Source: a virus. Taken from it: 64,000 bases of DNA. Of the stretch, positions 1-64,000 are shown piece by piece (position 1 is the stretch's first letter; each line of letters begins with the position of its first letter). The stretch lies in IMG/VR virus record IMGVR_UViG_3300046492_000199; one strand, written 5' to 3'. The notes under the pieces were generated by a model. That model was not told the origin of the DNA and made no database searches. It was given only the letters and a program-made list of their open reading frames with translations. A program made the translations under genes and the position numbers.

Positions 1-139
1 CGGGACCGACAAGTACGACAGAATTTGCCGCGCTTCGCATCAAAATAGCGCTTAACCTATCCAAATCGTGATTTCTACCAACGAGATTGAAACCTACGTG
101 CTGCGCCAGATATTCAGAACCGCGAATCAGATAATCCAA
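1..139 (-). CDS. N-terminal fragment of ClpA/ClpB-like AAA+ ATPase (runs off left edge; not in ORF track)
   Basis: Manual translation from TTG at 139, after an AAGGAG RBS: MDYLIRGSEYLAQHVGFNLVGRNHDLDRLSAILMRSAANSVVLVGP. This matches the Clp NBD1 entry pattern (lvGR..el.rl..iL.R...N.vvLvGp) just before Walker A. Confidence 0.6.
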   Translation of the reverse strand, partial: MDYLIRGSEYLAQHVGFNLVGRNHDLDRLSAILMRSAANSVVLVGP

Positions 140-174
140 AATTTTTCTCCTTAAGTTCTTTTAGATAGATATGA

Positions 175-213
175 TTAAGGCGCTATTTAAAGCGCCTTAA
201 GTGATTTTGTCAA
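175..213 (-). promoter_or_regulatory. sigma70-like promoter with -10 in the loop of a perfect 10-bp palindrome
   Basis: Minus-strand TTGACA (213-208), 17 nt, TTAAAT (190-185). Arms are TTAAGGCGCT (175-184) and AGCGCCTTAA (191-200). Confidence 0.55.
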
Positions 214-227
214 GTGATTCTCTTCGT

Positions 228-1877
228 TTAAATCTTGAAAGGCGTGTCTTCGGCAGACTTAGAAGGCTGTTCCGTCGCTTCGATCTTGATCGAAGAGTGA
301 ACCGAAGCATTTTCCTTGACCGCGTCCTGCACCGATGAAGCAAGTTCTCGGATCGATTCAAGGTTCTGTTCAAGTTCAGCCACGTTTTCGCGTGTGATCT
401 TTGTGGCGTCGGCAACTACATCCTTGTACTGGTAAAGGTCTTCCATTGCCTTTACAAGCTCTTCGTTCACTTCGCCAGTTGCGACAGCCACTCTCATGCT
501 TTCCTTCATAGCAATTTCGTTCGTCGCATCATTCATCTGAACCATTGTATCACGAGCAATGGTTGCACTTTCAGCAATTGCGGCTTGGCCCACGGCCTGA
601 AGCACGGTAGAAAGTCGATCCGCAACGCCCGCAACGCCTTGAGTATGCATAACACGCACCTTCTCGACCTGAGACGAGTTTGAATCTGCCATGGTCTTAA
701 TTCGAACACTCTGCGTAGAAAGATCAGCAAAAGTCTTTTCAGTGTCAACGGCGGAACTTGAGAGCACAGTGAGATGATCGTCAATGGCGCGAAGTTCATT
801 GTCTCGCTTCATCTTAGTGATCATTGATTCTTCTTCGGCGGGTGTCGCTAGAGTTTCGCGCTTCGTCTTGATCTCCGAACCAGCTTCCTTAATACCTTCG
901 CCAAGGATGGCATATGCACTAATCATGGATTGGTTAGCATCGGTAAGATCATCGATTTGATCTCCCATACCGGTAAGACTGCCACGAATTCCGCCGAGAG
1001 CAGACTTAGAAACTGCCACGAATTTCTTAGCCTTTTCAACAGTGTTGGCAGAATTTCGCTGATGTTCTTCCGCCGAAAGATCGAGCATGGCGCGAATCGT
1101 AGCCTTGGCCTTGCCGAATTCCGAATCATCTTCAACAGAGACAGGAGCTTGAGCCGAAACTGCCGAAAGCTCTTGCTCCAAGCGAACAATATTGTCTTTG
1201 GCCTGAATGATAGAAATTTCATTCAAAGCGATCTTTTCGCGTGAGGATTGGCGCACCCCGAGCAGGCCGAACAGCGCTTTATCTTCGCTGAGTCGCGCAT
1301 TTTCATTGGTAAGATCGTTGATCAGTTGCTGAGTTGTTTCAAAGCGCTGCTTAATGCCGTTGATCTTGCCGTTGAATTCTGTCTCAACGCTACGGTCGTT
1401 GCGAATATCTGAGAAGATTTCGTTGGTCTTCCCTTCTTTTCTCACAACGTGCATCGCGTCGATGATTTCAAGGATTGGCTTCATCGCTTCATTGAATTCG
1501 ATAAGACCGTCATTCATTGTGGTATAAACTTGCTGAAGCTGAGCCGTGGTATTCGTATTGGTGACATCAATGATTTTACCAGCCATCGTTTCGCGCTGAA
1601 GCTGAAGAAATTCCTTGAATTCATCCAAAGCCTTAATCGTGGCCTTGTTTTCTTCCTTCGTGCCCACGGTAGCGAGAGTTTTCGCTACTGCTTTCTGCTT
1701 ATCTTCCGGCGAAAGCTCAGGATTAAGTACGATCTTGTAGAACGTGTTAGCCGCGATATTTTCGGCCCGCGTATCCTTGGCCGTTTCGGTCTGTACCGTC
1801 TTGGCCTTGACCCCGGTAATTTCCGCGATTCGCGCCTGACGTGCTTCCTTAAGCTTTGCTGCTCCAAAATCACTCAT
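228..1877 (-). CDS. 549-aa coiled-coil protein, possibly TelA/toxic-anion-resistance-like
   Basis: Long ORF with AGGAG RBS and heptad-rich helical sequence. The C-terminal part loosely resembles TelA; the family call is weak. Confidence 0.35.
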   Translation of the reverse strand: MSDFGAAKLKEARQARIAEITGVKAKTVQTETAKDTRAENIAANTFYKIVLNPELSPEDKQKAVAKTLATVGTKEENKATIKALDEFKEFLQLQRETMAGKIIDVTNTNTTAQLQQVYTTMNDGLIEFNEAMKPILEIIDAMHVVRKEGKTNEIFSDIRNDRSVETEFNGKINGIKQRFETTQQLINDLTNENARLSEDKALFGLLGVRQSSREKIALNEISIIQAKDNIVRLEQELSAVSAQAPVSVEDDSEFGKAKATIRAMLDLSAEEHQRNSANTVEKAKKFVAVSKSALGGIRGSLTGMGDQIDDLTDANQSMISAYAILGEGIKEAGSEIKTKRETLATPAEEESMITKMKRDNELRAIDDHLTVLSSSAVDTEKTFADLSTQSVRIKTMADSNSSQVEKVRVMHTQGVAGVADRLSTVLQAVGQAAIAESATIARDTMVQMNDATNEIAMKESMRVAVATGEVNEELVKAMEDLYQYKDVVADATKITRENVAELEQNLESIRELASSVQDAVKENASVHSSIKIEATEQPSKSAEDTPFKI

Positions 1878-2895
1878 AAATTTTCTCCTTTAGTTCGTTA
1901 ACTTCCATTTTCTGCCCATGCATCCAATGTTTGGTGGTCTGTATATGACCTTTCCTTACACACTTTGCAACATATTTTTTGAATTCTCCGAAAGAAAATT
2001 CACTTGCACTCCTAACGACATAACCTTCATGATTGTCCCACGACAAAGCTATGTTTTTAATAAGTTTTTCGTCATACATGCCTCGATACAGAACAGGAAC
2101 TGGCTCAATGTTTAATAGTTTAAACCACTCCAACGTCTCGTCCCATGAGAGACAAACGTTTTTATCGTTCCAGATGGAGAAGCCGTAAAAATAAGTTTCG
2201 AGATTATCATAACCGATGGAGTGTTTGGCATAAAGGTTTTCACCACAAACTCTCCAACGCTCAGGAATATCTACGGCAATGGAACTCCAAAAGTTTTTAA
2301 CCCAATTGCGACTAGGATGATTCCTGCCATCAAGACTTCTGGCGTGAATATAATCGCTATAAAGCGTAGTGTTCTCACCATCCATTTTCTCCGTCACAAC
2401 GACTTCCATACCGCTGAAAGCTGACATATCTCTTAGGATACGATCATCCTCATTCATGCCGGGAGACCATGGAACATGAGTCGTGCGTGGATATTTGACA
2501 TAATGAGTGAACAGTGGGAGCTTATCATGAAGTATCTTTTGAACCGATTCGTCAAAGAAAAGTTCTCCGATCAACCTAGTTCCATTCGGCAGGATTGGAT
2601 TTCCCCATTTGTCATACACCTGATCATCATAGAAATGCTCAGGGATAACCTTCTTCGTGATCCCGGCACGTTCTCTGATTTCCTCGACTGAAATGTCTGT
2701 AGCCTCGCAAGCTATGTGGTGAATTCCGCAGACGCTGGCCCCGTTATCGAGATAATAACCACCATCGGAAAAGAGTCGGCGTTCCAAGATATGATGTGCG
2801 TCAAGCTTTCCACCTATTCCGCAAACGACACAGCGATGACCGTCCCTGATAAAGACGCCCTCTCTGAAATCATCTCTGGTCAAAAGCTTTGCCAC
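1870..2895 (-). CDS. HNH endonuclease-like domain fused to RNA ligase (nucleotidyltransferase) domain
   Basis: N-terminus RDGHRCVVCG...LDAHHILER...LCxxHH-like (VCGIHH). C-terminus KYPRTTH, motif I TEKMDGEN, CGENLY, FYGFSIW, PVLYRG, EGYVVR. Confidence 0.85.
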   Translation of the reverse strand: MAKLLTRDDFREGVFIRDGHRCVVCGIGGKLDAHHILERRLFSDGGYYLDNGASVCGIHHIACEATDISVEEIRERAGITKKVIPEHFYDDQVYDKWGNPILPNGTRLIGELFFDESVQKILHDKLPLFTHYVKYPRTTHVPWSPGMNEDDRILRDMSAFSGMEVVVTEKMDGENTTLYSDYIHARSLDGRNHPSRNWVKNFWSSIAVDIPERWRVCGENLYAKHSIGYDNLETYFYGFSIWNDKNVCLSWDETLEWFKLLNIEPVPVLYRGMYDEKLIKNIALSWDNHEGYVVRSASEFSFGEFKKYVAKCVRKGHIQTTKHWMHGQKMEVNELKEKIYE

Positions 2896-2896
2896 T

Positions 2897-3226
2897 TTAA
2901 TAATCCGCCTCCGTCTGATATTTAAAATTCATATAACCGTCGAGATAATTTTCAATGTTAGCCGCCCCGACAGGATTTTGACTATGGACGTACCACTCAA
3001 AATCCGGCCCGATCAGTGTTCCACCTCTATCCTCATCCAGATCAACTAGATACTTGGCACACTCGTAGCCACTAAGGCTGTCATCTCCAAGATCGTGATC
3101 AAAGCTAATGAATTTGATCGGCGTTTTTGCGTAAAGCACTGCGTCAACGAATTCGTTATAATTCCTTACAATAACGAAGTCAAGGTAATTCGCGGGCAGG
3201 CGTTCGTCATCTAGAAAAATGTTCAT
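2897..3226 (-). CDS. Cyclic-phosphate-processing receiver (cREC)-like domain protein
   Basis: IFLDDER...ISFDHDLG...GYECAKYL...VHSQNPVGAANI motif set, adjacent to the RNA ligase gene. Confidence 0.75.
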   Translation of the reverse strand: MNIFLDDERLPANYLDFVIVRNYNEFVDAVLYAKTPIKFISFDHDLGDDSLSGYECAKYLVDLDEDRGGTLIGPDFEWYVHSQNPVGAANIENYLDGYMNFKYQTEADY

Positions 3227-3407
3227 CAAGTCACCGCGAAATAGATGCACCATGCCAGCAGTGATACAATCACAGCCGTTCCCATAAAAAGAGGAGCAAA
3301 AAACGCTCCTACCAAGGGATCATCTTCGCGCATGACGAGAATTACCGCAGTCGTTATACTAATAAAAGTAACAAGGGCAGGAATACCCCAATAACCAATA
3401 ACAATTG

Positions 3408-3743
3408 TCACTTCAAATCACCTTCCTTAAATTCTGGCATGGTCACGACAGCTTTATAAAATGCCATCTTACCGTCACGATAATAAGTGTCGGTAATATC
3501 GCCACCGATGCCTTGCTCCCATTTCGACGTTACCTTGAACAGAATGCCGGGGAACATTTTAGAAACGGGAAGCATTGCCTCGTTCATCTCATCGTCATAA
3601 ACGCTTTCACCGTAAAACAGGTACTTCTTATCCGCAGCTTGGGCCACAACATCTTCCGCCCTACCTTTGAACATGACGAGCATAGCGTTAAACGCCAAGT
3701 CGTGGCCAGTATATGTTAGAAAATGATCAACTTGATATCCCAT
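3408..3743 (-). CDS. hypothetical protein
   Basis: ORF with RBS in a tightly packed minus-strand operon. Confidence 0.6.
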   Translation of the reverse strand: MGYQVDHFLTYTGHDLAFNAMLVMFKGRAEDVVAQAADKKYLFYGESVYDDEMNEAMLPVSKMFPGILFKVTSKWEQGIGGDITDTYYRDGKMAFYKAVVTMPEFKEGDLK

Positions 3744-4117
3744 TACTTTTCTCCTTCTTCCATCTCTTGTACTCCTTGATATAATGTTCAGGCACGATAG
3801 CCGTCATAACGCCGAGACTGTCTCTAAACATTGGGTCTAACTTACCGTCAATCACTTTTGCATAAGAAAACACATCACCTTTGACGCGTTCCAACGCTTC
3901 TACCCCGCCATTTTCAGTCACGATCCAGATGTATTCAGGACTGGTCAATATCCACTCCATTCCGCGATCTTCTTACCGATAATAAATGGCAAGGCAACAA
4001 CGATTACGATGGGCCACAACACTGAGGCCCAAAATACGTCTGACAAGCCCATCCTGCGAAAGAAGCCAAGTGCAACGAACATGCTGAAGAAGTAAAGGAT
4101 AATGTAAATCATGTCAG

Positions 4118-4558
4118 TTATACTCCAAAATAGAGACGGTCATAGATTGAGGCGGCGCGGAATTTGGTGAATTCATGACTACAATCCACTTCGCCGTAGT
4201 AATCTTGCCAATAGTGAGTCGAGAAGCCTTCGATCACGAACCACTCATCTTCTTTGATCTCATTCACGCCGATCATTTCTTTGATGGTGTATGATAGGCC
4301 AGCGCCGAACTCGGCTTCATACGCCGCCGCGCCACCTTCATATTGAATTTCATATATGCCCCAATCATCACCGTCAACATACTCTATCTGAAACAGAATT
4401 GTGGAAGGCTCGGCAGGATTAGGACATTCATATTCTTCATCTTCATCTATTCCGTCGATCACGGTCCAATCTTCGGCATCAATTACCGCTGCGGCCCTGT
4501 CACGCATGATAGCCACACCTTCAGCGATATCATCTTCTCTAATTTTTACTTCGACCAC
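4118..4558 (-). CDS. acidic hypothetical protein
   Basis: 146-aa ORF in the operon, overlapping or abutting its neighbours. Confidence 0.6.
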   Translation of the reverse strand: MVEVKIREDDIAEGVAIMRDRAAAVIDAEDWTVIDGIDEDEEYECPNPAEPSTILFQIEYVDGDDWGIYEIQYEGGAAAYEAEFGAGLSYTIKEMIGVNEIKEDEWFVIEGFSTHYWQDYYGEVDCSHEFTKFRAASIYDRLYFGV

Positions 4559-4725
4559 TTACTTCTTCTCCCGGCATGATAATGCCCCAATAAACTGTGA
4601 ACAGATCGACCGTGCCGATTCGTTCCATTTTAAGGCAATGGACCTTACGAATCGTGTCCGCCGTGCCTACCTTAAATTCAAATCCGGGTGAAGCGATGCA
4701 GTTACCGATTTCTCCTCGCCACGTT

Positions 4726-5298
4726 TCATGCTTGATTTGGTAAACCATTTTCCCTTGCTCCTAACTTTATAGGTCGATCCTGTTGAGCTTTTAAACCTTC
4801 AACAGTAACCTTGTCATTCTTTTCCCAACCTTCTTCTAGGGCGAGAATGTACAGGGACAGTTTAAGATTCTTTGCCAAGATTTGTTCCATCGCTTCTGCA
4901 TCACCGTCTAGAGCGTTTAGCTTTCTGAAGTAGTGCTTGCCGCGAATCGGTGGCGGAACTTTACCACCATTTTCAATTATTTTAGCTTTGAATTTTTCAA
5001 AATTTTCGGTGCCTCGGCGCTGGTTGCAGGACCAATGACTGAGAGGAACGTTCTCCTTAGCACTCGAACCACCTTTAGATTTGAGATGCACATGCTCAAA
5101 CGTGGCATTACTTTTCGGCGTCTTGCTTTTGTGCTTCCCGACGCTGATCGTCATAGGTTTGCTACAGAGACAGCACAACCCATCTTGTTGCTTGAACAGT
5201 GCCACCTTTTTTCTATGCTGTCGCCTTACCCACGCCTCTGGTATGGCGGGAATAAGGGCTTCGTACACGATAAGCTGTTGCTGCTGTTCCGGCGTCAT
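4726..5298 (-). CDS. HNH endonuclease
   Basis: CCLC...ATFEHVHLKSKGGSSAKENVPLSHWSCNQRRG. Confidence 0.75.
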   Translation of the reverse strand: MTPEQQQQLIVYEALIPAIPEAWVRRQHRKKVALFKQQDGLCCLCSKPMTISVGKHKSKTPKSNATFEHVHLKSKGGSSAKENVPLSHWSCNQRRGTENFEKFKAKIIENGGKVPPPIRGKHYFRKLNALDGDAEAMEQILAKNLKLSLYILALEEGWEKNDKVTVEGLKAQQDRPIKLGARENGLPNQA

Positions 5299-5309
5299 GG
5301 CACTCCTCT

Positions 5310-5969
5310 TTATATCTCGTCAGCTTCTGCGAATTTTCTCGACCTGAGCGCGGAGCAGACACCTTCAGTAATTTGCCTACCAGTTGCGCCGAGAATCAAG
5401 CGTTCTGTTAATTTCGTCATATTCTCTTTAGCCAGATATGGCAAGCTTAAATTTTTGCAAAGCTGGACAAGTTCGTCGCGCCACAGCAAATTGAGCATGG
5501 CTCTGGTATCAGGTGTGTCATACAAACCCTTGATTTTCCACGTCTGATCCATGTAGCGATTTGAATTCCGTAACGGCTCTGGATAGGTCCAGACAAAATC
5601 TTTGACATGACTGCCGACTATTTCTGTCAATGGTGGGCTAGGATCGTAACGCGTACCACCATTATTGGCATAATCTTTCGCGACAAAAAACTTTTTATCG
5701 AGCACGAGAAAGGTTTGATGTGAGCAGCGTTTAAACGCTTTCCACTGATGATCCAAACGCTTAAGTACGTCTTTCTCACTCTTAATTTCAAATAATAAAA
5801 TTTCAGAAAGACCAACAACGGCTAGATCGGCACGAGGACTTCCTGTCCCTGCCGTATTTAGTTCATGGATTATTCGTGAACAGGGTCTAACTTGTCTGAT
5901 TTTATCAATGACTGTATTTCTAATTTCGCGCTCTACCGAACTGCCTGCCATAACGGGGATAAATCTCAT
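5310..5969 (-). CDS. sce7726-like PD-(D/E)XK nuclease-fold protein
   Basis: RADLAV...FEIKSEKDVLKRLDHQ and C-terminal LLWRDEL. Confidence 0.6.
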   Translation of the reverse strand: MRFIPVMAGSSVEREIRNTVIDKIRQVRPCSRIIHELNTAGTGSPRADLAVVGLSEILLFEIKSEKDVLKRLDHQWKAFKRCSHQTFLVLDKKFFVAKDYANNGGTRYDPSPPLTEIVGSHVKDFVWTYPEPLRNSNRYMDQTWKIKGLYDTPDTRAMLNLLWRDELVQLCKNLSLPYLAKENMTKLTERLILGATGRQITEGVCSALRSRKFAEADEI

Positions 5970-6188
5970 TTTTGTGTTGTGAATAAATGTTCATAATATT
6001 ATATGAAGTGACTTTGGAGGTATCAATTTCGCTGGTGATTAGCCATTGAGCCAAGTGCCTTCCGATTTCATAACGTGGTCCTGTGAAATAATCATAATCA
6101 TCAATTCTAGAAGGTAAATCATTTAACCTGTCACAAAAGCCAGCAAACATGGCGTCATAAACTGAATGGAACGTCATTAAAATTCCTA

Positions 6189-6237
6189 TTGACTTATTGA
6201 ATTTAGCTGTTATAAACGACGAATTACAAAAAGTCAA
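6189..6237. promoter_or_regulatory. overlapping face-to-face promoter pair at strand switch
   Basis: Plus strand TTGACT (6189-94), 16 nt, TATAAA (6211-16). Minus strand TTGACT (6237-32), 17 nt, TATAAC (6214-09). Confidence 0.6.
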
Positions 6238-7228
6238 GCAAAATGATTATAACCTTTAAACATAAAGGATCAGTATGTCCGCCACCAGCGCAGCAACTAA
6301 AAGCAAGTTTAAAGAAGTTTATATCGATGGAGAGCGCTATGTAAGTGACGAACTTGAGGCGCAGATTAAGTGGCTCAAGGTCAGGAGTGAAGAGATTTTC
6401 CACGGCTCCATTGATGATCGCGCCTCTCTCACCAAACTTTATCAAATTATAGGGATGATTTCAGTTGAAAATAATTAATTATATTTGTTACGCCGTTACC
6501 ATTTTAATCGTCGGTTCTTTTCTTTATAATTATCAACTAACCTACGCCATTCTGCTCCTCCTGTTAGGAGCAAATTAATGAGCGCACCAACTCTCTTAGC
6601 ACCTGTATTTTTCGCTATTTCGATGTGCCTTGTTATGACGTGGCTCTGCATCGGTTTGGAAAATTATCTTGTCAATGAACGGGCGAGAAGCATTCTTTCG
6701 TGGATTTCCCCCGTTTTCCTTGTCGCGATTCCTGTATCGCTGACTTTTTATCTTTTTGGAACAAATCCGTCATGAAATTAGCTTTTAAAAAATCACACCC
6801 TCCCGGCTTTGTCGAAGTGAGGTACGGAAGCTTGTTGCTTTATAGCAACAAGGAATTTGAGAAGGCGGTTAATTGGGTAAAGTTGCATTATAAGTTGACA
6901 GATAAACAATTAGCTGCAATTGTCAGGGAATATGAAAAGGAGGATTGAAAATGAATGAAGAGCTAACCCTAGATCGTTACGCCGTGTTCGAAGATTACGC
7001 CATCCCCCATCCAACAGGCGCTTTTGTCCGATTCACAGACGTTGCCACTTTGATTAGTCGACTCTGCATGGTGATTGAGGCACACAACGGCGCGGCAAAC
7101 AGCCCTGCAAATGCTGTGTTCATGGCGTCTCCTCCTATGGTTTGGGACGCCGTAATTGATAGAGACCTTGCCATTGCGGCTGAGGTTTGGGCCGAATTCG
7201 CCACGGCTAACTTAATTTAAGCTACCTT

Positions 7229-7579
7229 ATGTCGAAACATCATAATTTATCAAAACTCGATAGAGCTTTTGTCAAAATCTATCGAGAGGAAGCTCTATTG
7301 AGCCAAGACAAGAAGTGCTGCTATTGCCACGAGCCTTTGTCATTTAAAAGCGTCACGGCGGAGCATAAGCAGCCAAGAAGCAAGAATGGGTCCGACGCTA
7401 AGGAAAACATTGCAGGCTCTTGTAGGGCTTGCAATGAGGCAAAGGGAGCCATTACTGACGCCAAGTTCAAGAAACTTATTAAAAGTTTTCCAAGCGGCAT
7501 GAGCTACAAGATAATTTTGACATGGTCGAGGCGCAGGATCAACTTGGCGCTTGAGAGATTTGAGAAAGGTTGGAGCTAG
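7229..7579 (+). CDS. HNH endonuclease
   Basis: CCYC...TAEHKQPRSKNGSDAKENIAGSCRACNEAKG. Confidence 0.8.
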   Translation: MSKHHNLSKLDRAFVKIYREEALLSQDKKCCYCHEPLSFKSVTAEHKQPRSKNGSDAKENIAGSCRACNEAKGAITDAKFKKLIKSFPSGMSYKIILTWSRRRINLALERFEKGWS

Positions 7580-8424
7580 TGACCAAAATCACATGGTTAA
7601 TCGACAATCACATGTTTGATCGCAGTCCGCTGTATCGGAACATGGATGAAAATTTTAAAGAATTAGGAATTCCTTATTATTATGCCCAATACATCCCTTT
7701 CGCTGACGCGAAAGACCAAGATTATGGGCCATTCAAAGACGGCGATCCCGTTGTGATCTACGGCTCGATTAATTTCGTCAAGAAATGTCCAAGAGTCTTC
7801 GTTCCCGGCGCTTATGGTTACACCCAAAATCGTCAGTGCAACGTCTATATGACGAATATCCCTCATGATTGGTTCCTCAACTCTGACTATATCATGCTGC
7901 CTTGGGGCGACCTTAAGGCGAGATGGAAAGAGGTTTATGTCGATCTGCTTAAGTGCTACGAAATTTTTATCCGCCCCATGAGTGGGGATAAGAGTTTCAC
8001 TGGCCAAGCCATATTCTACAGTGATTTCCTGTTCGAAGCAAATTCGACGCAGCAACTGACTTCTGTCACGGATGAGACAATCGTCATGATCGCGAAGTCG
8101 AAGAAGCAGGAAATTAAGGGTGAATTCAGATTCATCATTGGCGCTGGTGAAGTCATCGCCGGTTCGGAATATCGTTGGGACGGAAATCTGGATATTCGTA
8201 GGGATTGGCCCGCTGAGTGTGAAGCCTTGGCAAAACAAGTAGCCGAACTTCCGTGGCAACTCGACACGGTCTACACCTGTGACGTTGCCCTGATGGCAGA
8301 TGGCGTTCCTAAAATTGTGGAACTAAATGGGTTTGCCAGCGCTGGCTGGTACGCCGCAGATCAAAAGAAAATTATTTCAAGAGTGACAGAAATTGCAGAG
8401 GCTGAACATGCCGAAAACATTTGA
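7570..8424 (+). CDS. ATP-grasp domain protein, R2K-clade-like
   Basis: IFIRPMSGDKSFTG, EFRFII, YTCDVA, KIVELNGFASAGWY (ExN metal ligands). Confidence 0.7.
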   Translation: MELVTKITWLIDNHMFDRSPLYRNMDENFKELGIPYYYAQYIPFADAKDQDYGPFKDGDPVVIYGSINFVKKCPRVFVPGAYGYTQNRQCNVYMTNIPHDWFLNSDYIMLPWGDLKARWKEVYVDLLKCYEIFIRPMSGDKSFTGQAIFYSDFLFEANSTQQLTSVTDETIVMIAKSKKQEIKGEFRFIIGAGEVIAGSEYRWDGNLDIRRDWPAECEALAKQVAELPWQLDTVYTCDVALMADGVPKIVELNGFASAGWYAADQKKIISRVTEIAEAEHAENI

Positions 8425-8598
8425 TTATGTCGTGGCTCGTCATTGGGATAATGGTTCGAAGTGTATCTACACCTATCACACTCAGGTCCATCACGGCTCG
8501 ATAGAGAGTGCTAGAAACTTGCTGGATTACGTCAAACGTCGAAGTCCGGAACACAACGATTACAAAATTTATAAAATTAATTATGAGGAAGTTGAATA

Positions 8599-9423
8599 GT
8601 GGGAAGTTTTCATAAAGTCTGTGGCATCACTGGTATGACGATTCAATGGGGCGAGCCGTGCTACGTGACACGTTTGGAGCGCCAGAAGCATGTGTATCGC
8701 CAAGGCGCTATTATTTTCAAACCGGATCAGGAGTGGCAACCCATTTCTTTCCCACAACTCACGTCATACTATGATTATGGCAGAGTTGATGAAGATTTCA
8801 AGCCGAATCCTCTCAATGAATTTCTTGGTCTTAACGTTGAAGATGGTGAAGAAGATAGGACCATTGATACGGACGATCTTGGCGCTGAATATAGCGTGTC
8901 TGACACTCTATTCCTTATCCATCCACAGGCCTACCAGAAATTTAGCTCTAAAGTGATCGATCCTGATGACCTGTTCAACTATCGGCGTACAATCTTCGAA
9001 ACGGGACCGTCTTATTTCATTGATGCGTTCGAAGAGGCTAAGAAGATGACGGAATCCGCTCTTCCCGACGATCCAGTCAAACATTACATGTTTCATATGT
9101 ACCTAGAGAATTCTCACGCCTTTGGCTGGAACCATAGCAAGATTGGTTGGAAAATTTTTAATAAAATCAATGATGCTAAATCTTATGAACCGTTGGACCG
9201 CGCCGTTAGCCTTGGACTGGCAGAAGAACTTTATAAGCAATTCATCTTTGAGACCAATATGGATCAGATGTGGAAAAGTTATAGGCCTTCGAATTATGGC
9301 GGGCAATACGATAACTATGAGACCTATCTTGAATTGGCCGATGTGATGATTGAAATCGCGGCAGAGAAGCGGCTCAAGATCGATGCTGAAGATGGCGATT
9401 ACGATGAAGACGAGGATTTGTGA
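8599..9423 (+). CDS. hypothetical phage protein
   Basis: 274-aa ORF beginning MGSFHKVCGITG, with an acidic tail; translationally coupled to the upstream gene. Confidence 0.6.
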   Translation: MGSFHKVCGITGMTIQWGEPCYVTRLERQKHVYRQGAIIFKPDQEWQPISFPQLTSYYDYGRVDEDFKPNPLNEFLGLNVEDGEEDRTIDTDDLGAEYSVSDTLFLIHPQAYQKFSSKVIDPDDLFNYRRTIFETGPSYFIDAFEEAKKMTESALPDDPVKHYMFHMYLENSHAFGWNHSKIGWKIFNKINDAKSYEPLDRAVSLGLAEELYKQFIFETNMDQMWKSYRPSNYGGQYDNYETYLELADVMIEIAAEKRLKIDAEDGDYDEDEDL

Positions 9424-9867
9424 CATGGCAGTTCCAGTTGATTTTCCCGGCGCTAACCTAACCCTTGGTCCACCGAAAGGTATGACTGAGGAAGAGGTAC
9501 GCAGCATGCCGGTCCATCATGCAAAGAATCACTTCATTTCTTGTTGGTATTTATCCGATTCTGAGATCGAAGAGATAGTCAGGACTCGCTGCGTTTGGCA
9601 AACTTTGATGGGTAGCGGGGCTCAACCAAGCTTCATTAGTGGCTCCTTAAATGATGTGATTGATCTAGTTTATGACCAAAACGAGGCAATTTAGGCGTGA
9701 CGCCAACCTCTCCTCGAAAATAAATCCATGCATTTTCAAAGACTTATGAAAAAGTAATCAAAAGAGGTTACTTTTCACGGAACATTTCTTTATGTTATCC
9801 ATTATTCCGTCAGACAAACGCAAGGGGCGGTGTCACAAACAACGGAAACGAAACAGGAGAAAATGTC

Positions 9868-10296
9868 ATGGCTACTGCAATCAATGAACTGAAGTCGATC
9901 AAGGTAAACGAAATCGCATGGAGCGGTCGCGCCGCCGCTGCGCTGAAGAATGGCGGCTTGCTGGATAAGACTCTGGCTGATGTTGACAACATCAAGGATG
10001 ATGAGCTTCTGTCCATCAATCGTATGGGTCGTGGCTCTCTTGGCGAGATTCGCCAGAAGATCGTCCAAGCCGGTGCGAGGGCTCGTGAAGAAAAGATGAA
10101 GCAGGATATGGATCAGCGCAACGCTGATTTCAATACCGGCAACAACACCAATGATCAGCCTGTGCCGGATCGGCGTGAAATCAAGGTCAGGTCGAACAGT
10201 TCCGTCGAGGATAAGGTCATGGAATTCGCCAAAACCCACCCTTCGATCATCAATTCGATCATCAACGAAGAAGTGATTTTGGTCCCCCGGCTGTAA
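9868..10296 (+). CDS. RNA polymerase alpha-subunit C-terminal-domain-like protein
   Basis: KVNEIAWSGRAAAALKNGG...LADV...DDELLSINRMGRGSLGEIRQKI aligns by eye to alpha-CTD (vddLeLtvRsaNcLk...igDL...eveLLktpNlGkkSLtEIkdvL). Strong AGGAG RBS. Confidence 0.75.
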   Translation: MATAINELKSIKVNEIAWSGRAAAALKNGGLLDKTLADVDNIKDDELLSINRMGRGSLGEIRQKIVQAGARAREEKMKQDMDQRNADFNTGNNTNDQPVPDRREIKVRSNSSVEDKVMEFAKTHPSIINSIINEEVILVPRL

Positions 10297-10304
10297 CATT
10301 TCTA

Positions 10305-10364
10305 TTGACATTCACGAAACGTTCTGATACAAAACTCCCCATATTGATTTATGGGGAGTTTTTT
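10305..10364 (+). promoter_or_regulatory. sigma70-like promoter overlapped by terminator-like 12-bp inverted repeat
   Basis: TTGACA (10305-10), 17 nt, TACAAA (10328-33). AAAACTCCCCAT (10331-42) and ATGGGGAGTTTT (10351-62) followed by Ts. Confidence 0.6.
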
Positions 10365-10933
10365 ATTGGCTACGAAGTTCTTATTTAACAACCTCCCCGC
10401 CTATCAAGAAGGGCGATTCGCCCTTGTTAAAAATTCCGACGATGGATTGTGGTATATTTATCACATTATGTCAGGGTTGAAAGCGATGTGGATCATCCCT
10501 CCTTTCAAGCAGAAACGCGATGCTCTTGTTTTTGCTCAACATTTGGATCAAGCACCGATTGATTGGAATGTCAATAGTGAGATTCAACTACTTGAGAAGA
10601 ACGACGCGAATCAGCTACACACAATTATGTCGCGAATTTCTCGCGCCATGAGACAACATAGGCTCAACGGGGGTTCTTAAGAAATGGCGCGATTTACTGC
10701 TTTTGTTACCTACAGAAAGACGGATGATGTAAATGACAGTATTGTTTTCGACTTTGAAGAAGAGGGACAACTAGGCGAGGAATTGGAGAAACGGCATATC
10801 AGTCTTTTCAATATCGTAGGTAGAATGGAGCTTCTGTATAACGGTCATATGGGCAACCCTATCTCCATGGCGCAGTGTTTCGCAGAAGGCGACTTCGAAC
10901 CAATTGGTGCAATGCATTAACATTTTCTTCTTG

Positions 10934-10976
10934 CCCTCTTCCTGAGCGAAACTCGTGACGGAAGAGGGTCTTTTTT
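10934..10976 (+). terminator. intrinsic terminator
   Basis: CCCTCTTCC...GGAAGAGGG stem followed by TCTTTTTT, in an intergenic gap. Confidence 0.6.
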
Positions 10977-11399
10977 CATTTAAGGAATAACATTATATGA
11001 CTATTAGAAATAATTGCGAATGGCTGTTTCAAGGCTCACTCCTAGCCGTGGCTAGGGTGAATAAGGTTGGCGAAATCTGGCTCACCATGACAGGCGGGAA
11101 AGACCCATTTGACCCTCGAAAAATTGGCGACACATGGCTGTGGGAGAGCACTGAAGAAAGATTTTTGAGCCAGTGGGTCTTTGTTAAAGAAATCGAGCCG
11201 GAAGTGGGCGAAGGTACGGATGACAGAGAACCGCTGATCGAAACGTGGCTCATCGTGTGCCGTTTCGCTGATGGAGTTGATTACCATAATGGCTTTTTCA
11301 CTTCCAAGGAGGAGGCTCAACTAGCCTATGATGAAGAGCCTTACGACATTGTCACAGGCGAGCGCGTAGAACTGCTCGACATTGTCAGGGTGCCATATT

Positions 11400-12044
11400 A
11401 TGGCTAGACAGCTGACCCGCGTCATTGGCGATGTTCATGGCAAATATGATCAATACAAAAAGATCATCAAAGGCACGACTCGATCCATTCAAGTCGGAGA
11501 TATGGGCGTAGGCTTTCGATCCTATAATTTTGAGAGAGAATTGGTGCGCAGCGCCAATCCTCCTCATGACTTGATGATTAAGCACGGTGCCCGATACATT
11601 AGGGGCAACCATGACAATCCCAATGTGTGCCGCATGGATAAAAAGTGGATTCCAGATGGCACGGTCGAAGATGATGTGATGTTTATCGGCGGCGCAACAT
11701 CAATCGACAAAGCTTATCGGACTGAAGGCCTGTCATGGTGGGCCGATGAAGAATGTGCATACAACGATCTTCAATCGTTTATTGATACAGCGGCTGTACA
11801 TAAACCACGAGTCCTTATCACCCACGAATGTCCAGAATTCATTGCTGATGGGATTTTAGCTGCGGTCAATAGGACAAAGCTGGAAGACCCTAGCAGGACT
11901 AGGCAGGCGTTACAGATAATGAGAGACTACCACAAACCAGAGACGCACATTTTTGGCCATTGGCACGTAGATATCGATCAAGTCATTGATGGCACGAGAT
12001 TTATTTGTTTAAACGAACTAAGTTACATAGATTTGGAACTATGA
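11400..12044 (+). CDS. calcineurin-like metallophosphoesterase
   Basis: GDVHG, QVGDMG, RGNHD, THECP, FGHWH motifs. Confidence 0.85.
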   Translation: MARQLTRVIGDVHGKYDQYKKIIKGTTRSIQVGDMGVGFRSYNFERELVRSANPPHDLMIKHGARYIRGNHDNPNVCRMDKKWIPDGTVEDDVMFIGGATSIDKAYRTEGLSWWADEECAYNDLQSFIDTAAVHKPRVLITHECPEFIADGILAAVNRTKLEDPSRTRQALQIMRDYHKPETHIFGHWHVDIDQVIDGTRFICLNELSYIDLEL

Positions 12045-12610
12045 AAATAGAATTAACTCAAGATATCCTAAAAGAACTGTTACATTACGAACCTCATACT
12101 GGCCATTTTTATTGGAAATTCAGAGACAAAAAATGGTTTGATAACCCAACTGGACCGGGATCAGCTAGTTGGAACAGTCGTTATGCCTATACTAAGGCCT
12201 TTACTTTAAATGATAAAGATGGTTACAAACTTGGGACCATTTTCACAAAAAGGTATAGAGCGCATAATATTGCTTGGCTTTACGTTTATGGTTCATGGCC
12301 AAATGGAATCATTGATCACATCAATGGGAAACCTTGGGATAATCGAATAGAGAATTTGCGGGATGTAACAAAACTAGAAAACGATAAGAATCAGTCTCTA
12401 GCTAAAAATAATAAAAGCGGCATTATTGGAGTGGATTTTTGGCCTTCTGCTTCACCTCCTAAACAGTGGGTTGCCCGTATCTCAACAGGAGATGGCAAGC
12501 GTAAATTTTTAGGCTATTTCCTAACTAAAGAAGAAGCAGCGGAAGCCAGAGCCAAAGCAGAAATTGAATATGGCTATCACGAAAACCATGGAAAACGAAA
12601 ATGTCAGTAA
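12041..12610 (+). CDS. HNH homing endonuclease with AP2-like DNA-binding C-terminus
   Basis: YRAHNIAW...IDHINGKPWDNRIENLR...N. C-terminal NKSGIIGV...WVARI...FLGYFLTKEEAAEAR. Confidence 0.85.
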   Translation: MKIELTQDILKELLHYEPHTGHFYWKFRDKKWFDNPTGPGSASWNSRYAYTKAFTLNDKDGYKLGTIFTKRYRAHNIAWLYVYGSWPNGIIDHINGKPWDNRIENLRDVTKLENDKNQSLAKNNKSGIIGVDFWPSASPPKQWVARISTGDGKRKFLGYFLTKEEAAEARAKAEIEYGYHENHGKRKCQ

Positions 12611-12918
12611 TTGATTTTAATCTTTTTAAAGCTAAAGTTGAAACGAATCCTAAACTTTATAACAAAGAGACGGAAGAATTTTGCTACACCATTGAGTATT
12701 TTCACGACGGCAGGAAATTTGTGACCGACCTTTGGGCCAAGACGTGGACCGACGCGGAACTTAAACTGAAGTCAATTCAAGATACAGCGGTTGTGGTAGG
12801 AAAATTAGTTGAGCGAGAGGATTGACACGTGCTCATAATCATTTTACTAAGCATCATTGTCTATTTATTGGTTGAGATAAGAGACAGAATGAAAAAGTAA
12901 ACCGCAAAGGAGATTTAG

Positions 12919-13566
12919 ATGAATAAGTATTGGGGCAGCTTGAATTGGGGCACGATCCTCACAGTGATCACTTACGCCATCGGCTCAGTATTGGGTCTGG
13001 TTGATGTGCATAATTTTAACTATGTCGAATTTTTCGCGATCTGGACCAGCTATGTTTGCACCCTGATGTGCGTGTTCCAGACGAGGTGGAATTACCCGCT
13101 CGGCGCGGTTTCTACCATTCTCTACGCCATTCTATCTTATCAAGCCAATCTCCCCGCCGTTGGGCTGTTCAACATTCTCCTATCGATCAATTTGATTTAT
13201 GGCTGGTTCCGTTGGCGCAGCGATGATGTGACTCGGCCCGTTACCAATCCTAATGCGGCATGGTGGCTCGGATATGTCGGGATCGGGTTGGCCACTTATC
13301 TGATCCTAACCATTGTCAATGGTTACTTTGGCTACGACCAGACTTGGGTAGACGTTACTACAGCTGTAGTTTATGCCGTGGCTCAAGCCATGCTCGACAA
13401 CAAACATCGCACATCGTGGACCGTATTCTTTGTCCTCAATGTCTTGTCGATCTACCTTTATTTCAAGCAGGAAGCTTATTTCGTGGTTATCCAATACGTT
13501 TACTTCCTCGGAAATACACTTTATGGTCATTTTGAATGGCGTAAGTCAGAAGAAGTTTTCAATTAA
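12919..13566 (+). CDS. pnuC: PnuC-like nicotinamide riboside transporter
   Basis: Multi-TM protein with WNYPLG, YGWFRW, AQAML..K...SW..F motifs, located near NadR. Confidence 0.8.
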   Translation: MNKYWGSLNWGTILTVITYAIGSVLGLVDVHNFNYVEFFAIWTSYVCTLMCVFQTRWNYPLGAVSTILYAILSYQANLPAVGLFNILLSINLIYGWFRWRSDDVTRPVTNPNAAWWLGYVGIGLATYLILTIVNGYFGYDQTWVDVTTAVVYAVAQAMLDNKHRTSWTVFFVLNVLSIYLYFKQEAYFVVIQYVYFLGNTLYGHFEWRKSEEVFN

Positions 13567-13570
13567 ATCA

Positions 13571-13599
13571 TTGACAGTAGCCCCTAACGGGGCTACACT
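13571..13599 (+). promoter_or_regulatory. sigma70-like promoter whose spacer is a perfect hairpin
   Basis: TTGACA (13571-76), 17 nt, TACACT (13594-99). GTAGCCCC-TAAC-GGGGCTAC at 13577-13596. Confidence 0.65.
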
Positions 13600-14067
13600 G
13601 CTATCTAGATAAAGGAGGGTGTTTATGCTGAGATTTCTAATAATTTACGGCCTCGTCGCCTTTGGTACTTGGGCCGGATATGACAGAATTTATAGAGAGG
13701 CTTGCCCTTCGGAGAAGTTCTCATACGGTCCTGTCACGGCGGGAATTGCATGGCCCTTCTTCGCCGGTCTAGCCATTGCCAGCGCCACCACTGATAGGAT
13801 TTCCAATCCTGTCACTTGTGACAATAAATTTTAAAAGGAGGTTTTGATGCGTTATAAGAAATGGACCAGTGCATATCTTCTTAACGAAGCGTTGGAATCT
13901 CCCACGATGAAAGCAGAAGTCACGGTTAACGGCGAAACTATTGCTGTCAGCGCCGTGACAGAGCTTGAAACATTTGGCGTGACTTGGAAGCGTAACGGCG
14001 TTCTTGTCACGGAAGAAGATGCGGCAGAAGTTTTGGCTCGATGGGCCGTGGAAGGAGTTTAAATTTT

Positions 14068-14541
14068 ATGACGAGAGACGAAGTTAAAGCGAATCGAATC
14101 AAGTGGGCCAATTTCCTTCTCAATAAGAAGAGGAAGAAGGCTACCGGCATACTTGATAAGGGCGACGGTGCTAGATGCTGTTTGGGCCACGGCGCGTACT
14201 GCTTAGGCGTGTCTCGTCACAGACTTGGTGAAACGTATGTCACGAGTTTCGAGTATGGAGATGGGCGCGCAACATATTCCGCTCCTTCTGAATTGGTAGA
14301 CCTTGTCGGACTGTGGGACAGTGATGGCATGACTGAAGGCGAGGATTTAGTTATTGATGGTCTTAACTTTTCTTCACTAGCCTCTGCCAATGATGCTGAT
14401 AGGCATTATGCCTTTGAAACAGGCGTTGAAAGCAGAGAAATAAACATCACTCCTCAAATGATTGGGACATATCTCCTCACCGTGATCGAAGGCGGCGACG
14501 ATACTCCATTCCGCCCACTGTCGGAGTATCCCGAAGTATGA
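14068..14541 (+). CDS. hypothetical protein, CCLG-motif family (paralog of 19398-19739)
   Basis: W...L...K...G.L...DG.RCCLG motif shared with the later ORF. Confidence 0.55.
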   Translation: MTRDEVKANRIKWANFLLNKKRKKATGILDKGDGARCCLGHGAYCLGVSRHRLGETYVTSFEYGDGRATYSAPSELVDLVGLWDSDGMTEGEDLVIDGLNFSSLASANDADRHYAFETGVESREINITPQMIGTYLLTVIEGGDDTPFRPLSEYPEV

Positions 14542-15551
14542 CCACAACAGGACTATGCGTGATCAGTGGCCTCTTGCCGACACGTGGTCATCAATATCTA
14601 ATTGATTTTGGTTCTAAATTCGTGGATCGGCTCCATGTCATTGTCTGTATCAGGTCGTTTGAACCACGACTCACTCTGGATCGAGCCGAAGTTTTGGCAC
14701 AGCATTATGCTGGAACGAATGTAACGATCCACGAGCACTACGCCGATGATGCGCCTCAGAATGATGATGGCACGCCTGAGTTTTGGGACTATTGGTCCAA
14801 TCTCGTCAACAAAGCCATCACGAAGCGTAAAAAGATTGATTACTTCTTCGCCTCGGAAAAATACGGCGCGCGCTTCGCTGAAGCTCTTGGCATCACCTTT
14901 GTCCCGGTAGATATTGGCAGGGAAATCCTAAGCGTTACAGGGACAGGTGTCAGGAAAAATCTGGCTGAAAATTTTAAATACATTCTGCCTGAGTATCAAA
15001 ACCGTTTGGCCAAGACTGTGTGCCTCTACGGTCAAGAATCAGTAGGTAAAACCACTATGTCTAAGTGGCTCGCCAATAAGTTGGAAGGCCGTTGGATTCA
15101 CGAATGGGCCAGACCTTATCTTGAAGAAGTCGGCGCTGAGATAACGGATGAAAAAATGTTAAACATTGTGCGTGGCCAGTACGCAGCGATGATTTCCGCA
15201 CCTATGGCATTGTTTAATATAAGAGATACTGATCTCCTTTCCACTATTGGTTATTATAAAATCTATGGCGGAACTATGCCTGAAGAACTTATCCAAAAAT
15301 TTAACTTGACAAAGAGTGATCTTTATGTAATGTTAAATGACAATATCCCTTTCGAGCCTGATCCTTTGAGATACGGCGGTGATAAGAGGGAAAGTGAGAT
15401 GCAGTTCTGGATCGACCTGTTGGACGAATATGACTGCAAATATCATGTCGTGGACAGCACTGATATTAAAAAGCAACGCAAAGAAGTTGTAGAAGCTGTT
15501 TATGATTTTTTCACCGATCTACGCGAGATAGAGGAATTTATTCGTGACTGA
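14538..15551 (+). CDS. nadR: NadR-like bifunctional NMN adenylyltransferase / ribosylnicotinamide kinase
   Basis: N-terminal PTRGHQYLI (HxGH-type) and SEKYG. C-terminal P-loop GQESVGKTT, EWARPY, DTD, DPLRYGGDKRE. Confidence 0.85.
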   Translation: MTTTGLCVISGLLPTRGHQYLIDFGSKFVDRLHVIVCIRSFEPRLTLDRAEVLAQHYAGTNVTIHEHYADDAPQNDDGTPEFWDYWSNLVNKAITKRKKIDYFFASEKYGARFAEALGITFVPVDIGREILSVTGTGVRKNLAENFKYILPEYQNRLAKTVCLYGQESVGKTTMSKWLANKLEGRWIHEWARPYLEEVGAEITDEKMLNIVRGQYAAMISAPMALFNIRDTDLLSTIGYYKIYGGTMPEELIQKFNLTKSDLYVMLNDNIPFEPDPLRYGGDKRESEMQFWIDLLDEYDCKYHVVDSTDIKKQRKEVVEAVYDFFTDLREIEEFIRD

Positions 15552-15897
15552 ATTCATTAGAGGTGACAAAGTTATCTTTGTCGATCCAGAACATAAATAC
15601 GGCGGCTGGAATTTCACTGTGGGTAGGACCTATACCGTTGGTGGTAAGTATTTTCCATCAGACGACGGGTATTTAGGGATTATGGCGGACGACAGCGGCT
15701 CTCCTAATGGACATTTGCTAAAGTTCTTCGTCTCAGCGCCAGTTGTGGACCAAACTTTTTGCTCTTGGTGGAACGAATACTATCCTCAAGAATATGGCCA
15801 CAACGCCGAATTTAGGAAGATTGTGGAACGACACGCAGAAGCAGCCTATGTGGCGGGAAAGCGCCACGGCTCGTAACCAACAAATAGGAACTTTGAT

Positions 15898-16308
15898 ATG
15901 AACTACAAATGGCTTACCTTCAACTGCGTCACGCTCTTTATCGTGGCCTTTCTGATCCAGTTTTATGATGGATTTAATCAACTACTAGCTCTGGATCACA
16001 CCTACGTCTCATTATTCATTGTAGCTCAATATGTTGCGATCAGCACCTATCTAGGCATCAAGAAAGAAGCCTCTAATTTCAACGCAGTCAGATACTATGC
16101 CAATATGCTTCCGCTAATTGGAATGGTTGGAACGCTTACCGCTGTGATGTTGGTTATGTACGAAGCTCAGATATCAGGCGCGAAAACAATCGCGGATTTT
16201 CACGGCCTCTTCTCAATGTTCACCACAACACTCTTTGGTGTGTTCTTCCTAGGCATGTCCAAGTTTCAGCTTGGTCTAGCATTTGGAGAGTACAAAGATG
16301 CTGACTAA
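15898..16308 (+). CDS. MotA/TolQ/ExbB-like proton-channel membrane protein
   Basis: TM segments with LPLIGMVGTL and GLFSMFTTTLFG signatures. Confidence 0.7.
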   Translation: MNYKWLTFNCVTLFIVAFLIQFYDGFNQLLALDHTYVSLFIVAQYVAISTYLGIKKEASNFNAVRYYANMLPLIGMVGTLTAVMLVMYEAQISGAKTIADFHGLFSMFTTTLFGVFFLGMSKFQLGLAFGEYKDAD

Positions 16309-16885
16309 ATCACTATCAGTCTCGTACATCGACTTCCTTTGGGCTTTATGTGGCGTCTTTCTCCTCCTGTTCTTAATTTCTGACGTTCAGGTAGAGAAGG
16401 CGAAGGGGAATATCATTGATCCGGCCCAATTCCTAGTGGAAATGACATGGACCGATGATAGCCCCAACGATATTGACCTCTGGATGAGTAATCCTAACAA
16501 CGATATTGTCTACTACCACACCAGAGAAATCGGCGGAATGACCCTAGACACAGACAATCTAGGTAGAAATAATACTTTTACTGATCCAGCTGGTAATCTG
16601 ATTGTCAATCACACACGTCGCGAAGTTGCTAGTATTAGAGCAGTAATGGCAGGTACGTATACCGTCAATGTGATGCTTTTTGATAAAGTAACCAAAGGAT
16701 CAGAAACGGTCAAGATCAGGGTTTTCAAGTTGAATCCTTATAAAGATATTATTGAAAAAGTGGTCGTGCTAGAAACGGTCAAGCAAGAATCCACCATATT
16801 ACAGTTTGATGTTGATAAGGACGGCAATTTTATCAGTAAATCCGAAGCTGAACAGATTTCTCTCTTTGCGAGGTTGAAGGCATGA
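16298..16885 (+). CDS. MotB/ExbD-like TM anchor fused to YfaP/DUF2135-like periplasmic domain
   Basis: SYIDFLWALCGVFLLLFLI (conserved TM Asp), then DIDLW..NP...YY...LDTDN...GTYTVNV. Confidence 0.6.
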   Translation: MLTKSLSVSYIDFLWALCGVFLLLFLISDVQVEKAKGNIIDPAQFLVEMTWTDDSPNDIDLWMSNPNNDIVYYHTREIGGMTLDTDNLGRNNTFTDPAGNLIVNHTRREVASIRAVMAGTYTVNVMLFDKVTKGSETVKIRVFKLNPYKDIIEKVVVLETVKQESTILQFDVDKDGNFISKSEAEQISLFARLKA

Positions 16886-17349
16886 TTATCCCATCGATCA
16901 TTATTCTCGGACTTCTACTTGTCACAGTTTTTGTTGGATTTAAATATAACTGGAAACTCTCACTAGCTATTTTCATTCCAATGCTTTATCTCGGTTATTG
17001 GACCGTAGCCACTCAGGTTCCAAAATACTTTGGCTATGCCGTGCCAATCAATTTCGCTGAAATGGAAAATCAGGCCTTATTGATCAGCGGTTATGATGGC
17101 GGTAAACTTATTTACCTGCTCATCATAGAGAAAGGCATCAAGGAACCACGCCTCGTCAGTATGCCAAATAATGACGAAAATAGGGCAATATTTAACGAAC
17201 TTACCAAAAAAATCAAAAACGGGCAAGCCGCCATTATTAAGAAAAACAATAAAAAAGGCGAAAAGGGTAAGGGCGATGGTCAATCCAGTATGGGCGATAT
17301 TGAAGGTGTAGAGATGAAGGATCAAAATATCCTTCAAAAGGAGGGATAA
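16882..17349 (+). CDS. membrane-anchored protein, third gene of MotAB-like cluster
   Basis: Two N-terminal TM segments; ATGA overlap with the preceding gene. Confidence 0.6.
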   Translation: MIIPSIIILGLLLVTVFVGFKYNWKLSLAIFIPMLYLGYWTVATQVPKYFGYAVPINFAEMENQALLISGYDGGKLIYLLIIEKGIKEPRLVSMPNNDENRAIFNELTKKIKNGQAAIIKKNNKKGEKGKGDGQSSMGDIEGVEMKDQNILQKEG

Positions 17350-17755
17350 TCGTGAAACCTGCATATTATTTAATTGAAAATTGCCGGTGTGAAGCCTATG
17401 TCCAAGAAATCGCGGTCTGCGTGTTCTGGCGTAGGTGGTATTGGAAGGCAAAGTTTTATTACGAGGGCGAATGCACCCCGTATGACATTTTCGACGGCAC
17501 AGAATTGACGGAACAAGAGGCGGTAGAATCCTGCCTCAGTAAATATGGGGAGTTGTTTCCAAGCGATGACTAAAGCAGTTGTAGTATATCAAGCCGGTGA
17601 CGAGGCCCATAGCATTCAAGTCGCACTGAGCCGACGTGACGGCAAAACGTTCGTGAGAGAATTCAAGCGGCATACCAGATTTGGCAAGAAGTGGGACACG
17701 TGGCGCGAGACTTCTTTTCCTGAAGTCATTGCGCTAGGCTTCGAAGAATTTAAGC

Positions 17756-18061
17756 GTGTCGATAAAGGAGTTAAGGTTGTCTTACCAATTACCGTTGCTG
17801 TTATTTAGTGCTGGACTAAATTTAATTTTTATATTTGGTTTCTTTGCTTGGCGCATGGGCCAAACTCCTTTGAACAGGGCGAGACATAAAGTTCGCGGCA
17901 CGGATTATGAAATTTTAGGCTTTGCCACGGTACAAACCGCTGATGCACTTAAAGACGATGACAGAGTTTTTGTTTATCGAGATATTGACAATGACGAAAT
18001 GTATGTTAGAAAAGATAGTGAATTTGCGGACGGAAGGTTTGAATTAATCGATGCCAAGTAA
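17756..18061 (+). CDS. DUF1653-like small protein (true start probably internal)
   Basis: RHKVRGTDYEILG...VFVYRD...MYVR..EF pattern. Confidence 0.45.
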   Translation: MSIKELRLSYQLPLLLFSAGLNLIFIFGFFAWRMGQTPLNRARHKVRGTDYEILGFATVQTADALKDDDRVFVYRDIDNDEMYVRKDSEFADGRFELIDAK

Positions 18062-18545
18062 TTTAAAAACTATGATCCTTGTCAAAGCCGCTCTATCTGG
18101 TCAATACGACCAGCAGAAAGTATCTAAGTACGATCACTGTGTCAGAGTATCTAATAATGCATTAATGCTGGTGAAGCGTTACGACATTGCGGACGAAAAA
18201 CTGGCAAGTGATATTTATCAAGTCGCACTGCTCCACGACGTACTTGAAGATAGCGATATTACGGCTTATGATCTCCATCTCTATGGATATAGCAATGCCA
18301 TTATCGACGCGGTAGAGCTTTTGACTCACTATAACGAAGATGGAAGTTATTCAGACTATATCGATACGCTCTGCGCCAGCGGTAATATCACTGCTCTGAT
18401 CGGCAAGCTGGCCGACAATATGGATAACACATCAATTGGACGCAACGCAGGCCTAGATGACAGGTTCAAAAATTATTTAAACCGACGTTATGCCGGTGTG
18501 AGAGAAAAGCTGGAAGCAGCGATTGAGAAGGCTTTAAATGTCTAA
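18051..18545 (+). CDS. HD-domain hydrolase, RelA/SpoT/Mesh1 small-alarmone-hydrolase-like
   Basis: DHCVRV...ALLHDVLEDS...VELLT...KLADNMDN. Confidence 0.7.
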   Translation: MPSNLKTMILVKAALSGQYDQQKVSKYDHCVRVSNNALMLVKRYDIADEKLASDIYQVALLHDVLEDSDITAYDLHLYGYSNAIIDAVELLTHYNEDGSYSDYIDTLCASGNITALIGKLADNMDNTSIGRNAGLDDRFKNYLNRRYAGVREKLEAAIEKALNV

Positions 18546-18956
18546 TTCTAATACAGTTTTTGATAATCTAAAAATCATTTATAATAATTTTGTTGTGAAA
18601 GCCGCCGAGATTGGAGCTTATGCCAGCAGCTGGACCCCGGAATTTTCTGTAAGTTGTTTGACTGAAATTTTCGACAATAAGCATAAGTGGAAGCCTAATG
18701 AAAAGTGGTTCGATGTGGAATTCAGTCAGAAGGACTTTCAGGGCCTCACCCCGGATCAGCTTATCAGTGTAGGCTTCAGGAAGTGGGACAACGATTTCTC
18801 ATTTCTAGTCCCTCTGTATCTCCTGAATTATCTAAAAATTGATGAGACTTATAAGTGCATCTCAGGAGATGCTGTCATGGTCAAAGATTTTGATAATGAT
18901 AATCGGTATGGCTGTTTGGCCTATTATTTTAATCTAGTTAATTAATAAGGAAAATT

Positions 18957-19172
18957 ATGTCTAATAATGTTAGTTCTTCTTCCGCAAGCGGCGGTATCGG
19001 ATTCTTCGGCGGCTTGACGCTGTTATTCATTGCCCTGAAACTAACCGGATTCATTGCATGGTCGTGGTTTTGGGTTCTATCTCCAATTATTTTTGCCTTT
19101 GGCATTTTTCTTTTGGCTGTAGGTCTTTTCATTTGGTTAGCGCTTAAAGAAGCTGGTGTGAAAAGACGATGA
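18957..19172 (+). CDS. small two-TM membrane protein
   Basis: GGIGF.GGLTLLFIALKLTG.IAWSWFWVLSP, a common phage membrane family pattern. Confidence 0.6.
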   Translation: MSNNVSSSSASGGIGFFGGLTLLFIALKLTGFIAWSWFWVLSPIIFAFGIFLLAVGLFIWLALKEAGVKRR

Positions 19173-19397
19173 CTCTATTTGATTATTATTTGCTTTGGGC
19201 CGGAACAGGGCTTTTGGGCTGTGTCATAGGATTCTATATAGATTATTATCTAGGGAATGACTCTAGATTAAAGGATTTGCTAGGATTTATCACTCTTGCT
19301 CTAACTATCGGACCTTTTGTTGCCGTAATGGCTATATCGTATTTTTGCTCAGAATTTAAAATTTTTGACAAAGTCGTTATTAAGGGAAGGAATAAGA

Positions 19398-19739
19398 ATG
19401 AGGATTGAGAACAACCATAAAGAACTGCGAGCGGCGTGGGTCGCTGCGCTGCGATCCGGCGAATATAAGCAGGGAGTGAACAATCTTCGCACCCCTGACG
19501 GGGAATACTGCTGCCTCGGCGTGGCAGGCAAAATCATTGGACTAAGTGATGATTTGCTAGGAGATTGGACCGAGGATGAATATCCTTATGACACGATTCA
19601 ACAGGCATTTGGTCTATCAGATTGTTTGGGAGCGTATGCAGAAGGCCAACTTTATTCACACAACGACCACGACGGCTTGACTTTCTCCCAAATCGCAGAT
19701 ATAATCGACGCCGAACCAGAAGGTTTGTTCATCGATTAA
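19398..19739 (+). CDS. hypothetical protein, CCLG-motif family
   Basis: WVAALRSGEYKQGVNNLRTPDGEYCCLGV...NDHDGLTFSQIADII. Confidence 0.6.
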   Translation: MRIENNHKELRAAWVAALRSGEYKQGVNNLRTPDGEYCCLGVAGKIIGLSDDLLGDWTEDEYPYDTIQQAFGLSDCLGAYAEGQLYSHNDHDGLTFSQIADIIDAEPEGLFID

Positions 19740-21617
19740 CCTTCTTCCAATTCATTGGAGGAAGGTGTCATACCATAAGGAGAACCATGTCATGCTTATC
19801 ACAGTCCTCGTGCTCAGCGCCAATATCGTTTTCGTCCAGAACGGCGAAATCAAAGTCGGAACCGTGGTAAAGAAATCCGGTTCTGTAACTTATGTAAGAG
19901 ACTGTGAAAATGAGTCTCAAATTTATCGCGTCCCGGTACAGCGTGGCGAAGTCGTTGGGGCGTATCGCGGCACGTGTGCCGACTTCAGAGAATTGAAAAG
20001 GGAACTTAGGTGACGGTGGATTTTTGGAGCCTTTTTGGCTGGTGGTTTTTTGTTGGAATTTGTGAGTATTTAGGTCTGACCCTTTATGCTTTTGTTATGT
20101 TTGCCGTCTCTGAGCGTTATTTTGGACTAGGCGGCGCAATTGTTGTTGGTTACACCGTTTGGTGTTCGATTTTCATTCTGCCAATTGCTTGGCTATGTTA
20201 TGGGTTTTATTTAATTGGTACACAATTTTAGATTAAGGCTCCGATATTGGGTAAGCCGTTGGGCCTATCCATATTATGATTGCGAGAATTGTATCGGCAT
20301 GATAGAACATGGATGTTACTGTTCGTATTACGACGCCTACAGTCCCGGCTCAGGTGATATTCCTTGGTGGGTCAAAATTTTAAGAAAGATTTAGTTTATG
20401 AAAATTGTTTTAGTAAGTGGTGATGATTGGGAAGGTCTGTATATAAACGACTGTCTTGTAACCGAAGGTCATAAAGTCACTGTGAGAGAAGTTGTTGAGG
20501 CTATTTCTGAACGCTTGGTCCGTCTCGACATTACGTATGAATGGCAAGAAGTTGATTATGAATGGCTTCATGACCGAGGTGACTTGCCACAAGAACTTAA
20601 GAAGGTTAAATTAAATGCTCGATAATCCATTTGAATTTCTGACCCCGGCATGGCATGAGAGAGCCAATGAGATTCGTGAAGCGCGGGCCGTGGCTGATGC
20701 GGCTCGTGTCGAAAAGTTGAGGGAAGAAGGTATTTCTGGTGTCCTCGTTAACGCATTTTTCAACGATAATAAGCATGATCCAAGATATCCAAATATCGTT
20801 GGCCGCATCGATATTGATGCTAAGGGCCGATTTAATTTTTGGGACTTGGTTTATACCAGTCGTCTCAAAAAGATTTATGCTGAGAATGGCAGAACTTTTG
20901 CCAAGACACATTATTCACTTTATGAATTAATTGGTTTCGATCCAGAATCTATTCCAGAGGATTTCCGTTTTGCCTTCCAAGACCTTTGATAAAGAAGAAC
21001 TTAAACTAGTTATTTGGGGAGATTCAGAATCTCTAGAACTGATTGAAGATGATATTACTGATACGGGTCGCTGGACCGTGCATCACAAAATGATTTTCAA
21101 AGACGTTGAGACTGGAAAATTTTACTTGACAAATTATTCAGTTGGTGCTACAGAACAACAGGATGAGTATCCGTTCGAATACGAACCAGACGAAATTTCA
21201 TGTGCAGAAGTTAAGCCGGTAGAAAAAATTGTAATTAAATACGTAAAGGTTTGAAATGTCTAAAATTAATGAAACGCGTACCGAAAAGATGAAGAAGAAG
21301 AGCACGGAAGAGCTTAAGGCAATTATCCAAAGCGGCAGTCTCAGCAGGGCTGCGGCAGAATATGAAATGCAACGCAGAATGAAGGGTGGCGGGAAGTAAG
21401 AAGCTTCCCCTCCTTGTTACAACAACTCTTGAAAAGGAACTAAAATGTTTGCACTTATTATCGATCTCGCATTCCTCGCCCTCGTTGGATATGCCGGTTA
21501 TACCGCATATACCACTTACGTAGAGCGCGGTAATTCCATCTCTCCTCTCGATGAATACTTTGCCGCCTTCACAAAGAAGCTGTTTCGTAAGTAATCAACT
21601 AATTGATAATGCTTAAT

Positions 21618-21657
21618 AAAGGCCCTGTCAAGACATTGTCAGGGCTTTTTATTTTTT
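21618..21657 (+). terminator. intrinsic terminator
   Basis: GCCCTGTCAA-GACA-TTGTCAGGGC stem (one mismatch) followed by TTTTTATTTTTT. Confidence 0.65.
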
Positions 21658-21729
21658 AAAAATGGATCATTAAAGCATTGACTTTTTTGATTTTTTGTGC
21701 CATATAACAAGCATGTGAAAAAAGGCATA

Positions 21730-24700
21730 ATGATGAAGATTACTGAAAACGAGCTTGAAAGGCTTGTTGCTGGTTTATTTGGTGACGGTCTTACTCAAGG
21801 CAATATTGAATTTTTTAATGAAGAAGACAAAGTTTTAAAGACTCGTGACATAGACGAAGTCATCGCTTTCGATCCTACCCACTTCAGCTTGGAAACAACG
21901 GCTCAGGAATTGGTAGGTTTCGCCCTACCTGAAGATGAAGTCCCGGCTCACTATCCCGCACCAAGTGCGACAGGTGGCGGTTTGAAGCTGTGGTTCTACG
22001 AAACCGCGATTGATAGTGATCTCCTGCCCCAAAACGGCGAGCCCATCGTTGAAATTCCGCTGATCCAATATACCTTCAATGAAGATAATTTTTACGAAAC
22101 GTTTGACTTCGATGAAGTAAGCGAATCGTCTGAATTGTTATCGAAAATCGACCGAAAGACAAAAATTACTTTCGCCATGGCTCCAACCGCAGCTGCTAAA
22201 AAGGGTGGCTGGAAGAATGTCGAAGGCACTTTTGGCGATGTTATTGAAATGCTTACCCTTCACCAAGAGGGTAAGAAGGATGGGGCGTGCTTTGTTCAGG
22301 GCGAACTAGCTGGTGGGGATCGTGCCGCTAAGGCCATGGTCAAAAATTATCTAATCGGCTTCGATCTGGATACGGGTGAGACGGCGGAAGAAATTGATAC
22401 CCGCCTCGCTGAAACAGGTCTGGCCTATGTCAGATATACCACTCATTCTCATATGAAGGATGAGTCTGAAGTCAAACGCGATTCCTTTTTCAGGTGGAGC
22501 GAGCGCGATCCTACAAAAAATATCGACATTAATCTCCTCAGAAAATATCTAATTTCTAAGAAGGGTTTCATCCCGCGTGTCGTGGAAAAACTTGAAATCA
22601 TCGAAGACGCTAAAGTCTCCGAAGAAGGTACGCTCACGATTGTCAAGCATCACCAGATGCCGAAGCACAGAATCATTTTCTTCCTATCCGAGCCTTTCGT
22701 GTTTCAGGGCAAAGCAAATCAAATGGAAGAGATTAAGGCGTGGAAAGAGCATTACCACGGCCTAGGGATTGATCTAGGCTTCGTCTACGACCACACTTGT
22801 ATCGATCCGGCCCGTTTGTTCTTCATGCCGCGCCACGCCAAGGATGGGCCGTATGAGACACGTTTCGTAGACGGTGATTATGTCGATCTCCGCTCCTATG
22901 ACCGTGTCGAGATGAAACGTAGTGATAAGGCCGAGCCAGCAAATGCGTTTCAAGACGCTGGTAAATCTCTTGGTGCCACGAGTGAGGGCTTGTTTGTCAA
23001 TGGTTACAACCTGAAGCGTTGGATCATGACAAGGGATTGCGAAATTGTCGATCTGATCGAAGAATTTTATCCAGATGCGATTAAGACACCTCGCACCAAT
23101 GGTCCCGGCTTTCACATCGAATGCCCGTATGAAGATGAGCATACCAAAGCTGGTGGTTTAGGCACATATGCCATCAATGCTTCAGACGGTGATCGCGGCT
23201 TTCATATCCATTGCACTCATAACAGCTGTCAGGGCAGAAATAAACTAGAATACGTTCAGCGCATGGCAGAGCTTGAATGGTTCACGATAGATGATCTTCA
23301 GGACGAGCGCTTTTGCCCCAGCCTTTTGAGAGAAGAAGTTGAGGAAAGAGAAAGTTCTGAACCGCAAGAAGAATTTAACATTGCTGAACTGATCGACTCA
23401 CTTTCACAAGCGAGTAAAAAAGATGACGTGATCGACGCGGTTAGGAAGATTGGCAGGGTCGAAGATTTGGACGAAGATGACTTCGACGTTTATCTGTCTA
23501 AAATCAGCAGAAAAACTAAAGTCCCTAAGAAAATTCTGAAGAAGCACTTACCAACTAAGTTCGAAAAAACTGAGGATGAAAAAAATAAAAAACTTGACGA
23601 ATTGGATAAAAGGCTTCATAAGTACAACGAACGTTATGCAATGGTTGACACTGGATCAAAAGTAGTTATTATGGATTCACATAAGAAAGACATGACGTTT
23701 ACCGGTCGAGATGACTGGAAAGCACTTAAAGCGAATGAGAAAATTTTGGTACATGAAGGAACAGGCGAACCTCGCCTAGAACCGATTTCGAAGATTTGGT
23801 TGGAATGGGAGCAGAGACGCACCTATGAAGGCGTGACTTTCGATCCACGCCCTAATCCAGACCCGTCTAAGTTCAATCTTTTCAATGGGTTTCAAACCGT
23901 GTCCCGCAAAGGTAATTGGGATAAGTTAAAAAATCACATTTTCGAAGTGATTTGCCACAACAACGAAGAGCATTATCTTTGGGTCATGACATGGCTTGCT
24001 CATATCGTGCAACGCCCTTGGGAAAAGAAGGGCTCAGCTATCGTGGTTCGCGGCCTTAAAGGCGTGGGTAAATCTCTCGTCTTCACAATCTTTCAAGATA
24101 TGATGGGCAAGTACGGTATGAGTTCGGCTAATGCGTCCCACATTACGGGACAATTTAACTGGCACTTCAGAGACAAACTGTTTATGATCGCTGAAGAAGG
24201 CTTGTTCGCCGGTAATTCCAGAGAAGATTCGATCCTGAAAGAACTGATCACAGGTTCTTCCCTCCTCATGGAGCCAAAAGGTATCGATGCGTTCCAGATG
24301 GAAAACTTCCTTCGTATCGTGATCATTTCGAACGAAGAATGGGTTGTCAACGCCTCATCCGATGAGCGCCGCTATTTCGTCACTGAAGCCTCAAATAAAT
24401 ATAAAGATAACATCCTGTACTTCAAGGCCATCATTGAACAAATGGAAAATGGCGGCAAGGAAGCGATGATGTACGACTTGCTGCATTTCGAGCCTCAGAC
24501 CGAAGCGGGTTGGGACATTCTGCGTCAGCCGCCTAAGACTGACGCGCTGAGCCAGCAAGTAACACAATCCACACCGCCTTGGGAAAAGTTCTTCATCACG
24601 TTTGTTGAAAACATGGGCGTAGAAGAAGCCTCGGACGATCTGGAAAAAATCGAACTTGAATTTGGTGTTGATAATTGGGTCGATCCTAAGTTCTTGAGGC

Positions 24701-24921
24701 AGTATTACTACAACAGCTTGAAGACCGGTAATTCTCGATACAAGGCCGATCCAAAGACTTTCCAAAAACTTGCTGAGCATTACTTGGATGCAAAAATGGT
24801 TCGAAGAAAGAAAAGAGCCAACGAAGTTTGGATGAAACTACCACCACTAGAGACTATCATAGATCATATCCAAAATAACCTAAAAATTAAACTTGACATG
24901 CTCAACATTACGGAAGAATAA
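21730..24921 (+). CDS. primase-helicase (AEP-type primase/polymerase, Zn-binding region, DUF5906-type helicase)
   Basis: LIGFDLDTG, YTTHSH, KHRII. CPYEDEH...HCTHNSC. Walker A GLKGVGKS, then GQFNWH, MIAEEG, KELITG, MEPKGIDA, ISNE, DERRYFV. Confidence 0.85.
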   Translation: MMKITENELERLVAGLFGDGLTQGNIEFFNEEDKVLKTRDIDEVIAFDPTHFSLETTAQELVGFALPEDEVPAHYPAPSATGGGLKLWFYETAIDSDLLPQNGEPIVEIPLIQYTFNEDNFYETFDFDEVSESSELLSKIDRKTKITFAMAPTAAAKKGGWKNVEGTFGDVIEMLTLHQEGKKDGACFVQGELAGGDRAAKAMVKNYLIGFDLDTGETAEEIDTRLAETGLAYVRYTTHSHMKDESEVKRDSFFRWSERDPTKNIDINLLRKYLISKKGFIPRVVEKLEIIEDAKVSEEGTLTIVKHHQMPKHRIIFFLSEPFVFQGKANQMEEIKAWKEHYHGLGIDLGFVYDHTCIDPARLFFMPRHAKDGPYETRFVDGDYVDLRSYDRVEMKRSDKAEPANAFQDAGKSLGATSEGLFVNGYNLKRWIMTRDCEIVDLIEEFYPDAIKTPRTNGPGFHIECPYEDEHTKAGGLGTYAINASDGDRGFHIHCTHNSCQGRNKLEYVQRMAELEWFTIDDLQDERFCPSLLREEVEERESSEPQEEFNIAELIDSLSQASKKDDVIDAVRKIGRVEDLDEDDFDVYLSKISRKTKVPKKILKKHLPTKFEKTEDEKNKKLDELDKRLHKYNERYAMVDTGSKVVIMDSHKKDMTFTGRDDWKALKANEKILVHEGTGEPRLEPISKIWLEWEQRRTYEGVTFDPRPNPDPSKFNLFNGFQTVSRKGNWDKLKNHIFEVICHNNEEHYLWVMTWLAHIVQRPWEKKGSAIVVRGLKGVGKSLVFTIFQDMMGKYGMSSANASHITGQFNWHFRDKLFMIAEEGLFAGNSREDSILKELITGSSLLMEPKGIDAFQMENFLRIVIISNEEWVVNASSDERRYFVTEASNKYKDNILYFKAIIEQMENGGKEAMMYDLLHFEPQTEAGWDILRQPPKTDALSQQVTQSTPPWEKFFITFVENMGVEEASDDLEKIELEFGVDNWVDPKFLRQYYYNSLKTGNSRYKADPKTFQKLAEHYLDAKMVRRKKRANEVWMKLPPLETIIDHIQNNLKIKLDMLNITEE

Positions 24922-25190
24922 AATGCAGCGAAATATGTTTGGACTAAAAATTATTGAAAATATGGACGACATGGTAGAAGCCATGGAAGATTACGAAATT
25001 GATGAATTTTATGTAACTCTTGAAAAGGACAGAGAATCCAGTGGTTGGAAAGCCTTCTTTTTTCTAACAGTTGATGGCGAATCGTTAGCAGAAACTGATT
25101 CATGGTTCACTAGTAAAGCTGAACTGATTGAAGATATCGTGTCTGTTTTTGGCGAAGATGTAGATATTTTGAATTGAATTATTGAGAATG

Positions 25191-25229
25191 AAGATTCCGC
25201 TTGACAAAAGCGGAATCTTCTGTTATAAG
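25191..25229 (+). promoter_or_regulatory. promoter of NAD salvage operon with perfect 12-bp palindrome centred on the -35 box
   Basis: AAGATTCCGCTT-GACAA-AAGCGGAATCTT (25191-25219). TTGACA (25201-06), 17 nt, TATAAG (25224-29). Confidence 0.7.
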
Positions 25230-25266
25230 TCGAATGTTAAATGAAATGGCAAGAGAAGGAGTTTCT

Positions 25267-26337
25267 ATGCCGGGTATTAAATACGACTACGGCGTCTTCA
25301 TTGGACGCTATGCACCAATGCACGACGGTCATTTTAAAGTAATGACCGAAGCACTTGAGCAATGCGATTATTTGATCGTAGTTTGCGGTTCCGATAATAT
25401 GGCGCGGAACACCAGAACCCCCTTCACAGCATTAGAGCGTCAACACATGATTCGTCTAGCCACGAATCATAATGAACGGATTCTGCTTACAAGTGTTGGC
25501 GATTATCCTTACAATGATAATCTCTGGCTCGCAGAGGTTCAGCGCGCCGTAAATGAAGCCATCGTGTTGAACGAAAAGCAGCACACAGTTAGTTACACGA
25601 ATAAAGGCTTTAAAGATTATAACTACAAAATAGCTTTGGCCGGAATGCACAAAGATGCCAGTAGTTTTTATCTGAAGAAGTTCCCTCAATACGAATCTAT
25701 TGCAGTGACGCCTGACATGATCGGGAGTGTTGTACTGAGTGCTACCGAAATCAGGACAAAACTTTTCACCGGAGCGTTTGATACGGTGAAGCACTTGCAT
25801 CCAGAGGTACAATCCCTAATTCTTGGTGACATGAATGCGCGCCCTGATATTTGGGACAGGCTTCGATCCGATTGGGAATATGAACTAGGCTACGAAGCGA
25901 AATGGGGCAAAGGTCCACACACCACGGTAGACAATGCTGTGATCCAAGCCGGTCATATCCTTCTCATCCAGAGAGGGAATGAGTATGGCGAAGGTCTATA
26001 TGCTCTTCCGGGTGGTTTTGTAAATCGTGAACGATTGCTTCACGCAGCTGTTCGAGAACTTCGCGAAGAGACTAAACTAAAAGTACCTGAGAAGGTTCTT
26101 TTTGGCTCATTAAAGGCTGTTAAGGTCTATGATGATCCATTTAGGAGCAATCGCAGTCACATCATCACTCACTGCCACAAATATGTGCTTGAAGATGTGA
26201 GCGCTGGCCTTCCCAAAGTCAAGGGTAGTGATGACGCCAAATGGGCAGGTTGGGTGCCTATTTCTGAACTAAAACAAATGCGTGGTCAGTTCTTTGAGGA
26301 CCATGAGAGTCTTATCCAGTCAATTTTAACAGCATAA
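25267..26337 (+). CDS. nadM: bifunctional NMN adenylyltransferase / Nudix ADP-ribose pyrophosphatase (NadM-Nudix)
   Basis: FIGRYAPMHDGH, RTPFTALER, SATEIR. Nudix box ALPGGFV...AAVRELREET, then DPFRSNRSHIIT, GSDDA. ATG 25267 follows AAGGAG. Confidence 0.9.
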   Translation: MPGIKYDYGVFIGRYAPMHDGHFKVMTEALEQCDYLIVVCGSDNMARNTRTPFTALERQHMIRLATNHNERILLTSVGDYPYNDNLWLAEVQRAVNEAIVLNEKQHTVSYTNKGFKDYNYKIALAGMHKDASSFYLKKFPQYESIAVTPDMIGSVVLSATEIRTKLFTGAFDTVKHLHPEVQSLILGDMNARPDIWDRLRSDWEYELGYEAKWGKGPHTTVDNAVIQAGHILLIQRGNEYGEGLYALPGGFVNRERLLHAAVRELREETKLKVPEKVLFGSLKAVKVYDDPFRSNRSHIITHCHKYVLEDVSAGLPKVKGSDDAKWAGWVPISELKQMRGQFFEDHESLIQSILTA

Positions 26338-27756
26338 ATGAAGGAGCTTCATATGTTTAAACGTAATCCCGTAATCTCAACAGACAGTTATAAAATTTCA
26401 CATTTTAAGCAGTATCCTCCCGGTACTACTGAAGTAAGCTCATATATTGAATCTCGCGGCGGGCCATTCAATAATGTTGTCTTCAATGGCCTCCAAGGCT
26501 TTATGATGGAGAAACTTGAAGGTCCAAGAATTACCATCGAAGACGTTTTCAACGCAGAAAAAGTCGCGGAAGCTCATGGCGAACCTTTCAACAGGGAAGG
26601 TTGGGAGCGTATTGTTTATAAGCACGGCGGCATGTACCCTGTAGAGATTCAAGCCCTTCCCGAAGGATTTGTGACACGTCCCGGCGTTCCTTTGGTACAA
26701 ATTAAGAACACTGATCCTGAACTTCCATGGCTGACTTCTTATCTGGAAACTTCTTTGCTGCGCTCGATATGGTTCCCGGTAACGGTAGCCTCTCTCAGCC
26801 GTTCTATCAAAGAAGTTATTTATGATAACCTGAAAGCGACTTCTGATAATCCAGAAGCCGAACTTCCGTTCAAGCTGCACGATTTTTCGGCTCGCGGCGT
26901 ATCTTCTCAAGAAAGTGCAGAGATTGGCTCAACTGCTCACCTCCTAAACTTTATGGGAACGGATAGCATTGAGGCAATTCCTTACTTGCAATACGTCTAC
27001 GGCTATGCAGACATGCCGGGATATAGCATTGCTGCATCCGAGCATAGCACTATCACTAGTTGGGGCAGGGAAAATGAAATTCTTGCCTACAGTAACATGA
27101 TTGAGCAATTCGGCGGCGAAGGAAAAATCTACGCCTGCGTCAGTGACAGTTACGATATCTATAAAGCTGTGACTGAAATGTGGGGCAATGTGCTCAAGGA
27201 AAAGATTATCGCTAAAGGTGGAACCTTGGTGATCAGGCCAGACAGCGGTGATCCTGTAGAAATCACGCTTGAAGTCGTGAAGCGATTGGATGACGCATTT
27301 GGCAGCACCATTAATTCTAAGGGTTACAAGGTTCTACATCCCTCGGTTAGAATTATTCAGGGTGATGGAATTAACATTGATTCTATTAAAGCGATAGGTG
27401 AAAACTTTAAAGCCAATGGATATAGTGGTTCCAATATAGCGTATGGTATGGGCGGCGCTCTTCTTCAGCGAATTGATCGTGACACGATGAAATTTGCTAT
27501 GAAGGCAAACGAAATTGTAGTCAATGGCGAACCTCGCGAAGTCTACAAAGACCCTGTTACTGACACTGGCAAGCGCTCCAAGCGAGGTAGACAAGCCGTT
27601 GTAGCTTCCCATCATGGACACATTGTGATCCCTGAGAAGGATTGGATAGGCACAGGAGAACATAACTTCCTACAGCCTGTGTTCCGAGACGGCGTTATTC
27701 TAAAGCGTTGGACTTGGGATGAAGCTAGGGCTTACGCCTCGTTAAACACTATGTGA
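26338..27756 (+). CDS. nadV: nicotinamide phosphoribosyltransferase (NAMPT/NadV)
   Basis: TDSYKISH, YIESRGG, LHDFSARG, AASEHST, VSDSYD, IRPDSGD, IIQGDG, YGMGGALLQ, KDPVTD.GKRSKRG. Confidence 0.92.
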   Translation: MKELHMFKRNPVISTDSYKISHFKQYPPGTTEVSSYIESRGGPFNNVVFNGLQGFMMEKLEGPRITIEDVFNAEKVAEAHGEPFNREGWERIVYKHGGMYPVEIQALPEGFVTRPGVPLVQIKNTDPELPWLTSYLETSLLRSIWFPVTVASLSRSIKEVIYDNLKATSDNPEAELPFKLHDFSARGVSSQESAEIGSTAHLLNFMGTDSIEAIPYLQYVYGYADMPGYSIAASEHSTITSWGRENEILAYSNMIEQFGGEGKIYACVSDSYDIYKAVTEMWGNVLKEKIIAKGGTLVIRPDSGDPVEITLEVVKRLDDAFGSTINSKGYKVLHPSVRIIQGDGINIDSIKAIGENFKANGYSGSNIAYGMGGALLQRIDRDTMKFAMKANEIVVNGEPREVYKDPVTDTGKRSKRGRQAVVASHHGHIVIPEKDWIGTGEHNFLQPVFRDGVILKRWTWDEARAYASLNTM

Positions 27757-27767
27757 TCTAAAACATT

Positions 27768-27790
27768 AGCCCGCTTCGGCGGGCTTTTTG
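27768..27790 (+). terminator. intrinsic terminator of nadM-nadV operon
   Basis: AGCCCGC-TTCG-GCGGGCT followed by TTTT. Confidence 0.85.
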
Positions 27791-28313
27791 TTGTCCTGAA
27801 TATAAGTCAAAAAGAAGGCCCGCTGACGCGGACCTACACTAGTTTATTGAATTGTTGTCGCACTACTTTTGTGAATAGTATTAGAGTTAATCTAGAACCA
27901 CAGCCAACGCTGAAGCGGTAACTATTGCGGTAGTCAATAAGAGCGCAGGCATTCTATATTGCTCGTTCTCCCAATGCCCGATTGTTATGAACCAGCTGAA
28001 AAAGAACACGACCCACGGCGTAAGTAGTATCATCGCTATCAGAGAGCAGATGTGACTCATCACCAATCACCCTCTTCATCGGCCTTACCAACGATCCAGC
28101 TGTAACTCTCATCATCTTCAGGGTCGTTCAACGCTTCCATGATCTCGGCATATTCATCAAGAATGTCTGATTCGCGTTTCGTGACTGGATTACCCATGAA
28201 TTTCGTTCTCCTTGATTAAGTCTTTCAGTTCTTTTTGGTAAACTTCGTTGCCCGTTGTGTCATACATGTGGCAAAGAAAATCGATGATGCTTTCGAGTTG
28301 GTCTTTTTCTGCG

Positions 28314-28703
28314 TTATCCATAGACTTCTGTTAGGTTCCTGATTGCTGTTTTGATGTAGTTGTCGATCTTGGGCGCACGTTGTGGCAGTTCGGAAAGGCC
28401 GGTGCCTAGGCCGTCGAGAGGGATGATCAGTATGCCGTCAAGCGCGAGATGCTCATAGACCGGCTCCATATCAACGAGATAATGGTCTTCAAATAGATCG
28501 AAGTCATCATCGCTGAAAAAGCTGTTGTCATATTGAGAAGGGAGTTTCTTTGTCGCGATGCCAACGGCGTTAGGTTCGCCCCGCATTTCTTTTGCCTGTC
28601 CACCTAAGCCTTGACGCTTCAGGTTGTCTCCGAAGAGATATAGGACGTGGGGATTGGCTTGTAGATCGACGCGGTAAATAAATTTCTGGAAGATTACTGG
28701 CAT
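28314..28703 (-). CDS. macrodomain-like small protein (DUF7831-type)
   Basis: YLFGDN...GLGGQA.EMRGEPNAVGIATK and PLDGLGTG resemble the two Gly-rich loops of macrodomains. Confidence 0.5.
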   Translation of the reverse strand: MPVIFQKFIYRVDLQANPHVLYLFGDNLKRQGLGGQAKEMRGEPNAVGIATKKLPSQYDNSFFSDDDFDLFEDHYLVDMEPVYEHLALDGILIIPLDGLGTGLSELPQRAPKIDNYIKTAIRNLTEVYG

Positions 28704-29013
28704 TTTGCAACGGTCTCCGTGGCGATTTTCTCTGCCTGCTCTTTTGTTAGTTCCGTGCTATGCATAATGATTTTGGTTAAATCGTTTCTAAGAAATGTCG
28801 TTAGTGTTTTCTCAGAAAATACTTTACTTTTTTTGATCATTCGTATCCTCATTTTCAATGCGTTTAAAACCATGTACGGCACAATCTTTGTGATACCGTG
28901 CCACTATCTTACCGTCTGGCCTTATAAAGTCAACCGCTTCAGATGGTTTAATGTTGCCTTGAACAGGGTCACAGGAGCAAATTTTTTCTTCAGTCATTAT
29001 GTTTCTTTTTGTA

Positions 29014-29065
29014 TTGACTTTTTGATTATGACGTGATATCTAACACACTTATTAACGAAAGTCAA
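29014..29065. promoter_or_regulatory. face-to-face promoter pair at strand switch
   Basis: Plus strand TTGACT (29014-19), minus strand TTGACT (29065-60). Both lie 17 nt from the shared hexamer 29037-42 (TATCTA/TAGATA). Confidence 0.5.
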
Positions 29066-29310
29066 GAGTTAAGTGATTATAATTTATAATAATTTTGAGT
29101 GGGTCTATTTCTCGGAGCAGTTTGATTACTACATTGTCTCAGGTTATGTCATGACTTGTCCCTGCCCCGTCACTGGTGATCCAATTATTCACGACGTTAT
29201 TGTTGACGAAATTTGGGACGTGGAACAAAATAATAACTTGACAAATGTGATCGGACATGATTGGATAGCCTCGAATTTAGATAATCGCATATATTAATTA
29301 GGCATTTTTA

Positions 29311-31455
29311 ATGAAAACAAATACAGTAGCTAATGATGACGTGCTGGTTCATGGCGCGCGGCAGACCAGAAAGTTTAGCATCGCGGCTAATGGTAAAGCC
29401 TTCAAAATTCTTATCGACGGCATTTACTCAAATAAAATTCAAGCCATTGTCAGGGAAATTTCTTCTAACGCTTTTGATGCACATATCGGGGCGAATAGGA
29501 GCGAAACTCCTTTCGATATTCAACTTCCCAATCTTCTTGATCCAAGTTTCAGCGTCAGAGATTATGGCACCTCACTGTCTCACGAAGACATTATGGGTCT
29601 TTATACCACTTTGTTTGAAAGCACGAAAGAGGATTCTAACGATGAAATCGGTAAGTTTGGTCTCGGATCGAAGACGCCATTTGCCTATACCGACAATTTC
29701 ACTGTAACAGCCTTTCTTCGTGGCACGAAGCGTGTCTATGCTGCATATATCGATGTCAAGGGCGAGCCTAATATCTCCCTCATGGCTTCGGAAGACACGG
29801 ACGAACATGATGGCCTAATGGTTTCATTCCCGGTTAACTCCAAGGATTGTGAACGCTTCAGGGTTGAATGTGAAAAAGTAGTCGAAGGTTTTGATATTAA
29901 GCCAAATATTCGTGGCGCTAAAATCTCGTTGAAGCGCCACGGCGAGACCATCAAAGAAGGCTCTAACTTCAAGGTCTATCCTAATGGCGGGGCGCGCGCC
30001 AAGCAAGGCTGCGTAATTTACCCCATTGATCTTGACGCCCTGCCCTCATTGACACAGCAGCAGAAGAATATCCTGACTTCTGATATTTTAATTGATTTTC
30101 CAATTGGCGAACTTGATATCACGCCGAGCCGCGAAATGCTGAGCTATGACGATATCACGATCCAGAATATTTTGGATATGGCTGAGAAAATTGACGCCGA
30201 AATCTTAGGCGATATGGAACAGCAATATTCTAAGATGAGAACTATGCATGAGGCGCGATGCTTCATGACAAGGCATAAAAATGCTGCACTCAAGACTATC
30301 AGCAATTTCGCAACCAATCTACGGTTCAACGGCAAGACCGTGTCCAGCCATTCCAACATGCAGCGCGACAAGCTTAAAAAAATCTACGGCGCAAGCATTT
30401 ATAATGTTGATGGCTATGACATTAGGAACTTGAAAACGCTAAAATACAAAGGCGATAAGGGTTATGTTACGAGTTGGGACGTTGATGAAGGAACGATGTT
30501 TCTTGTCGAAGATTATCGTGACCCTAATAAGGCAGTTAAACTAGTCAATGCAAGGATTCGCAACAATTTAGGTGATCATACCAATATCGTCTGGATCAGA
30601 GATTACGGTATGACGGACAAGCAATTTAGGCAGTTGCGTAAGCTACTCGGCTACCCACCTAAGTTTTATAAACTTTCGGACTTCCAACTCCCGGTTCGTG
30701 AGAAGACTGTCAGGTCTTACAATTATGACCCTGTGCCTCGCATCGCGCGCCACGAAATCCGTGCCGAGAAAGTGAATAGTAGCAACCAGACCTACGAATA
30801 TATCTTCGATCTGAATAATCTCTCGCAAGACACCAAATATCTTTTTTTCTATAAGGGATATTTCTTAAGCAATGAGGCAGATGCAGACAGCGGCGTAGTC
30901 AATATTAATAACTATTTTACCAAGGAAGAGCTTGACAGTTTTATCGTTGTTCGTAATAAGCACTTGGAAAAAATTAAAAAATTAGGATTCACCAATGCTT
31001 TGACCGAAAAGCGTGACGCACTTGAGCAAATTCTCGATTTCCAAGCGTTTAACGCGCGGGCTGAGTTAGATAAAGAAATGAACCATTGGATTAAAAAATA
31101 TGCCAATGACTTAAGTGCTTTAGAGTATGACAGTGACACTTCGTTTAAAAAAGTGCTTGACTTTTTACGTAGATATGCTAATAACGATGAGAGTGACACC
31201 AACAGCGCTAACATTGCGTTGTGGAAACGACTCGTTCCTCTCTCAGCCTATGTCGCTAAAAAAGATGAATTCCCTGTAGAATTCACAGGTGCTGACACTC
31301 TCAGCTATTGGGTAGATAAATTTAAAGCGGATTACCCTCTCGTAAATCTGTATCTCCCGACATATACCAGCAGTGAATTTTACAAAAATTTAGAACATAT
31401 TTTTAATTACATCAAAATGGTTGACAAAGAAAATGGCCAAAATATTATTACATAA
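29311..31455 (+). CDS. rIIA: rIIA-like protein (GHKL/HSP90-type ATPase N-terminus)
   Basis: IYSNKIQAIVREISSNAFDA, VRDYG, STKEDSNDEIGKFGLGSK, ELDITPSREMLSYD. Confidence 0.85.
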   Translation: MKTNTVANDDVLVHGARQTRKFSIAANGKAFKILIDGIYSNKIQAIVREISSNAFDAHIGANRSETPFDIQLPNLLDPSFSVRDYGTSLSHEDIMGLYTTLFESTKEDSNDEIGKFGLGSKTPFAYTDNFTVTAFLRGTKRVYAAYIDVKGEPNISLMASEDTDEHDGLMVSFPVNSKDCERFRVECEKVVEGFDIKPNIRGAKISLKRHGETIKEGSNFKVYPNGGARAKQGCVIYPIDLDALPSLTQQQKNILTSDILIDFPIGELDITPSREMLSYDDITIQNILDMAEKIDAEILGDMEQQYSKMRTMHEARCFMTRHKNAALKTISNFATNLRFNGKTVSSHSNMQRDKLKKIYGASIYNVDGYDIRNLKTLKYKGDKGYVTSWDVDEGTMFLVEDYRDPNKAVKLVNARIRNNLGDHTNIVWIRDYGMTDKQFRQLRKLLGYPPKFYKLSDFQLPVREKTVRSYNYDPVPRIARHEIRAEKVNSSNQTYEYIFDLNNLSQDTKYLFFYKGYFLSNEADADSGVVNINNYFTKEELDSFIVVRNKHLEKIKKLGFTNALTEKRDALEQILDFQAFNARAELDKEMNHWIKKYANDLSALEYDSDTSFKKVLDFLRRYANNDESDTNSANIALWKRLVPLSAYVAKKDEFPVEFTGADTLSYWVDKFKADYPLVNLYLPTYTSSEFYKNLEHIFNYIKMVDKENGQNIIT

Positions 31456-31777
31456 TACCTATGGCTACTACTGGCTCCCAAAAGAAATCGTTATGCGTTA
31501 TCTGGAACTAGCAGGTCTGTCATATATTTTTGACCCTGATGGTGGGTGGAGCAACGAAAAGAAATGGACAGTTAACGGCAAGCCGTTTGATCCAGACGAT
31601 GAAATCGAGCGTCACGACACTTTACTTGTCCAAGCCGTGGAAGAATTCGAAGACTCTTTCGGGAGTCATTTAAACATTGAAGAAGTACCAGCTGGTACGC
31701 ATTACATGATTGAAGATTATGACGGAAAAGAAATGATCCGTATTCGAGAAAATATTAATTGGAGAATAGCAGAATAA
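31421..31777 (+). CDS. conserved hypothetical phage protein
   Basis: ERHD..LVQAVEE...IEEVP...YMIEDYDGKE pattern, between rIIA and rIIB. Confidence 0.55.
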   Translation: MTKKMAKILLHNTYGYYWLPKEIVMRYLELAGLSYIFDPDGGWSNEKKWTVNGKPFDPDDEIERHDTLLVQAVEEFEDSFGSHLNIEEVPAGTHYMIEDYDGKEMIRIRENINWRIAE

Positions 31778-32742
31778 TGACTTTTGGATTTGTACAAACT
31801 GGTCGCGGCGGCGTCAATCTTTTCTTTGGCGCTAAGCCAGTTGCGGTAGACCCGACCCACCTCTATTATAACGAAATTTTGGAAGAATTGAAGAAAGGTG
31901 CAACGTCTTGGAGCGTGGATCGACTCAAGGAGCTTTCCAACATCCCTGAAGCGATTAAGGGCCTGCTTTATGGTGACGTAACTGTCACAGATGGTGAAAT
32001 TTATTATAAAAATCACGTCGTGCATAACACTCTGACCAACAAAATGATCGAACTGATTCGCGAAGGTTGGGACGTTGGTATTTGGGCCAACTTCTTGAAT
32101 AATGTGATGAAGAACCCTTCACAAACTGCTGTTGACGAACTATATCTGTTTCTTGAAGCGGCGCAAATGCCCCTCACATCAGATGGCCACTTCCTAGCAT
32201 TTAAGAAGGTACGCGATGACTACACCAGTATCCACGACGGAAAGACCGATAATAGTATTGGGTCAAAACCTTCTATGCCTCGCGAAGAAGTCGATCCCGA
32301 CCGTGACCGTCATTGCAGCCGTGGTCTTCATTTTTGTGCTCATAGTTACTTAGGTTCTTTCGGTAGCACCGTAGGTCATCGTGTCGTTGTGGTTAAAATC
32401 AACCCCGCCGATGTTGTCGCCATCCCTTCAGATTATGCTAATGCAAAGGGTAGGGCTTGGACCTATGAAGTCGTAGATGAAATTGATAATCCCGGCAAGG
32501 GTGAGCGTGACAAGCGTTTCAATGTTGCGGTAGATGATTCGTGGGACGCTCCCGAGGAACTAGCCCTTGGTGATACTCCTAGTGATCTTCTCTTTGGCGA
32601 CATTTATACCGCTAAGGAAATCCTTGACAAGGTGAACGAAGTAGGGTCTGTCAGGGGTGCGGGTCGAGCCCTTGGAATCGCTAAGTCAACTTTTGGCGAT
32701 TGGGTTAAGAAGGCTAAGGAAATCGTTTCACAGGAGGATTAA
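31759..32742 (+). CDS. rIIB: rIIB-like protein
   Basis: NPSQTAVDELYLFL, DGHFLAFKKV, MPREEVDPDRDRHCSRGLH, KINPADVVAIP.DY...KGR. C-terminal HTH. Confidence 0.85.
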   Translation: MENSRIMTFGFVQTGRGGVNLFFGAKPVAVDPTHLYYNEILEELKKGATSWSVDRLKELSNIPEAIKGLLYGDVTVTDGEIYYKNHVVHNTLTNKMIELIREGWDVGIWANFLNNVMKNPSQTAVDELYLFLEAAQMPLTSDGHFLAFKKVRDDYTSIHDGKTDNSIGSKPSMPREEVDPDRDRHCSRGLHFCAHSYLGSFGSTVGHRVVVVKINPADVVAIPSDYANAKGRAWTYEVVDEIDNPGKGERDKRFNVAVDDSWDAPEELALGDTPSDLLFGDIYTAKEILDKVNEVGSVRGAGRALGIAKSTFGDWVKKAKEIVSQED

Positions 32743-33096
32743 ATGAAATTTCGTTACAAGATGGCTTTAGGACTGGCGGCTTTTTTGGCAGTCACCTATG
32801 GCGTGCGATACATATATGTAGCTGCGACGACAACCACAGTCACTGACCTATTTGTTAGGGACAGTGAGAGGGTTTGCGACAAGACTGGCAAGGATTGCAA
32901 GTACCTAGCCTTTGGACAGAACGAGACTTACGAAAATGTAGATGAATGGGTTTTTGCAAAATATAATTCGTCTGATGTTAATAAAGTTCTTGTCAAGGGC
33001 AATAGCTGTAGGCTCAAGGTTCACGGCTTCAGATTTGGTTATATGTCATGGTACAGAAATATTATCACGGCGGACTGTGTACCAAATACTAAATAA
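32743..33096 (+). CDS. secreted/membrane-anchored protein (DUF1523-like)
   Basis: N-terminal signal/TM segment; KYNSSD, GFRFGYMSWYRNII. Confidence 0.5.
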   Translation: MKFRYKMALGLAAFLAVTYGVRYIYVAATTTTVTDLFVRDSERVCDKTGKDCKYLAFGQNETYENVDEWVFAKYNSSDVNKVLVKGNSCRLKVHGFRFGYMSWYRNIITADCVPNTK

Positions 33097-33142
33097 ATGA
33101 GCGCTTCGGCGCTCCCTTCCCGTTTCAAAATTAAGAAAAATT

Positions 33143-34279
33143 ATGATTTATAAAACATTATTCCACCTCGATAACAACGACAATATTCGAACATGGTTTA
33201 TGGAGCAGGACGGCTCTCAATATCGGACCCACTCAGGCATTGAAGGCGGCAAGATCGTCATTTCTGAATGGAAGCAGGCCACGGCGAAAAATGTTGGCAA
33301 GACAAATGCCACGAGTGATGAGAGCCAAGCCACGGCTGAAATTGAAGCTCTGTATCAAAAGAAGCTGGACCGCAAGTACAGTCTAACTCCCGACACGGCG
33401 CAGCGCTCAAATTTTGTCCAGCCCATGCTAGCTGATAAATTTCACGAAACCAAAACTTTTAAAACCAAGAAGACTTGGATTCTCCAACCAAAGCTAGACG
33501 GACTCCGCTGTGTCATGGATGACACTGGTGGCACGTCGCGCGCCGGTAAGCCGTTTCACACCGTGGCGCATCTCGTCGCTAAACTGGACGAAGCCGCGCT
33601 AAAATATAATGTCACTTTCGACGGCGAGCTTTATAATCATTCGTACAAGGAGGATTTCGAAAAGATCGTTTCACTGGTCAAAAAGCAAAAGCTCTCAAGC
33701 CTAACAGATGAAGAGTTGCGAGAAATTGCTGACAAGGTTGAATTCCATATCTACGACGTAATTTTTTGGGACAATCTTGAGCGACCGTATCGCGAAAGAC
33801 TTGACTTTCTGGAAGAAATCTTTGTCGAAGACTTTTCTACCAGCACCAAAATTAAACTAGTCGAAGCGATTCAAATCGAAGGCCTTGATTTTGAAAGGGT
33901 TCAGCAGGCACACGACAAGTATTTTGCTGAAGGTTATGAAGGCCTTATGCTTCGTGACGCGGATTCTCCCTACGAATTCAAGCGCTCAAAAGGCCTTCTA
34001 AAATATAAAAACTTTGACGAAGATGAATTTGAACTTGTAGATATCATCGAAGGTCAGGGCAATTGGAGCGGCGCGGCTAAGGCTGTAGTTGTTAAAACCC
34101 CGCACGGAGAATCCGAAGCCGGTGTTGCTGGCACCTACGAGCGCAACAAAGAGATTTGGGAAAACCCTAAAAAGTATATCGGCGGACAAGTTACCGTTAA
34201 ATATCAAGGGTATACCAAAGACAATAAATTGCGTTTCGGTGTAGTCAAAGCTTTCCATGAAGGCAAAAGAGATTATTAA
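33143..34279 (+). CDS. lig: ATP-dependent DNA ligase
   Basis: PMLA, motif I QPKLDGLRC, FDGELY, FHIYD, EGLMLR, KRSKGLLKYK, OB-fold VTVKYQ...LRF. Confidence 0.92.
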   Translation: MIYKTLFHLDNNDNIRTWFMEQDGSQYRTHSGIEGGKIVISEWKQATAKNVGKTNATSDESQATAEIEALYQKKLDRKYSLTPDTAQRSNFVQPMLADKFHETKTFKTKKTWILQPKLDGLRCVMDDTGGTSRAGKPFHTVAHLVAKLDEAALKYNVTFDGELYNHSYKEDFEKIVSLVKKQKLSSLTDEELREIADKVEFHIYDVIFWDNLERPYRERLDFLEEIFVEDFSTSTKIKLVEAIQIEGLDFERVQQAHDKYFAEGYEGLMLRDADSPYEFKRSKGLLKYKNFDEDEFELVDIIEGQGNWSGAAKAVVVKTPHGESEAGVAGTYERNKEIWENPKKYIGGQVTVKYQGYTKDNKLRFGVVKAFHEGKRDY

Positions 34280-34789
34280 ATCATGGATAATTGGTATCCT
34301 TGGACCGGTGGACACAGTAATGGACCGGTTAGTCCAACAGCTGTTGTTGAGACTAAACTTCGGGATGGAACTTTGATGAAGCCATATCCAAGTGAAGGCA
34401 TCATTTGGACTCATTATGGCCAATCCACTGATATTATTGAATATCGTGTTATTAACAAAGAAGAGTCTTGATGTACGGAGTAGAAAAAATAACGCTGACG
34501 AGGCCTGAGTACAATCTCATGCAACGTCGGCTCGCAAAACTAGCTGCATTGGAAAGTCGCGGCGTCAATTATTGGGAATTTCATGACGAAGCGCTGATTG
34601 AATGGAAACGTGAAGAAGCGCTAAGCGATTTACTTTCCGCAATTATTGATGAAATTAACGACTTCCTAACCGAAGCTGAAATAGATCAACCCGCTGGTTA
34701 TGGCTGTGGATATTCGATTACATTTGACGAGGGTCAGATGGAAAATATCTTAAAAGGCTTTGCCGATAAATATGTTAGAATTAAGACCG

Positions 34790-35284
34790 ATGACAGATGA
34801 AGTTTTAAAATATTATTGCGGCGTGGGCAGCAGACAAACGCCGGATGAAGTGATGGCGGAAATGAGAATGATTGCTGCTATCTTGAGAGAGAATGGCTAT
34901 ATTCTCAATTCTGGCGGCGCAGACGGAGCCGACACAGCTTTTGAAGATGGCGCGGGCGATGAGAAGCAAATCTTTCTCCCTTGGGAAGGTTTTAACGGCA
35001 GAGATGGCATTGTTGCTGGCGGAAAAACTGCGGCAAGAAAGATCGCAATGAGAATTCATCCCTATTGGGATAATCTGACACAGGGCGGGAAGAAGCTTCA
35101 CACCCGCAACGCGTGTCAAGTCCTCGGCTTCGATCTGAAGACTCCTGTGGATTTTGTTGTGTGTTGGACCCCCGATGGCAAACCAAGTGGTGGAACCAGA
35201 ACTGCCGTAATTATTGCTGAAGAACATGGAATTCCGGTATATAATTTAAAGGTCGATAAATTTCCTATTGACAAATTCCTGTGA
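34790..35284 (+). CDS. SLOG-superfamily (DprA/Smf-like) protein
   Basis: CGVGSRQTP, LNSGGADGADTAFE, IFLPWEGFN, RNACQVLG, VVCWTPDG..SGGT. Confidence 0.75.
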   Translation: MTDEVLKYYCGVGSRQTPDEVMAEMRMIAAILRENGYILNSGGADGADTAFEDGAGDEKQIFLPWEGFNGRDGIVAGGKTAARKIAMRIHPYWDNLTQGGKKLHTRNACQVLGFDLKTPVDFVVCWTPDGKPSGGTRTAVIIAEEHGIPVYNLKVDKFPIDKFL

Positions 35285-35295
35285 CGTGCTAACTT
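35268..35295 (+). promoter_or_regulatory. sigma70-like promoter
   Basis: CCTATTGACA (TTGACA 35268-73), 16 nt, TAACTT, upstream of AAAGGAG RBS. Confidence 0.45.
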
Positions 35296-35326
35296 TTCCT
35301 TACATTCAAATCAAAGGAGAAACCAG

Positions 35327-35644
35327 ATGCAACAGATTAGCTACCGCGCCGCGCTTCGCAAGATCATTCTCGCTGGCGGCGATATCATGGGCATCACATT
35401 CGTTAAGGCTGACGGCGAACTTCGCGACATGACGTTTCGCCGTAACGTCGCTACGATGGTAAAGAACAACCCCGACAATGCAAAGAACGATAGCACTAAG
35501 AGAGTACGTCGCGGCTCTCTCATCACTGTCGTTGAAATGGATGGGACGCAGGACCGGAAGTGGAAGACGATTAATCTTCGCACCGTAACAGAACTGCGTG
35601 TCAATAAAGAAAGATATGTAATCGATGAATCAACAGTACGTTGA
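35327..35644 (+). CDS. WYL_2/Sm-like SH3 beta-barrel protein
   Basis: ITFVKADGELRDM...VVEMD...WKTINL pattern; strong RBS. Confidence 0.5.
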   Translation: MQQISYRAALRKIILAGGDIMGITFVKADGELRDMTFRRNVATMVKNNPDNAKNDSTKRVRRGSLITVVEMDGTQDRKWKTINLRTVTELRVNKERYVIDESTVR

Positions 35645-36183
35645 AGGACTGCTTGAACATTTAAAAACCTTTTACTGCGAAACGCAGTGGGATAAGGTAC
35701 TTGAATATTTTGGCGAAGAAGCTGCAAATGATCTTGACTTCATGGCACATTTTGATTATGAAGAAATCTTTGCCAGAGGCGACCTAAAAGAATGTGAAGC
35801 ATTTTATCACGTCTGCTTTATGCAGAGATGCTTGATTCTTGGCATGTTTGATCTTTCAAAAAACGAGGAAGCTGCAACAACTTTTGCCTATCTCGAATAT
35901 TGGGTAATTAAATTGCACACGAAATTTACAGGAAGTACGGAAAAAGATTTATGGCTTCATTGATTAAGAGAACTGCTGTTATTTGCGACGACGTTGTAGA
36001 ATTTGACGAACTGACTAGGTTTCGCCACAAAGAGGGTGTAGAGGAATATATTCACGTAACGACGGTAGACGTATTAAAAAGTATTGACATTCTTACAAAT
36101 GCCATATACCTTGGTTCGGCTACTAAGTTAGACGAATTTGCAGCACTACGTGCCGCAGTGAGTGAAAGAGGAGTATCGGAGCG

Positions 36184-36768
36184 ATGGCAGTAAAGCGAGC
36201 TAAAATTCTAGAATCGAAAGATTTGAAGACCATCTTTAAATACATAGATTCGAACAAAGACCATAAGACAAATGCTCGCGACAAGGTCGCTGTACTTCTG
36301 AGCGCCAAGGCAGGGCTTAGAGCTTCTGAAATCGCCGGGATTCGCTGGATCGATGTGACGAAAGCCGATGGCACGATTAACGATGTGATGCATATCGGCA
36401 ATCACATCACCAAGGGCGGGAAGCGAGAGCGACAAGTACCTATCCATCCAGAACTGAAACATTACCTTGAAGTCCTGAGACGCCAGCGCCCCGCTGATGA
36501 GTACATCCGATTCGGAGACTACAAGGAGACCATGACGGCCAACGCCATGACGGTGTGGTTCACGCGCCTGTATAAGGCTGTGGAGCTTCAAGGCTGTTCC
36601 TCCCATAGCGGTAGACGGACCTTCATCACAGAGGCGGCACGCCGCGCCAACCTGTACAACGCATCACTTCGGGATGTACAGGACTTGGCGGGACATGCGA
36701 ACCTTACCACAACGGAACGGTATATCGATCCTAGCGACGGTGTCAAGAAGCTGGTGTCATCTTTGTGA
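36184..36768 (+). CDS. tyrosine recombinase, catalytic domain only
   Basis: GLRASEI, TKGGKRER, SHSGRRTF, LAGHANLTTTERY (R-K-H-R-H-Y). Confidence 0.88.
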   Translation: MAVKRAKILESKDLKTIFKYIDSNKDHKTNARDKVAVLLSAKAGLRASEIAGIRWIDVTKADGTINDVMHIGNHITKGGKRERQVPIHPELKHYLEVLRRQRPADEYIRFGDYKETMTANAMTVWFTRLYKAVELQGCSSHSGRRTFITEAARRANLYNASLRDVQDLAGHANLTTTERYIDPSDGVKKLVSSL

Positions 36769-37250
36769 CACAAGATATCCCCGTATTTGAATATGTCGAG
36801 ACGTTTAAGATATCAGGGAGAGGGACGCTTTATTGCGGCCCTTCCCCCTTTGACGATCCGTTGCGCGTCATGACGTGGATCGGAACCAAAGTCATGATTG
36901 ACGGCGAGGTTCGCACGATTCGCGGCACTGAGACATACATGTCATTCGTAGGCCCTAGGAAGGGAAGTCCGATTGGGCTACTTTTTACTGCTGAAAATAA
37001 GGAAGATTTATGACTACGACAACTATTGATAAAGTTGATATTTTAGACACTCTCAACGCGGCTGAAGATTACGGTTATTTTAAGCCTATCATTCTGCAAA
37101 CATTGACGGCGTGGTACGGCCCTATCACTGTGGCTGAGATTGCAGCCTTTGCCGAAAGCTATCTAGAAGAGGATGGCTATAACGAAAATGATGTAGATTT
37201 TACCATAGAAAATATTACTTACATTTTTAAGATGTATGGGAAAATTATTG

Positions 37251-37688
37251 ATGCGTGATATTATTGTCGATCTAGACGGCACGGTTGCGGACTGTAGCCA
37301 TCGCCAGCATTACGTGCAATCCAAACCATCAAACTGGAAAGCCTTCGAAGCAGGTATTCCTCATGATACGCCACACCAGCACGTCATCGATCTGGTCAAC
37401 GCGCTCTATGCCGCTGGCTGGCGCGTCGTGCTTTGCTCCGGTCGTGGCGAGCAATCCAGAGACCATAGCGTAACATGGCTTGAGAAGCATGACGTAAATT
37501 ATCATGCCCTTTATATGAGAGCGCGTAACGATAGCCGCCGCGATGATATCGTCAAGATGGAGCTTCTTGATCAAATTATTGCAGATGGTTACAACCCTTC
37601 GTTTGTATTAGACGATCGAGATCAAGTTGTAGTTGCTTGGCGAGCCCGAGGTATTCCCTGCTTCCAAGTCGCGCCGGGAGATTTTTAA
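37251..37688 (+). CDS. HAD-family phosphatase (PNKP 3'-phosphatase-like)
   Basis: IVDLDGT, CSGR, LYMRARNDSRRDDIVK, VLDDRDQVV..WR..G..CFQVA.GDF. Confidence 0.85.
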   Translation: MRDIIVDLDGTVADCSHRQHYVQSKPSNWKAFEAGIPHDTPHQHVIDLVNALYAAGWRVVLCSGRGEQSRDHSVTWLEKHDVNYHALYMRARNDSRRDDIVKMELLDQIIADGYNPSFVLDDRDQVVVAWRARGIPCFQVAPGDF

Positions 37689-37772
37689 AATGAATCCTTT
37701 CACTAACAAAGGCTCAGAGAAACTTGCTAAGTTTTTGCGTGGGCTTTGGAACAAGATTGCAGTTAAAAAATA

Positions 37773-38099
37773 ATGAAAATGTACATCGCCGTACTTGATG
37801 AGTTTCCTGACTATATGGTCCCGACGCTTGTCGCTCATTCCGTGCTAGGCGCTCATCTCGAATTCCAAACGCAGCCTAGGTATAAGGGCTGGCTCAGCAT
37901 GTCTTTCAAGAAATGTGTGGTCCGTGTCAATCAGCGCGAATTCGATAAGATTGCTGCGTTAGAGCATGTCTACCTAGGCCACGAGAACAAGACTCTCGAC
38001 GGTCGTAAAGCTTGCGCCGTTGTTCTGCCTAATTTGGAGGAAGACGATCCTAACGTTTTAAAATTTGCAAAATTGTGGAAGCCAAAAGTTAATGATTAA
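37773..38099 (+). CDS. peptidyl-tRNA hydrolase type 2-like protein
   Basis: KMYIAV...VAHS..GA...WL..SFKKCVVRV...LKFAKLW follows the Pth2 layout. Confidence 0.55.
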   Translation: MKMYIAVLDEFPDYMVPTLVAHSVLGAHLEFQTQPRYKGWLSMSFKKCVVRVNQREFDKIAALEHVYLGHENKTLDGRKACAVVLPNLEEDDPNVLKFAKLWKPKVND

Positions 38100-38205
38100 A
38101 TGGCATTACGGCATAATTGTTAAATCAAACAAGCCACTTAAAGAACAAATCTGTGACGCGGTCAAGCGTTTAGAAGAAAAAGATAATTAATAGAAAGATA
38201 AAATT

Positions 38206-38739
38206 TTGGGAAAGCGTTCTGATTTCGAACGACTTCCACGTGATTATTATAGAACCATTGATCCTAGGGCTGTTCAAGCCCTTAAGCCTTTTATCGAGGA
38301 AAATCAAACCTTTATCGAGCCATGTGCCGGTGATGGGATTCTTACTGATCAATTAGTGGAAGTTTTAAAACTTAAATGTGTAGCAGAATATGACATTGAG
38401 CCTGATCACAAACGCATTTTGCAAAAAGATGCATTGACTTTGACGGAAAGTGATGTTATAGGTGTTGACATAATCGCTTCTAACCCGCCTTGGGATAGGA
38501 AGTTACTTCACCCGCTTATCGAAAGGTTCGCTACACTTCGTCCAACTTGGCTCCTTTTCGATGCAAATTGGGTCTGGACCAAACAATCGTCACGTTTCAT
38601 CACATCCTATTGTACCGATATCGTTGCAATCGGCAGGCTAAAGTGGATCGAGAACACCACAATGTCTGGTAAGGATGACAATGCGTGGTTCCGTTTCGAT
38701 ATAAACAAACAAGGATCGACAAAGTTCCATGGCCGTTAG
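38206..38739 (+). CDS. amino-DNA methyltransferase (N6A/N4C)
   Basis: DYYRT, FIEPCAGDG (motif I), IASNPPW (motif IV). Confidence 0.8.
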   Translation: MGKRSDFERLPRDYYRTIDPRAVQALKPFIEENQTFIEPCAGDGILTDQLVEVLKLKCVAEYDIEPDHKRILQKDALTLTESDVIGVDIIASNPPWDRKLLHPLIERFATLRPTWLLFDANWVWTKQSSRFITSYCTDIVAIGRLKWIENTTMSGKDDNAWFRFDINKQGSTKFHGR

Positions 38740-39462
38740 AGAAATGAGCGAAGAAGAGAAGGTTGAGTGTGAAACCATCACTAAAGAGATGCACGCTCAA
38801 GCCAGAAATCTTCTGAAAGACAAAGAGAAAACTGTTTGGCTATTTAAACCAAAGCCGCCTGAACCGGTGGGCTACATAACTACCCCGATGGGCGAATACC
38901 AAACATCAGCCTCAATCGCGAAAGAGGTGCAAGAATTCTTTGATTCAACCCGCAGAGAAAATACGGGAGCAATCGGTGGTCAATACAGTTACACCTTTAC
39001 TGACACACAGCTAGGCCTGATTCTAGAAATCAAAGACGGTTTTACCAATAAAACCATCAACGCAACGGACTTTAGTGAATTTTAAAGCAGAAAGGGAAAT
39101 ACGAAATGAAGCCTGACATTTATTACGAAAACAAGTGCGCCCACATCATCAACTGCTCCGCAATTATCAACCTTCAGATTCCACGTGCCGCTCGTGACGG
39201 CGGAAACGCGATCAGAAATCTCCGACAGCATGTCATTGACTTCATTGCCCTTACTCCTGATGTTTCTGATGGCCGTACCGATATGACTTGGGTCGCGTGT
39301 TGGAAAACAACCTATGCCCGCGTCAGTGATGCTATTCGTGATATCAAGGATATTGGCGATTATCGTCTGGATCAGAAGCGTAAGGAACTTGTTGCTGTGG
39401 CTAACTCTCTCCTCGCCGCACGCCGTGCCGTGTTCTGGTCCTAAACGAAAAGTTTTTATTTT

Positions 39463-39861
39463 ATGAAGCCATTTATTCACGCCAGATCGAGTGCCGCCAA
39501 GTTCGGCGGCACCCCTTCAGATTACATTAAAATTCACGAATATTTCGATAGCACGAAGTCCAGTCATGCCGATGTTCGCCACAGGGCAATTCTCCATACC
39601 GCGTTTGGTATTTATCTCGTGGCAGATGTTTTTGGTCATCACATCACCAACAGCGACGGCAAAACCGTTTCAGTGCGCGATATTGGCGAGCAGCACGTCA
39701 TGGAAGATTTGGGCCGCATCCCATCCATGTCTGATTATTTAAATCATATGACGATTGAGGATTGGATGTTGGGTCCGCATAATAAAGCAAAAAGAAATAT
39801 TACTAAATTTTCGATGGCTGGTACGGACGAAGGTGATTCCCACGTATTCTGCCGAGTATGA
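39463..39861 (+). CDS. DUF6915-like protein
   Basis: PFIHARSSAAKFGG...IHEYFD.TK....DVRHRAILH..FG...EQHVMEDLG.IP. Confidence 0.6.
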   Translation: MKPFIHARSSAAKFGGTPSDYIKIHEYFDSTKSSHADVRHRAILHTAFGIYLVADVFGHHITNSDGKTVSVRDIGEQHVMEDLGRIPSMSDYLNHMTIEDWMLGPHNKAKRNITKFSMAGTDEGDSHVFCRV

Positions 39862-39885
39862 TTATCACTTAGAAAGTTTAATTTA

Positions 39886-41067
39886 ATGAATTACGAATTC
39901 CCTCGGATCGTTCACATTCAGCAGGCGCTTGATGCAATCAAAGGAGATGAAGACCTTTTCTACGTCGTGGAGAAGGATGGTTATACCGTCATCAATTATA
40001 AGCTGCCATGCAACAAGACCTTTCCGCCTGTGACAAATCGTAACACTGCGATTCGTAGGGAACTTCGTGGCATTAAATTTGATTCCGCTACAGGCGAGAC
40101 AATTTCTCGCCCGTACCACAAATTCTTCAACGCGGGAGAGCGTGAAGAAACTCTTCTTCCCTCTATCGATATTTCAAAAATCTACAATCGTTTGGAAAAG
40201 CTTGATGGGTCTATGGTTCATCCGTTGAGGATCAGAGGTGCCCAACGTTGGGCCACCAAAATGGGGATTACTGATACCTCAATGCAAACCGAGAATTGGT
40301 TAGTCGCTAATCATTATCAGGAAATTATTGAATTTTGCAACGAAGCTATGGACGACGGTTTTACTCCTATTTTTGAATGGTGTAGTCGTTTGAATAGAAT
40401 TGTCGTGGACTATCCAGTAGATAGACTTGTGCTTACCGCTGTTCGCCACACCTTGGACGGTTGGTACATGACCTATGACGAAATGGTTGTCTATGATGCG
40501 GTAAAAGAATATGGAATAGAAGTTGTGAGCAAAAACGAAGCTCCTCTTCATTCCATGGAAGAATATGTTAATTTCATCTACGAACTGAAGTCCGATGAAA
40601 TGACTGAAGGTGAAGTCCTTCGGTTCAGCGACGGCCACATGGTCAAGGTAAAAACGCAAGACTACATCAATCTCCATAGGACCAAGGATAAGATTCAGCG
40701 TGAAAGACATTTCGTTGCTATACTGCTCGCTGGTCAATTAGACGACCTAAAGCCATTCATGCTAGCCGAAGATTTGACTAAGGCCGAGGCTTACGAGATT
40801 CAGTTAAACCAGAACATCACAGAACTTTGCCGAACCTTGTTTCATGAAGTTAATGCCATTCTGAAAGTGAAGCTCCCGCGTAAGGACTTCGCCATTAATT
40901 CAAAAGCGCCTCCTTTGATCAAGTCAATCATTTTCCATCTGTGGGACAGAGATTTTCCATTGGATGAGATGGAAGATGAAATCATGAATCGGCTCCGAGA
41001 GGCGTGTGAATCTGAGCAGAAATTTGAACGAGTCAAACCCTTAATCTTGAAAGGATGTGAGTGGTGA
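39886..41067 (+). CDS. rnlA: T4 Rnl1-type RNA ligase
   Basis: RELRGIKF, YHKFFNAGE, motif I EKLDGS, TPIFEW, EGEV, KVKT..Y. Confidence 0.88.
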   Translation: MNYEFPRIVHIQQALDAIKGDEDLFYVVEKDGYTVINYKLPCNKTFPPVTNRNTAIRRELRGIKFDSATGETISRPYHKFFNAGEREETLLPSIDISKIYNRLEKLDGSMVHPLRIRGAQRWATKMGITDTSMQTENWLVANHYQEIIEFCNEAMDDGFTPIFEWCSRLNRIVVDYPVDRLVLTAVRHTLDGWYMTYDEMVVYDAVKEYGIEVVSKNEAPLHSMEEYVNFIYELKSDEMTEGEVLRFSDGHMVKVKTQDYINLHRTKDKIQRERHFVAILLAGQLDDLKPFMLAEDLTKAEAYEIQLNQNITELCRTLFHEVNAILKVKLPRKDFAINSKAPPLIKSIIFHLWDRDFPLDEMEDEIMNRLREACESEQKFERVKPLILKGCEW

Positions 41068-41285
41068 AAAAGTTTATAATCATTGGGGTGATGGCGTTAG
41101 GTCTAACGTCTTGTGGAATAGATGAAGGTGATTTTGTTTATGTCAGAGGTGACACTGAGACGCTTTTTGGCTATGTCATTACAAAAAACTTTAACGTGAC
41201 TTTTGTTAAGCTTTGTGACGGCAGGGTTGTTAGTGCCTCCGAAGGCTATATGGCTGAAGCCCCTGACGGGGAAGTATGCCAATGA
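41061..41285 (+). CDS. small lipoprotein
   Basis: Lipobox LGLTSC-G; mature part has a CDG...C pair. Confidence 0.65.
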   Translation: MVKKFIIIGVMALGLTSCGIDEGDFVYVRGDTETLFGYVITKNFNVTFVKLCDGRVVSASEGYMAEAPDGEVCQ

Positions 41286-41509
41286 GAAAGCTTTTAATCC
41301 TTGGCCTAATTGCTTTAGGTCTCACGTCTTGCGGACCTGAAGTTGGACAGAATGTTTATGTCGGCGCTAAGGGTGGGCCAACCCTTTTAGGCGCTGTCGT
41401 GGCTGGCGGTTACGCCAGAGACTATTCTGTTGTGCGCCTTTGCGATGGCCAAACCTTCTCCGTGAAGACTGACAATCTCATAGTCACTGAAGAAATGTGC
41501 CCCCAATGA
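41282..41509 (+). CDS. small lipoprotein, tandem paralog of the preceding gene
   Basis: LGLTSC-G lipobox; VYV..G..TL.G.V...V.LCDG...C shared with the preceding gene. Confidence 0.65.
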   Translation: MRKLLILGLIALGLTSCGPEVGQNVYVGAKGGPTLLGAVVAGGYARDYSVVRLCDGQTFSVKTDNLIVTEEMCPQ

Positions 41510-42129
41510 GTGAGTGCGCCAATTGTGACACGTGCCCCTTCACTACGCCGGTCGATACACTTCATTACGAGATTCACATCACTGTGGATCACCGTGATAC
41601 TTTTGTGGACGATTGTTACGCCATCGGTGTACGGCCTGTCATTATTGATATGGGACATGGCGTCCCGACCCACTCAATGACTACGTCCACGCTTAAAGAT
41701 TCAAACGACACCATGGCGTTTGTCACGGCACATTCCATAGCAAAAGCTTTAGAAGATATTGGTTACGACGTAGAACGTATCAAAATCGAAACGGTTCCAT
41801 GGCATCCCAAAGCCTCATGCCCGGAGTCGGAACAATATTTCGAAACGCATTTCGCTATCGACAATCCTAGTACGATGGACAATGTTTTAATATTAGGGCT
41901 GGCAAGTTTTCTCCACCGCTCCCGAAATGTCCTAAAGAAGAATGATAAAAACGTTCAGATGTACACTTACAGGAGTAGGGACAAGGCTGAACACTTCCGA
42001 ACCGTGACAGAGGTAACAGATACTTTGAAATGGTCCGAAGTGCCTCTGAATAAAGTGATTACAGAATTTGCATTATATGACACAAACGAAAGAATGGATG
42101 ATCCATGGCTAAAATCCTTATTGCGCTGA
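41497..42129 (+). CDS. conserved hypothetical protein with repeated YExH motif
   Basis: HYEIHITV and YFETHFAI; RIKIETVPWHP. Confidence 0.5.
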   Translation: MPPMSECANCDTCPFTTPVDTLHYEIHITVDHRDTFVDDCYAIGVRPVIIDMGHGVPTHSMTTSTLKDSNDTMAFVTAHSIAKALEDIGYDVERIKIETVPWHPKASCPESEQYFETHFAIDNPSTMDNVLILGLASFLHRSRNVLKKNDKNVQMYTYRSRDKAEHFRTVTEVTDTLKWSEVPLNKVITEFALYDTNERMDDPWLKSLLR

Positions 42130-43402
42130 GCTATCCGCTCTATGCCGTTTACTTCCCCTTCAATCTCTTACTCGTACTGCTCTCCTATATCCTGTCGCCA
42201 GTTCTTGCCGCGCTATCTTTTATTTTCGGCCCTAAGCTTCCCGGTATGCTTCAGTGGTTCGGAACAATTGATGACGATCTAGATGGAGGAATTCACCAAC
42301 ACGTAGGCGGTTATGATCCTGATGCAAAGGGTTTCTCGTTGTGGTGGCAAAGAACTTGTTGGGTATGTCGTAATCCGGCCCACGGTTGGCAGTCCGTCGT
42401 TCTTGGATTTAAAGGTACTAATAAAGGCTTCACTTTTAAACGCGATATCAATGTCACTTCAAAATACTACCTAAAGCTTTGGCTCGGTTGGAGCGATAGA
42501 TCGTATGACGGAACTTATTTCCACTACCTGTTCCAGTCCGGAATTAAAACAAGAAAAGATTACAATGACTGAATATCTGTACAATCCTGACATGCCCCTC
42601 GTGACGCAGTTTGATTTCCTGAGAGAAAACATTAGACCAGAGGCTTATACCGATACCGCAATCGCAGCCGCGATGGAACGTCTCTATGACGCCATTGTTC
42701 CAGTGATGCAGGGCTATCGAGACTTGTTGGGCCCAGATGATCCCCTTGCGGTCTATCTCAATTATTTCACCCGCACCGCTATTGATATTTTGGAGGATGA
42801 AAATGATGAACCCGAACTTTATGCAACAGTACCACTTGGAAGCATCATTGAAGGGAAATTCACTAAAATCCCTGCTCTGTCTACTGTTCGCATCACTGCT
42901 GCCTCCCCTCTTGGTGATGTTGGCATCACTCGTAATCTATCAGCATCTCGTGGCTTTGAAACTCGCGTCTTTTGGGACAGCTTGACAGATTACCGCGTCA
43001 CGGCAGAGAAGGAAGTCGAAAATGGAAACACCTCCGCCTAGAACAATTACGCGAGAAAACGCGACAGTATTTCTTATCGAAGATGGTGGATTAACGCTGC
43101 CAATCGATGACGGGCTGGATGTGCCGGGATGGGAATATGTAGTGCTCAGAACTGTTGATGGTATGACAGTTAGAATGCCAACCAAGCGTGAGGGATATTG
43201 ATTATGACAAATGAAGAACGCCGCGCAGCTTATTCTCAGTTCCGCTTGGATTATAATGATTATCTTAATTCGGAAGTCCCTGTGGATGAGAAGGAAGATT
43301 TGTTCGAACCTCCCGTTGGTGTCAACATTATTTGGGCCAGTGGATCAAGTGATTTTCTCGGACAAGATGATCGAAGGTACTTTACTTTTCTAGGAGATTG
43401 AT

Positions 43403-43918
43403 TTGCCTAAAAATTTTATTATTGTGCTTGTCGGACCGCCCTGTACCGGCAAGTCCACGTTCCGCCAAAGACTGAAGCAAGACTTTGAATTCATGCCGAT
43501 TTCTTCAGACGATTATATCGAGGAAGCGGCACGTCGCCACAACACGACGTATAGCAAAATCTTTGAACACGCTGTGAGTAATGCTACGAAACAGGCCGAG
43601 CTTGATGCTAAATTAGCTTTGGATAGCAGTCTTGACGTGGTTTGGGATCAGACTAACTTAACCGAGAAGAAGCGGAAGAAAATCCTTGACAAATTCGATA
43701 ATTATGTTAAGATATGCGTATATTTCGAGATTGAAGACTCTTTCGAATGGATGAAGCGATTGTATCATAGGGCCGGAGCTGAAGGTAAGTACATTCCTTA
43801 CCATATCATTGATGGTATGAACCGCACCTATCAGCATCCGGTTTATTCCGAAGGTTTTGATTACGTCACGGATCGACATGGCTTCAGTAATAATATTGTG
43901 AAGGAGTTAATTAAGTAA
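43403..43918 (+). CDS. P-loop kinase (PNK/AAA_33-like)
   Basis: VGPPCTGKST, ISSDDY, VWDQTNLT...R. Confidence 0.8.
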   Translation: MPKNFIIVLVGPPCTGKSTFRQRLKQDFEFMPISSDDYIEEAARRHNTTYSKIFEHAVSNATKQAELDAKLALDSSLDVVWDQTNLTEKKRKKILDKFDNYVKICVYFEIEDSFEWMKRLYHRAGAEGKYIPYHIIDGMNRTYQHPVYSEGFDYVTDRHGFSNNIVKELIK

Positions 43919-44466
43919 TGTCTAATGTTTACTTCACCAGTGATACCCATTTTGGTCACGCCCGAATCATCACTATCGGCGCGGGTCGCCCCTTCAAAAC
44001 CATTCAGGAGCATGACGCTGAACTTATCAAGCGTTGGAACGCCAAGGTAGGACCGGATGACGTTGTTTTCCACCTCGGAGATTTCAACTACAAATCTTCC
44101 GTCGATGCTGATTACTATCTGAAGCAACTCAATGGCAAAATATTCTTCCTCATCATTGGGAATCACGACGGGCAAAAGACTATCACAGCCGAAGGTTGGG
44201 GAGTTACACCGCTTCCGTACCAAGAGCTTGAACTGAATGGCACGCTTATCACGCTCTGCCATTATCCAATCGAAGAATGGAACGGTTATTTCAAAGGTTC
44301 GTGGATGCTACACGGCCATGTCCACGGCATGACGAAGACTGTTCCAATCAGGAAGAATAGAGTAGATGTAGGCGTTGATAATTTCAACTTCGCCCCGGCT
44401 ACTTTCGAAGAAATTCAGGAGTTTAACAGAAAGGCTTTAGATGCCAAAATACCTGCGACAAGTTAA
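43918..44466 (+). CDS. calcineurin-like metallophosphoesterase
   Basis: SDTHFGH, HLGDF, GNHD, CHYP, HGHVH, VDVGVD. Confidence 0.88.
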   Translation: MSNVYFTSDTHFGHARIITIGAGRPFKTIQEHDAELIKRWNAKVGPDDVVFHLGDFNYKSSVDADYYLKQLNGKIFFLIIGNHDGQKTITAEGWGVTPLPYQELELNGTLITLCHYPIEEWNGYFKGSWMLHGHVHGMTKTVPIRKNRVDVGVDNFNFAPATFEEIQEFNRKALDAKIPATS

Positions 44467-44729
44467 TCAAGGGGTAGAAGCTTTTAAAATTAGAAATGAT
44501 GGACCTACGCCTGTCCCTGATTGGTTTCCTTCCAATTATGAAATAGTCAGAGTTGGCATTGTGTTCGAATCTTCAAAAGGAGATTATAGTCTAGCCCCTT
44601 GGGGAAGTTACATAGTGAAATATGAAGGTGAAGATTTATTAGGAGTAATGAGTGCTCTCACGTTTGAGAACCACTTCACTCTAGTTCCATAATTAAATAA
44701 TAAAAACAAAATAGAATAGGAATGGGCAT

Positions 44730-45230
44730 TTGACCACAATCGCATTTCGTGACGGCGTACTAGCATCAGATTCAAAAGTATCTTCAGGTTCTGATGTTTT
44801 CGTTGGAGAATTCCAGAAGATTTTTAAATTGATTGTCGAAGAAGAATTATCTTGGATCGATAGATTAGTTTTTAGGAAAGAGCCGGAACAGGTTGAATAT
44901 CTGATTGGCGCAGCTGGCACCTTGGAGGATATTCAGGAGTATATTGGTAATATGTTTATGGGAGGAGAAAGAACCAAAGCAAGTTATGATTGCTCTCTCC
45001 TCGCAGTTTGTCAAGATGATGAAGGCGGTTACATCATTACTAAATATGACGGCGGGCAAAAAGGTTTTCAACTCTCAGCAAAATACGCTTCTATCGGCTC
45101 TGGATACGAAATTGCGCTAGGCGCGATGTATCATGGCGCGTCGGCGGAAGAAGCTGTCAAAGCGGCAATGTATCACGACAATACAAGCGGCGGCGAGTTG
45201 CAAAGAGTGAGCTTCGCTGACGATGAGTGA
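44730..45230 (+). CDS. Ntn-hydrolase, proteasome-beta/HslV-like peptidase
   Basis: (M)TTIA...LASDS...KIF, GAAG, SIGSG...ALGAM...A.EAV..A; TTG start. Confidence 0.7.
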   Translation: MTTIAFRDGVLASDSKVSSGSDVFVGEFQKIFKLIVEEELSWIDRLVFRKEPEQVEYLIGAAGTLEDIQEYIGNMFMGGERTKASYDCSLLAVCQDDEGGYIITKYDGGQKGFQLSAKYASIGSGYEIALGAMYHGASAEEAVKAAMYHDNTSGGELQRVSFADDE

Positions 45231-45398
45231 AGAATTTAAAAAGGACTTTGGCGAGCTAAATAAATATTTTGAAATGCTGCGCCAAGGCAACGCAATTGCG
45301 TCTCGTCTCAATGCTCAAATCATTTCCGAACACAGCGCAAAAACTTTATTTGTCAAAATGATTGAGAATTTGACCAAGGAAGTTTTGAAAGATAAAAA

Positions 45399-45755
45399 AT
45401 GAATATAATGATTGACTATGACCTAACCTATACCGCTGCGATTGAGATGTGGCGCATGGTAGTGCCCATGTTTCTGGATCACGGTCATAAGGTTTTCCTA
45501 GTCACGTCGAGAGGGATGGACACGCCGGTTGAACTGGTTAACGATTTCCTTCCTCTAAATATTCCCATAATTTACTGCAACTACAGGGCTAAGAAGAAGG
45601 TCTGCGAAGGGCGCGGTATCAAAATTGATATCTGGATCGATGACGATCCTTATTACATCGTACATGGATTTATTGAAGAAGATGATCAAGATATTCAAAA
45701 CGGACCCGGAGACAGTCACACCGTTCGGCATCTGGTTGGCAACGGGCCTAAATAA
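45399..45755 (+). CDS. small HAD-like phosphatase
   Basis: IDYDLT, LVTSR, K, IWIDDDP. Confidence 0.65.
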   Translation: MNIMIDYDLTYTAAIEMWRMVVPMFLDHGHKVFLVTSRGMDTPVELVNDFLPLNIPIIYCNYRAKKKVCEGRGIKIDIWIDDDPYYIVHGFIEEDDQDIQNGPGDSHTVRHLVGNGPK

Positions 45756-46144
45756 AGCAATCAATATTATTTGGCCTTTTGTGCCACGGCACAGATACGA
45801 ATACCTAGAAGAAAAGTACACTATTAAAAGTTTCGAACTTTACGAGACCACCAGAAATTTAGCCGAGTTAGAAGAGTTTCAATTTAATAAGGGTCCGCGT
45901 TACGTCCCGTTCCCGGACTACAAATATTCGTTTAGGCAGCAAGAAATTGCCGACCAACGCCCCATCACTCGCATTAGTTTGAGTGCTGAGCCGCTTCGAA
46001 GTTATTATCAGATCGATACCTATCAATTAAGTTTCGAAGATAGTTCCGAATATATTAAAAATTTATTAGTACGACAATCCGGTGAACTTTTCAGAAAGAA
46101 GGGTGAGGCTGATATGCGTAAAGTTATTGAAAGTTTATCCCAAA

Positions 46145-47194
46145 ATGACGACAGGAAAATTTATTAAATTCCCTTCTATCGAAGCGTTTTCAAGTGTGAA
46201 TGCCACGGTCAAGCGTCGATTCGAACTTGACAATCGACCAAAGGTGTTGTACCGTGGCAAGGTAAAACTTCATGGCACGAACGCCGGGATCAGAGTCGAT
46301 CCAGATGGGACAGTGACTTGCTTCAAAAGAACCGGGGTTTGCAACGTCGAGAACGATAATGCAGGATTCGCTAATTGGGTGGAGACTGTAAAAGATAAAC
46401 TTATTGTTTATCCTTGGACCTACATCCTTTATGGTGAATGGGCCGGTCCCGGTATTCAAAAGAAAGTGGCTGTATCTCAAATTGCCAAGAAGACTTTCTT
46501 TGTGTTCGCTGCGCATCTTCCTCACGCTGTTATGTTAGAAGCTCTTCCCGGCGAGCCTAGAATTCCTAGCGGAAGTGACAGAAGTAATTATGTGATGCTG
46601 GATAAGAGCGGAATTGATTACGTCTTTAACAAGCACAATGTCTTTGAGACAATCCCTTGGGGAACGGAAGAATTTGTCGTAGATTTCAGGCTGCAAAGCT
46701 CTATGGAGCGTTTCACCAAGGAAGTGACTTCTTTGGTCGAAGCTTGTGACAAAGTCGATCCTTACATTAAAGATCGATACGGAATTGAAGGCATTGGTGA
46801 GGGTTATGTTTTTGTGCCTCTTGATCCAATTGATTCTTTAGACTTCGATGTTTACAGCGATTTTCTTTTCAAGGCTAAGGGTGAGAGCCATCACGTCTCT
46901 TCCTCTGAGAAGAAGGTTTCGATTCAAATCGATCCAGCCGTGCTAGAAGGCTCAGCGGCTTTTGCCAAGGAGTTTGTCACTCAAGGCCGTTGCGAACAAG
47001 GCGTGACTGAGGCTTGCGGCGGGGAAGCTGTGATGAAGAATATGGGCGCATTCATGAAGTGGATCGGCCAAGACGTGCAGAAAGAATCTGTGAATGAGTT
47101 GGAAGCTTCTGGCCTTGATTGGAAGAACGTTTCTAAAGCAGTAAATCAACAAGCGAGAGATTGGTATATCCTCGCAACTGAGAGGAATTTGTAA
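46145..47194 (+). CDS. Rnl2-type RNA ligase
   Basis: KFPSI, motif I KVKLHGTN, LYGEWAG.GIQK, FVF, GIGEGYV, FKAKG. Confidence 0.8.
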   Translation: MTTGKFIKFPSIEAFSSVNATVKRRFELDNRPKVLYRGKVKLHGTNAGIRVDPDGTVTCFKRTGVCNVENDNAGFANWVETVKDKLIVYPWTYILYGEWAGPGIQKKVAVSQIAKKTFFVFAAHLPHAVMLEALPGEPRIPSGSDRSNYVMLDKSGIDYVFNKHNVFETIPWGTEEFVVDFRLQSSMERFTKEVTSLVEACDKVDPYIKDRYGIEGIGEGYVFVPLDPIDSLDFDVYSDFLFKAKGESHHVSSSEKKVSIQIDPAVLEGSAAFAKEFVTQGRCEQGVTEACGGEAVMKNMGAFMKWIGQDVQKESVNELEASGLDWKNVSKAVNQQARDWYILATERNL

Positions 47195-48058
47195 TGTCTA
47201 ACGAGTCTTTTAATGATTACGTAGTTTTCGATCTTGAATCATTGAGTCAAGTCCACGGAAGCGATTTTTATAACATTTCTTATGACTTAAGCGGGGCAGA
47301 AGCTCCTGTGGCTGGCGCTCCGACCACTCCTGATAGTGGTGAAGTCGTTGTCGGTGATCGATTCTACGACACCCTAGCCGGTGAAATCGAAGTAATTTAT
47401 GTTTCGGAGTTTGGTCAGATCGTTGCTAAGTTTAGCGACAACTCTATCTCGCTATTCGAATGCCTAGAAGATATTGAGGATGATGGCTTTGTTAAGGTCT
47501 TGGAAACCTCTGGCTTCATCAACGTGATTCGCGACACAGATTTCAATGACATTTTCTTTGACGATGGTGTGTATCTAACTCGGGATGCGGCGATTGCTGC
47601 ATTTGCAGATAACAAGCTTTCGACATGGGAACTGCTTGACACGACGCCCATTTCTTGGAGCAACAAGAATGACTGACAAGTCAGAAATTTGGGTCACAAG
47701 TGGAACGACTGAAAGTGGCGATCCCATCGCCATTTTCCTTTGGGACAAAATGCCGTCTCGGAAGGAAGTGAAGAAAGTTTATATGGAACTTTATCCTGAC
47801 GAGTATGAAGAAGTGGGCCACGTATATTTCAACATAGAATTAGCAAGTTGGGCAAATAAATGAGAAAAGAAGCTAAAGCAGCAGTCCTCAAAGCCGTTAC
47901 GAAACTCTTGGAAACAGCTACTGATCAACTGGAATATGACATTTACGGCGTAGATGATAAAGACTTGATCAACGTGATGAAGACCACGCTTGAGAAGCAG
48001 GCCGACGTAAATATCCAGCTGGCAGTTAGTTTTCTCAACAAGTTGAACGAGTCGTAAC

Positions 48059-48319
48059 ATGTCAAAGAAAAAGATGGGCTACCATCTCACAGAAATCAAG
48101 AAGGGCGAGTTGGGTAAAAGCTCAAAGATTTTAGAGGAAATTCTTGAGCTTCAGGACGCGGAACAACAGGGCTGTAAGGTTATGGCCCTTGTCGAATTAT
48201 CTGACATGGTAGGCGCGATTCAGGCTTATCTGGTCAGCAATTATCCCGATATGAGTCTTGCCGATCTGATGATTATGGCAGGAATTACGAAACGAGCTTT
48301 TGACAATGGAAGACGATGA
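48059..48319 (+). CDS. MazG/HisE-like all-alpha NTP pyrophosphohydrolase
   Basis: KILEEILELQDA...ELSDMVGAI (EExxE...ExxD). Confidence 0.6.
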   Translation: MSKKKMGYHLTEIKKGELGKSSKILEEILELQDAEQQGCKVMALVELSDMVGAIQAYLVSNYPDMSLADLMIMAGITKRAFDNGRR

Positions 48320-48490
48320 TTTTGAAAACTCAATGGCGGAATATGATGAAGGTTACGAGCGCGTAAGATCACTTCTTCTAGAACAGTTGCGCCATCTGGA
48401 CCAAGAATATAAAATGCGGGCCAGACCAATTATAGATAAACTTGCGCAGCTTGAAGCCTATAGGCCTTCGCCATTTTTAAGAGAGTTGTC

Positions 48491-49042
48491 ATGGAAGACG
48501 ATAACCTAATTCGTTACGATCTAATCGCTAAAGCTCTTGACTTTTATAAAGATAAGGGTTATGTGGAGATATGTGTACCGTGGCACGTCAGGCCAGAAAT
48601 TTCGGCACTGACTTGCCCTAGCCCCGATAGGGCATATCCGTTTGAAGATGGCGTGTTTGTCGGCTCGGCTGAACAATCTATGATCCAAATGGCTGTTGAT
48701 GGCGAACTGATCGAAGATCAATATTATGTTGCCTGCTCCCCATGTTTCAGAAATGAGCCGGTTCTCGATGACCTTCATCAAAAATATTTTATGAAGGTCG
48801 AATTGTTTCATTTCGGAACCGCCCAAGACCCGTACAACAAAATCCGCAGAGATGCGTACAACTTCTTTAAAACTTTAACTAATAAAACTATTTATTGGAC
48901 GTTCGAAAACGAGACCGAGACAGATACCGACTTCGAAATAGCTGGCATCGAAATCGGCTCGTACAATTATAGAACTGGCGCTGGAATTACGTGGACCTGT
49001 GGTACTGGCCTCGCATTGCCTCGATTTACTAAGGTGATGTGA
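48491..49042 (+). CDS. minimal class II aminoacyl-tRNA-synthetase-like catalytic domain
   Basis: Motif 1-like FYKDKGYVEI.VP, GSAEQ, motif 2 PCFRNE...H..YFMKVE, EIGS, motif 3 GTGLALPRF. Only 183 aa, with no anticodon domain. Confidence 0.7.
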   Translation: MEDDNLIRYDLIAKALDFYKDKGYVEICVPWHVRPEISALTCPSPDRAYPFEDGVFVGSAEQSMIQMAVDGELIEDQYYVACSPCFRNEPVLDDLHQKYFMKVELFHFGTAQDPYNKIRRDAYNFFKTLTNKTIYWTFENETETDTDFEIAGIEIGSYNYRTGAGITWTCGTGLALPRFTKVM

Positions 49043-49530
49043 TGTTCCAAATTGCTTGGGTAATGTTTGACGGTTCATTTGATATTGCAAACGAATTTGC
49101 CTCATTGAGCGAACTACATGAATGGGCCAGAAAATGGCCATCGTCAGAATATGTTTGGAGACAAATCTGATGACCATCAAATTATTTGATTATAAGCTTT
49201 CTAAATTAACAGAGAAACGAGACGCGGCGATGAGTGCCGGTGCAACAGCCGTCGCGTTGAGACTGACATACGAAATTCTTGAACTAATTAATAATGAAAA
49301 GACTTTAAGAAAATTAGTATATAATGTATAGAGAATTTCATTGTAAAATAGTTAGGGACGAACTTCCAAACGAAGAGGGAAGATGGGTTTCCTATATTGT
49401 AAAAGAGGGAGAAGATATCCCTACTTATGATACAATAATTAGAAATGGATGCCATATAGTCGCTTTGAGGGAAATCAAACCCGGACCCTCGGATCAGCCG
49501 GGGTTTATGGGTCAAGTTAATTTATAAAAT

Positions 49531-51264
49531 ATGACAATAAAAATTGACAGACTAAACGGTCTCTATGTCGCGCGATGCACTTATGAAGAACGTTTGATAC
49601 TGAAGCGTGCCGGATTTAAATTTAATGGTACTCGTTGGGTCACTGAGAATGACGACACGGCGAGGAAGTTTTATGATAACTGCATCGGTGCGGCGAAGGA
49701 ACGTCTAGATAACTTAGACGAAATCAAGCGTCAACTCGTAGAAGCTAGTTTCGCAGATGACTATGACGGCCACCTTCTTGCACCCGATGGCCTGACCTAT
49801 CTCCCGTTCCAACGCGCCGGTATTGCGTTTGCGTTGGAACGTCCTGATACATTGATTGCTGATTCGCCGGGACTTGGCAAGACGGTTCAAGCTCTTGGCG
49901 TTATCAATAATTTAATAAACGTTAAGAACGTTTTGTTAGTTGTCCCTGCCTCGCTCAAAATCAATTGGGCAAAAGAAGCAAGGAAATGGGTTAGGTCTGA
50001 ATTAGGTCTGACAATTGGCACCGCTCATACTAAACCTAAAATCATTATTGATGCTGAAGGCACGAAGAAATCCACCACTGAATACATTTGGCCCGACGAA
50101 AATATTGTAATTATTAATTACGATATGTTGGAACAATTTCATGACGAAGTAAGATCGCGCAAGTGGGATGTTCTGGTCTGCGACGAGGCTCACGTTTTAA
50201 AGAATAAAGAAGCCCGCAAGACCAAGCAAGTCATCGGCTACGAGGGAAAGCGCAGAAAAGATAAAATCAGCGCTATCGAAGCTATCAAGAGGATTTTCCT
50301 AACCGGAACGCCGATCCTGAACAAGCCTCTCGATATGTTCTGCGTCATCTCAGCATTCGGTTTCGAGAATGTTTTTGGCAATTACGTTAAGTTTATCAAG
50401 AAGTTCTGTGCCGCGTTCGAAACCCCTTGGGGCCATTGGGACACAACTGGCACAGATAATCTAGAAGAGTTTCAAGAACTACTCCGCTCCACGTTTATGA
50501 TTCGCCGTCACAAAAACGACGTGCTGAAAGAGTTGCCGCCGAAACGCAGGCAAATCATCACGCTTCCGCAAGACGGCCTTTCTAGAATTGTCAAGAAGGA
50601 AAAGCAAATCTTTTCAGACAATTTGAAAAATCTTATGATCCTCAACGGTGAAAAGACCGAAGCGGATTATGAGGAAATGACTGATGCCCAACTCAGGCAA
50701 CTCATTGATAACATTCATGAAAGAACAAAAAACTTTGATGATGTGGAAGACTTCGATAATTATGAAGCGACTCACTTCGAAGCCATTGCAAATGCCAGAG
50801 AAGAAATCGGCTTAGCCAAACTTCCCATGATGATCGAATATATCAGGTCATTGTTAGAGAGTGGAGAGAAAGTCGTTGTCCTCGTGGTTCACAGAACTGT
50901 GGCTCACAGGATCGCAGACGCGTTCGAAGGCAGTGTGAAATTCATCGGAGGCATGAGCGATAAAGAAAAGAACGCTTCGGTCGAACGTTTCCAGAACGAT
51001 CCTGATTGCCGCGTCTTCGTTGGCAACATTAATGCCGCTGGCGTGGGGATCACATTGACCGAGGCTTGGAACTTGGTCATGGGCGAATTGTGTTTCGTCC
51101 CTGCACTATTGGAGCAGGGCGAAGATAGGATTCACAGAATCGGTCAAACCGCACACGCTCTGATTCACTACCTCATCGTCTCTGGTTCGTTGGAAGAACG
51201 TTTGATGGAAATCGTGTTGGAGAAGTTAGAAATGATTCACGCCGCACTGGATAGGAAGAAATGA
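49531..51264 (+). CDS. SNF2-family (HARP/SMARCAL1-like) helicase
   Basis: LIADSPGLGKT, VVPASLKINW, CDEAH, LTGTP, MIRRHK.DVLKELPPK, GVGITLT, QGEDRIHRIGQ. Confidence 0.9.
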   Translation: MTIKIDRLNGLYVARCTYEERLILKRAGFKFNGTRWVTENDDTARKFYDNCIGAAKERLDNLDEIKRQLVEASFADDYDGHLLAPDGLTYLPFQRAGIAFALERPDTLIADSPGLGKTVQALGVINNLINVKNVLLVVPASLKINWAKEARKWVRSELGLTIGTAHTKPKIIIDAEGTKKSTTEYIWPDENIVIINYDMLEQFHDEVRSRKWDVLVCDEAHVLKNKEARKTKQVIGYEGKRRKDKISAIEAIKRIFLTGTPILNKPLDMFCVISAFGFENVFGNYVKFIKKFCAAFETPWGHWDTTGTDNLEEFQELLRSTFMIRRHKNDVLKELPPKRRQIITLPQDGLSRIVKKEKQIFSDNLKNLMILNGEKTEADYEEMTDAQLRQLIDNIHERTKNFDDVEDFDNYEATHFEAIANAREEIGLAKLPMMIEYIRSLLESGEKVVVLVVHRTVAHRIADAFEGSVKFIGGMSDKEKNASVERFQNDPDCRVFVGNINAAGVGITLTEAWNLVMGELCFVPALLEQGEDRIHRIGQTAHALIHYLIVSGSLEERLMEIVLEKLEMIHAALDRKK

Positions 51265-52039
51265 CAGACAACGAAGTATTTAAAATTCTTATTTTCATTT
51301 TGGCGAAGAGAAATGGCGGAACGCTAACCATCAATAAAATTGACTTGTTACAATATGCTCCCTCAGTGACAGAAAAACTATACTTCAACGAGGACATAGA
51401 AAATCACAAATGGATATTGGAAGTTAAAGATGAATAGAAAAAGAAGCGAGTGCAATTGTATATGTCATAGGATGCCGGTTCTACATTTCACGGCATGCTG
51501 TTATCCAGATGAACTTTTCAAAGCAGAGGAAGTTAAAGAAAATGAAGTTCAAGACAAACGCTGAACCGATTATCACATCAGAATTTTTCTACGATCTATT
51601 CGATGGTGGTTATATCGAGCCTCAGAATTTGCTGGAAGCTAAAGATGCGGCCCGCGTGAATGAAGCGATTCACCTAATCCTTGAATTCAGGGATGCGCTT
51701 GAAGAAGAAGGTTTGATGGAATACAGCTGATGAAATTTAGAAGATATGATAAGACGTGGGTTGATTGGGACAAGGATTTTGATTTCTATGGCTCGCTCGC
51801 GGAAGAGGTTGGATGCGTTCGCCGCGCCGCTAAGCTTTTGTATTGGAACGTCATTTATGGTGCCAATGATTTGAGGCTCGGTGCGGCGGCTGCTGAAATT
51901 AAGTTGGAAGATATTTCTGCCGAAGATGGACACACTTATTCAATCGCTGGTGAATGGTTGAGAGAAATCGTTGCGCACTACATTATTGAACGTGTAAGGA
52001 TTTTAGATAAATTAGGGCAAATTAATTACGTCATCCCTG

Positions 52040-52068
52040 TTGACAACTAAAACGACAACCGCTATATC
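52040..52068 (+). promoter_or_regulatory. sigma70-like promoter
   Basis: TTGACA (52040-45), 17 nt, TATATC (52063-68), upstream of AAGGAG RBS. Confidence 0.65.
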
Positions 52069-52112
52069 AGTGTTGCGAAAACAAATTCCGCAACATTCAA
52101 AAGGAGAAAAAT

Positions 52113-53021
52113 ATGTTTAAGAAGATGATTATGGGTGCCGCTCTCGCTCTGGCGGCAATGGCTGGCGTTGCAATGGCTCAGGACGTACCGACGCTGAAGT
52201 TCTGCTCCGGTGCAAAGGGTGGGGTTTACGACTTCACCGCTGAAGTTCTGAAGCAGCAACTTGCTGGTACGGTTGATGTTGTCAATGTCAACACCGCTGG
52301 CTCGATGGAAAACCTTCAGAAGATCGCAAGTGGTGATTGTGACGCAGCTGCGGCGCAGAGTGATAGTCTTTACCTCTACGGCAAGGAAAATCCGAATGCG
52401 CTCGATCTGATCGTGCTGGAAAATAGTCTCTACACTGAGTATTTCCACTTGATCTGCAATCGCAAGTCTGGCGTGACGCAGTTCTCCGATCTGAACAAAG
52501 GCACTCTGGTTTACTCCGGTGGACGAGGTTCCGGTTCCGATGTTTCGCTACGTGGTCTTATTGCTTCCGACATTGAAAACGGCGGTGCGGATTACAAGGA
52601 AGTTCCGATCAGCAATGAAGGCGGCGCAGCTGCTTTGATTAAGCTGAATGGCGGTAAGGGCGCTTGTCTCGCATATACCGGTGCTCCGGGTGGTAAGTTC
52701 GTGACTGGTGATGCTTCGAGGTTCGCTGAATCTCTGGTCATTGTACCGGTAGAAGATAAGGACTTCAATGACGCGGAATACACAGACTCGAATGGTGTGA
52801 AGCAGTCTGTTTGGTCCAACGTGGTAATGCCTTATAGCTCTTACGGTAAGCTCATGCCGAGCGGTACGTTTGGTCGTAAGGATGTAAATACCATGGGCGT
52901 TGCAGCTGAAATCGTTATCTCCTCGGCTTGGTCCACCGCAAATCCTGACGCCTTTGGCGAAGTCGGTCTCTCCATTCCCGACGTGAAGAATTTGGTCCGC
53001 TCGACCAAGAAGCTTCAGTAA
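52113..53021 (+). CDS. TAXI-family TRAP solute-binding protein
   Basis: Signal peptide (AMA-Q); SGAKGGVY, TAGSMENL..I..G..DAAAAQSD, LYTEYFHLI, GGRGSGS. Confidence 0.75.
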   Translation: MFKKMIMGAALALAAMAGVAMAQDVPTLKFCSGAKGGVYDFTAEVLKQQLAGTVDVVNVNTAGSMENLQKIASGDCDAAAAQSDSLYLYGKENPNALDLIVLENSLYTEYFHLICNRKSGVTQFSDLNKGTLVYSGGRGSGSDVSLRGLIASDIENGGADYKEVPISNEGGAAALIKLNGGKGACLAYTGAPGGKFVTGDASRFAESLVIVPVEDKDFNDAEYTDSNGVKQSVWSNVVMPYSSYGKLMPSGTFGRKDVNTMGVAAEIVISSAWSTANPDAFGEVGLSIPDVKNLVRSTKKLQ

Positions 53022-53047
53022 ATGTTCTCGGATTATAAGATTGATAC

Positions 53048-53077
53048 TGAAGGCGGCGAGAGTCGCCTTCATTTTTC
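53048..53077 (+). terminator. intrinsic terminator downstream of TAXI gene
   Basis: TGAAGGCGGC-GAGA-GTCGCCTTCA followed by TTTTT. Confidence 0.7.
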
Positions 53078-53445
53078 TGTTAGAGAAGAAATGATGAAGC
53101 AGATACTTAGGGCTTGTCAGCAATTCATGGTCCCGCATCTTGATTTCAAGTATGATGAAAAAACCCATATATTGACATATATTATCACGGAAACGGCACA
53201 TTTAAATGACGAAGAAAAGAAATATTTACGTATGGGTTGAACGTCCTAGTGCAGCCGTCATCGTCCATAAGAATATATCATCATTCTTAGATTTTGAAGG
53301 ACGATTGACAGTTGAGTACAATTTCTACAAGGAAGCACATGGGGCGCTGATAAGTATGACAAAGCAGTTTATCCCACTGGCACCTATCTCAGATATGAAG
53401 TTAGATACGAAGATTAAAATGCCTATTGCATAAGAGAAAATATAG

Positions 53446-54465
53446 ATGAAACAATTATTTAAAGTTAGTTTTGGCAGCGATTTGTACGGCACGAAAACTC
53501 CAACAAGTGATACTGACTATAAGGGAGTGCATATCCCGGCTGGTCGTGATCTCGTGATGCAGGACACGGCACGTGTCATCTCCAACAGCACAGGCAGTGA
53601 TAAGACAAAAAACACTGTGGATGACATCGATGACGAAAGTTTTTCACTCCTGAAGTTCTTCGACATGCTGAAAAAGGGCGACATGGTTGCCCAAGAATTG
53701 TTACACGTTCCGGTTGAAAAAGCAATTGTTATGTCGTCTGAGTGGAGAGATATTATCCTGCCAAATAAACACAGACTGGTATCACGAGATATTAAAGGTT
53801 TCGTAGGATATGTGAAAACGCAGGCCGCAAAATATGGTATACGCGGATCGCGTGTAGCAACTTCTCGTAACGCGATGGACCTGTTTTCATTTTGGGTCGC
53901 GAGCTATGGCGCTAACACCAAAATCAAAGACGTTCCGATGTTCCATGAAGAGCTTGAGCGCTTCATCGTAGTCAATGAGCATTCTCAGTTTGTTGAAATG
54001 CCTGTGGCCAAAGGTTCAACGGAAACTGTGGAATACTTTGAAGCGATTAACCGCAAGGTGGGCTACACCATTGCTCTGAAAGAGGCTCACGCGATCTACA
54101 AGCGCAGCTTCGATGAGTATGGCTCTAGGGCTCTCATGGCTGAACAGAATGAGGGTGTGGACTGGAAAGCGCTGTATCACGCTATACGGGTCTCTGAGCA
54201 GGCCATGGAGTTACTTCAGTTCAATACGATTACGTTTCCGCGTCACAACGCTGCTGAACTTCTAACAATCAAAAGAGGGGAGCATCCTTATAAAGAAATC
54301 GCTTCAATGTTAGAAGATAATCTTGACAAATTGGAAAAATTAATGTTAGTATCTGATTTGCCACCTGAAGTGGACGTTAAATTTATGGACGAAATTGTTC
54401 ATGATCTCCACCTCGATAGGATCACAGAAGATTATGGTCTTCACAAAGCGGAATGGTGCCATTAG
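53446..54465 (+). CDS. Pol-beta-superfamily nucleotidyltransferase (T4 NrdC.11-like)
   Basis: FGSDLYGTKTPTSDTDYKG, QAAKY.I.GSR, DWKALYHAIR. Confidence 0.8.
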   Translation: MKQLFKVSFGSDLYGTKTPTSDTDYKGVHIPAGRDLVMQDTARVISNSTGSDKTKNTVDDIDDESFSLLKFFDMLKKGDMVAQELLHVPVEKAIVMSSEWRDIILPNKHRLVSRDIKGFVGYVKTQAAKYGIRGSRVATSRNAMDLFSFWVASYGANTKIKDVPMFHEELERFIVVNEHSQFVEMPVAKGSTETVEYFEAINRKVGYTIALKEAHAIYKRSFDEYGSRALMAEQNEGVDWKALYHAIRVSEQAMELLQFNTITFPRHNAAELLTIKRGEHPYKEIASMLEDNLDKLEKLMLVSDLPPEVDVKFMDEIVHDLHLDRITEDYGLHKAEWCH

Positions 54466-55814
54466 TGGATAATTTAGATACGCCTTTAGACGTGGAACGA
54501 TATCACTTCGAAAAACATCTGGTTGACCTAAAATGGCAACCAGATGTTTGGTGGGACGAAGATTATTTAGAAATCATTTACGAGTGGACCAGTGAAGATA
54601 AGAAACGCCGTGCCGTTGTTTCACTAGACGGCACTGACGGTAGGTACGGTTATTGCTACCTCGTGGGTCACAAATTCGTGGCTGGCGAAGAGTTTGATCC
54701 ACTCGTTACACACTTCCCCAATGACTTAAGGGAGTATCTTAATGACAGTGTACGTCCTGCGGGAACTTGAAAATATGGTTTGGTTTAATGTTGGCGTTGT
54801 TGATGAATTAGCGCTGGCAGAAAAATGGATGAATGAATCGTTTGCTTATGGTTATCGAAATTTCATAGCTTACGAATTGAATAGAGGTTTTAAATGATTC
54901 GTTATAAATCCGGCGACGTGCTTCAATTCAAAAATAGTAAAGAAATTAAAAGAATTATTATTAAAGTCAATAATGATGGCTACATATTTACAAAAGAAGT
55001 TTCAGGCCTAGCCGAGAACAGTGCCGAAACAAATGATCCTTTCTTTGAAGATGGGTGGAGAATTTATGATAACGATTAAAGTAGAAGAGCGCGACGATTA
55101 TTGGACCTGTGGCGACGGATGTTGCTCCAATTACGAAACGGTAAACGTGTTCCATTATGACGGCGAGACATACGAGTATCGCGGCAGTGATGCACATTAC
55201 AATTTTCGCAATTTTGCTGAAGAAGTTTTAAAAATTAAATTTGAGTATGATTACGATGTGGAGTAAATTCGAGACAGAGACTCCCGTACCGGGGAGTAAA
55301 ATTGTAATTGTCTCGGAACGCGGCTCGTCTTGCTACGCCGCTTATGTTAATAAAAACGGTGACATTCTATATGCCGAAGACGGTGAATCACTTAGCGGAG
55401 GCGGATGGGACAGTTCCACTATTTGGAACTATCTTCCGAACGATTATCCAATTCAATTTATGGAACAGTCAGAAGCGGATTGGTACTGATGCTGGATTAC
55501 GAAATTCTATTGACGCGGCTTAAAAATAAAGAAGCCTTAGATTCACGCTACGTCGAACTGACGCACCACGATCTTAGAATTTTTATTGCTCTGGTGGAAC
55601 GAGAACTTGCTAAGACATACGATCAATGGGAATGGAACGGCTCTTAAATGTTAATCGCGATTTGGGACTTTTTATTTACACGCCGTAAGTGGATCATCGT
55701 AGAAACATATCCTCTTTTTGGGGAAACTTACGAAGGCACTAAAGGCTGTATCGGTAACGTTTATGTTCTTCAAGACCAATTCGGAAACATTAAAAAGAAA
55801 GAAGTTACGAGCTA

Positions 55815-56381
55815 ATGGCTAAACTTCATTTTTTCTATAGTGTTATGAATGCTGGCAAATCAACTGCCTTGCTCCAAGCCGCACATAATTATGAAACTAA
55901 AGGTTGGAAAGTATATTATTTCACTTCAGGGCTTGACAATCGAGACGGAATAGGTTACATCAGTTCTAGAGTTGGAATTCAAAAAGCAGCCGTCGCCCTT
56001 AATTCAGACGACCTGTTTGTTGAGAAGGTCTCAATGTTTGATTGGGACAAGTCTGTCATTTTTGTCGATGAAATCCAATTTTTCACCGCAGCGCAAATTA
56101 GCGAACTAGCTGATATTGTTGATCATTTTAAAATCCCCGTTCTCTGCTACGGCCTGAAGAACAATTCCAACGGCGAACTGTTCGGACCCGCGATCCACGC
56201 CCTCCTCGCCCTCGCGGATCAAATTAAAGAATTAAAAACTGTGTGCCACTGCGGCGCTAAGGCAACTCAAATCATCAGACGCCAAAATGGCGTTCCTATT
56301 ATCACTTCATCTGTTGTCGAAGTTGGCGACAGTGACTACGAGTCGGTTTGCCGACGCCATTGGAAAGAAGCTCATGACTGA
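55815..56381 (+). CDS. tdk: thymidine kinase
   Basis: YSVMNAGKST.LLQ, ISSRVG, VDEIQF, CYGL, LKTVCHCG, GDSDYESVCRRH. Confidence 0.92.
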   Translation: MAKLHFFYSVMNAGKSTALLQAAHNYETKGWKVYYFTSGLDNRDGIGYISSRVGIQKAAVALNSDDLFVEKVSMFDWDKSVIFVDEIQFFTAAQISELADIVDHFKIPVLCYGLKNNSNGELFGPAIHALLALADQIKELKTVCHCGAKATQIIRRQNGVPIITSSVVEVGDSDYESVCRRHWKEAHD

Positions 56382-56705
56382 AGATAAAGCCACTGCTACT
56401 GCCTTGATTGCTAATATTGTTTCTACTATTTTCGGGGTATTTCTAAACGCTTATGCCTTTGCCTATCTCTGGCTCTGGTTCATTGTACCACTAGGTGTTC
56501 CTGTCATTGGCATGGCTCACGCCCTTGGCATTATCGCTATCCGAGGCTTCTTATTCTACGGCTACGCCTTGGATAAGCATGAAAGTGCCGCGTCAGCGAC
56601 GGAAAAACTGTGGACCGCCACGGCGAAACGACTTACTGTTCCGCTTGTCAGTCTCACATTCGGATATATTTTCCACAGCTTTATGTAATTGGAAATTTTA
56701 ATTTT

Positions 56706-57224
56706 ATGGGTTATATTACAACATTTACGGGGATTGATTTTAATCCCCTCAAATTCACTGAAGACGATTTTGATATTGAAGATATTGCCCACGCCCTTTC
56801 GATGAATTGCCGGTGGTCCGGTCATTGTAGCGCGTTCTATAGCGTGGCACAGCACAGTGTTTATGTCGCTCGCTTCATGCAACGAAATCAAATGCTTGGT
56901 CTTCTTCATGACGGCAGTGAAGCTTATGGCTCTGACATGCCAACGCCGTTCAAGAATATTCTTCCAGACTTTAGAAAGCTGGAAGATAATATTCAAGCCA
57001 AAATTTATAAAAAATTTCTTGGACGTATTCCTACTGAAGAAGAGCACCGCTATCTCAAAATTTATGACAAGCTTCTGCTTGACTTCGAAGGCACAACGTT
57101 TATTAAACATTGGGGCGCTCCAATCGACGTTTCAATTATTAGGCAAGTAGATGAGAAGTTCCATCCTTGGACCCCGGCAGAGGCAAAGGAGAAGTTTCTT
57201 AAAGAGTTTAGAAAGTTGATTTAA
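56706..57224 (+). CDS. HD-domain 5'-deoxynucleotidase-like hydrolase (YfbR/YfdR type)
   Basis: IEDIAHALS..CR..GH...YSVAQHS, LLHDGSEAY..D.PTP.K, D..LL..E. Confidence 0.75.
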   Translation: MGYITTFTGIDFNPLKFTEDDFDIEDIAHALSMNCRWSGHCSAFYSVAQHSVYVARFMQRNQMLGLLHDGSEAYGSDMPTPFKNILPDFRKLEDNIQAKIYKKFLGRIPTEEEHRYLKIYDKLLLDFEGTTFIKHWGAPIDVSIIRQVDEKFHPWTPAEAKEKFLKEFRKLI

Positions 57225-57226
57225 TA

Positions 57227-58510
57227 ATGGACCTTTCTACGATTACTACTGTAGCAGAATCGCAGTTTCATATTTGGCTACAGGCTCAGCTTAAAAATGA
57301 TTTTCTCATAGCTGGCATTGGCACTGTCATGCTTTCAGGTGTGATGTACGCCTTGAAAAGCATTCCGGGTAAGGTTTGGGACGCGGTGTATCACAGATCC
57401 ACTATCACGATCAACGTGTTCAGCGATAATGATAACTTTGTTGATGTTGTGACTGAACTGAATGCAAACACCATAAACTTCTTATCCCGACAGAACATTC
57501 TAGACGGAGAGAAAATGAGCGTTGGCCTCGGTACGTCGTGGACCAGATTTCGTGGTCACATCGTTAAGCTGGATCGGCAGAAAGAGAAGTCTGATAGTAA
57601 GGATTTTAAGCAAGACCTGACCGTGACGCATTTCTTCACGTCGAAGAAAAAAGTATTAAAGCTTTACGAAGATTTCTTCGAAGAGCGTAAGGCGAAAAAT
57701 AAAGATAAAATAAAAATCTACTCTCTCGACAAGGAGTATGTACAGCATCTGAAAGATATGCCAAAGCGCAAGAGAGAAGGCGTGTTCATCTCTCCCGATA
57801 TTTTGGAACATATTGAGAAGAGAATTAGGTTCTTCCAAAACAATAGGGCGTGGTACGAGGATCGCGGCATCCCTTATAAGTATGCCATTCTTCTGCATGG
57901 TGTTCCCGGTACGGGTAAAACCACACTGGCGAAATACATCGCTTCCATCACTAATCGTCACGTCGTTATGGTAAGCCCTACCAGACTTCCGGGACTTGCT
58001 GTTGCTTTGAATAATATCTACGAAGATGATTACAGCAGTGAAAGGGTTAGAGCTTCTTATCTAGGTATTATGGAAGATATTGACACAGATAATATCACGG
58101 CTAAGCGAGACGAAGCGCCAGACGATGACGATGATGACGACTCATCCACTGGAAATAATAATGCCGGGAAGTTCAGCCTGATTACTCTTGCCGATCTACT
58201 GAACGCAATCGACGGCATTAATGCGCCTGAGAATTTCATACTGGTTGCAACTACTAACCACTTAGGTAAGCTCGATCCAGCCCTTTTCAGAAAGGGACGT
58301 TTCGATGACGTGATTGAGATTAAGCCATTGGAAACGCCTGAGATTATCCGCATGGTCAAGTTCTTTTTTGAGGTAGATGGCGCGACAGGCTTTGTCAAGG
58401 AGTATGAGCCGATCCCCGGTGCTGTGCTGCAAGACCTGATCCTGCAATATTATGACGAGGGCGTTGATAGAGTTATTGAGGTTTTGAATGAAAAATTTAG
58501 CAGAGTTTGA
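57227..58510 (+). CDS. Bcs1-like membrane AAA+ ATPase
   Basis: N-terminal TM segment; WY..RGIPYK...LLHG.PGTGKT, MEDID, DLLNAIDG, VATTNH..KLDPAL.R.GRFD. Confidence 0.75.
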   Translation: MDLSTITTVAESQFHIWLQAQLKNDFLIAGIGTVMLSGVMYALKSIPGKVWDAVYHRSTITINVFSDNDNFVDVVTELNANTINFLSRQNILDGEKMSVGLGTSWTRFRGHIVKLDRQKEKSDSKDFKQDLTVTHFFTSKKKVLKLYEDFFEERKAKNKDKIKIYSLDKEYVQHLKDMPKRKREGVFISPDILEHIEKRIRFFQNNRAWYEDRGIPYKYAILLHGVPGTGKTTLAKYIASITNRHVVMVSPTRLPGLAVALNNIYEDDYSSERVRASYLGIMEDIDTDNITAKRDEAPDDDDDDDSSTGNNNAGKFSLITLADLLNAIDGINAPENFILVATTNHLGKLDPALFRKGRFDDVIEIKPLETPEIIRMVKFFFEVDGATGFVKEYEPIPGAVLQDLILQYYDEGVDRVIEVLNEKFSRV

Positions 58511-59246
58511 TTATTTAAAAACGCTGGAAGATAGCGTCGAAACTTATATCCCGGCTGACCAATACATGGTGGCTCGATTGGATGGGCATGGGTTTCACAA
58601 CTTCACCAAGGGGCTGACTCGCCCATTCGACGCTACGCTACGTGAGACAATGGCAGATGTGACAAAGCTGTTGATGGAACGTTTCGGCGCGACTGAAAGT
58701 TATACCCAAAGCGATGAAATAACTTTGATCTGGCACCCTCGCCAGAACCGTAACGGAACTGGTTGGGTCGAGCATCCACACTCAGGTCGCGTCGTGAAGC
58801 TCGCAACTCTGATGGCAAGCTACTGTTCCACAGAATTTTATAAATTAATTCAAGGATATAAGGTCACAAACTATAATGGTTTTGACTGCCGTGTCTATGG
58901 CGGACCAGAGAATGTCGCGACAGATAGCAAGAGGTTCAGGTTCATTGATTGCGCCACAAACGCGTATCAGCAAGTCGCTCAATCGTTGTGGAGCCAGAAG
59001 CAGTTAAACGGTGTCAGTGTTCAGCAAATTAAAGCCATGCTGAAAGAACGCGATATCAATGTTTGGCACGCCTACGGCGATGACGCAATGCTGGGTGTTT
59101 ATTTTTATAAAGAAGAAATTGTTGTGCCTAGTTCGCGCGAATACGAACTTTTTGGCCATGTAGCGAAAATCATAAATAGAACAGGGCGTTACAGAATCGT
59201 TAGATCAAACGGCGCTGAAATGATGAAGAGGATTAAAGAAAATTAA
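58488..59246 (+). CDS. Thg1-like (tRNA-His guanylyltransferase / 3'-5' polymerase) protein
   Basis: RLDGHGFHNFT..L.RPFD, YTQSDEITL, GRVVKL, FDCRV. Confidence 0.85.
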   Translation: MKNLAEFDYLKTLEDSVETYIPADQYMVARLDGHGFHNFTKGLTRPFDATLRETMADVTKLLMERFGATESYTQSDEITLIWHPRQNRNGTGWVEHPHSGRVVKLATLMASYCSTEFYKLIQGYKVTNYNGFDCRVYGGPENVATDSKRFRFIDCATNAYQQVAQSLWSQKQLNGVSVQQIKAMLKERDINVWHAYGDDAMLGVYFYKEEIVVPSSREYELFGHVAKIINRTGRYRIVRSNGAEMMKRIKEN

Positions 59247-59256
59247 AGATGATCAC

Positions 59257-59285
59257 TTGACTTTTTAATTTTTATATGATACGCT
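59257..59285 (+). promoter_or_regulatory. sigma70-like promoter
   Basis: TTGACT (59257-62), 17 nt, TACGCT (59280-85). Confidence 0.55.
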
Positions 59286-59322
59286 TCTCACGATTTTAAC
59301 ATAAAGTAGAAAAATAAAAAGA

Positions 59323-60906
59323 ATGAATTTATCGGACAAAGAAATTTTCCATGCCATCAAAAAGTATGGCAGTGCCCGCAAAGCAGCTAAAGAATTAGGA
59401 ATTCCTAAGTCAACATTCTCAGACGCGGTGCGCAGAATTCGCACCGGGAACCTTACCGAAACTAAAGTTATCAAGCCGGTAGTTTTTAAAGCACCTAAGA
59501 AGAAGGGTGTGGTAAAGCGCTACATCCTCACCAGTGTTCAAGACGGAACCAAGATTCACCCTTTCTTCGATGTGCTTAAAGTTTATGCCGATTACCTCGA
59601 TGCTCAAATTATGGTTTCTGGTTATACCTACAATAAATCACTTTTCCAAGAGCATAGCAAGCACAAAGTTGTTTTCCCTTACGAGGTTCAACCTTATCTC
59701 ACGAATGACCGAGTCCTGCTAGGTGACAATGTTGTGTTCGCCGGGGAAATGAATATCCTCCCCACGGCAAGTGACCCACTGCTAGGGCTAAAGACTTATA
59801 CCGAAAACAAGTGGGGCATCATTCCGCACGCAAAGATTCGTCTAGAATCTGTACCAATGATGAAGGGCGATCCAGCAAAGATCGTCATGACGACTGGCAC
59901 GATCTCTAAGCCTAATTATGTTCAAAAAAGGGCGGGCCTGATTGCTGAATTTCATCACACATATGGTGCTGTTCTGGTTGAGGTTTGTGCCAACGGCGAA
60001 TTCTTCTGCCGTCACCTCATGGGCGAAGATGATACAGGTAATTTCTACGACTTGACACGCTATGTCACAGCAGATGGCGTTATAGAAGGCAATCGAGTCG
60101 CTGCAATTACGTGGGGCGACATTCATTTAGACAAATTAGATGAAACAGCTTCAGTCGCCGCTTTAGGCTTTTCGCCATCAATGAAGCGTAATATCGTCAG
60201 TAATTCGCTCCTCGATATCTTGAAACCTTACCATCAATTCTTTCACGACACGGTCGATTTTCGCCGCAGAAATCACCACTCTATCAACGATCCCCATTTC
60301 AGGTTTGAGATGTGGGTAAATAATACTGAGAATGTGGAGAGCGAGTTCACGGACGCGGCGCTGTTCCTCCGTGAGACGAAGAGGGATTGGTGCAACAGTG
60401 TTGTCATCGAATCGAATCACGATACAGCCCTATCTAAATGGTTGAAGACTGGTGATTATAGGCAAGACCCTGTAAACGCTATCTTTTTCCTAGAGACTCA
60501 ACTCGGTAAATACAAAGCTCTTCGCGATGGCGTTACCGACTATAACATCTTTTGGGAATCTATCAAGCGCTATAGTCCTGACAATGCAGCTGGCCTTGTG
60601 TTCGTCCCTGAAGATCAGTCATACAAGGTGTGCGGAATTGAGAATGGGATGCACGGCCATCTAGGCGCAAACGGGGCACGGCCTTCGCCACGATCCTTCT
60701 CCCGCATGGGCACGAAGGCTAACACGGCCCATGCTCACAGCGCCAGTATCTTTGACGGGATTTGGACCTGTGGCGTAATGGGTAAACTAGACATGGGATA
60801 TAACAAGGGCCTTAGCTCTTGGAGCCCGACCCACACCCTGACTCACCTTAACGCGAAGCGCCAGATGCTGACCATGAGCCCTAGTGGTAGATTTTATGCG
60901 GAGTAA
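59323..60906 (+). CDS. N-terminal HTH fused to calcineurin-like phosphoesterase-fold protein
   Basis: SARKAAKELGIPKSTFSD (HTH); WGDIH, HD..DF..RNHH, ESNHD, HGH, HAHS. Confidence 0.7.
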   Translation: MNLSDKEIFHAIKKYGSARKAAKELGIPKSTFSDAVRRIRTGNLTETKVIKPVVFKAPKKKGVVKRYILTSVQDGTKIHPFFDVLKVYADYLDAQIMVSGYTYNKSLFQEHSKHKVVFPYEVQPYLTNDRVLLGDNVVFAGEMNILPTASDPLLGLKTYTENKWGIIPHAKIRLESVPMMKGDPAKIVMTTGTISKPNYVQKRAGLIAEFHHTYGAVLVEVCANGEFFCRHLMGEDDTGNFYDLTRYVTADGVIEGNRVAAITWGDIHLDKLDETASVAALGFSPSMKRNIVSNSLLDILKPYHQFFHDTVDFRRRNHHSINDPHFRFEMWVNNTENVESEFTDAALFLRETKRDWCNSVVIESNHDTALSKWLKTGDYRQDPVNAIFFLETQLGKYKALRDGVTDYNIFWESIKRYSPDNAAGLVFVPEDQSYKVCGIENGMHGHLGANGARPSPRSFSRMGTKANTAHAHSASIFDGIWTCGVMGKLDMGYNKGLSSWSPTHTLTHLNAKRQMLTMSPSGRFYAE

Positions 60907-61112
60907 AATAAATGGCTGATTATGACGGCGATCCGACAAAGCAACCATCAGAATGTAAACCTGTGTTCACTCCATCCCACCACAACCCTCACTTCGGAAC
61001 TTGGTCTCAGTGTCCAAATCTTTATGAGAATGGTGGTGGGATGGAGAGCGAGCGTTACAAGTGTGATGTTTGCGGAAAATATTATACCCTCTATTATGAG
61101 GATATGGCGTAA

Positions 61113-61445
61113 TCACTCCTCGATAGAAGATTCCTTCAATTCGTAGATCGCGTCTGAAACTTCAAATCCATGAATCAAGTCTTGAAGAATCATCTGCCCC
61201 TCAAAACACGCCTCGAAATCTTTACGATTAAAAGTCATATCAGGAAGTTTCTCCATTCTTGCTGAATGGAGTGTTCCCATTCCATCCACGTAAGCGTCTT
61301 TCGTCACGGCGCGAAGGTGTACAGTGACCTTGTCGCCGTGCATCCTGCCAAAATTTTTGGCCCAATTATTAAGGGCCTCGATTGAGCTTTCTCCTTTGCC
61401 CCAAGACTGGCCACCGACTGCCATGACGTGAGTAAGCTGTTCCAT
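61113..61445 (-). CDS. isolated minus-strand hypothetical gene
   Basis: AAGGAG RBS; own promoter TTGACA (61510-05), 17 nt, TACATT (61487-82). Confidence 0.65.
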   Translation of the reverse strand: MEQLTHVMAVGGQSWGKGESSIEALNNWAKNFGRMHGDKVTVHLRAVTKDAYVDGMGTLHSARMEKLPDMTFNRKDFEACFEGQMILQDLIHGFEVSDAIYELKESSIEE

Positions 61446-61725
61446 TTACGTTTCTCCTTATGTGATGGGCTAACAAAACCCAATGTAAGGAAAATCAATA
61501 AGTTTGTCAACACCTAAATTTAACCCATGGTGAGATATGAAAATTATTATAAGAGATAATCTCGATAGAGAAAGCGTGGCTGACAGGCTAGTCGCTGAAA
61601 ACGTCGATAAAAATTACGCCGAATTTATTGCGGATAAGCTAAACGATTATTTTGGTGGTGGAGGCTATTTTTCTGTTGAGCAAGATGATTATGTCCTCTG
61701 GCGCGGCATGGAAGAATTAATTTAA

Positions 61726-62166
61726 ATGACTTTACAAATTAAAAAATATGTGTTAGGATTTGCGTTCTGGCGCGGCTGTGTGGCTTTGATTTATAAAACC
61801 AAAGGGCCTTCCTATGTCATTTCGACATGGAACGGTATCGGCGGTAAGGTTGAAGAGCAAGATGATGGGTGGATCGAAGGCGCTATGATGCGCGAATTTG
61901 CCGAAGAAACTCATCTCGTCATCGGTCCCGATCTTTGGAACCACTTCGCTACTCAGCACGGAGAAGGTTACGAACTTAATTGCCTCGCCGCTACAATTCC
62001 AGATGATTTCGACGCGGCTAATATTTCAAACACTGAAGGTGATGGCGAAGTAGTTCAATGGTTCCAGATGCATAACCTGCCAAAGAACATTACACCAAAC
62101 CTTTCGTGGATGCTGCCTCTCGCCACGGATAAAACAACCGGCTACCTAGAGATTACTGAACGATGA
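61726..62166 (+). CDS. Nudix hydrolase
   Basis: WNGIGGKVE......AMMREFAEET Nudix box. Confidence 0.85.
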   Translation: MTLQIKKYVLGFAFWRGCVALIYKTKGPSYVISTWNGIGGKVEEQDDGWIEGAMMREFAEETHLVIGPDLWNHFATQHGEGYELNCLAATIPDDFDAANISNTEGDGEVVQWFQMHNLPKNITPNLSWMLPLATDKTTGYLEITER

Positions 62167-62620
62167 TTGTTTACGCCCTTGAACTGGAATATGAAGACGT
62201 GACAGGCGAAAGCCATTTCGAGTTACGTTCGCTGTACGAAACTCATGACGACGCGCTGTGGTACTGGACTTGGCACGTCTCTGACGCTGATAAAAAATCA
62301 ATTTATAAAAATTATCGAATTTCCAAATGGACAATCTAAAATGTACTCCATCAGATATTTAATTAAAAAAGAAGGTTCTCAGATTGCGTTCTGGAACCAC
62401 AACGCGAGTCATGATCTGGCCAAGGCGCTAGAGATTGCGTTCAAGTTTGGCACGGACCATAACAACACTGTCATGACCAATTCTGGTTGGATCAAAGAAG
62501 ACAAAGACCTTTACAGAATGAAGATTGTCTACGCCCTGACCCATCCCGAAGATACGACAAACTTCGCGCTGCATATCACGGTATCATTGGCCAGCGAAAC
62601 ACACAAATCAAACTTTTAAC

Positions 62621-64000
62621 GTGCCGAGGGTTCACAATAAGTATCACAACACCGCCCCTAACGGGGCCGTATATTGCGGTCGCGGCTCTAGGTTCGGCAA
62701 TCCCTTCGTCATAGGAAGTGACGGTGATAGGGATGAGGTGTGTGACAAGTTTGAAAAATTAATTCTTCCTACTCTCGATGTATCAGATTTGAAAGGCAAA
62801 GATTTGGTCTGCTTCTGCAAACCGAAACGTTGCCACTGTGATGCTATTCTATTAAAAGCTAATAAAGAAGAAAAAATGAAACTTAGAACAGCGCTATTCG
62901 ATATTGAAGGTGATGGACTTTTAAAAAGTAAGTTCATTAAATATGAAGACGAACTAGTTGAAATTCCTCCCATGACAAAGATTCATTGTCTTTGCATCAC
63001 GGAATTCGAGACAGGTAGAAAATTTAAATTTGTTGGTCTGAAGGAAATCGAAAAGGGTGTTAAGCTTCTTGAACAAGCTGAGATGGTCGTGGGCCATAAC
63101 ATTCTGGACTTCGACTTAAGAGCGATAGCTAAAGTTTTCCCATGGTTTGAATTCCGTGGCAAGGTTCGCGATACGCTTGTCATGACACGTCTGATGTTCT
63201 CACACCAGAAAGAATTGGATTTTCGCCTCCACGAACGCGATAGACTTCCGTCTAAATTCATCGGTCGTCACAGCTTGGATAGTTGGGGCTACAGAATTGG
63301 GAAGTGGAAAGGCGACTATTCGGAACAGAAAGAAAAGGAAGCAAAAGCTCTTGGAATTACTAATCCTCTTGCAATACATATGCATGTATGGGGAACCTAC
63401 AATGAGGAAATGGGTGAGTATTGCGAAAACGACGTTGACGTTACTGAAGAACTTTGGAAGATGCTCATTGAGCTTAACTATCCAGAGTTTCCGATCATCT
63501 TCGAACACGAAATCGCGGATCGACTGATCCAGCAAGAGGATAACGGATTCCCATTCGACACCGACGCGGCTAACAAACTCAGACTAGAGCTTGAAAAGTT
63601 CAGGGAAATTATCAGCCTAGAGTGTGAAGAGAAGTTCCCCGGCAGAATGGAACCTCAGAAACATGTCACATATAGTCAGCTGAGAGAAGATTTCAATGGT
63701 GTGAATTGGGACGCGGTTAATAACATTGAACTTGAAAATTCGGTCTACGAAATGTTGGCCAATCATCCAAGCGATAAGAAGACGCCGCAAATCATGATCC
63801 CTAAAAGGTCCATCAATTACAAGGATGTGACTAAAGGCGATAGAACAGCTGGTGCCCCTTATACCCCGGTTTATTACAAAGAGTTCAATCCCGGATCGCG
63901 TCAACAGGTCGCGGAACGTTTGATCGAACTTGGCTGGAAGCCTGAAGAGTTTACGGAGAAGGGTCAGCCGCAGGTAAACGAAATCACACTCAAACACGCC
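62621..64000 (+). CDS. DUF4326-like domain in frame with T7-like family A DNA polymerase (partial, runs off right edge)
   Basis: Manual translation from GTG 62621: VYCGRGSRFGNPF..G..GDRDEVCDKF...LKGKDLVCFCKPKRCHCD. No stop follows before ATG 62876: FDIEGDGLL (ExoI), GHNILDFD (ExoII), DTLV.TRL, GRHSLDSWGYRIG..KG, YCENDV (ExoIII), FNPGSRQQV...GWKP..FTEKGQP.V. Confidence 0.85.
   Translation, partial: MPRVHNKYHNTAPNGAVYCGRGSRFGNPFVIGSDGDRDEVCDKFEKLILPTLDVSDLKGKDLVCFCKPKRCHCDAILLKANKEEKMKLRTALFDIEGDGLLKSKFIKYEDELVEIPPMTKIHCLCITEFETGRKFKFVGLKEIEKGVKLLEQAEMVVGHNILDFDLRAIAKVFPWFEFRGKVRDTLVMTRLMFSHQKELDFRLHERDRLPSKFIGRHSLDSWGYRIGKWKGDYSEQKEKEAKALGITNPLAIHMHVWGTYNEEMGEYCENDVDVTEELWKMLIELNYPEFPIIFEHEIADRLIQQEDNGFPFDTDAANKLRLELEKFREIISLECEEKFPGRMEPQKHVTYSQLREDFNGVNWDAVNNIELENSVYEMLANHPSDKKTPQIMIPKRSINYKDVTKGDRTAGAPYTPVYYKEFNPGSRQQVAERLIELGWKPEEFTEKGQPQVNEITLKHA

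Follow-up and report, generated by a model that had tools for sequence, protein, structure and literature searches.

A phage three-gene cassette that looks like a 5:2-type motor, with two unusual parts turned towards the cell wall

Three overlapping membrane-protein genes of a large uncultured phage, here called A, B and C, encode what looks like a pared-down variant of the known class of 5:2 motors; two of its parts are unusual and face the cell wall. We consider it probable that the three proteins form one inner-membrane machine, a proton-driven 5:2-type motor of the MotAB/ExbBD/TolQR class that works in the periplasm. MotAB, ExbBD, TolQR and ZorAB are ion-driven 5:2 rotary motors, and such machines are under intense structural study in flagella, the Ton and Tol systems, gliding and Zorya. 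To our knowledge, the motors studied so far all have a cytoplasmic domain on A and an OmpA-like or ExbD-type domain on B. The cassette described here departs from this plan in both subunits and adds a third membrane protein that belongs to no known family.

Results

Gene layout

The window is a stretch of 64,000 nt from the IMG/VR record IMGVR_UViG_3300046492_000199 and represents a phage genome, encoding rIIA, a primase-helicase, NAMPT, and DNA and RNA ligases. The open reading frames of the cassette are as described in the original prediction, which had been made from the sequence alone:

15898..16308, plus strand: gene A, open reading frame for a predicted minimal MotA/ExbB/TolQ-type channel subunit, 136 aa
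16298..16885, plus strand: gene B, within the open reading frame 16283-16885; 195 aa from ATG 16298, or 200 aa from the alternative TTG 16283
16882..17349, plus strand: gene C, open reading frame, 155 aa

Each gene overlaps the next: A and B share 11 nt, and B and C share 4 nt in the form ATGA. ATG 16298 is the likelier start of B, with GGAG 8 nt upstream of it, and the resulting 195-aa form is the deposited protein P0001. The motifs quoted earlier are present, PLIGMVGT at A residues 72-79, FTTTLFG at A residues 108-114 and SYIDFL at residues 9-14 of the 195-aa form of B. The three genes are not chance open reading frames, since homologues of B are numerous and since HMMs find A, B and C together and in order. 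A nucleotide search revealed no near match to the window among phage records; B recurs at 82% identity on a 119.6-kb IMG/VR contig. A scan for promoter and terminator signals around the trio gave nothing above shuffled controls. We dropped a functional link to the PnuC/NadR genes directly upstream, as the flanks differ in relatives.

Subunit A

Subunit A consists of four hydrophobic helices (residues 3-26, 36-54, 68-90 and 103-120), a cytoplasmic loop of ~13 residues between helices 2 and 3 (55-67) and a C-terminus of 16 residues past the last helix. The four helices and the Lys/Arg-rich loop 55-67 fit a MotA-like N-in topology. The sizeable cytoplasmic domain between the helix pairs is absent from the window A, and the insert of its bacterial relatives is missing from it in the A family alignment. 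The median length of A is 168 aa in phages compared to 247 aa in bacteria.

Compared with PF01618, the window A scores 19.5 bits (E 8.4e-4), below the Pfam gathering cut-off of 22.9, but 36 of 38 aligned A relatives match this family at E <= 0.01 (best 2.4e-11). A search of solved structures in the PDB with the A family profile retrieved MotA 8gqy as the best match (9.1e-8), followed by TolQ (2.3e-6), as well as ZorA, PomA and ExbB, and almost nothing else. Both comparisons bear out the description of A as a minimal MotA/TolQ/ExbB-like protein and place it, at the level of sequence profiles, as a very short and divergent member of the MotA/ExbB/TolQ superfamily. Word-index searches with A or with C returned almost no relatives, which we attribute to fast divergence; the relatives of both were collected through gene neighbourhoods, by which the A family was recovered.

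The family resemblance is concentrated in two segments:

16111..16137, plus strand: A residues 72-80, PLIGMVGTL; G75, G78 and T79 align with GLxGT of TolQ, ExbB and MotA
16219..16239, plus strand: A residues 108-114 (last helix), FTTTLFG; the ALIATAIGL segment of TolQ aligns with T110, T111 and G114

HMM alignments to TolQ (8odt) and ZorA (8qyh) place T79 at the Thr of the TolQ GLFGTV segment. Within the A family alignment, G78 and T110 are invariant and G75, T79, T111 and G114 nearly invariant. The pore faces of the last two helices keep their Gly and Thr residues, which align with the GLFGT and ATAIGL segments of TolQ.

Subunit B

Subunit B is predicted to fold (pLDDT 87.8) into a single N-terminal membrane helix, residues 4-27, followed by a linker and a beta-sandwich. 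Two features define it:

16331..16333, plus strand: codon of B Asp12, a membrane-embedded residue that lines up with the Asp of the MotB helix
16430..16843, plus strand: B residues 45-182, predicted TerD-like beta-sandwich, from structural matches to TerD and conservation

Asp12, the Asp of SYIDFL, is invariant in 31 clean homologues of B, and among 150 diverse representatives its column holds Asp in 141 of the 143 filled positions, so that the residue proposed to mark the MotB/ExbD-like helix is indeed conserved. In the alignment with the solved MotB helix 9luc_F the two Asp residues coincide, at an E value (0.43) that is not significant by itself. Sub-threshold matches to MotB_plug occur in five of 35 B homologues (best 7.1e-4); in B the match spans profile positions 20-48 of 58, leaving the plug part unmatched, and the linker is short.

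The periplasmic domain is the first unusual part. TerD is its best structural match, and we assign it a TerD fold on the basis of the predicted model: VIA-align superimposes the domain on TerD 2qz7_B with Z 9.2 (rmsd 4.3, 137 aa) and on TerD 2kxt with Z 9.0 (rmsd 4.0, 138 aa), the next-best match reaches Z 6.4, and TerD and SAV2460 are also among the Foldseek matches. The likeness lies in the predicted fold only, at 12-15% identity; at the sequence level, TerD is missing both from the 25 families listed for the B homologues and from the PDB hits. An acidic cluster in the domain is nearly invariant (D58, D60, D84, D86, D or N at position 87, and E109), as are W51, G89 and R114; D58, D60, D86, G89 and E109 are each found in 149-150 of the 150 representatives.

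The original prediction of a MotB/ExbD-like helix with a conserved Asp, fused to something other than an OmpA domain, agrees with these data: neither the window B nor its homologues have a Pfam match to an ExbD/TolR-type or OmpA-like domain. Its label for the fused domain, YfaP/DUF2135, fares less well than TerD, which is the clear structural match. DUF2135 (PF09906) does not match the window B at E <= 1 and is reached sub-threshold by 16 of 35 homologues (best E 1e-3), YfaP is the JGI name given to two homologues, and the nearest named Atlas cluster to B is DUF2135 (0.89). In PHROGs, B weakly matches one unannotated family, and an NCBIfam search yielded nothing useful.

Subunit C

Subunit C had been described as a two-TM partner. 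The membrane hairpin is present, but that description missed the second unusual part, a predicted periplasmic OB-like domain. In the predicted fold (pLDDT 71.1), the hairpin (residues 2-19 and 24-50) leads into a small beta-barrel that includes one helix (53-121) and then into a disordered loop rich in Lys and Gly (123-140), which precedes the final strand (140-147):

17053..17322, plus strand: C residues 58-147, OB-like barrel, predicted periplasmic, with modest structural matches

The loop between TM1 and TM2 contains one to four Lys/Arg and almost no acidic residues in 41 of 41 relatives, and this charge pattern predicts that the soluble domain lies outside, in the periplasm. Residues G51 and R90 are invariant in the C family alignment, and P89, G114 and K153 nearly so. 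Matches of the barrel to PDB structures are all modest, namely the OB domain of eIF5A (Z 6.5, 71 aa), OBody (5.7) and PriB (5.1); Foldseek matches have E >= 0.078, and a wide VIA structural search was filled by helical hairpins and was uninformative on the soluble part. The C family profile has no match among PDB sequences, and neither the window C nor its relatives match a Pfam family at threshold. DUF4131 appears sub-threshold in eight of 41 relatives (best 2.2e-4), and the one case examined closely scored 16.6 bits against a cut-off of 31.6. We rejected the idea that the conserved C-terminus is a free, TonB-box-like peptide, since it forms the last barrel strand both in the model and in the OB alignments.

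A and C are small multi-helix membrane proteins, and Phage_holin_3_6 is touched, at best with E 0.067, by four of the 41 relatives of C. A with its four helices and C with its two helices and charged tail could on this reading be holin- or antiholin-like, their likeness to motors being superficial. We regard this as highly improbable: the motor-type motifs and the Asp are conserved over about 2,200 clusters, the cassette occurs in ordinary bacterial chromosome contexts, and in the window it is surrounded by early and metabolic genes with no endolysin adjoining.

Distribution and evolution

A word-index search returned 65 homologues of B, and the B family comprises 2,239 clusters at 50% identity (E <= 1e-3). 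HMMs of A, B and C recovered the order A-B-C in 74 of the 80 viral loci and in ~70 of the 80 bacterial ones, and a C match adjoins B in 149 of 160 loci; the three genes are thus co-conserved, and on this point, as on the membrane Asp, the original prediction stands up. At least 475 bacterial species stretches and at least 116 viral contigs contain a relative. Among cultured phages, we found the trio in rhizobiophages only, for example RHph_N3_13, vB_RleM_P10VF and the temperate 16-3; these phages have the cassette in three or more unrelated types of genome, each time with different flanks. We found no publication on the trio or on its function, and the AP-16-3 paper makes no mention of these genes.

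A longer form of the cassette, missed by the earlier reading of the window, exists in hundreds of bacterial species. In some bacterial versions a lipobox protein directly follows C, giving a four-gene form, as would be expected of an envelope-spanning system; cultured carriers of the four-gene form include Azohydromonas lata NBRC 102462 and Methylohalomonas lacus. None of the 80 viral loci has the fourth gene. The bacterial neighbours YkuD, DUF302, a histidine kinase and a VWA-FHA protein were dropped as candidate partners, as they may reflect local synteny among related genomes.

In a tree of B, computed with FastTree and midpoint rooting and containing long branches, 79 of 82 bacterial rows form one clade with support 99, and the phage rows fall outside it. 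We read the phage copies as an old lineage, separate from that of the bacteria, with systematic shortening of A.

These distributions bear on two other explanations of the cassette. The phage might carry it as an auxiliary gene set of host type, supplying the envelope function of the bacterial four-gene system. All three proteins have clear homologues in Alpha-, Beta- and Gammaproteobacteria, and within one alphaproteobacterial order 45 of the 401 genomes sampled contain B, as such an origin would suggest. We nevertheless give it little credence, because the phage copies are not nested among host copies, unlike usual recent captures, and because they have no fourth gene and a shortened A; in mechanism, this explanation overlaps with the motor.

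In the second explanation, A and B are not a motor but an ion leak. The shortened A-B pair would provide an ungated or weakly gated proton path that lowers the membrane potential, for host shut-off, for lysis timing or for blocking phages whose DNA entry needs the potential, and the outer domains of B and C would only regulate its opening. Several observations are in line with this: the missing cytoplasmic domain of A, the short B linker with the plug part of MotB_plug unmatched, the retained pore residues and Asp, and the presence in the same phage of rII-type genes, which deal with membrane depolarisation. On balance we judge a leak unlikely. Hundreds of bacterial chromosomes keep the same architecture, with the TerD-like domain and C equally conserved, although a permanent leak would be a burden to the cell. 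Two periplasmic domains are, moreover, strongly conserved, which suggests that they work on a partner and do more than gate.

Comparison with known systems

TolQ-TolR-TolA and ExbB-ExbD-TonB are the inner-membrane motors of the Tol-Pal and Ton systems and have been called 'generic ion transporters' (PMC12505986). The trio shares with them (i) three adjacent inner-membrane genes, (ii) a PF01618-type A with GLxGT and TTxxGL pore helices, (iii) a one-helix B with an Asp in the essential position, and (iv) a third membrane-anchored protein with a predicted periplasmic domain, to which some bacterial versions add a lipoprotein, like Pal in Tol. It differs in that A is reduced to four helices with almost no cytoplasmic domain and a TerD-like sandwich replaces the ExbD/TolR domain in B. 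In contrast to TonB and TolA, C has two helices without a conserved His/Ser there (no SHLS/His motif), and an OB-like barrel replaces their C-terminal domain. The version in the window is, moreover, encoded by a phage.

MotA-MotB and PomA-PomB resemble the trio in the four-helix N-in topology of A, with MotA 8gqy as best PDB match, and in the alignment of the B Asp with that of MotB, which on its own falls short of significance. The trio lacks their large cytoplasmic torque-generating loop, a plug helix match, the OmpA-like peptidoglycan-binding domain and a flagellar context.

A precedent for the fusion in B is offered by TolQ-like motors with 'transpore helix' vWA partners, in which the periplasmic domain is proposed to transduce force itself (Williams-Jones et al. 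2025, PMC12204202). There, as in the trio, a non-canonical periplasmic domain follows directly on an Asp-bearing helix that is expected to sit inside the TolQ-like pentamer. In the trio this domain is TerD-like instead of vWA, and a separate, conserved C is present; that paper describes neither this trio nor phage copies of it.

Zorya belongs to the same motor superfamily, and ZorA chains are among the PDB matches of A. The trio has neither a long cytoplasmic ZorA tail nor ZorC/D-type partners, and its carrier is a phage and not a host. A PADLOC search returned ZorA for A at E 0.29 and nothing for B or C. The phage subunits might yet serve as decoys or poisons that mix or compete with host TolQR, ExbBD or ZorAB and so disable an envelope-sensing defence or the uptake routes of rival phages and colicins. 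A does share its superfamily with ZorA, TolQ and ExbB, and the phage copies are shorter than the cellular ones. This role is a poor candidate in our assessment: A stands at least as close to MotA and TolQ as to ZorA, the phage retains a complete A-B-C set with conserved catalytic-type residues that a mere poison subunit would not need, and its lineage is deep and separate and was not copied from any host motor. We found no specific support for the functions first proposed for the trio, namely dissipation of the proton-motive force, jamming of Ton/Tol systems and poisoning of Zorya.

TerD proteins are soluble and cytoplasmic. The B domain shares with them its predicted fold and an invariant acidic cluster; it differs in being tethered to a motor helix, in its predicted position facing the periplasm and in having no sequence-level match. 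TerD itself is a tellurite-resistance, calcium-binding beta-sandwich (PDB 2kxt, 2qz7). Many B relatives match DUF2135/YfaP sub-threshold, without reaching the score for membership. C, with two helices followed by an OB-like barrel, recalls the N-terminal module of ComEC (DUF4131, membrane helices plus OB fold). It scores far below the cut-off and has neither a competence context nor the channel or beta-lactamase-like domains.

Discussion

In the motor that we consider probable, the membrane helices of five copies of A would, by homology with studied systems, form a ring around the helices of two copies of B. Protons passing Asp12 of B and the Thr/Gly faces of the last two helices of A would turn the A ring relative to B. 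Since A has almost no cytoplasmic part, the work would be confined to the membrane and the periplasm. The TerD-like sandwich, putatively of calcium-site type, would stand where the known B subunits have an OmpA-like or ExbD-type domain; it may tie the two B copies to a fixed structure, most likely the cell wall. The hairpin of C may ride on the A ring while its OB-like barrel binds the target, which would put C in the role of TonB or TolA. Against this model, A lacks the cytoplasmic domain seen in every A subunit studied, so that a stable pentamer or gated channel built from it is a putative one.

How the phage uses such a motor is a matter of guesswork; it could act on the envelope of the infected cell during the early-to-middle period, for example against superinfecting phages or in holding the envelope until lysis. 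More tentatively, and with somewhat less than even confidence, we propose that the cassette is the smallest known 5:2 motor: a phage-specific lineage with a helix-only A ring, a B axle anchored via a calcium-site TerD-like domain and an OB-fold partner, long kept to act on the host envelope from within, be it for phage exclusion or for envelope control until lysis.

If true, an A subunit of 136 aa with little beyond four helices would mark the minimum for ion-driven rotation and provide a small and convenient object for work on the mechanism. It would also give this class of motors a new mode of output and phages a new kind of weapon. The bacterial four-gene relatives, in the genomes of at least 475 species, constitute an undescribed envelope system themselves. 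As the cassette occurs in cultured rhizobiophages, its function is directly testable. A phage-borne motor of a lineage apart from the bacterial one suggests that phages make an unrecognised use of the host proton gradient in the envelope.

Organization and genomic setting of the cassette

Three overlapping membrane genes, A, B and C, lie where the original prediction had placed a MotA/MotB-like module (15898–17349), and the motifs it quoted were all found in A and B.

Genes of the A–B–C cassette
15898–16308, + strand: A, open reading frame of 136 aa
16283–16885, + strand: B, open reading frame; 195 aa from its most likely start, ATG 16298
16882–17349, + strand: C, open reading frame of 155 aa

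A GGAG lies 8 nt 5′ of ATG 16298, and the 195-aa form of B is also the one in public collections. Counted from this start, A and B overlap by 11 nt, and the start of C overlaps the stop of B as ATGA; from these overlaps, the three genes are predicted to be translationally coupled. Scanning the surroundings of the trio for promoters and terminators gave no signal above shuffled controls.

The window comes from the genome of a large phage, as shown by its genes for rIIA, a primase-helicase, NAMPT and ligases for DNA and RNA. Recorded contigs with A and B reach 183,511 bases, and a B at 82% identity is encoded on an IMG/VR contig. The trio stands in a long co-directional gene array, 3′ of genes just upstream for a PnuC-type nicotinamide riboside transporter (12919–13566) and a NadR-like kinase/adenylyltransferase (14538–15551); with NAMPT farther along (26338–27756; PHROG 448, 4.3e-153), the phage carries predicted NAD salvage genes. 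A link between PnuC/NadR and the trio was considered and dropped, as it is not kept in relatives. Besides the putative ion motor, the phage encodes an rIIA-type protein (29311–31455; PHROG 612, 7.6e-132), of a family associated with membrane-depolarising exclusion systems. Two small proteins (14041–14541 and 19365–19739) each have an acidic tail and a segment with Cys-Cys-Leu-Gly (ARCCLGHGAYCLGV and EYCCLGVAGKIIGL), and could be paralogues from an as yet unnamed phage family. An HD-domain-like protein is encoded at 18051–18545, ~700 bases 3′ of C; L010 and L013, two related contigs, also have such a gene downstream of the trio (faint or weak match to PF01966).

A predicted channel subunit of minimal size

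On its own, window A scores 19.5 bits against Pfam MotA_ExbB, under the 22.9 cut-off. We gathered relatives of A via gene neighbourhoods and aligned 38, of which 36 match PF01618 (best 2.4e-11). Searched against solved structures, the family profile retrieves MotA (9.1e-8), TolQ (2.3e-6), ZorA, PomA and ExbB, and almost no others. Hydropathy gives four helices (3–26, 36–54, 68–90 and 103–120), and the conserved Gly/Thr columns of the third (G75, G78, T79) and fourth (T110, T111, G114) line up with the TolQ segments GLFGT and ATAIGL; in TolQ and ExbB, these segments carry the Thr residues facing the B-subunit Asp. The sole Lys/Arg-rich loop, 55–67, is consistent with a MotA-like N-in topology. 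At this position bacterial relatives have an insert of 60–80 residues, together with a C-terminal tail, whereas most phage relatives keep a short remnant of the insert and the window's clade has none. Median lengths are 247 aa in bacterial (77 loci) and 168 aa in viral relatives (78 loci), and the 136 aa of window A are near the minimum in those loci.

An Asp-bearing helix and a predicted TerD-like sandwich in B

The predicted fold of B (31 sequences, pLDDT 87.8) comprises a helix (4–27), a linker and a beta-sandwich (45–182). Asp12 is invariant in 31 clean homologues, and across 150 diverse representatives 141 of the 143 residues that fill its column are Asp. The top match of the B profile to PDB sequences is a MotB helix, Asp over Asp, with an E of 0.43 that alone is not significant; MotB_plug is matched below threshold by 5 of 35 relatives.

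In VIA-align, the sandwich is closest to TerD (2qz7_B, Z 9.2 over 137 aa; 2kxt, the calcium-binding Klebsiella TerD, Z 9.0 over 138 aa). The next match falls to Z 6.4, and Foldseek concurs with TerD; carbohydrate-binding modules that depend on calcium and calcium-binding subtilisin domains are among the lower VIA-align matches. W51, D58, D60, L83, D86, G89, E109 and R114 are kept in 148–150 of the 150 representatives, a near-invariant pattern that suggests a metal or ligand site. The YfaP/DUF2135 likeness originally proposed for this domain is real, with DUF2135 matches below threshold in 16 of 35 relatives, a JGI label (YfaP) on two and a DUF2135 Atlas neighbour at 0.89, but it is weak: the best E is only 1e-3, and window B has no DUF2135 match in Pfam.

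A predicted hairpin and OB-like barrel in C

No family was found for C in Pfam, PHROG or NCBIfam. Its predicted fold (pLDDT 71.1) runs from a two-helix hairpin through a small barrel containing one helix and a disordered loop rich in Lys/Gly to a last strand; in 41 aligned relatives G51 and R90 are invariant, a GWP motif follows the second helix and a PR motif is present. Residues 58–147 align, with modest scores, to OB folds (Foldseek, then VIA: eIF5A, Z 6.5; OBody, 5.7; PriB, 5.1), further matches being anticodon domains of tRNA synthetases and a B subunit of pertussis toxin. Below threshold, 8 of the 41 relatives match DUF4131, the module of helices plus OB fold with which ComEC begins, and we treat this relation as a lead only. 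In all 41, the interhelix loop has 1–4 Lys/Arg but hardly any acidic residues, and the N-terminus is free of Lys/Arg; from this charge pattern, the barrel is expected to face the periplasm, as is the B sandwich.

Distribution and phylogeny

Clustering at 50% identity divides the B family into 2,239 clusters at E <= 1e-3 (1,632 at E <= 1e-10). A pattern scan confirmed at least 475 stretches in one-genome-per-species bacterial contigs and 116 in IMG/VR; the 80 bacterial stretches kept are from Pseudomonadota throughout, bar a few oddly binned MAGs, and B is present in 45 of 401 sampled genomes of one alphaproteobacterial order. HMM searches of 160 loci found A in 153 and C in 149, and the order A–B–C is kept in 74 of the 80 viral loci and ~70 of the 80 bacterial ones, where neighbouring genes are a median of a few bases apart. 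A fourth, lipobox protein 3′ of C occurs in 23 bacterial and 0 viral loci of the 160. Directly after C in Burkholderiales it has ~245 aa (L005, 7118–7849; L008, 7097–7822) and no Pfam family, whereas gammaproteobacterial MAG loci carry in its place a secreted VWA-FHA protein of ~500 aa (L059, 6124–7626). A GDP-mannose 4,6-dehydratase gene directly 3′ of C in 21 of 80 viral loci (e.g. L143, 2674–3726) may mark kinship of marine phage genomes, not a functional link.

Among 50,697 cultured-phage records, the trio was found in phages of Rhizobium and Sinorhizobium alone, apart from one weak match in a Salmonella phage. Three rhizobiophage genome types (68 kb, 154 kb and 171 kb) have it, each between different neighbours, and phage 16-3 has a distant version with a lipoprotein-like gene and a protease upstream. 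Two unrelated rhizobiophages encode a trypsin-like protease, probably periplasmic, no more than 2 kb from the cassette, which may be coincidence.

Trypsin-like protease genes near the cassette
L004 (phage 16-3), 1247–2146: p036
L001 (RHph_N3_13), 5588–6280

In a tree of 170 B sequences built with FastTree, one clade (support 99) takes in 79 of the 82 bacterial rows, the viral rows falling outside, and only three bacterial/viral label changes are required; this quick tree is midpoint-rooted with long branches, and the depth of the split is provisional. Window B falls in a 16-row clade with rhizobiophages (support 100), where every A has 120–148 aa as called. Of the three bacterial rows within viral clades, one is a phiM6/N3_19-like phage contig: L014 (QFPW01000021.1, 67.9 kb, labelled as a Rhodovulum sulfidophilum MAG), several pieces of which match Sinorhizobium phage phiM6 and Rhizobium phage RHph_N3_19, and which is probably a phage genome sorted into a bacterial MAG. 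Despite the limits of the tree, it is clear that the phage copies were not captured recently from the hosts sampled.

Four alternatives (an ion leak that reduces membrane potential, a decoy for the host's Ton, Tol or Zorya motors, an ordinary auxiliary gene of host type, and lysis proteins) are each less likely than a working motor, because B and C have conserved periplasmic domains, relatives reside in bacterial chromosomes, the phage lineage is separate and A bears no special likeness to ZorA.

Proposed mechanism

For such a working motor, we infer stoichiometry, rotation, anchoring and C–A contact alike. Homology with the solved MotAB, ExbBD and TolQR complexes suggests five A subunits around two B helices, and protons passing via Asp12 of B and the Thr/Gly faces of A would turn A relative to B. 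Because A has no cytoplasmic domain, output would lie in the periplasm or membrane. The axle would probably be anchored by the TerD-like domain of B, possibly to cell-wall glycan in a calcium-dependent manner; C, with a hairpin that could sit on the A ring, would provide the moving or sensing element. Conceptually close are the 'transpore helix' partners that PMC12204202 proposes for TolQ-like motors and the 'generic ion transporters' with unknown appendages of PMC12505986; neither paper describes the trio, and literature searches found no description of the cassette. The motor class is already known; what is new is the minimal A, the TerD-like domain of B, the OB-type third subunit and the phage lineage.

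Follow-up and report, generated by a model that had tools for sequence, protein, structure and literature searches.

The locus at the 3' end of the analysed DNA raises the question of whether a T7-like replicative polymerase is made here with an additional small domain, DUF4326, at its N-terminus and, if so, what such a domain would be doing next to a polymerase. The window, i.e. the whole stretch of 64,000 nucleotides that was analysed (virus record IMGVR_UViG_3300046492_000199), ends within the gene in question. The features around the start of this gene are the following.

62621 to 64000, plus strand: fused DUF4326-PolA open reading frame; of its roughly 790 codons the window contains the first 460, the remainder lying past its end
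62621 to 62875, plus strand: DUF4326 domain (residues 1-85, Pfam match at residues 8-77), with a predicted small alpha/beta fold
62738 to 62740, plus strand: in-frame GTG at which the public gene call P0176 starts, cutting off the first 39 residues of DUF4326
62876 to 64000, plus strand: T7-like family A polymerase, comprising the 3'-5' exonuclease domain and the beginning of the polymerase domain
62245 to 62619, plus strand: small upstream open reading frame, conserved from MYSIRYL... onwards, with its stop codon at 62617-62619, 1 nt before GTG 62621

The initial annotation had described an 85-codon DUF4326-like domain that begins at GTG 62621 and reads without a stop into a T7-like PolA, and this description holds. 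Read codon by codon, the frame stays open over all 460 codons from GTG 62621 to the end of the window. Residues 8-77 match the Pfam family DUF4326 (PF14216) with 69.2-72.8 bits against a cut-off of 25 (E-values of 4e-20 to 5e-19), and the alignment spans profile positions 4-81 of 82. This is followed by a match of residues 83-445 to the profile phrog_17, 'DNA polymerase', with an E-value of 7e-50. In an alignment of 60 relatives the residues of Exo I (D94/E96), Exo II (N160/D165) and Exo III (Y267/D271) are conserved, and the corresponding motifs FDIEGDG, GHNILDFD and YCENDVDV are intact in the window protein. Beyond the end of the window, the public gene call for the same protein (P0176, 751 aa) carries the polymerase motifs A, B and C (DLSGIELR, KTFIYATLYGAG and VHDE) together with a precomputed assignment to PF00476. 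Because this call starts internally, at GTG 62738 inside DUF4326, the full open reading frame comes to about 790 aa. Altogether, the gene encodes one polypeptide of about 790 aa, in which only a very short linker lies between DUF4326 and a T7-like replicative polymerase.

Regarding the start codon, support for GTG 62621 comes from the stop of the small upstream reading frame, which lies a single base before it, and from the separate DUF4326 gene of phage XM05, which starts at the equivalent position (MPKVYN versus MPRVHN). The upstream reading frame is probably translationally coupled to this GTG. A strong Shine-Dalgarno sequence was found neither at GTG 62621 nor at ATG 62876, and a scan for promoters and terminators returned nothing within the fused reading frame and no excess over shuffled sequences.

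Another point concerns the reliability of the junction itself. Contigs from two other rhizosphere runs cover it and contain no indel: one (X3) spans 62400-62994 with 0 differences, while the other (X4, 6.3 kb) aligns gap-free over 62400-63200 and differs by 8 substitutions. With these indel-free contigs, ten fused homologues and an isolated phage that carries the same arrangement, the chance that a missing stop or a frameshift created the fusion artificially is negligible. In three pairwise comparisons pN/pS amounted to 0.12-0.16 in both halves of DUF4326; the 39 codons missing from the public call thus experience the same purifying selection as the remaining domain. The fusion is real, conserved and under purifying selection.

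By gene order and protein similarity, the window phage is a CbK/Lacusarx-like long-headed siphophage. Its locus follows the order A1-like 'DNA transfer protein', Nudix hydrolase, small open reading frames, polA and RNase_T-like exonuclease, and related contigs measure 165-188 kb. The public runs containing the sequence are rhizosphere metagenomes, with no RNA data set listed among them, and no match to the window came up when the phage collection was searched for nearly identical DNA.

When the fused or split state was compared across these relatives, as had been proposed at the outset, the fusion recurred in about ten of them and was found split, decayed or absent in others. In detail, there are 10 distinct fused homologues with 41-89% identity, Lacusarx included. 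The other nine (P0151, P0152, P0153, P0161, P0166, P0167, P0170, P0190 and P0239) measure 768-906 aa, and fused examples on IMG/VR contigs are L004 (89% identical) and L006 (63%). A maximum likelihood tree of PolA was built from 75 sequences after removal of DUF4326. Here, the ten fused proteins fall into two well-supported clades, making up five of the 11 rows of the window clade and five of the 22 rows of the Lacusarx clade, and the fused state needs at least eight gains or losses.

The neighbours listed as 'unfused' were scanned at the DNA level with the DUF4326 HMM on six-frame translations. In the case of L028, the sister to Lacusarx, the two parts are split: an uncalled DUF4326 reading frame ends in a TGA stop that overlaps the TTG start of polA (TTGA). 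The Erythrobacter phages XM05 and vB_EliS-L02 are likewise split, with a separate DUF4326 gene immediately upstream of polA, and this separate gene bears a Cys-rich, zinc-ribbon-like tail. In the case of L005, whose polymerase is 86% identical, the domain is decayed. Two palindromic insertions, 29 and 32 nt long, interrupt it, and the ATG that opens MKLRT in the window is, in L005, the precise insertion point of a DNA methyltransferase gene. This variant is also present in a public run; within the L005 locus such palindromic inserts occur only at the site of the broken domain, and neither of the two was found in the window. Finally, the six-frame scan detected no DUF4326 within 2-3 kb of polA in L024, L025, L026, L027 and L029. 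The slot upstream of polA is occupied by a methyltransferase in L005 and L027 and by other small open reading frames in L024 and L029. Since close relatives lack the domain, the polymerase works without it. DUF4326 is therefore a genuine but optional add-on, dispensable and lost or split in close relatives.

The arrangement in L005 also bears on a suggestion of the initial annotation, namely that the polymerase might additionally be made in a short form from an internal start at the junction.

62876 to 62878, plus strand: in-frame ATG at the domain junction, at which a short polymerase could start; an A-rich stretch with a weak Shine-Dalgarno sequence lies ahead of it

An identical context opens a gene in L005, whose polA is a stand-alone protein of 697 aa. 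Judged by this sequence context, a short form starting at ATG 62876 is possible in the window phage. A Met at or near the junction is found in the window protein, P0151, P0152 and P0190, and is absent in five of the ten fused relatives (P0153, P0161, P0167, P0170 and P0239). Because those five have no junction Met, the fused protein is the polymerase in these phages. As far as the sequences tell, a short form from a junction Met is thus not a general feature of the fused relatives.

To place the fusion within the DUF4326 family, we looked at the family as a whole. A phmmer search of 1.84 billion cluster representatives gave 5,529 DUF4326 matches at E <= 1e-3. Most members are stand-alone proteins of 90-150 aa, and they occur in phages, archaeal viruses and giant viruses. 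Stand-alone genes that are 70% identical to the window's domain lie in unrelated temperate-phage contexts (L013 and L018). Among the nearest relatives, fused DUF4326 is nearly always N-terminal. In P0154 it sits on a second, non-orthologous phage polymerase lineage (phrog_1252), annotated relatives of which are devoid of DUF4326; a PDB sequence search with the P0154 polymerase gave nothing useful. In P0157 it is joined to a T4 gp62-like clamp-loader A subunit, and other fusions to replication or repair proteins involve a 5'-3' exonuclease/FEN (P0035), UDG (P0015 and P0156) and a Pif1 helicase (P0073). Further partners are Macro, YpsA, cpYpsA, YAcAr, DprA-like, NADAR, GNAT and DUF7831.

A link of DUF4326 to NADAR and SLOG genes, put forward in the initial annotation, could be confirmed by the fusions to Macro, YpsA, cpYpsA/YAcAr and NADAR in our survey and in the literature (PMC7824862, PMC9503650). 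Iyer, Burroughs and Aravind (2021/2022) reported DUF4326 fused to replication components and linked it to NADAR, SLOG and Macro, and their 2022 paper places the domain in the rhodanese-phosphatase superfamily, with a predicted action on terminal phosphates on ribose (PMC7824862, PMC9503650). Their survey covers jumbo phages and giant viruses and cites a detailed DUF4326 analysis as 'in preparation'; the PolA fusion is not named in the text of either the 2021 or the 2022 paper (PMC7824862, PMC9503650).

What, then, can be said about the domain itself? Two sequence motifs stand out.

62678 to 62704, plus strand: G20-R21-G...G26-N27-P28 motif, invariant or near-invariant in 117 sequences
62810 to 62842, plus strand: C64-x-C66-x-P68-x-x-C71-H72-x-D74 strand-loop-helix, a candidate active or metal site

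Among the 117 sequences, the invariant or near-invariant positions are N6, G20-R21, G26-N27-P28, R37 and C64-x-C66-x-P68-x-x-C71-H72, and the family-wide pattern GRG...GNP...R plus CxCxPxxCH is completely present in the window protein. The window reads C64-X5-R70; position 70, however, varies both within the family and among the fused relatives, and the loop residue P68 is invariant. An AlphaFold2 model based on 117 homologues (pLDDT 97.1, pTM 0.86) predicts a three-stranded alpha/beta unit with elements that include a strand at 4-6, a helix at 37-51, a strand at 62-64 and a helix at 72-81. In this model the Cys motif lies on a strand-loop-helix with the geometry of a PTP P-loop.

Comparisons of the domain with known structures gave only faint signals. 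A Foldseek search of the DUF4326 model against the PDB returned no match, PDB sequence searches with the domain and its profile returned no meaningful match, and the matches in BFVD were other viral DUF4326 proteins. In an exhaustive VIA-align scan the best match was RapZ-CTD with a Z of 4.5, below the tool's stated noise level. About 30 of the 42 structural matches were Cys-dependent PTP/DUSP proteins (Z 2.2-3.4) and NADAR structures aligned at Z 2.4-2.6, both likewise below noise level. At the sequence level, the fused protein shows no Macro or NADAR HMM signature at E <= 1. As predicted structures go, these matches agree weakly in direction with the published rhodanese-phosphatase assignment and do not establish it. 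Going by the motif, the three Cys and one His could equally simply be read as a structural zinc site.

The surroundings of the gene within the window add a further layer of context.

61726 to 62166, plus strand: Nudix hydrolase gene, located two genes ahead of the DUF4326-PolA reading frame and syntenic in relatives
28317 to 28703, minus strand: stand-alone DUF7831 gene of 129 aa (Pfam E-value 1e-43), adjoining NAMPT

The window also encodes a PnuC transporter, a NadR-like kinase, NadM-Nudix and NAMPT, which makes the Nudix hydrolase upstream of polA the second one. Overall, the phage is clearly invested in conflicts over NAD+/ADP-ribose. DUF7831 occurs fused to DUF4326 in P0177, and its model (pLDDT 93) has the macrodomains TARG1, DarG and Poa1p among its best matches, which are weak (Z of about 5). 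An hhalign comparison detected no kinship between DUF4326 and DUF7831 (probability 0.1), and our literature search found no paper that mentions DUF7831. Since DUF7831 is found in relatives both with and without the DUF4326 fusion, its co-occurrence adds little. As a whole, the NAD+/ADP-ribose gene context is compatible with, but no proof of, an ADP-ribose-related role of DUF4326.

The position of the domain within the protein allows to narrow down its possible role. T7-type polymerases have their Exo I acidic residues at the extreme N-terminus. From the last DUF4326 helix (...KAN) to the Exo I motif FDxExDG there are only 11-16 residues, and this short linker is conserved; the tether to the proofreading site is put at 8-10 residues. 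With such a linker and an N-terminal Exo I, the domain would be held beside the site that takes the primer 3' end. We propose that DUF4326 may be an accessory enzymatic module brought to the replication fork. In line with the published prediction, its chemistry would be that of a Cys-dependent, rhodanese/PTP-like phosphoesterase acting on a phosphate attached to (deoxy)ribose. A module tethered beside the proofreading site would then most likely clear a blocking group so that synthesis can go on; candidates for this group are a 3'-phosphate, an abasic sugar-phosphate remnant or an ADP-ribose-derived adduct, either on DNA ends or on nucleotides. The interpretation we favor, tentatively and at slightly less than an even chance, is an optional enzyme tethered to the replisome and acting on a group of the (deoxy)ribose-phosphate type, carried by DNA ends or by nucleotides; the weak fold evidence is a main argument against confidence in the chemistry. 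The patchy distribution suggests a host-specific benefit, in counter-defence or repair, rather than a core role in replication. A broader version, in which DUF4326 would be a portable 'unblocking' module carried by polymerases, clamp loaders, FEN, UDG and helicases as counter-defence, and would here remove one of the above groups from the fork beside the proofreading site, the ADP-ribose-derived adduct being left by a host defence, we regard as improbable.

Several other explanations have to be weighed against this one. The fusion might simply be a consequence of neighbourhood: an independent accessory gene, for instance one for counter-defence, in a variable slot would have lost its stop without any functional coupling to the polymerase, which would work alike with or without the domain, the internal ATG perhaps being used. 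As unrelated genes occupy the slot upstream of polA (the methyltransferases in L005 and L027, the other small reading frames in L024 and L029), adjacency alone could have made such fusions. The frequent interchange of fused, split and lost states on the PolA tree goes in the same direction, as do the stand-alone copies in unrelated temperate contexts (L013 and L018) and the predominance of stand-alone members in the family. However, chance adjacency hardly accounts for DUF4326 having been fused independently, at the N-terminus, to another polymerase lineage, to a clamp loader and to FEN, UDG and Pif1, and this recurrence on differing replisome and repair proteins is the main argument against mere neighbourhood. 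Moreover, adjacency to polA is kept even in the split forms L028, XM05 and L02, the junction Met is missing in half of the ten fused forms, and the short linker is conserved. We therefore rate an origin by adjacency without coupling as unlikely.

To a similar degree, we have doubts about a non-catalytic domain. DUF4326 would in this case be stabilised by zinc and bind DNA, a nucleotide or ADP-ribose, or a protein, and thereby recruit or regulate enzymes of the replisome. The C-x-C-x4-C-H cluster with its invariant loop Pro in a domain of just about 80 residues would suit such a role, no enzyme structure is matched significantly, the best weak match (RapZ-CTD) is a domain that binds RNA and sugar-phosphates, and the Erythrobacter phages have added the Cys-rich, zinc-ribbon-like tail. 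On the other hand, the invariant polar residues N6, R21, N27, R37 and H72 suit an active site or a phosphate-binding pocket, it would be unusual for the neighbouring C71 and H72 to bind the same metal ion, and the fusion partners of DUF4326 are mostly enzymes that act in sequence on (deoxy)ribose-phosphate substrates. The initial annotation had favored yet another possibility, by analogy, in which DUF4326 would remove or sense DarT-type ADP-ribose adducts on the template and so give the polymerase a built-in escape from DarTG. The Macro and NADAR fusions of DUF4326 elsewhere are in line with this, and so are the NAD+ salvage genes of the phage and DUF7831 with its weak matches to the DarG and TARG1 macrodomains. 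But DUF4326 itself has no homology to Macro or NADAR (by HMM, and with Z values of at most 2.6), in the Macro and NADAR fusions it is the partner that would remove ADP-ribose while DUF4326 would take a different step, and no DarT context turned up. This specific version is consequently very unlikely, more so than any of the functional alternatives above, and the tethered enzymatic module remains our preferred interpretation.

The fusion gives a concrete handle on the function of DUF4326, as it holds the domain about ten residues from a proofreading active site. Lacusarx, which has it, can be cultured together with its host Sphingobium sp. IP1, and close relatives provide natural controls in the form of fused, split, decayed and absent versions. 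Because automatic gene calls truncate DUF4326, the fusion is under-reported. Should the domain prove to clean up DNA ends or to take off ADP-ribose-derived adducts, a repair or counter-defence activity attached to the replisome would be established as a new class; if it is a binding module only, the observation amounts to a routine note on domain architecture.

Among known systems, the DarG/TARG1 macrodomains are related to DUF4326 by a proposed functional analogy only, with no sequence likeness or significant likeness in fold; the weakly macro-like protein of the window is the separate DUF7831 gene. Like PTP/DUSP and rhodanese proteins, DUF4326 is modelled with a strand-loop-helix whose strand ends in a Cys; the structural matches are weak but consistent (Z 2.2-3.4), and the window sequence reads C-X5-R. 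It differs from PTP/DUSP in that the Arg is not conserved, a Pro is invariant and the loop holds two further Cys and a His; moreover, it has about half the size of a DUSP, with no match at the sequence level. Bacterial Pol I offers a similar architecture, an accessory DNA-processing domain (the 5'-3' exonuclease, FEN) N-terminal to a family A polymerase, whereas fold and motifs of FEN are unrelated to those of DUF4326, which has no nuclease signature. T7 gp5 resembles the polymerase part: it belongs to family A, its 3'-5' exonuclease is N-terminal, and the polymerase module starts just a few residues before the acidic residues of Exo I. It has, however, no domain ahead of the exonuclease.

The closest counterpart is the polA of Lacusarx (gp059, YP_009600788, 824 aa), which like the window gene combines an N-terminal DUF4326 (residues 26-94) with a T7-like PolA in a single CDS, and which lies in the same neighbourhood of an A1-like 'DNA transfer protein', polA and an exonuclease subunit. 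Between the two proteins, PolA is 41% and the domain 61% identical; in Lacusarx the N-terminus is longer and has no junction Met, and the GC content of its host is 60% compared to 44% in the window. The protein gp059 is annotated as DNA polymerase I only, and the domain is mentioned neither in the Lacusarx phage paper nor in the L02 paper. Thus, the DUF4326-PolA architecture has been present in GenBank since 2017, with Lacusarx, and fusions of the domain to replication components were noted in 2021. The present analysis adds the distribution of fused, split, decayed and lost states across the clade, independent fusions that join the domain to a second polymerase lineage and a clamp loader, the shortness of the tether leading to the proofreading site, and the finding that the public gene call starts at the wrong codon.

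Regarding the public gene calls, two cases could be identified in which the domain is truncated or missed. The call for the polymerase of the window (P0176) begins at an internal GTG at 62738, within DUF4326, and this start omits 39 conserved codons, the GRG/GNP motif among them; at L028, the locus of a related phage with a split arrangement, the DUF4326 ORF is entirely uncalled in the annotation. Therefore, DUF4326 is under-reported by automatic annotation.

The architecture survey showed DUF4326 joined to a polymerase of the Rhizobium-P106B/Klebsiella-Carvaje type that has a GLYPS motif but gives no Pfam PolA match (P0154, 785 aa), and to a T4 gp62-like clamp-loader subunit (P0157, 208 aa), as well as three tandem copies of the domain in one protein (P0011, 352 aa). 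In the Lacusarx/Erythrobacter clade, DUF4326 is accompanied by a Cys-rich, zinc-ribbon-like segment (CxCH...CxxC...CxxC), found at the following loci of related phages:

L002:4001-4444
L003:3935-4429
L028:1524-1757

In the Erythrobacter phages XM05 and L02 this segment is a C-terminal extension of the split DUF4326 protein, and at L028 it forms its own 77-aa ORF immediately upstream.

In the case of the 86%-identical relative L005, the domain is decayed:

L005:5716-6781 (IMGVR_UViG_3300046660_000208), disrupted DUF4326 region and methyltransferase gene

Here the frame is interrupted by two palindromic insertions that differ from each other: the first is 29 nt long and contains a perfect inverted repeat of 14 bp, the second is 32 nt long. 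Their combined length is 61 nt, and the DUF4326 frame is shifted. The L005 variant also occurs in the public sequencing run X6, the equivalent stretch being window 62688-62817. Further copies of the inserts were found neither in the 14-kb L005 locus nor in the window. They may be small mobile hairpins, or something else. An N6/N4 DNA methyltransferase gene (249 aa) of L005 begins precisely at the ATG that opens the polymerase part in the window.

Several polymerases of this phage clade (P0153, P0187 and P0189) carry an intein (Hint module), located in polymerase motif B and flanked by KTFIYA and TLYGAG:

L006:5998-8718, intein-bearing polymerase P0153, Hint module of about 110 aa

Upstream of the fused polymerase, at a distance of three genes, the replication region of the window also holds a Thg1-family gene:

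56610-57221, YfbR-like 5'-deoxynucleotidase, shortly before the Thg1-family gene
57227-58507, BCS1-like AAA ATPase, directly before it
58488-59243 (+), Thg1-family gene (tRNA-His guanylyltransferase, 3'-5' polymerase); also at L025:1-124

Elsewhere in the window, a Pfam-verified NAD+ salvage set comprises a PnuC-type NMN transporter, a NadR-like AAA_28 kinase, a NadM-type adenylyltransferase-Nudix fusion and NAMPT:

12919-15548 and 25201-27753, NAD+ salvage genes
28317-28703 (-), DUF7831 gene, 129 aa, adjoining the NAMPT/NadM-Nudix operon

The DUF7831 family has mostly phage members and is kept in CbK-like phages and roseophages; in P0177, DUF7831 and DUF4326 occur in one protein. The structure model of the window DUF7831 is confident (pLDDT 93), and its top structural matches, all weak, are the macrodomains TARG1 (Z 5.2), DarG (Z 5.0) and Poa1p (Z 4.7), which remove ADP-ribose.
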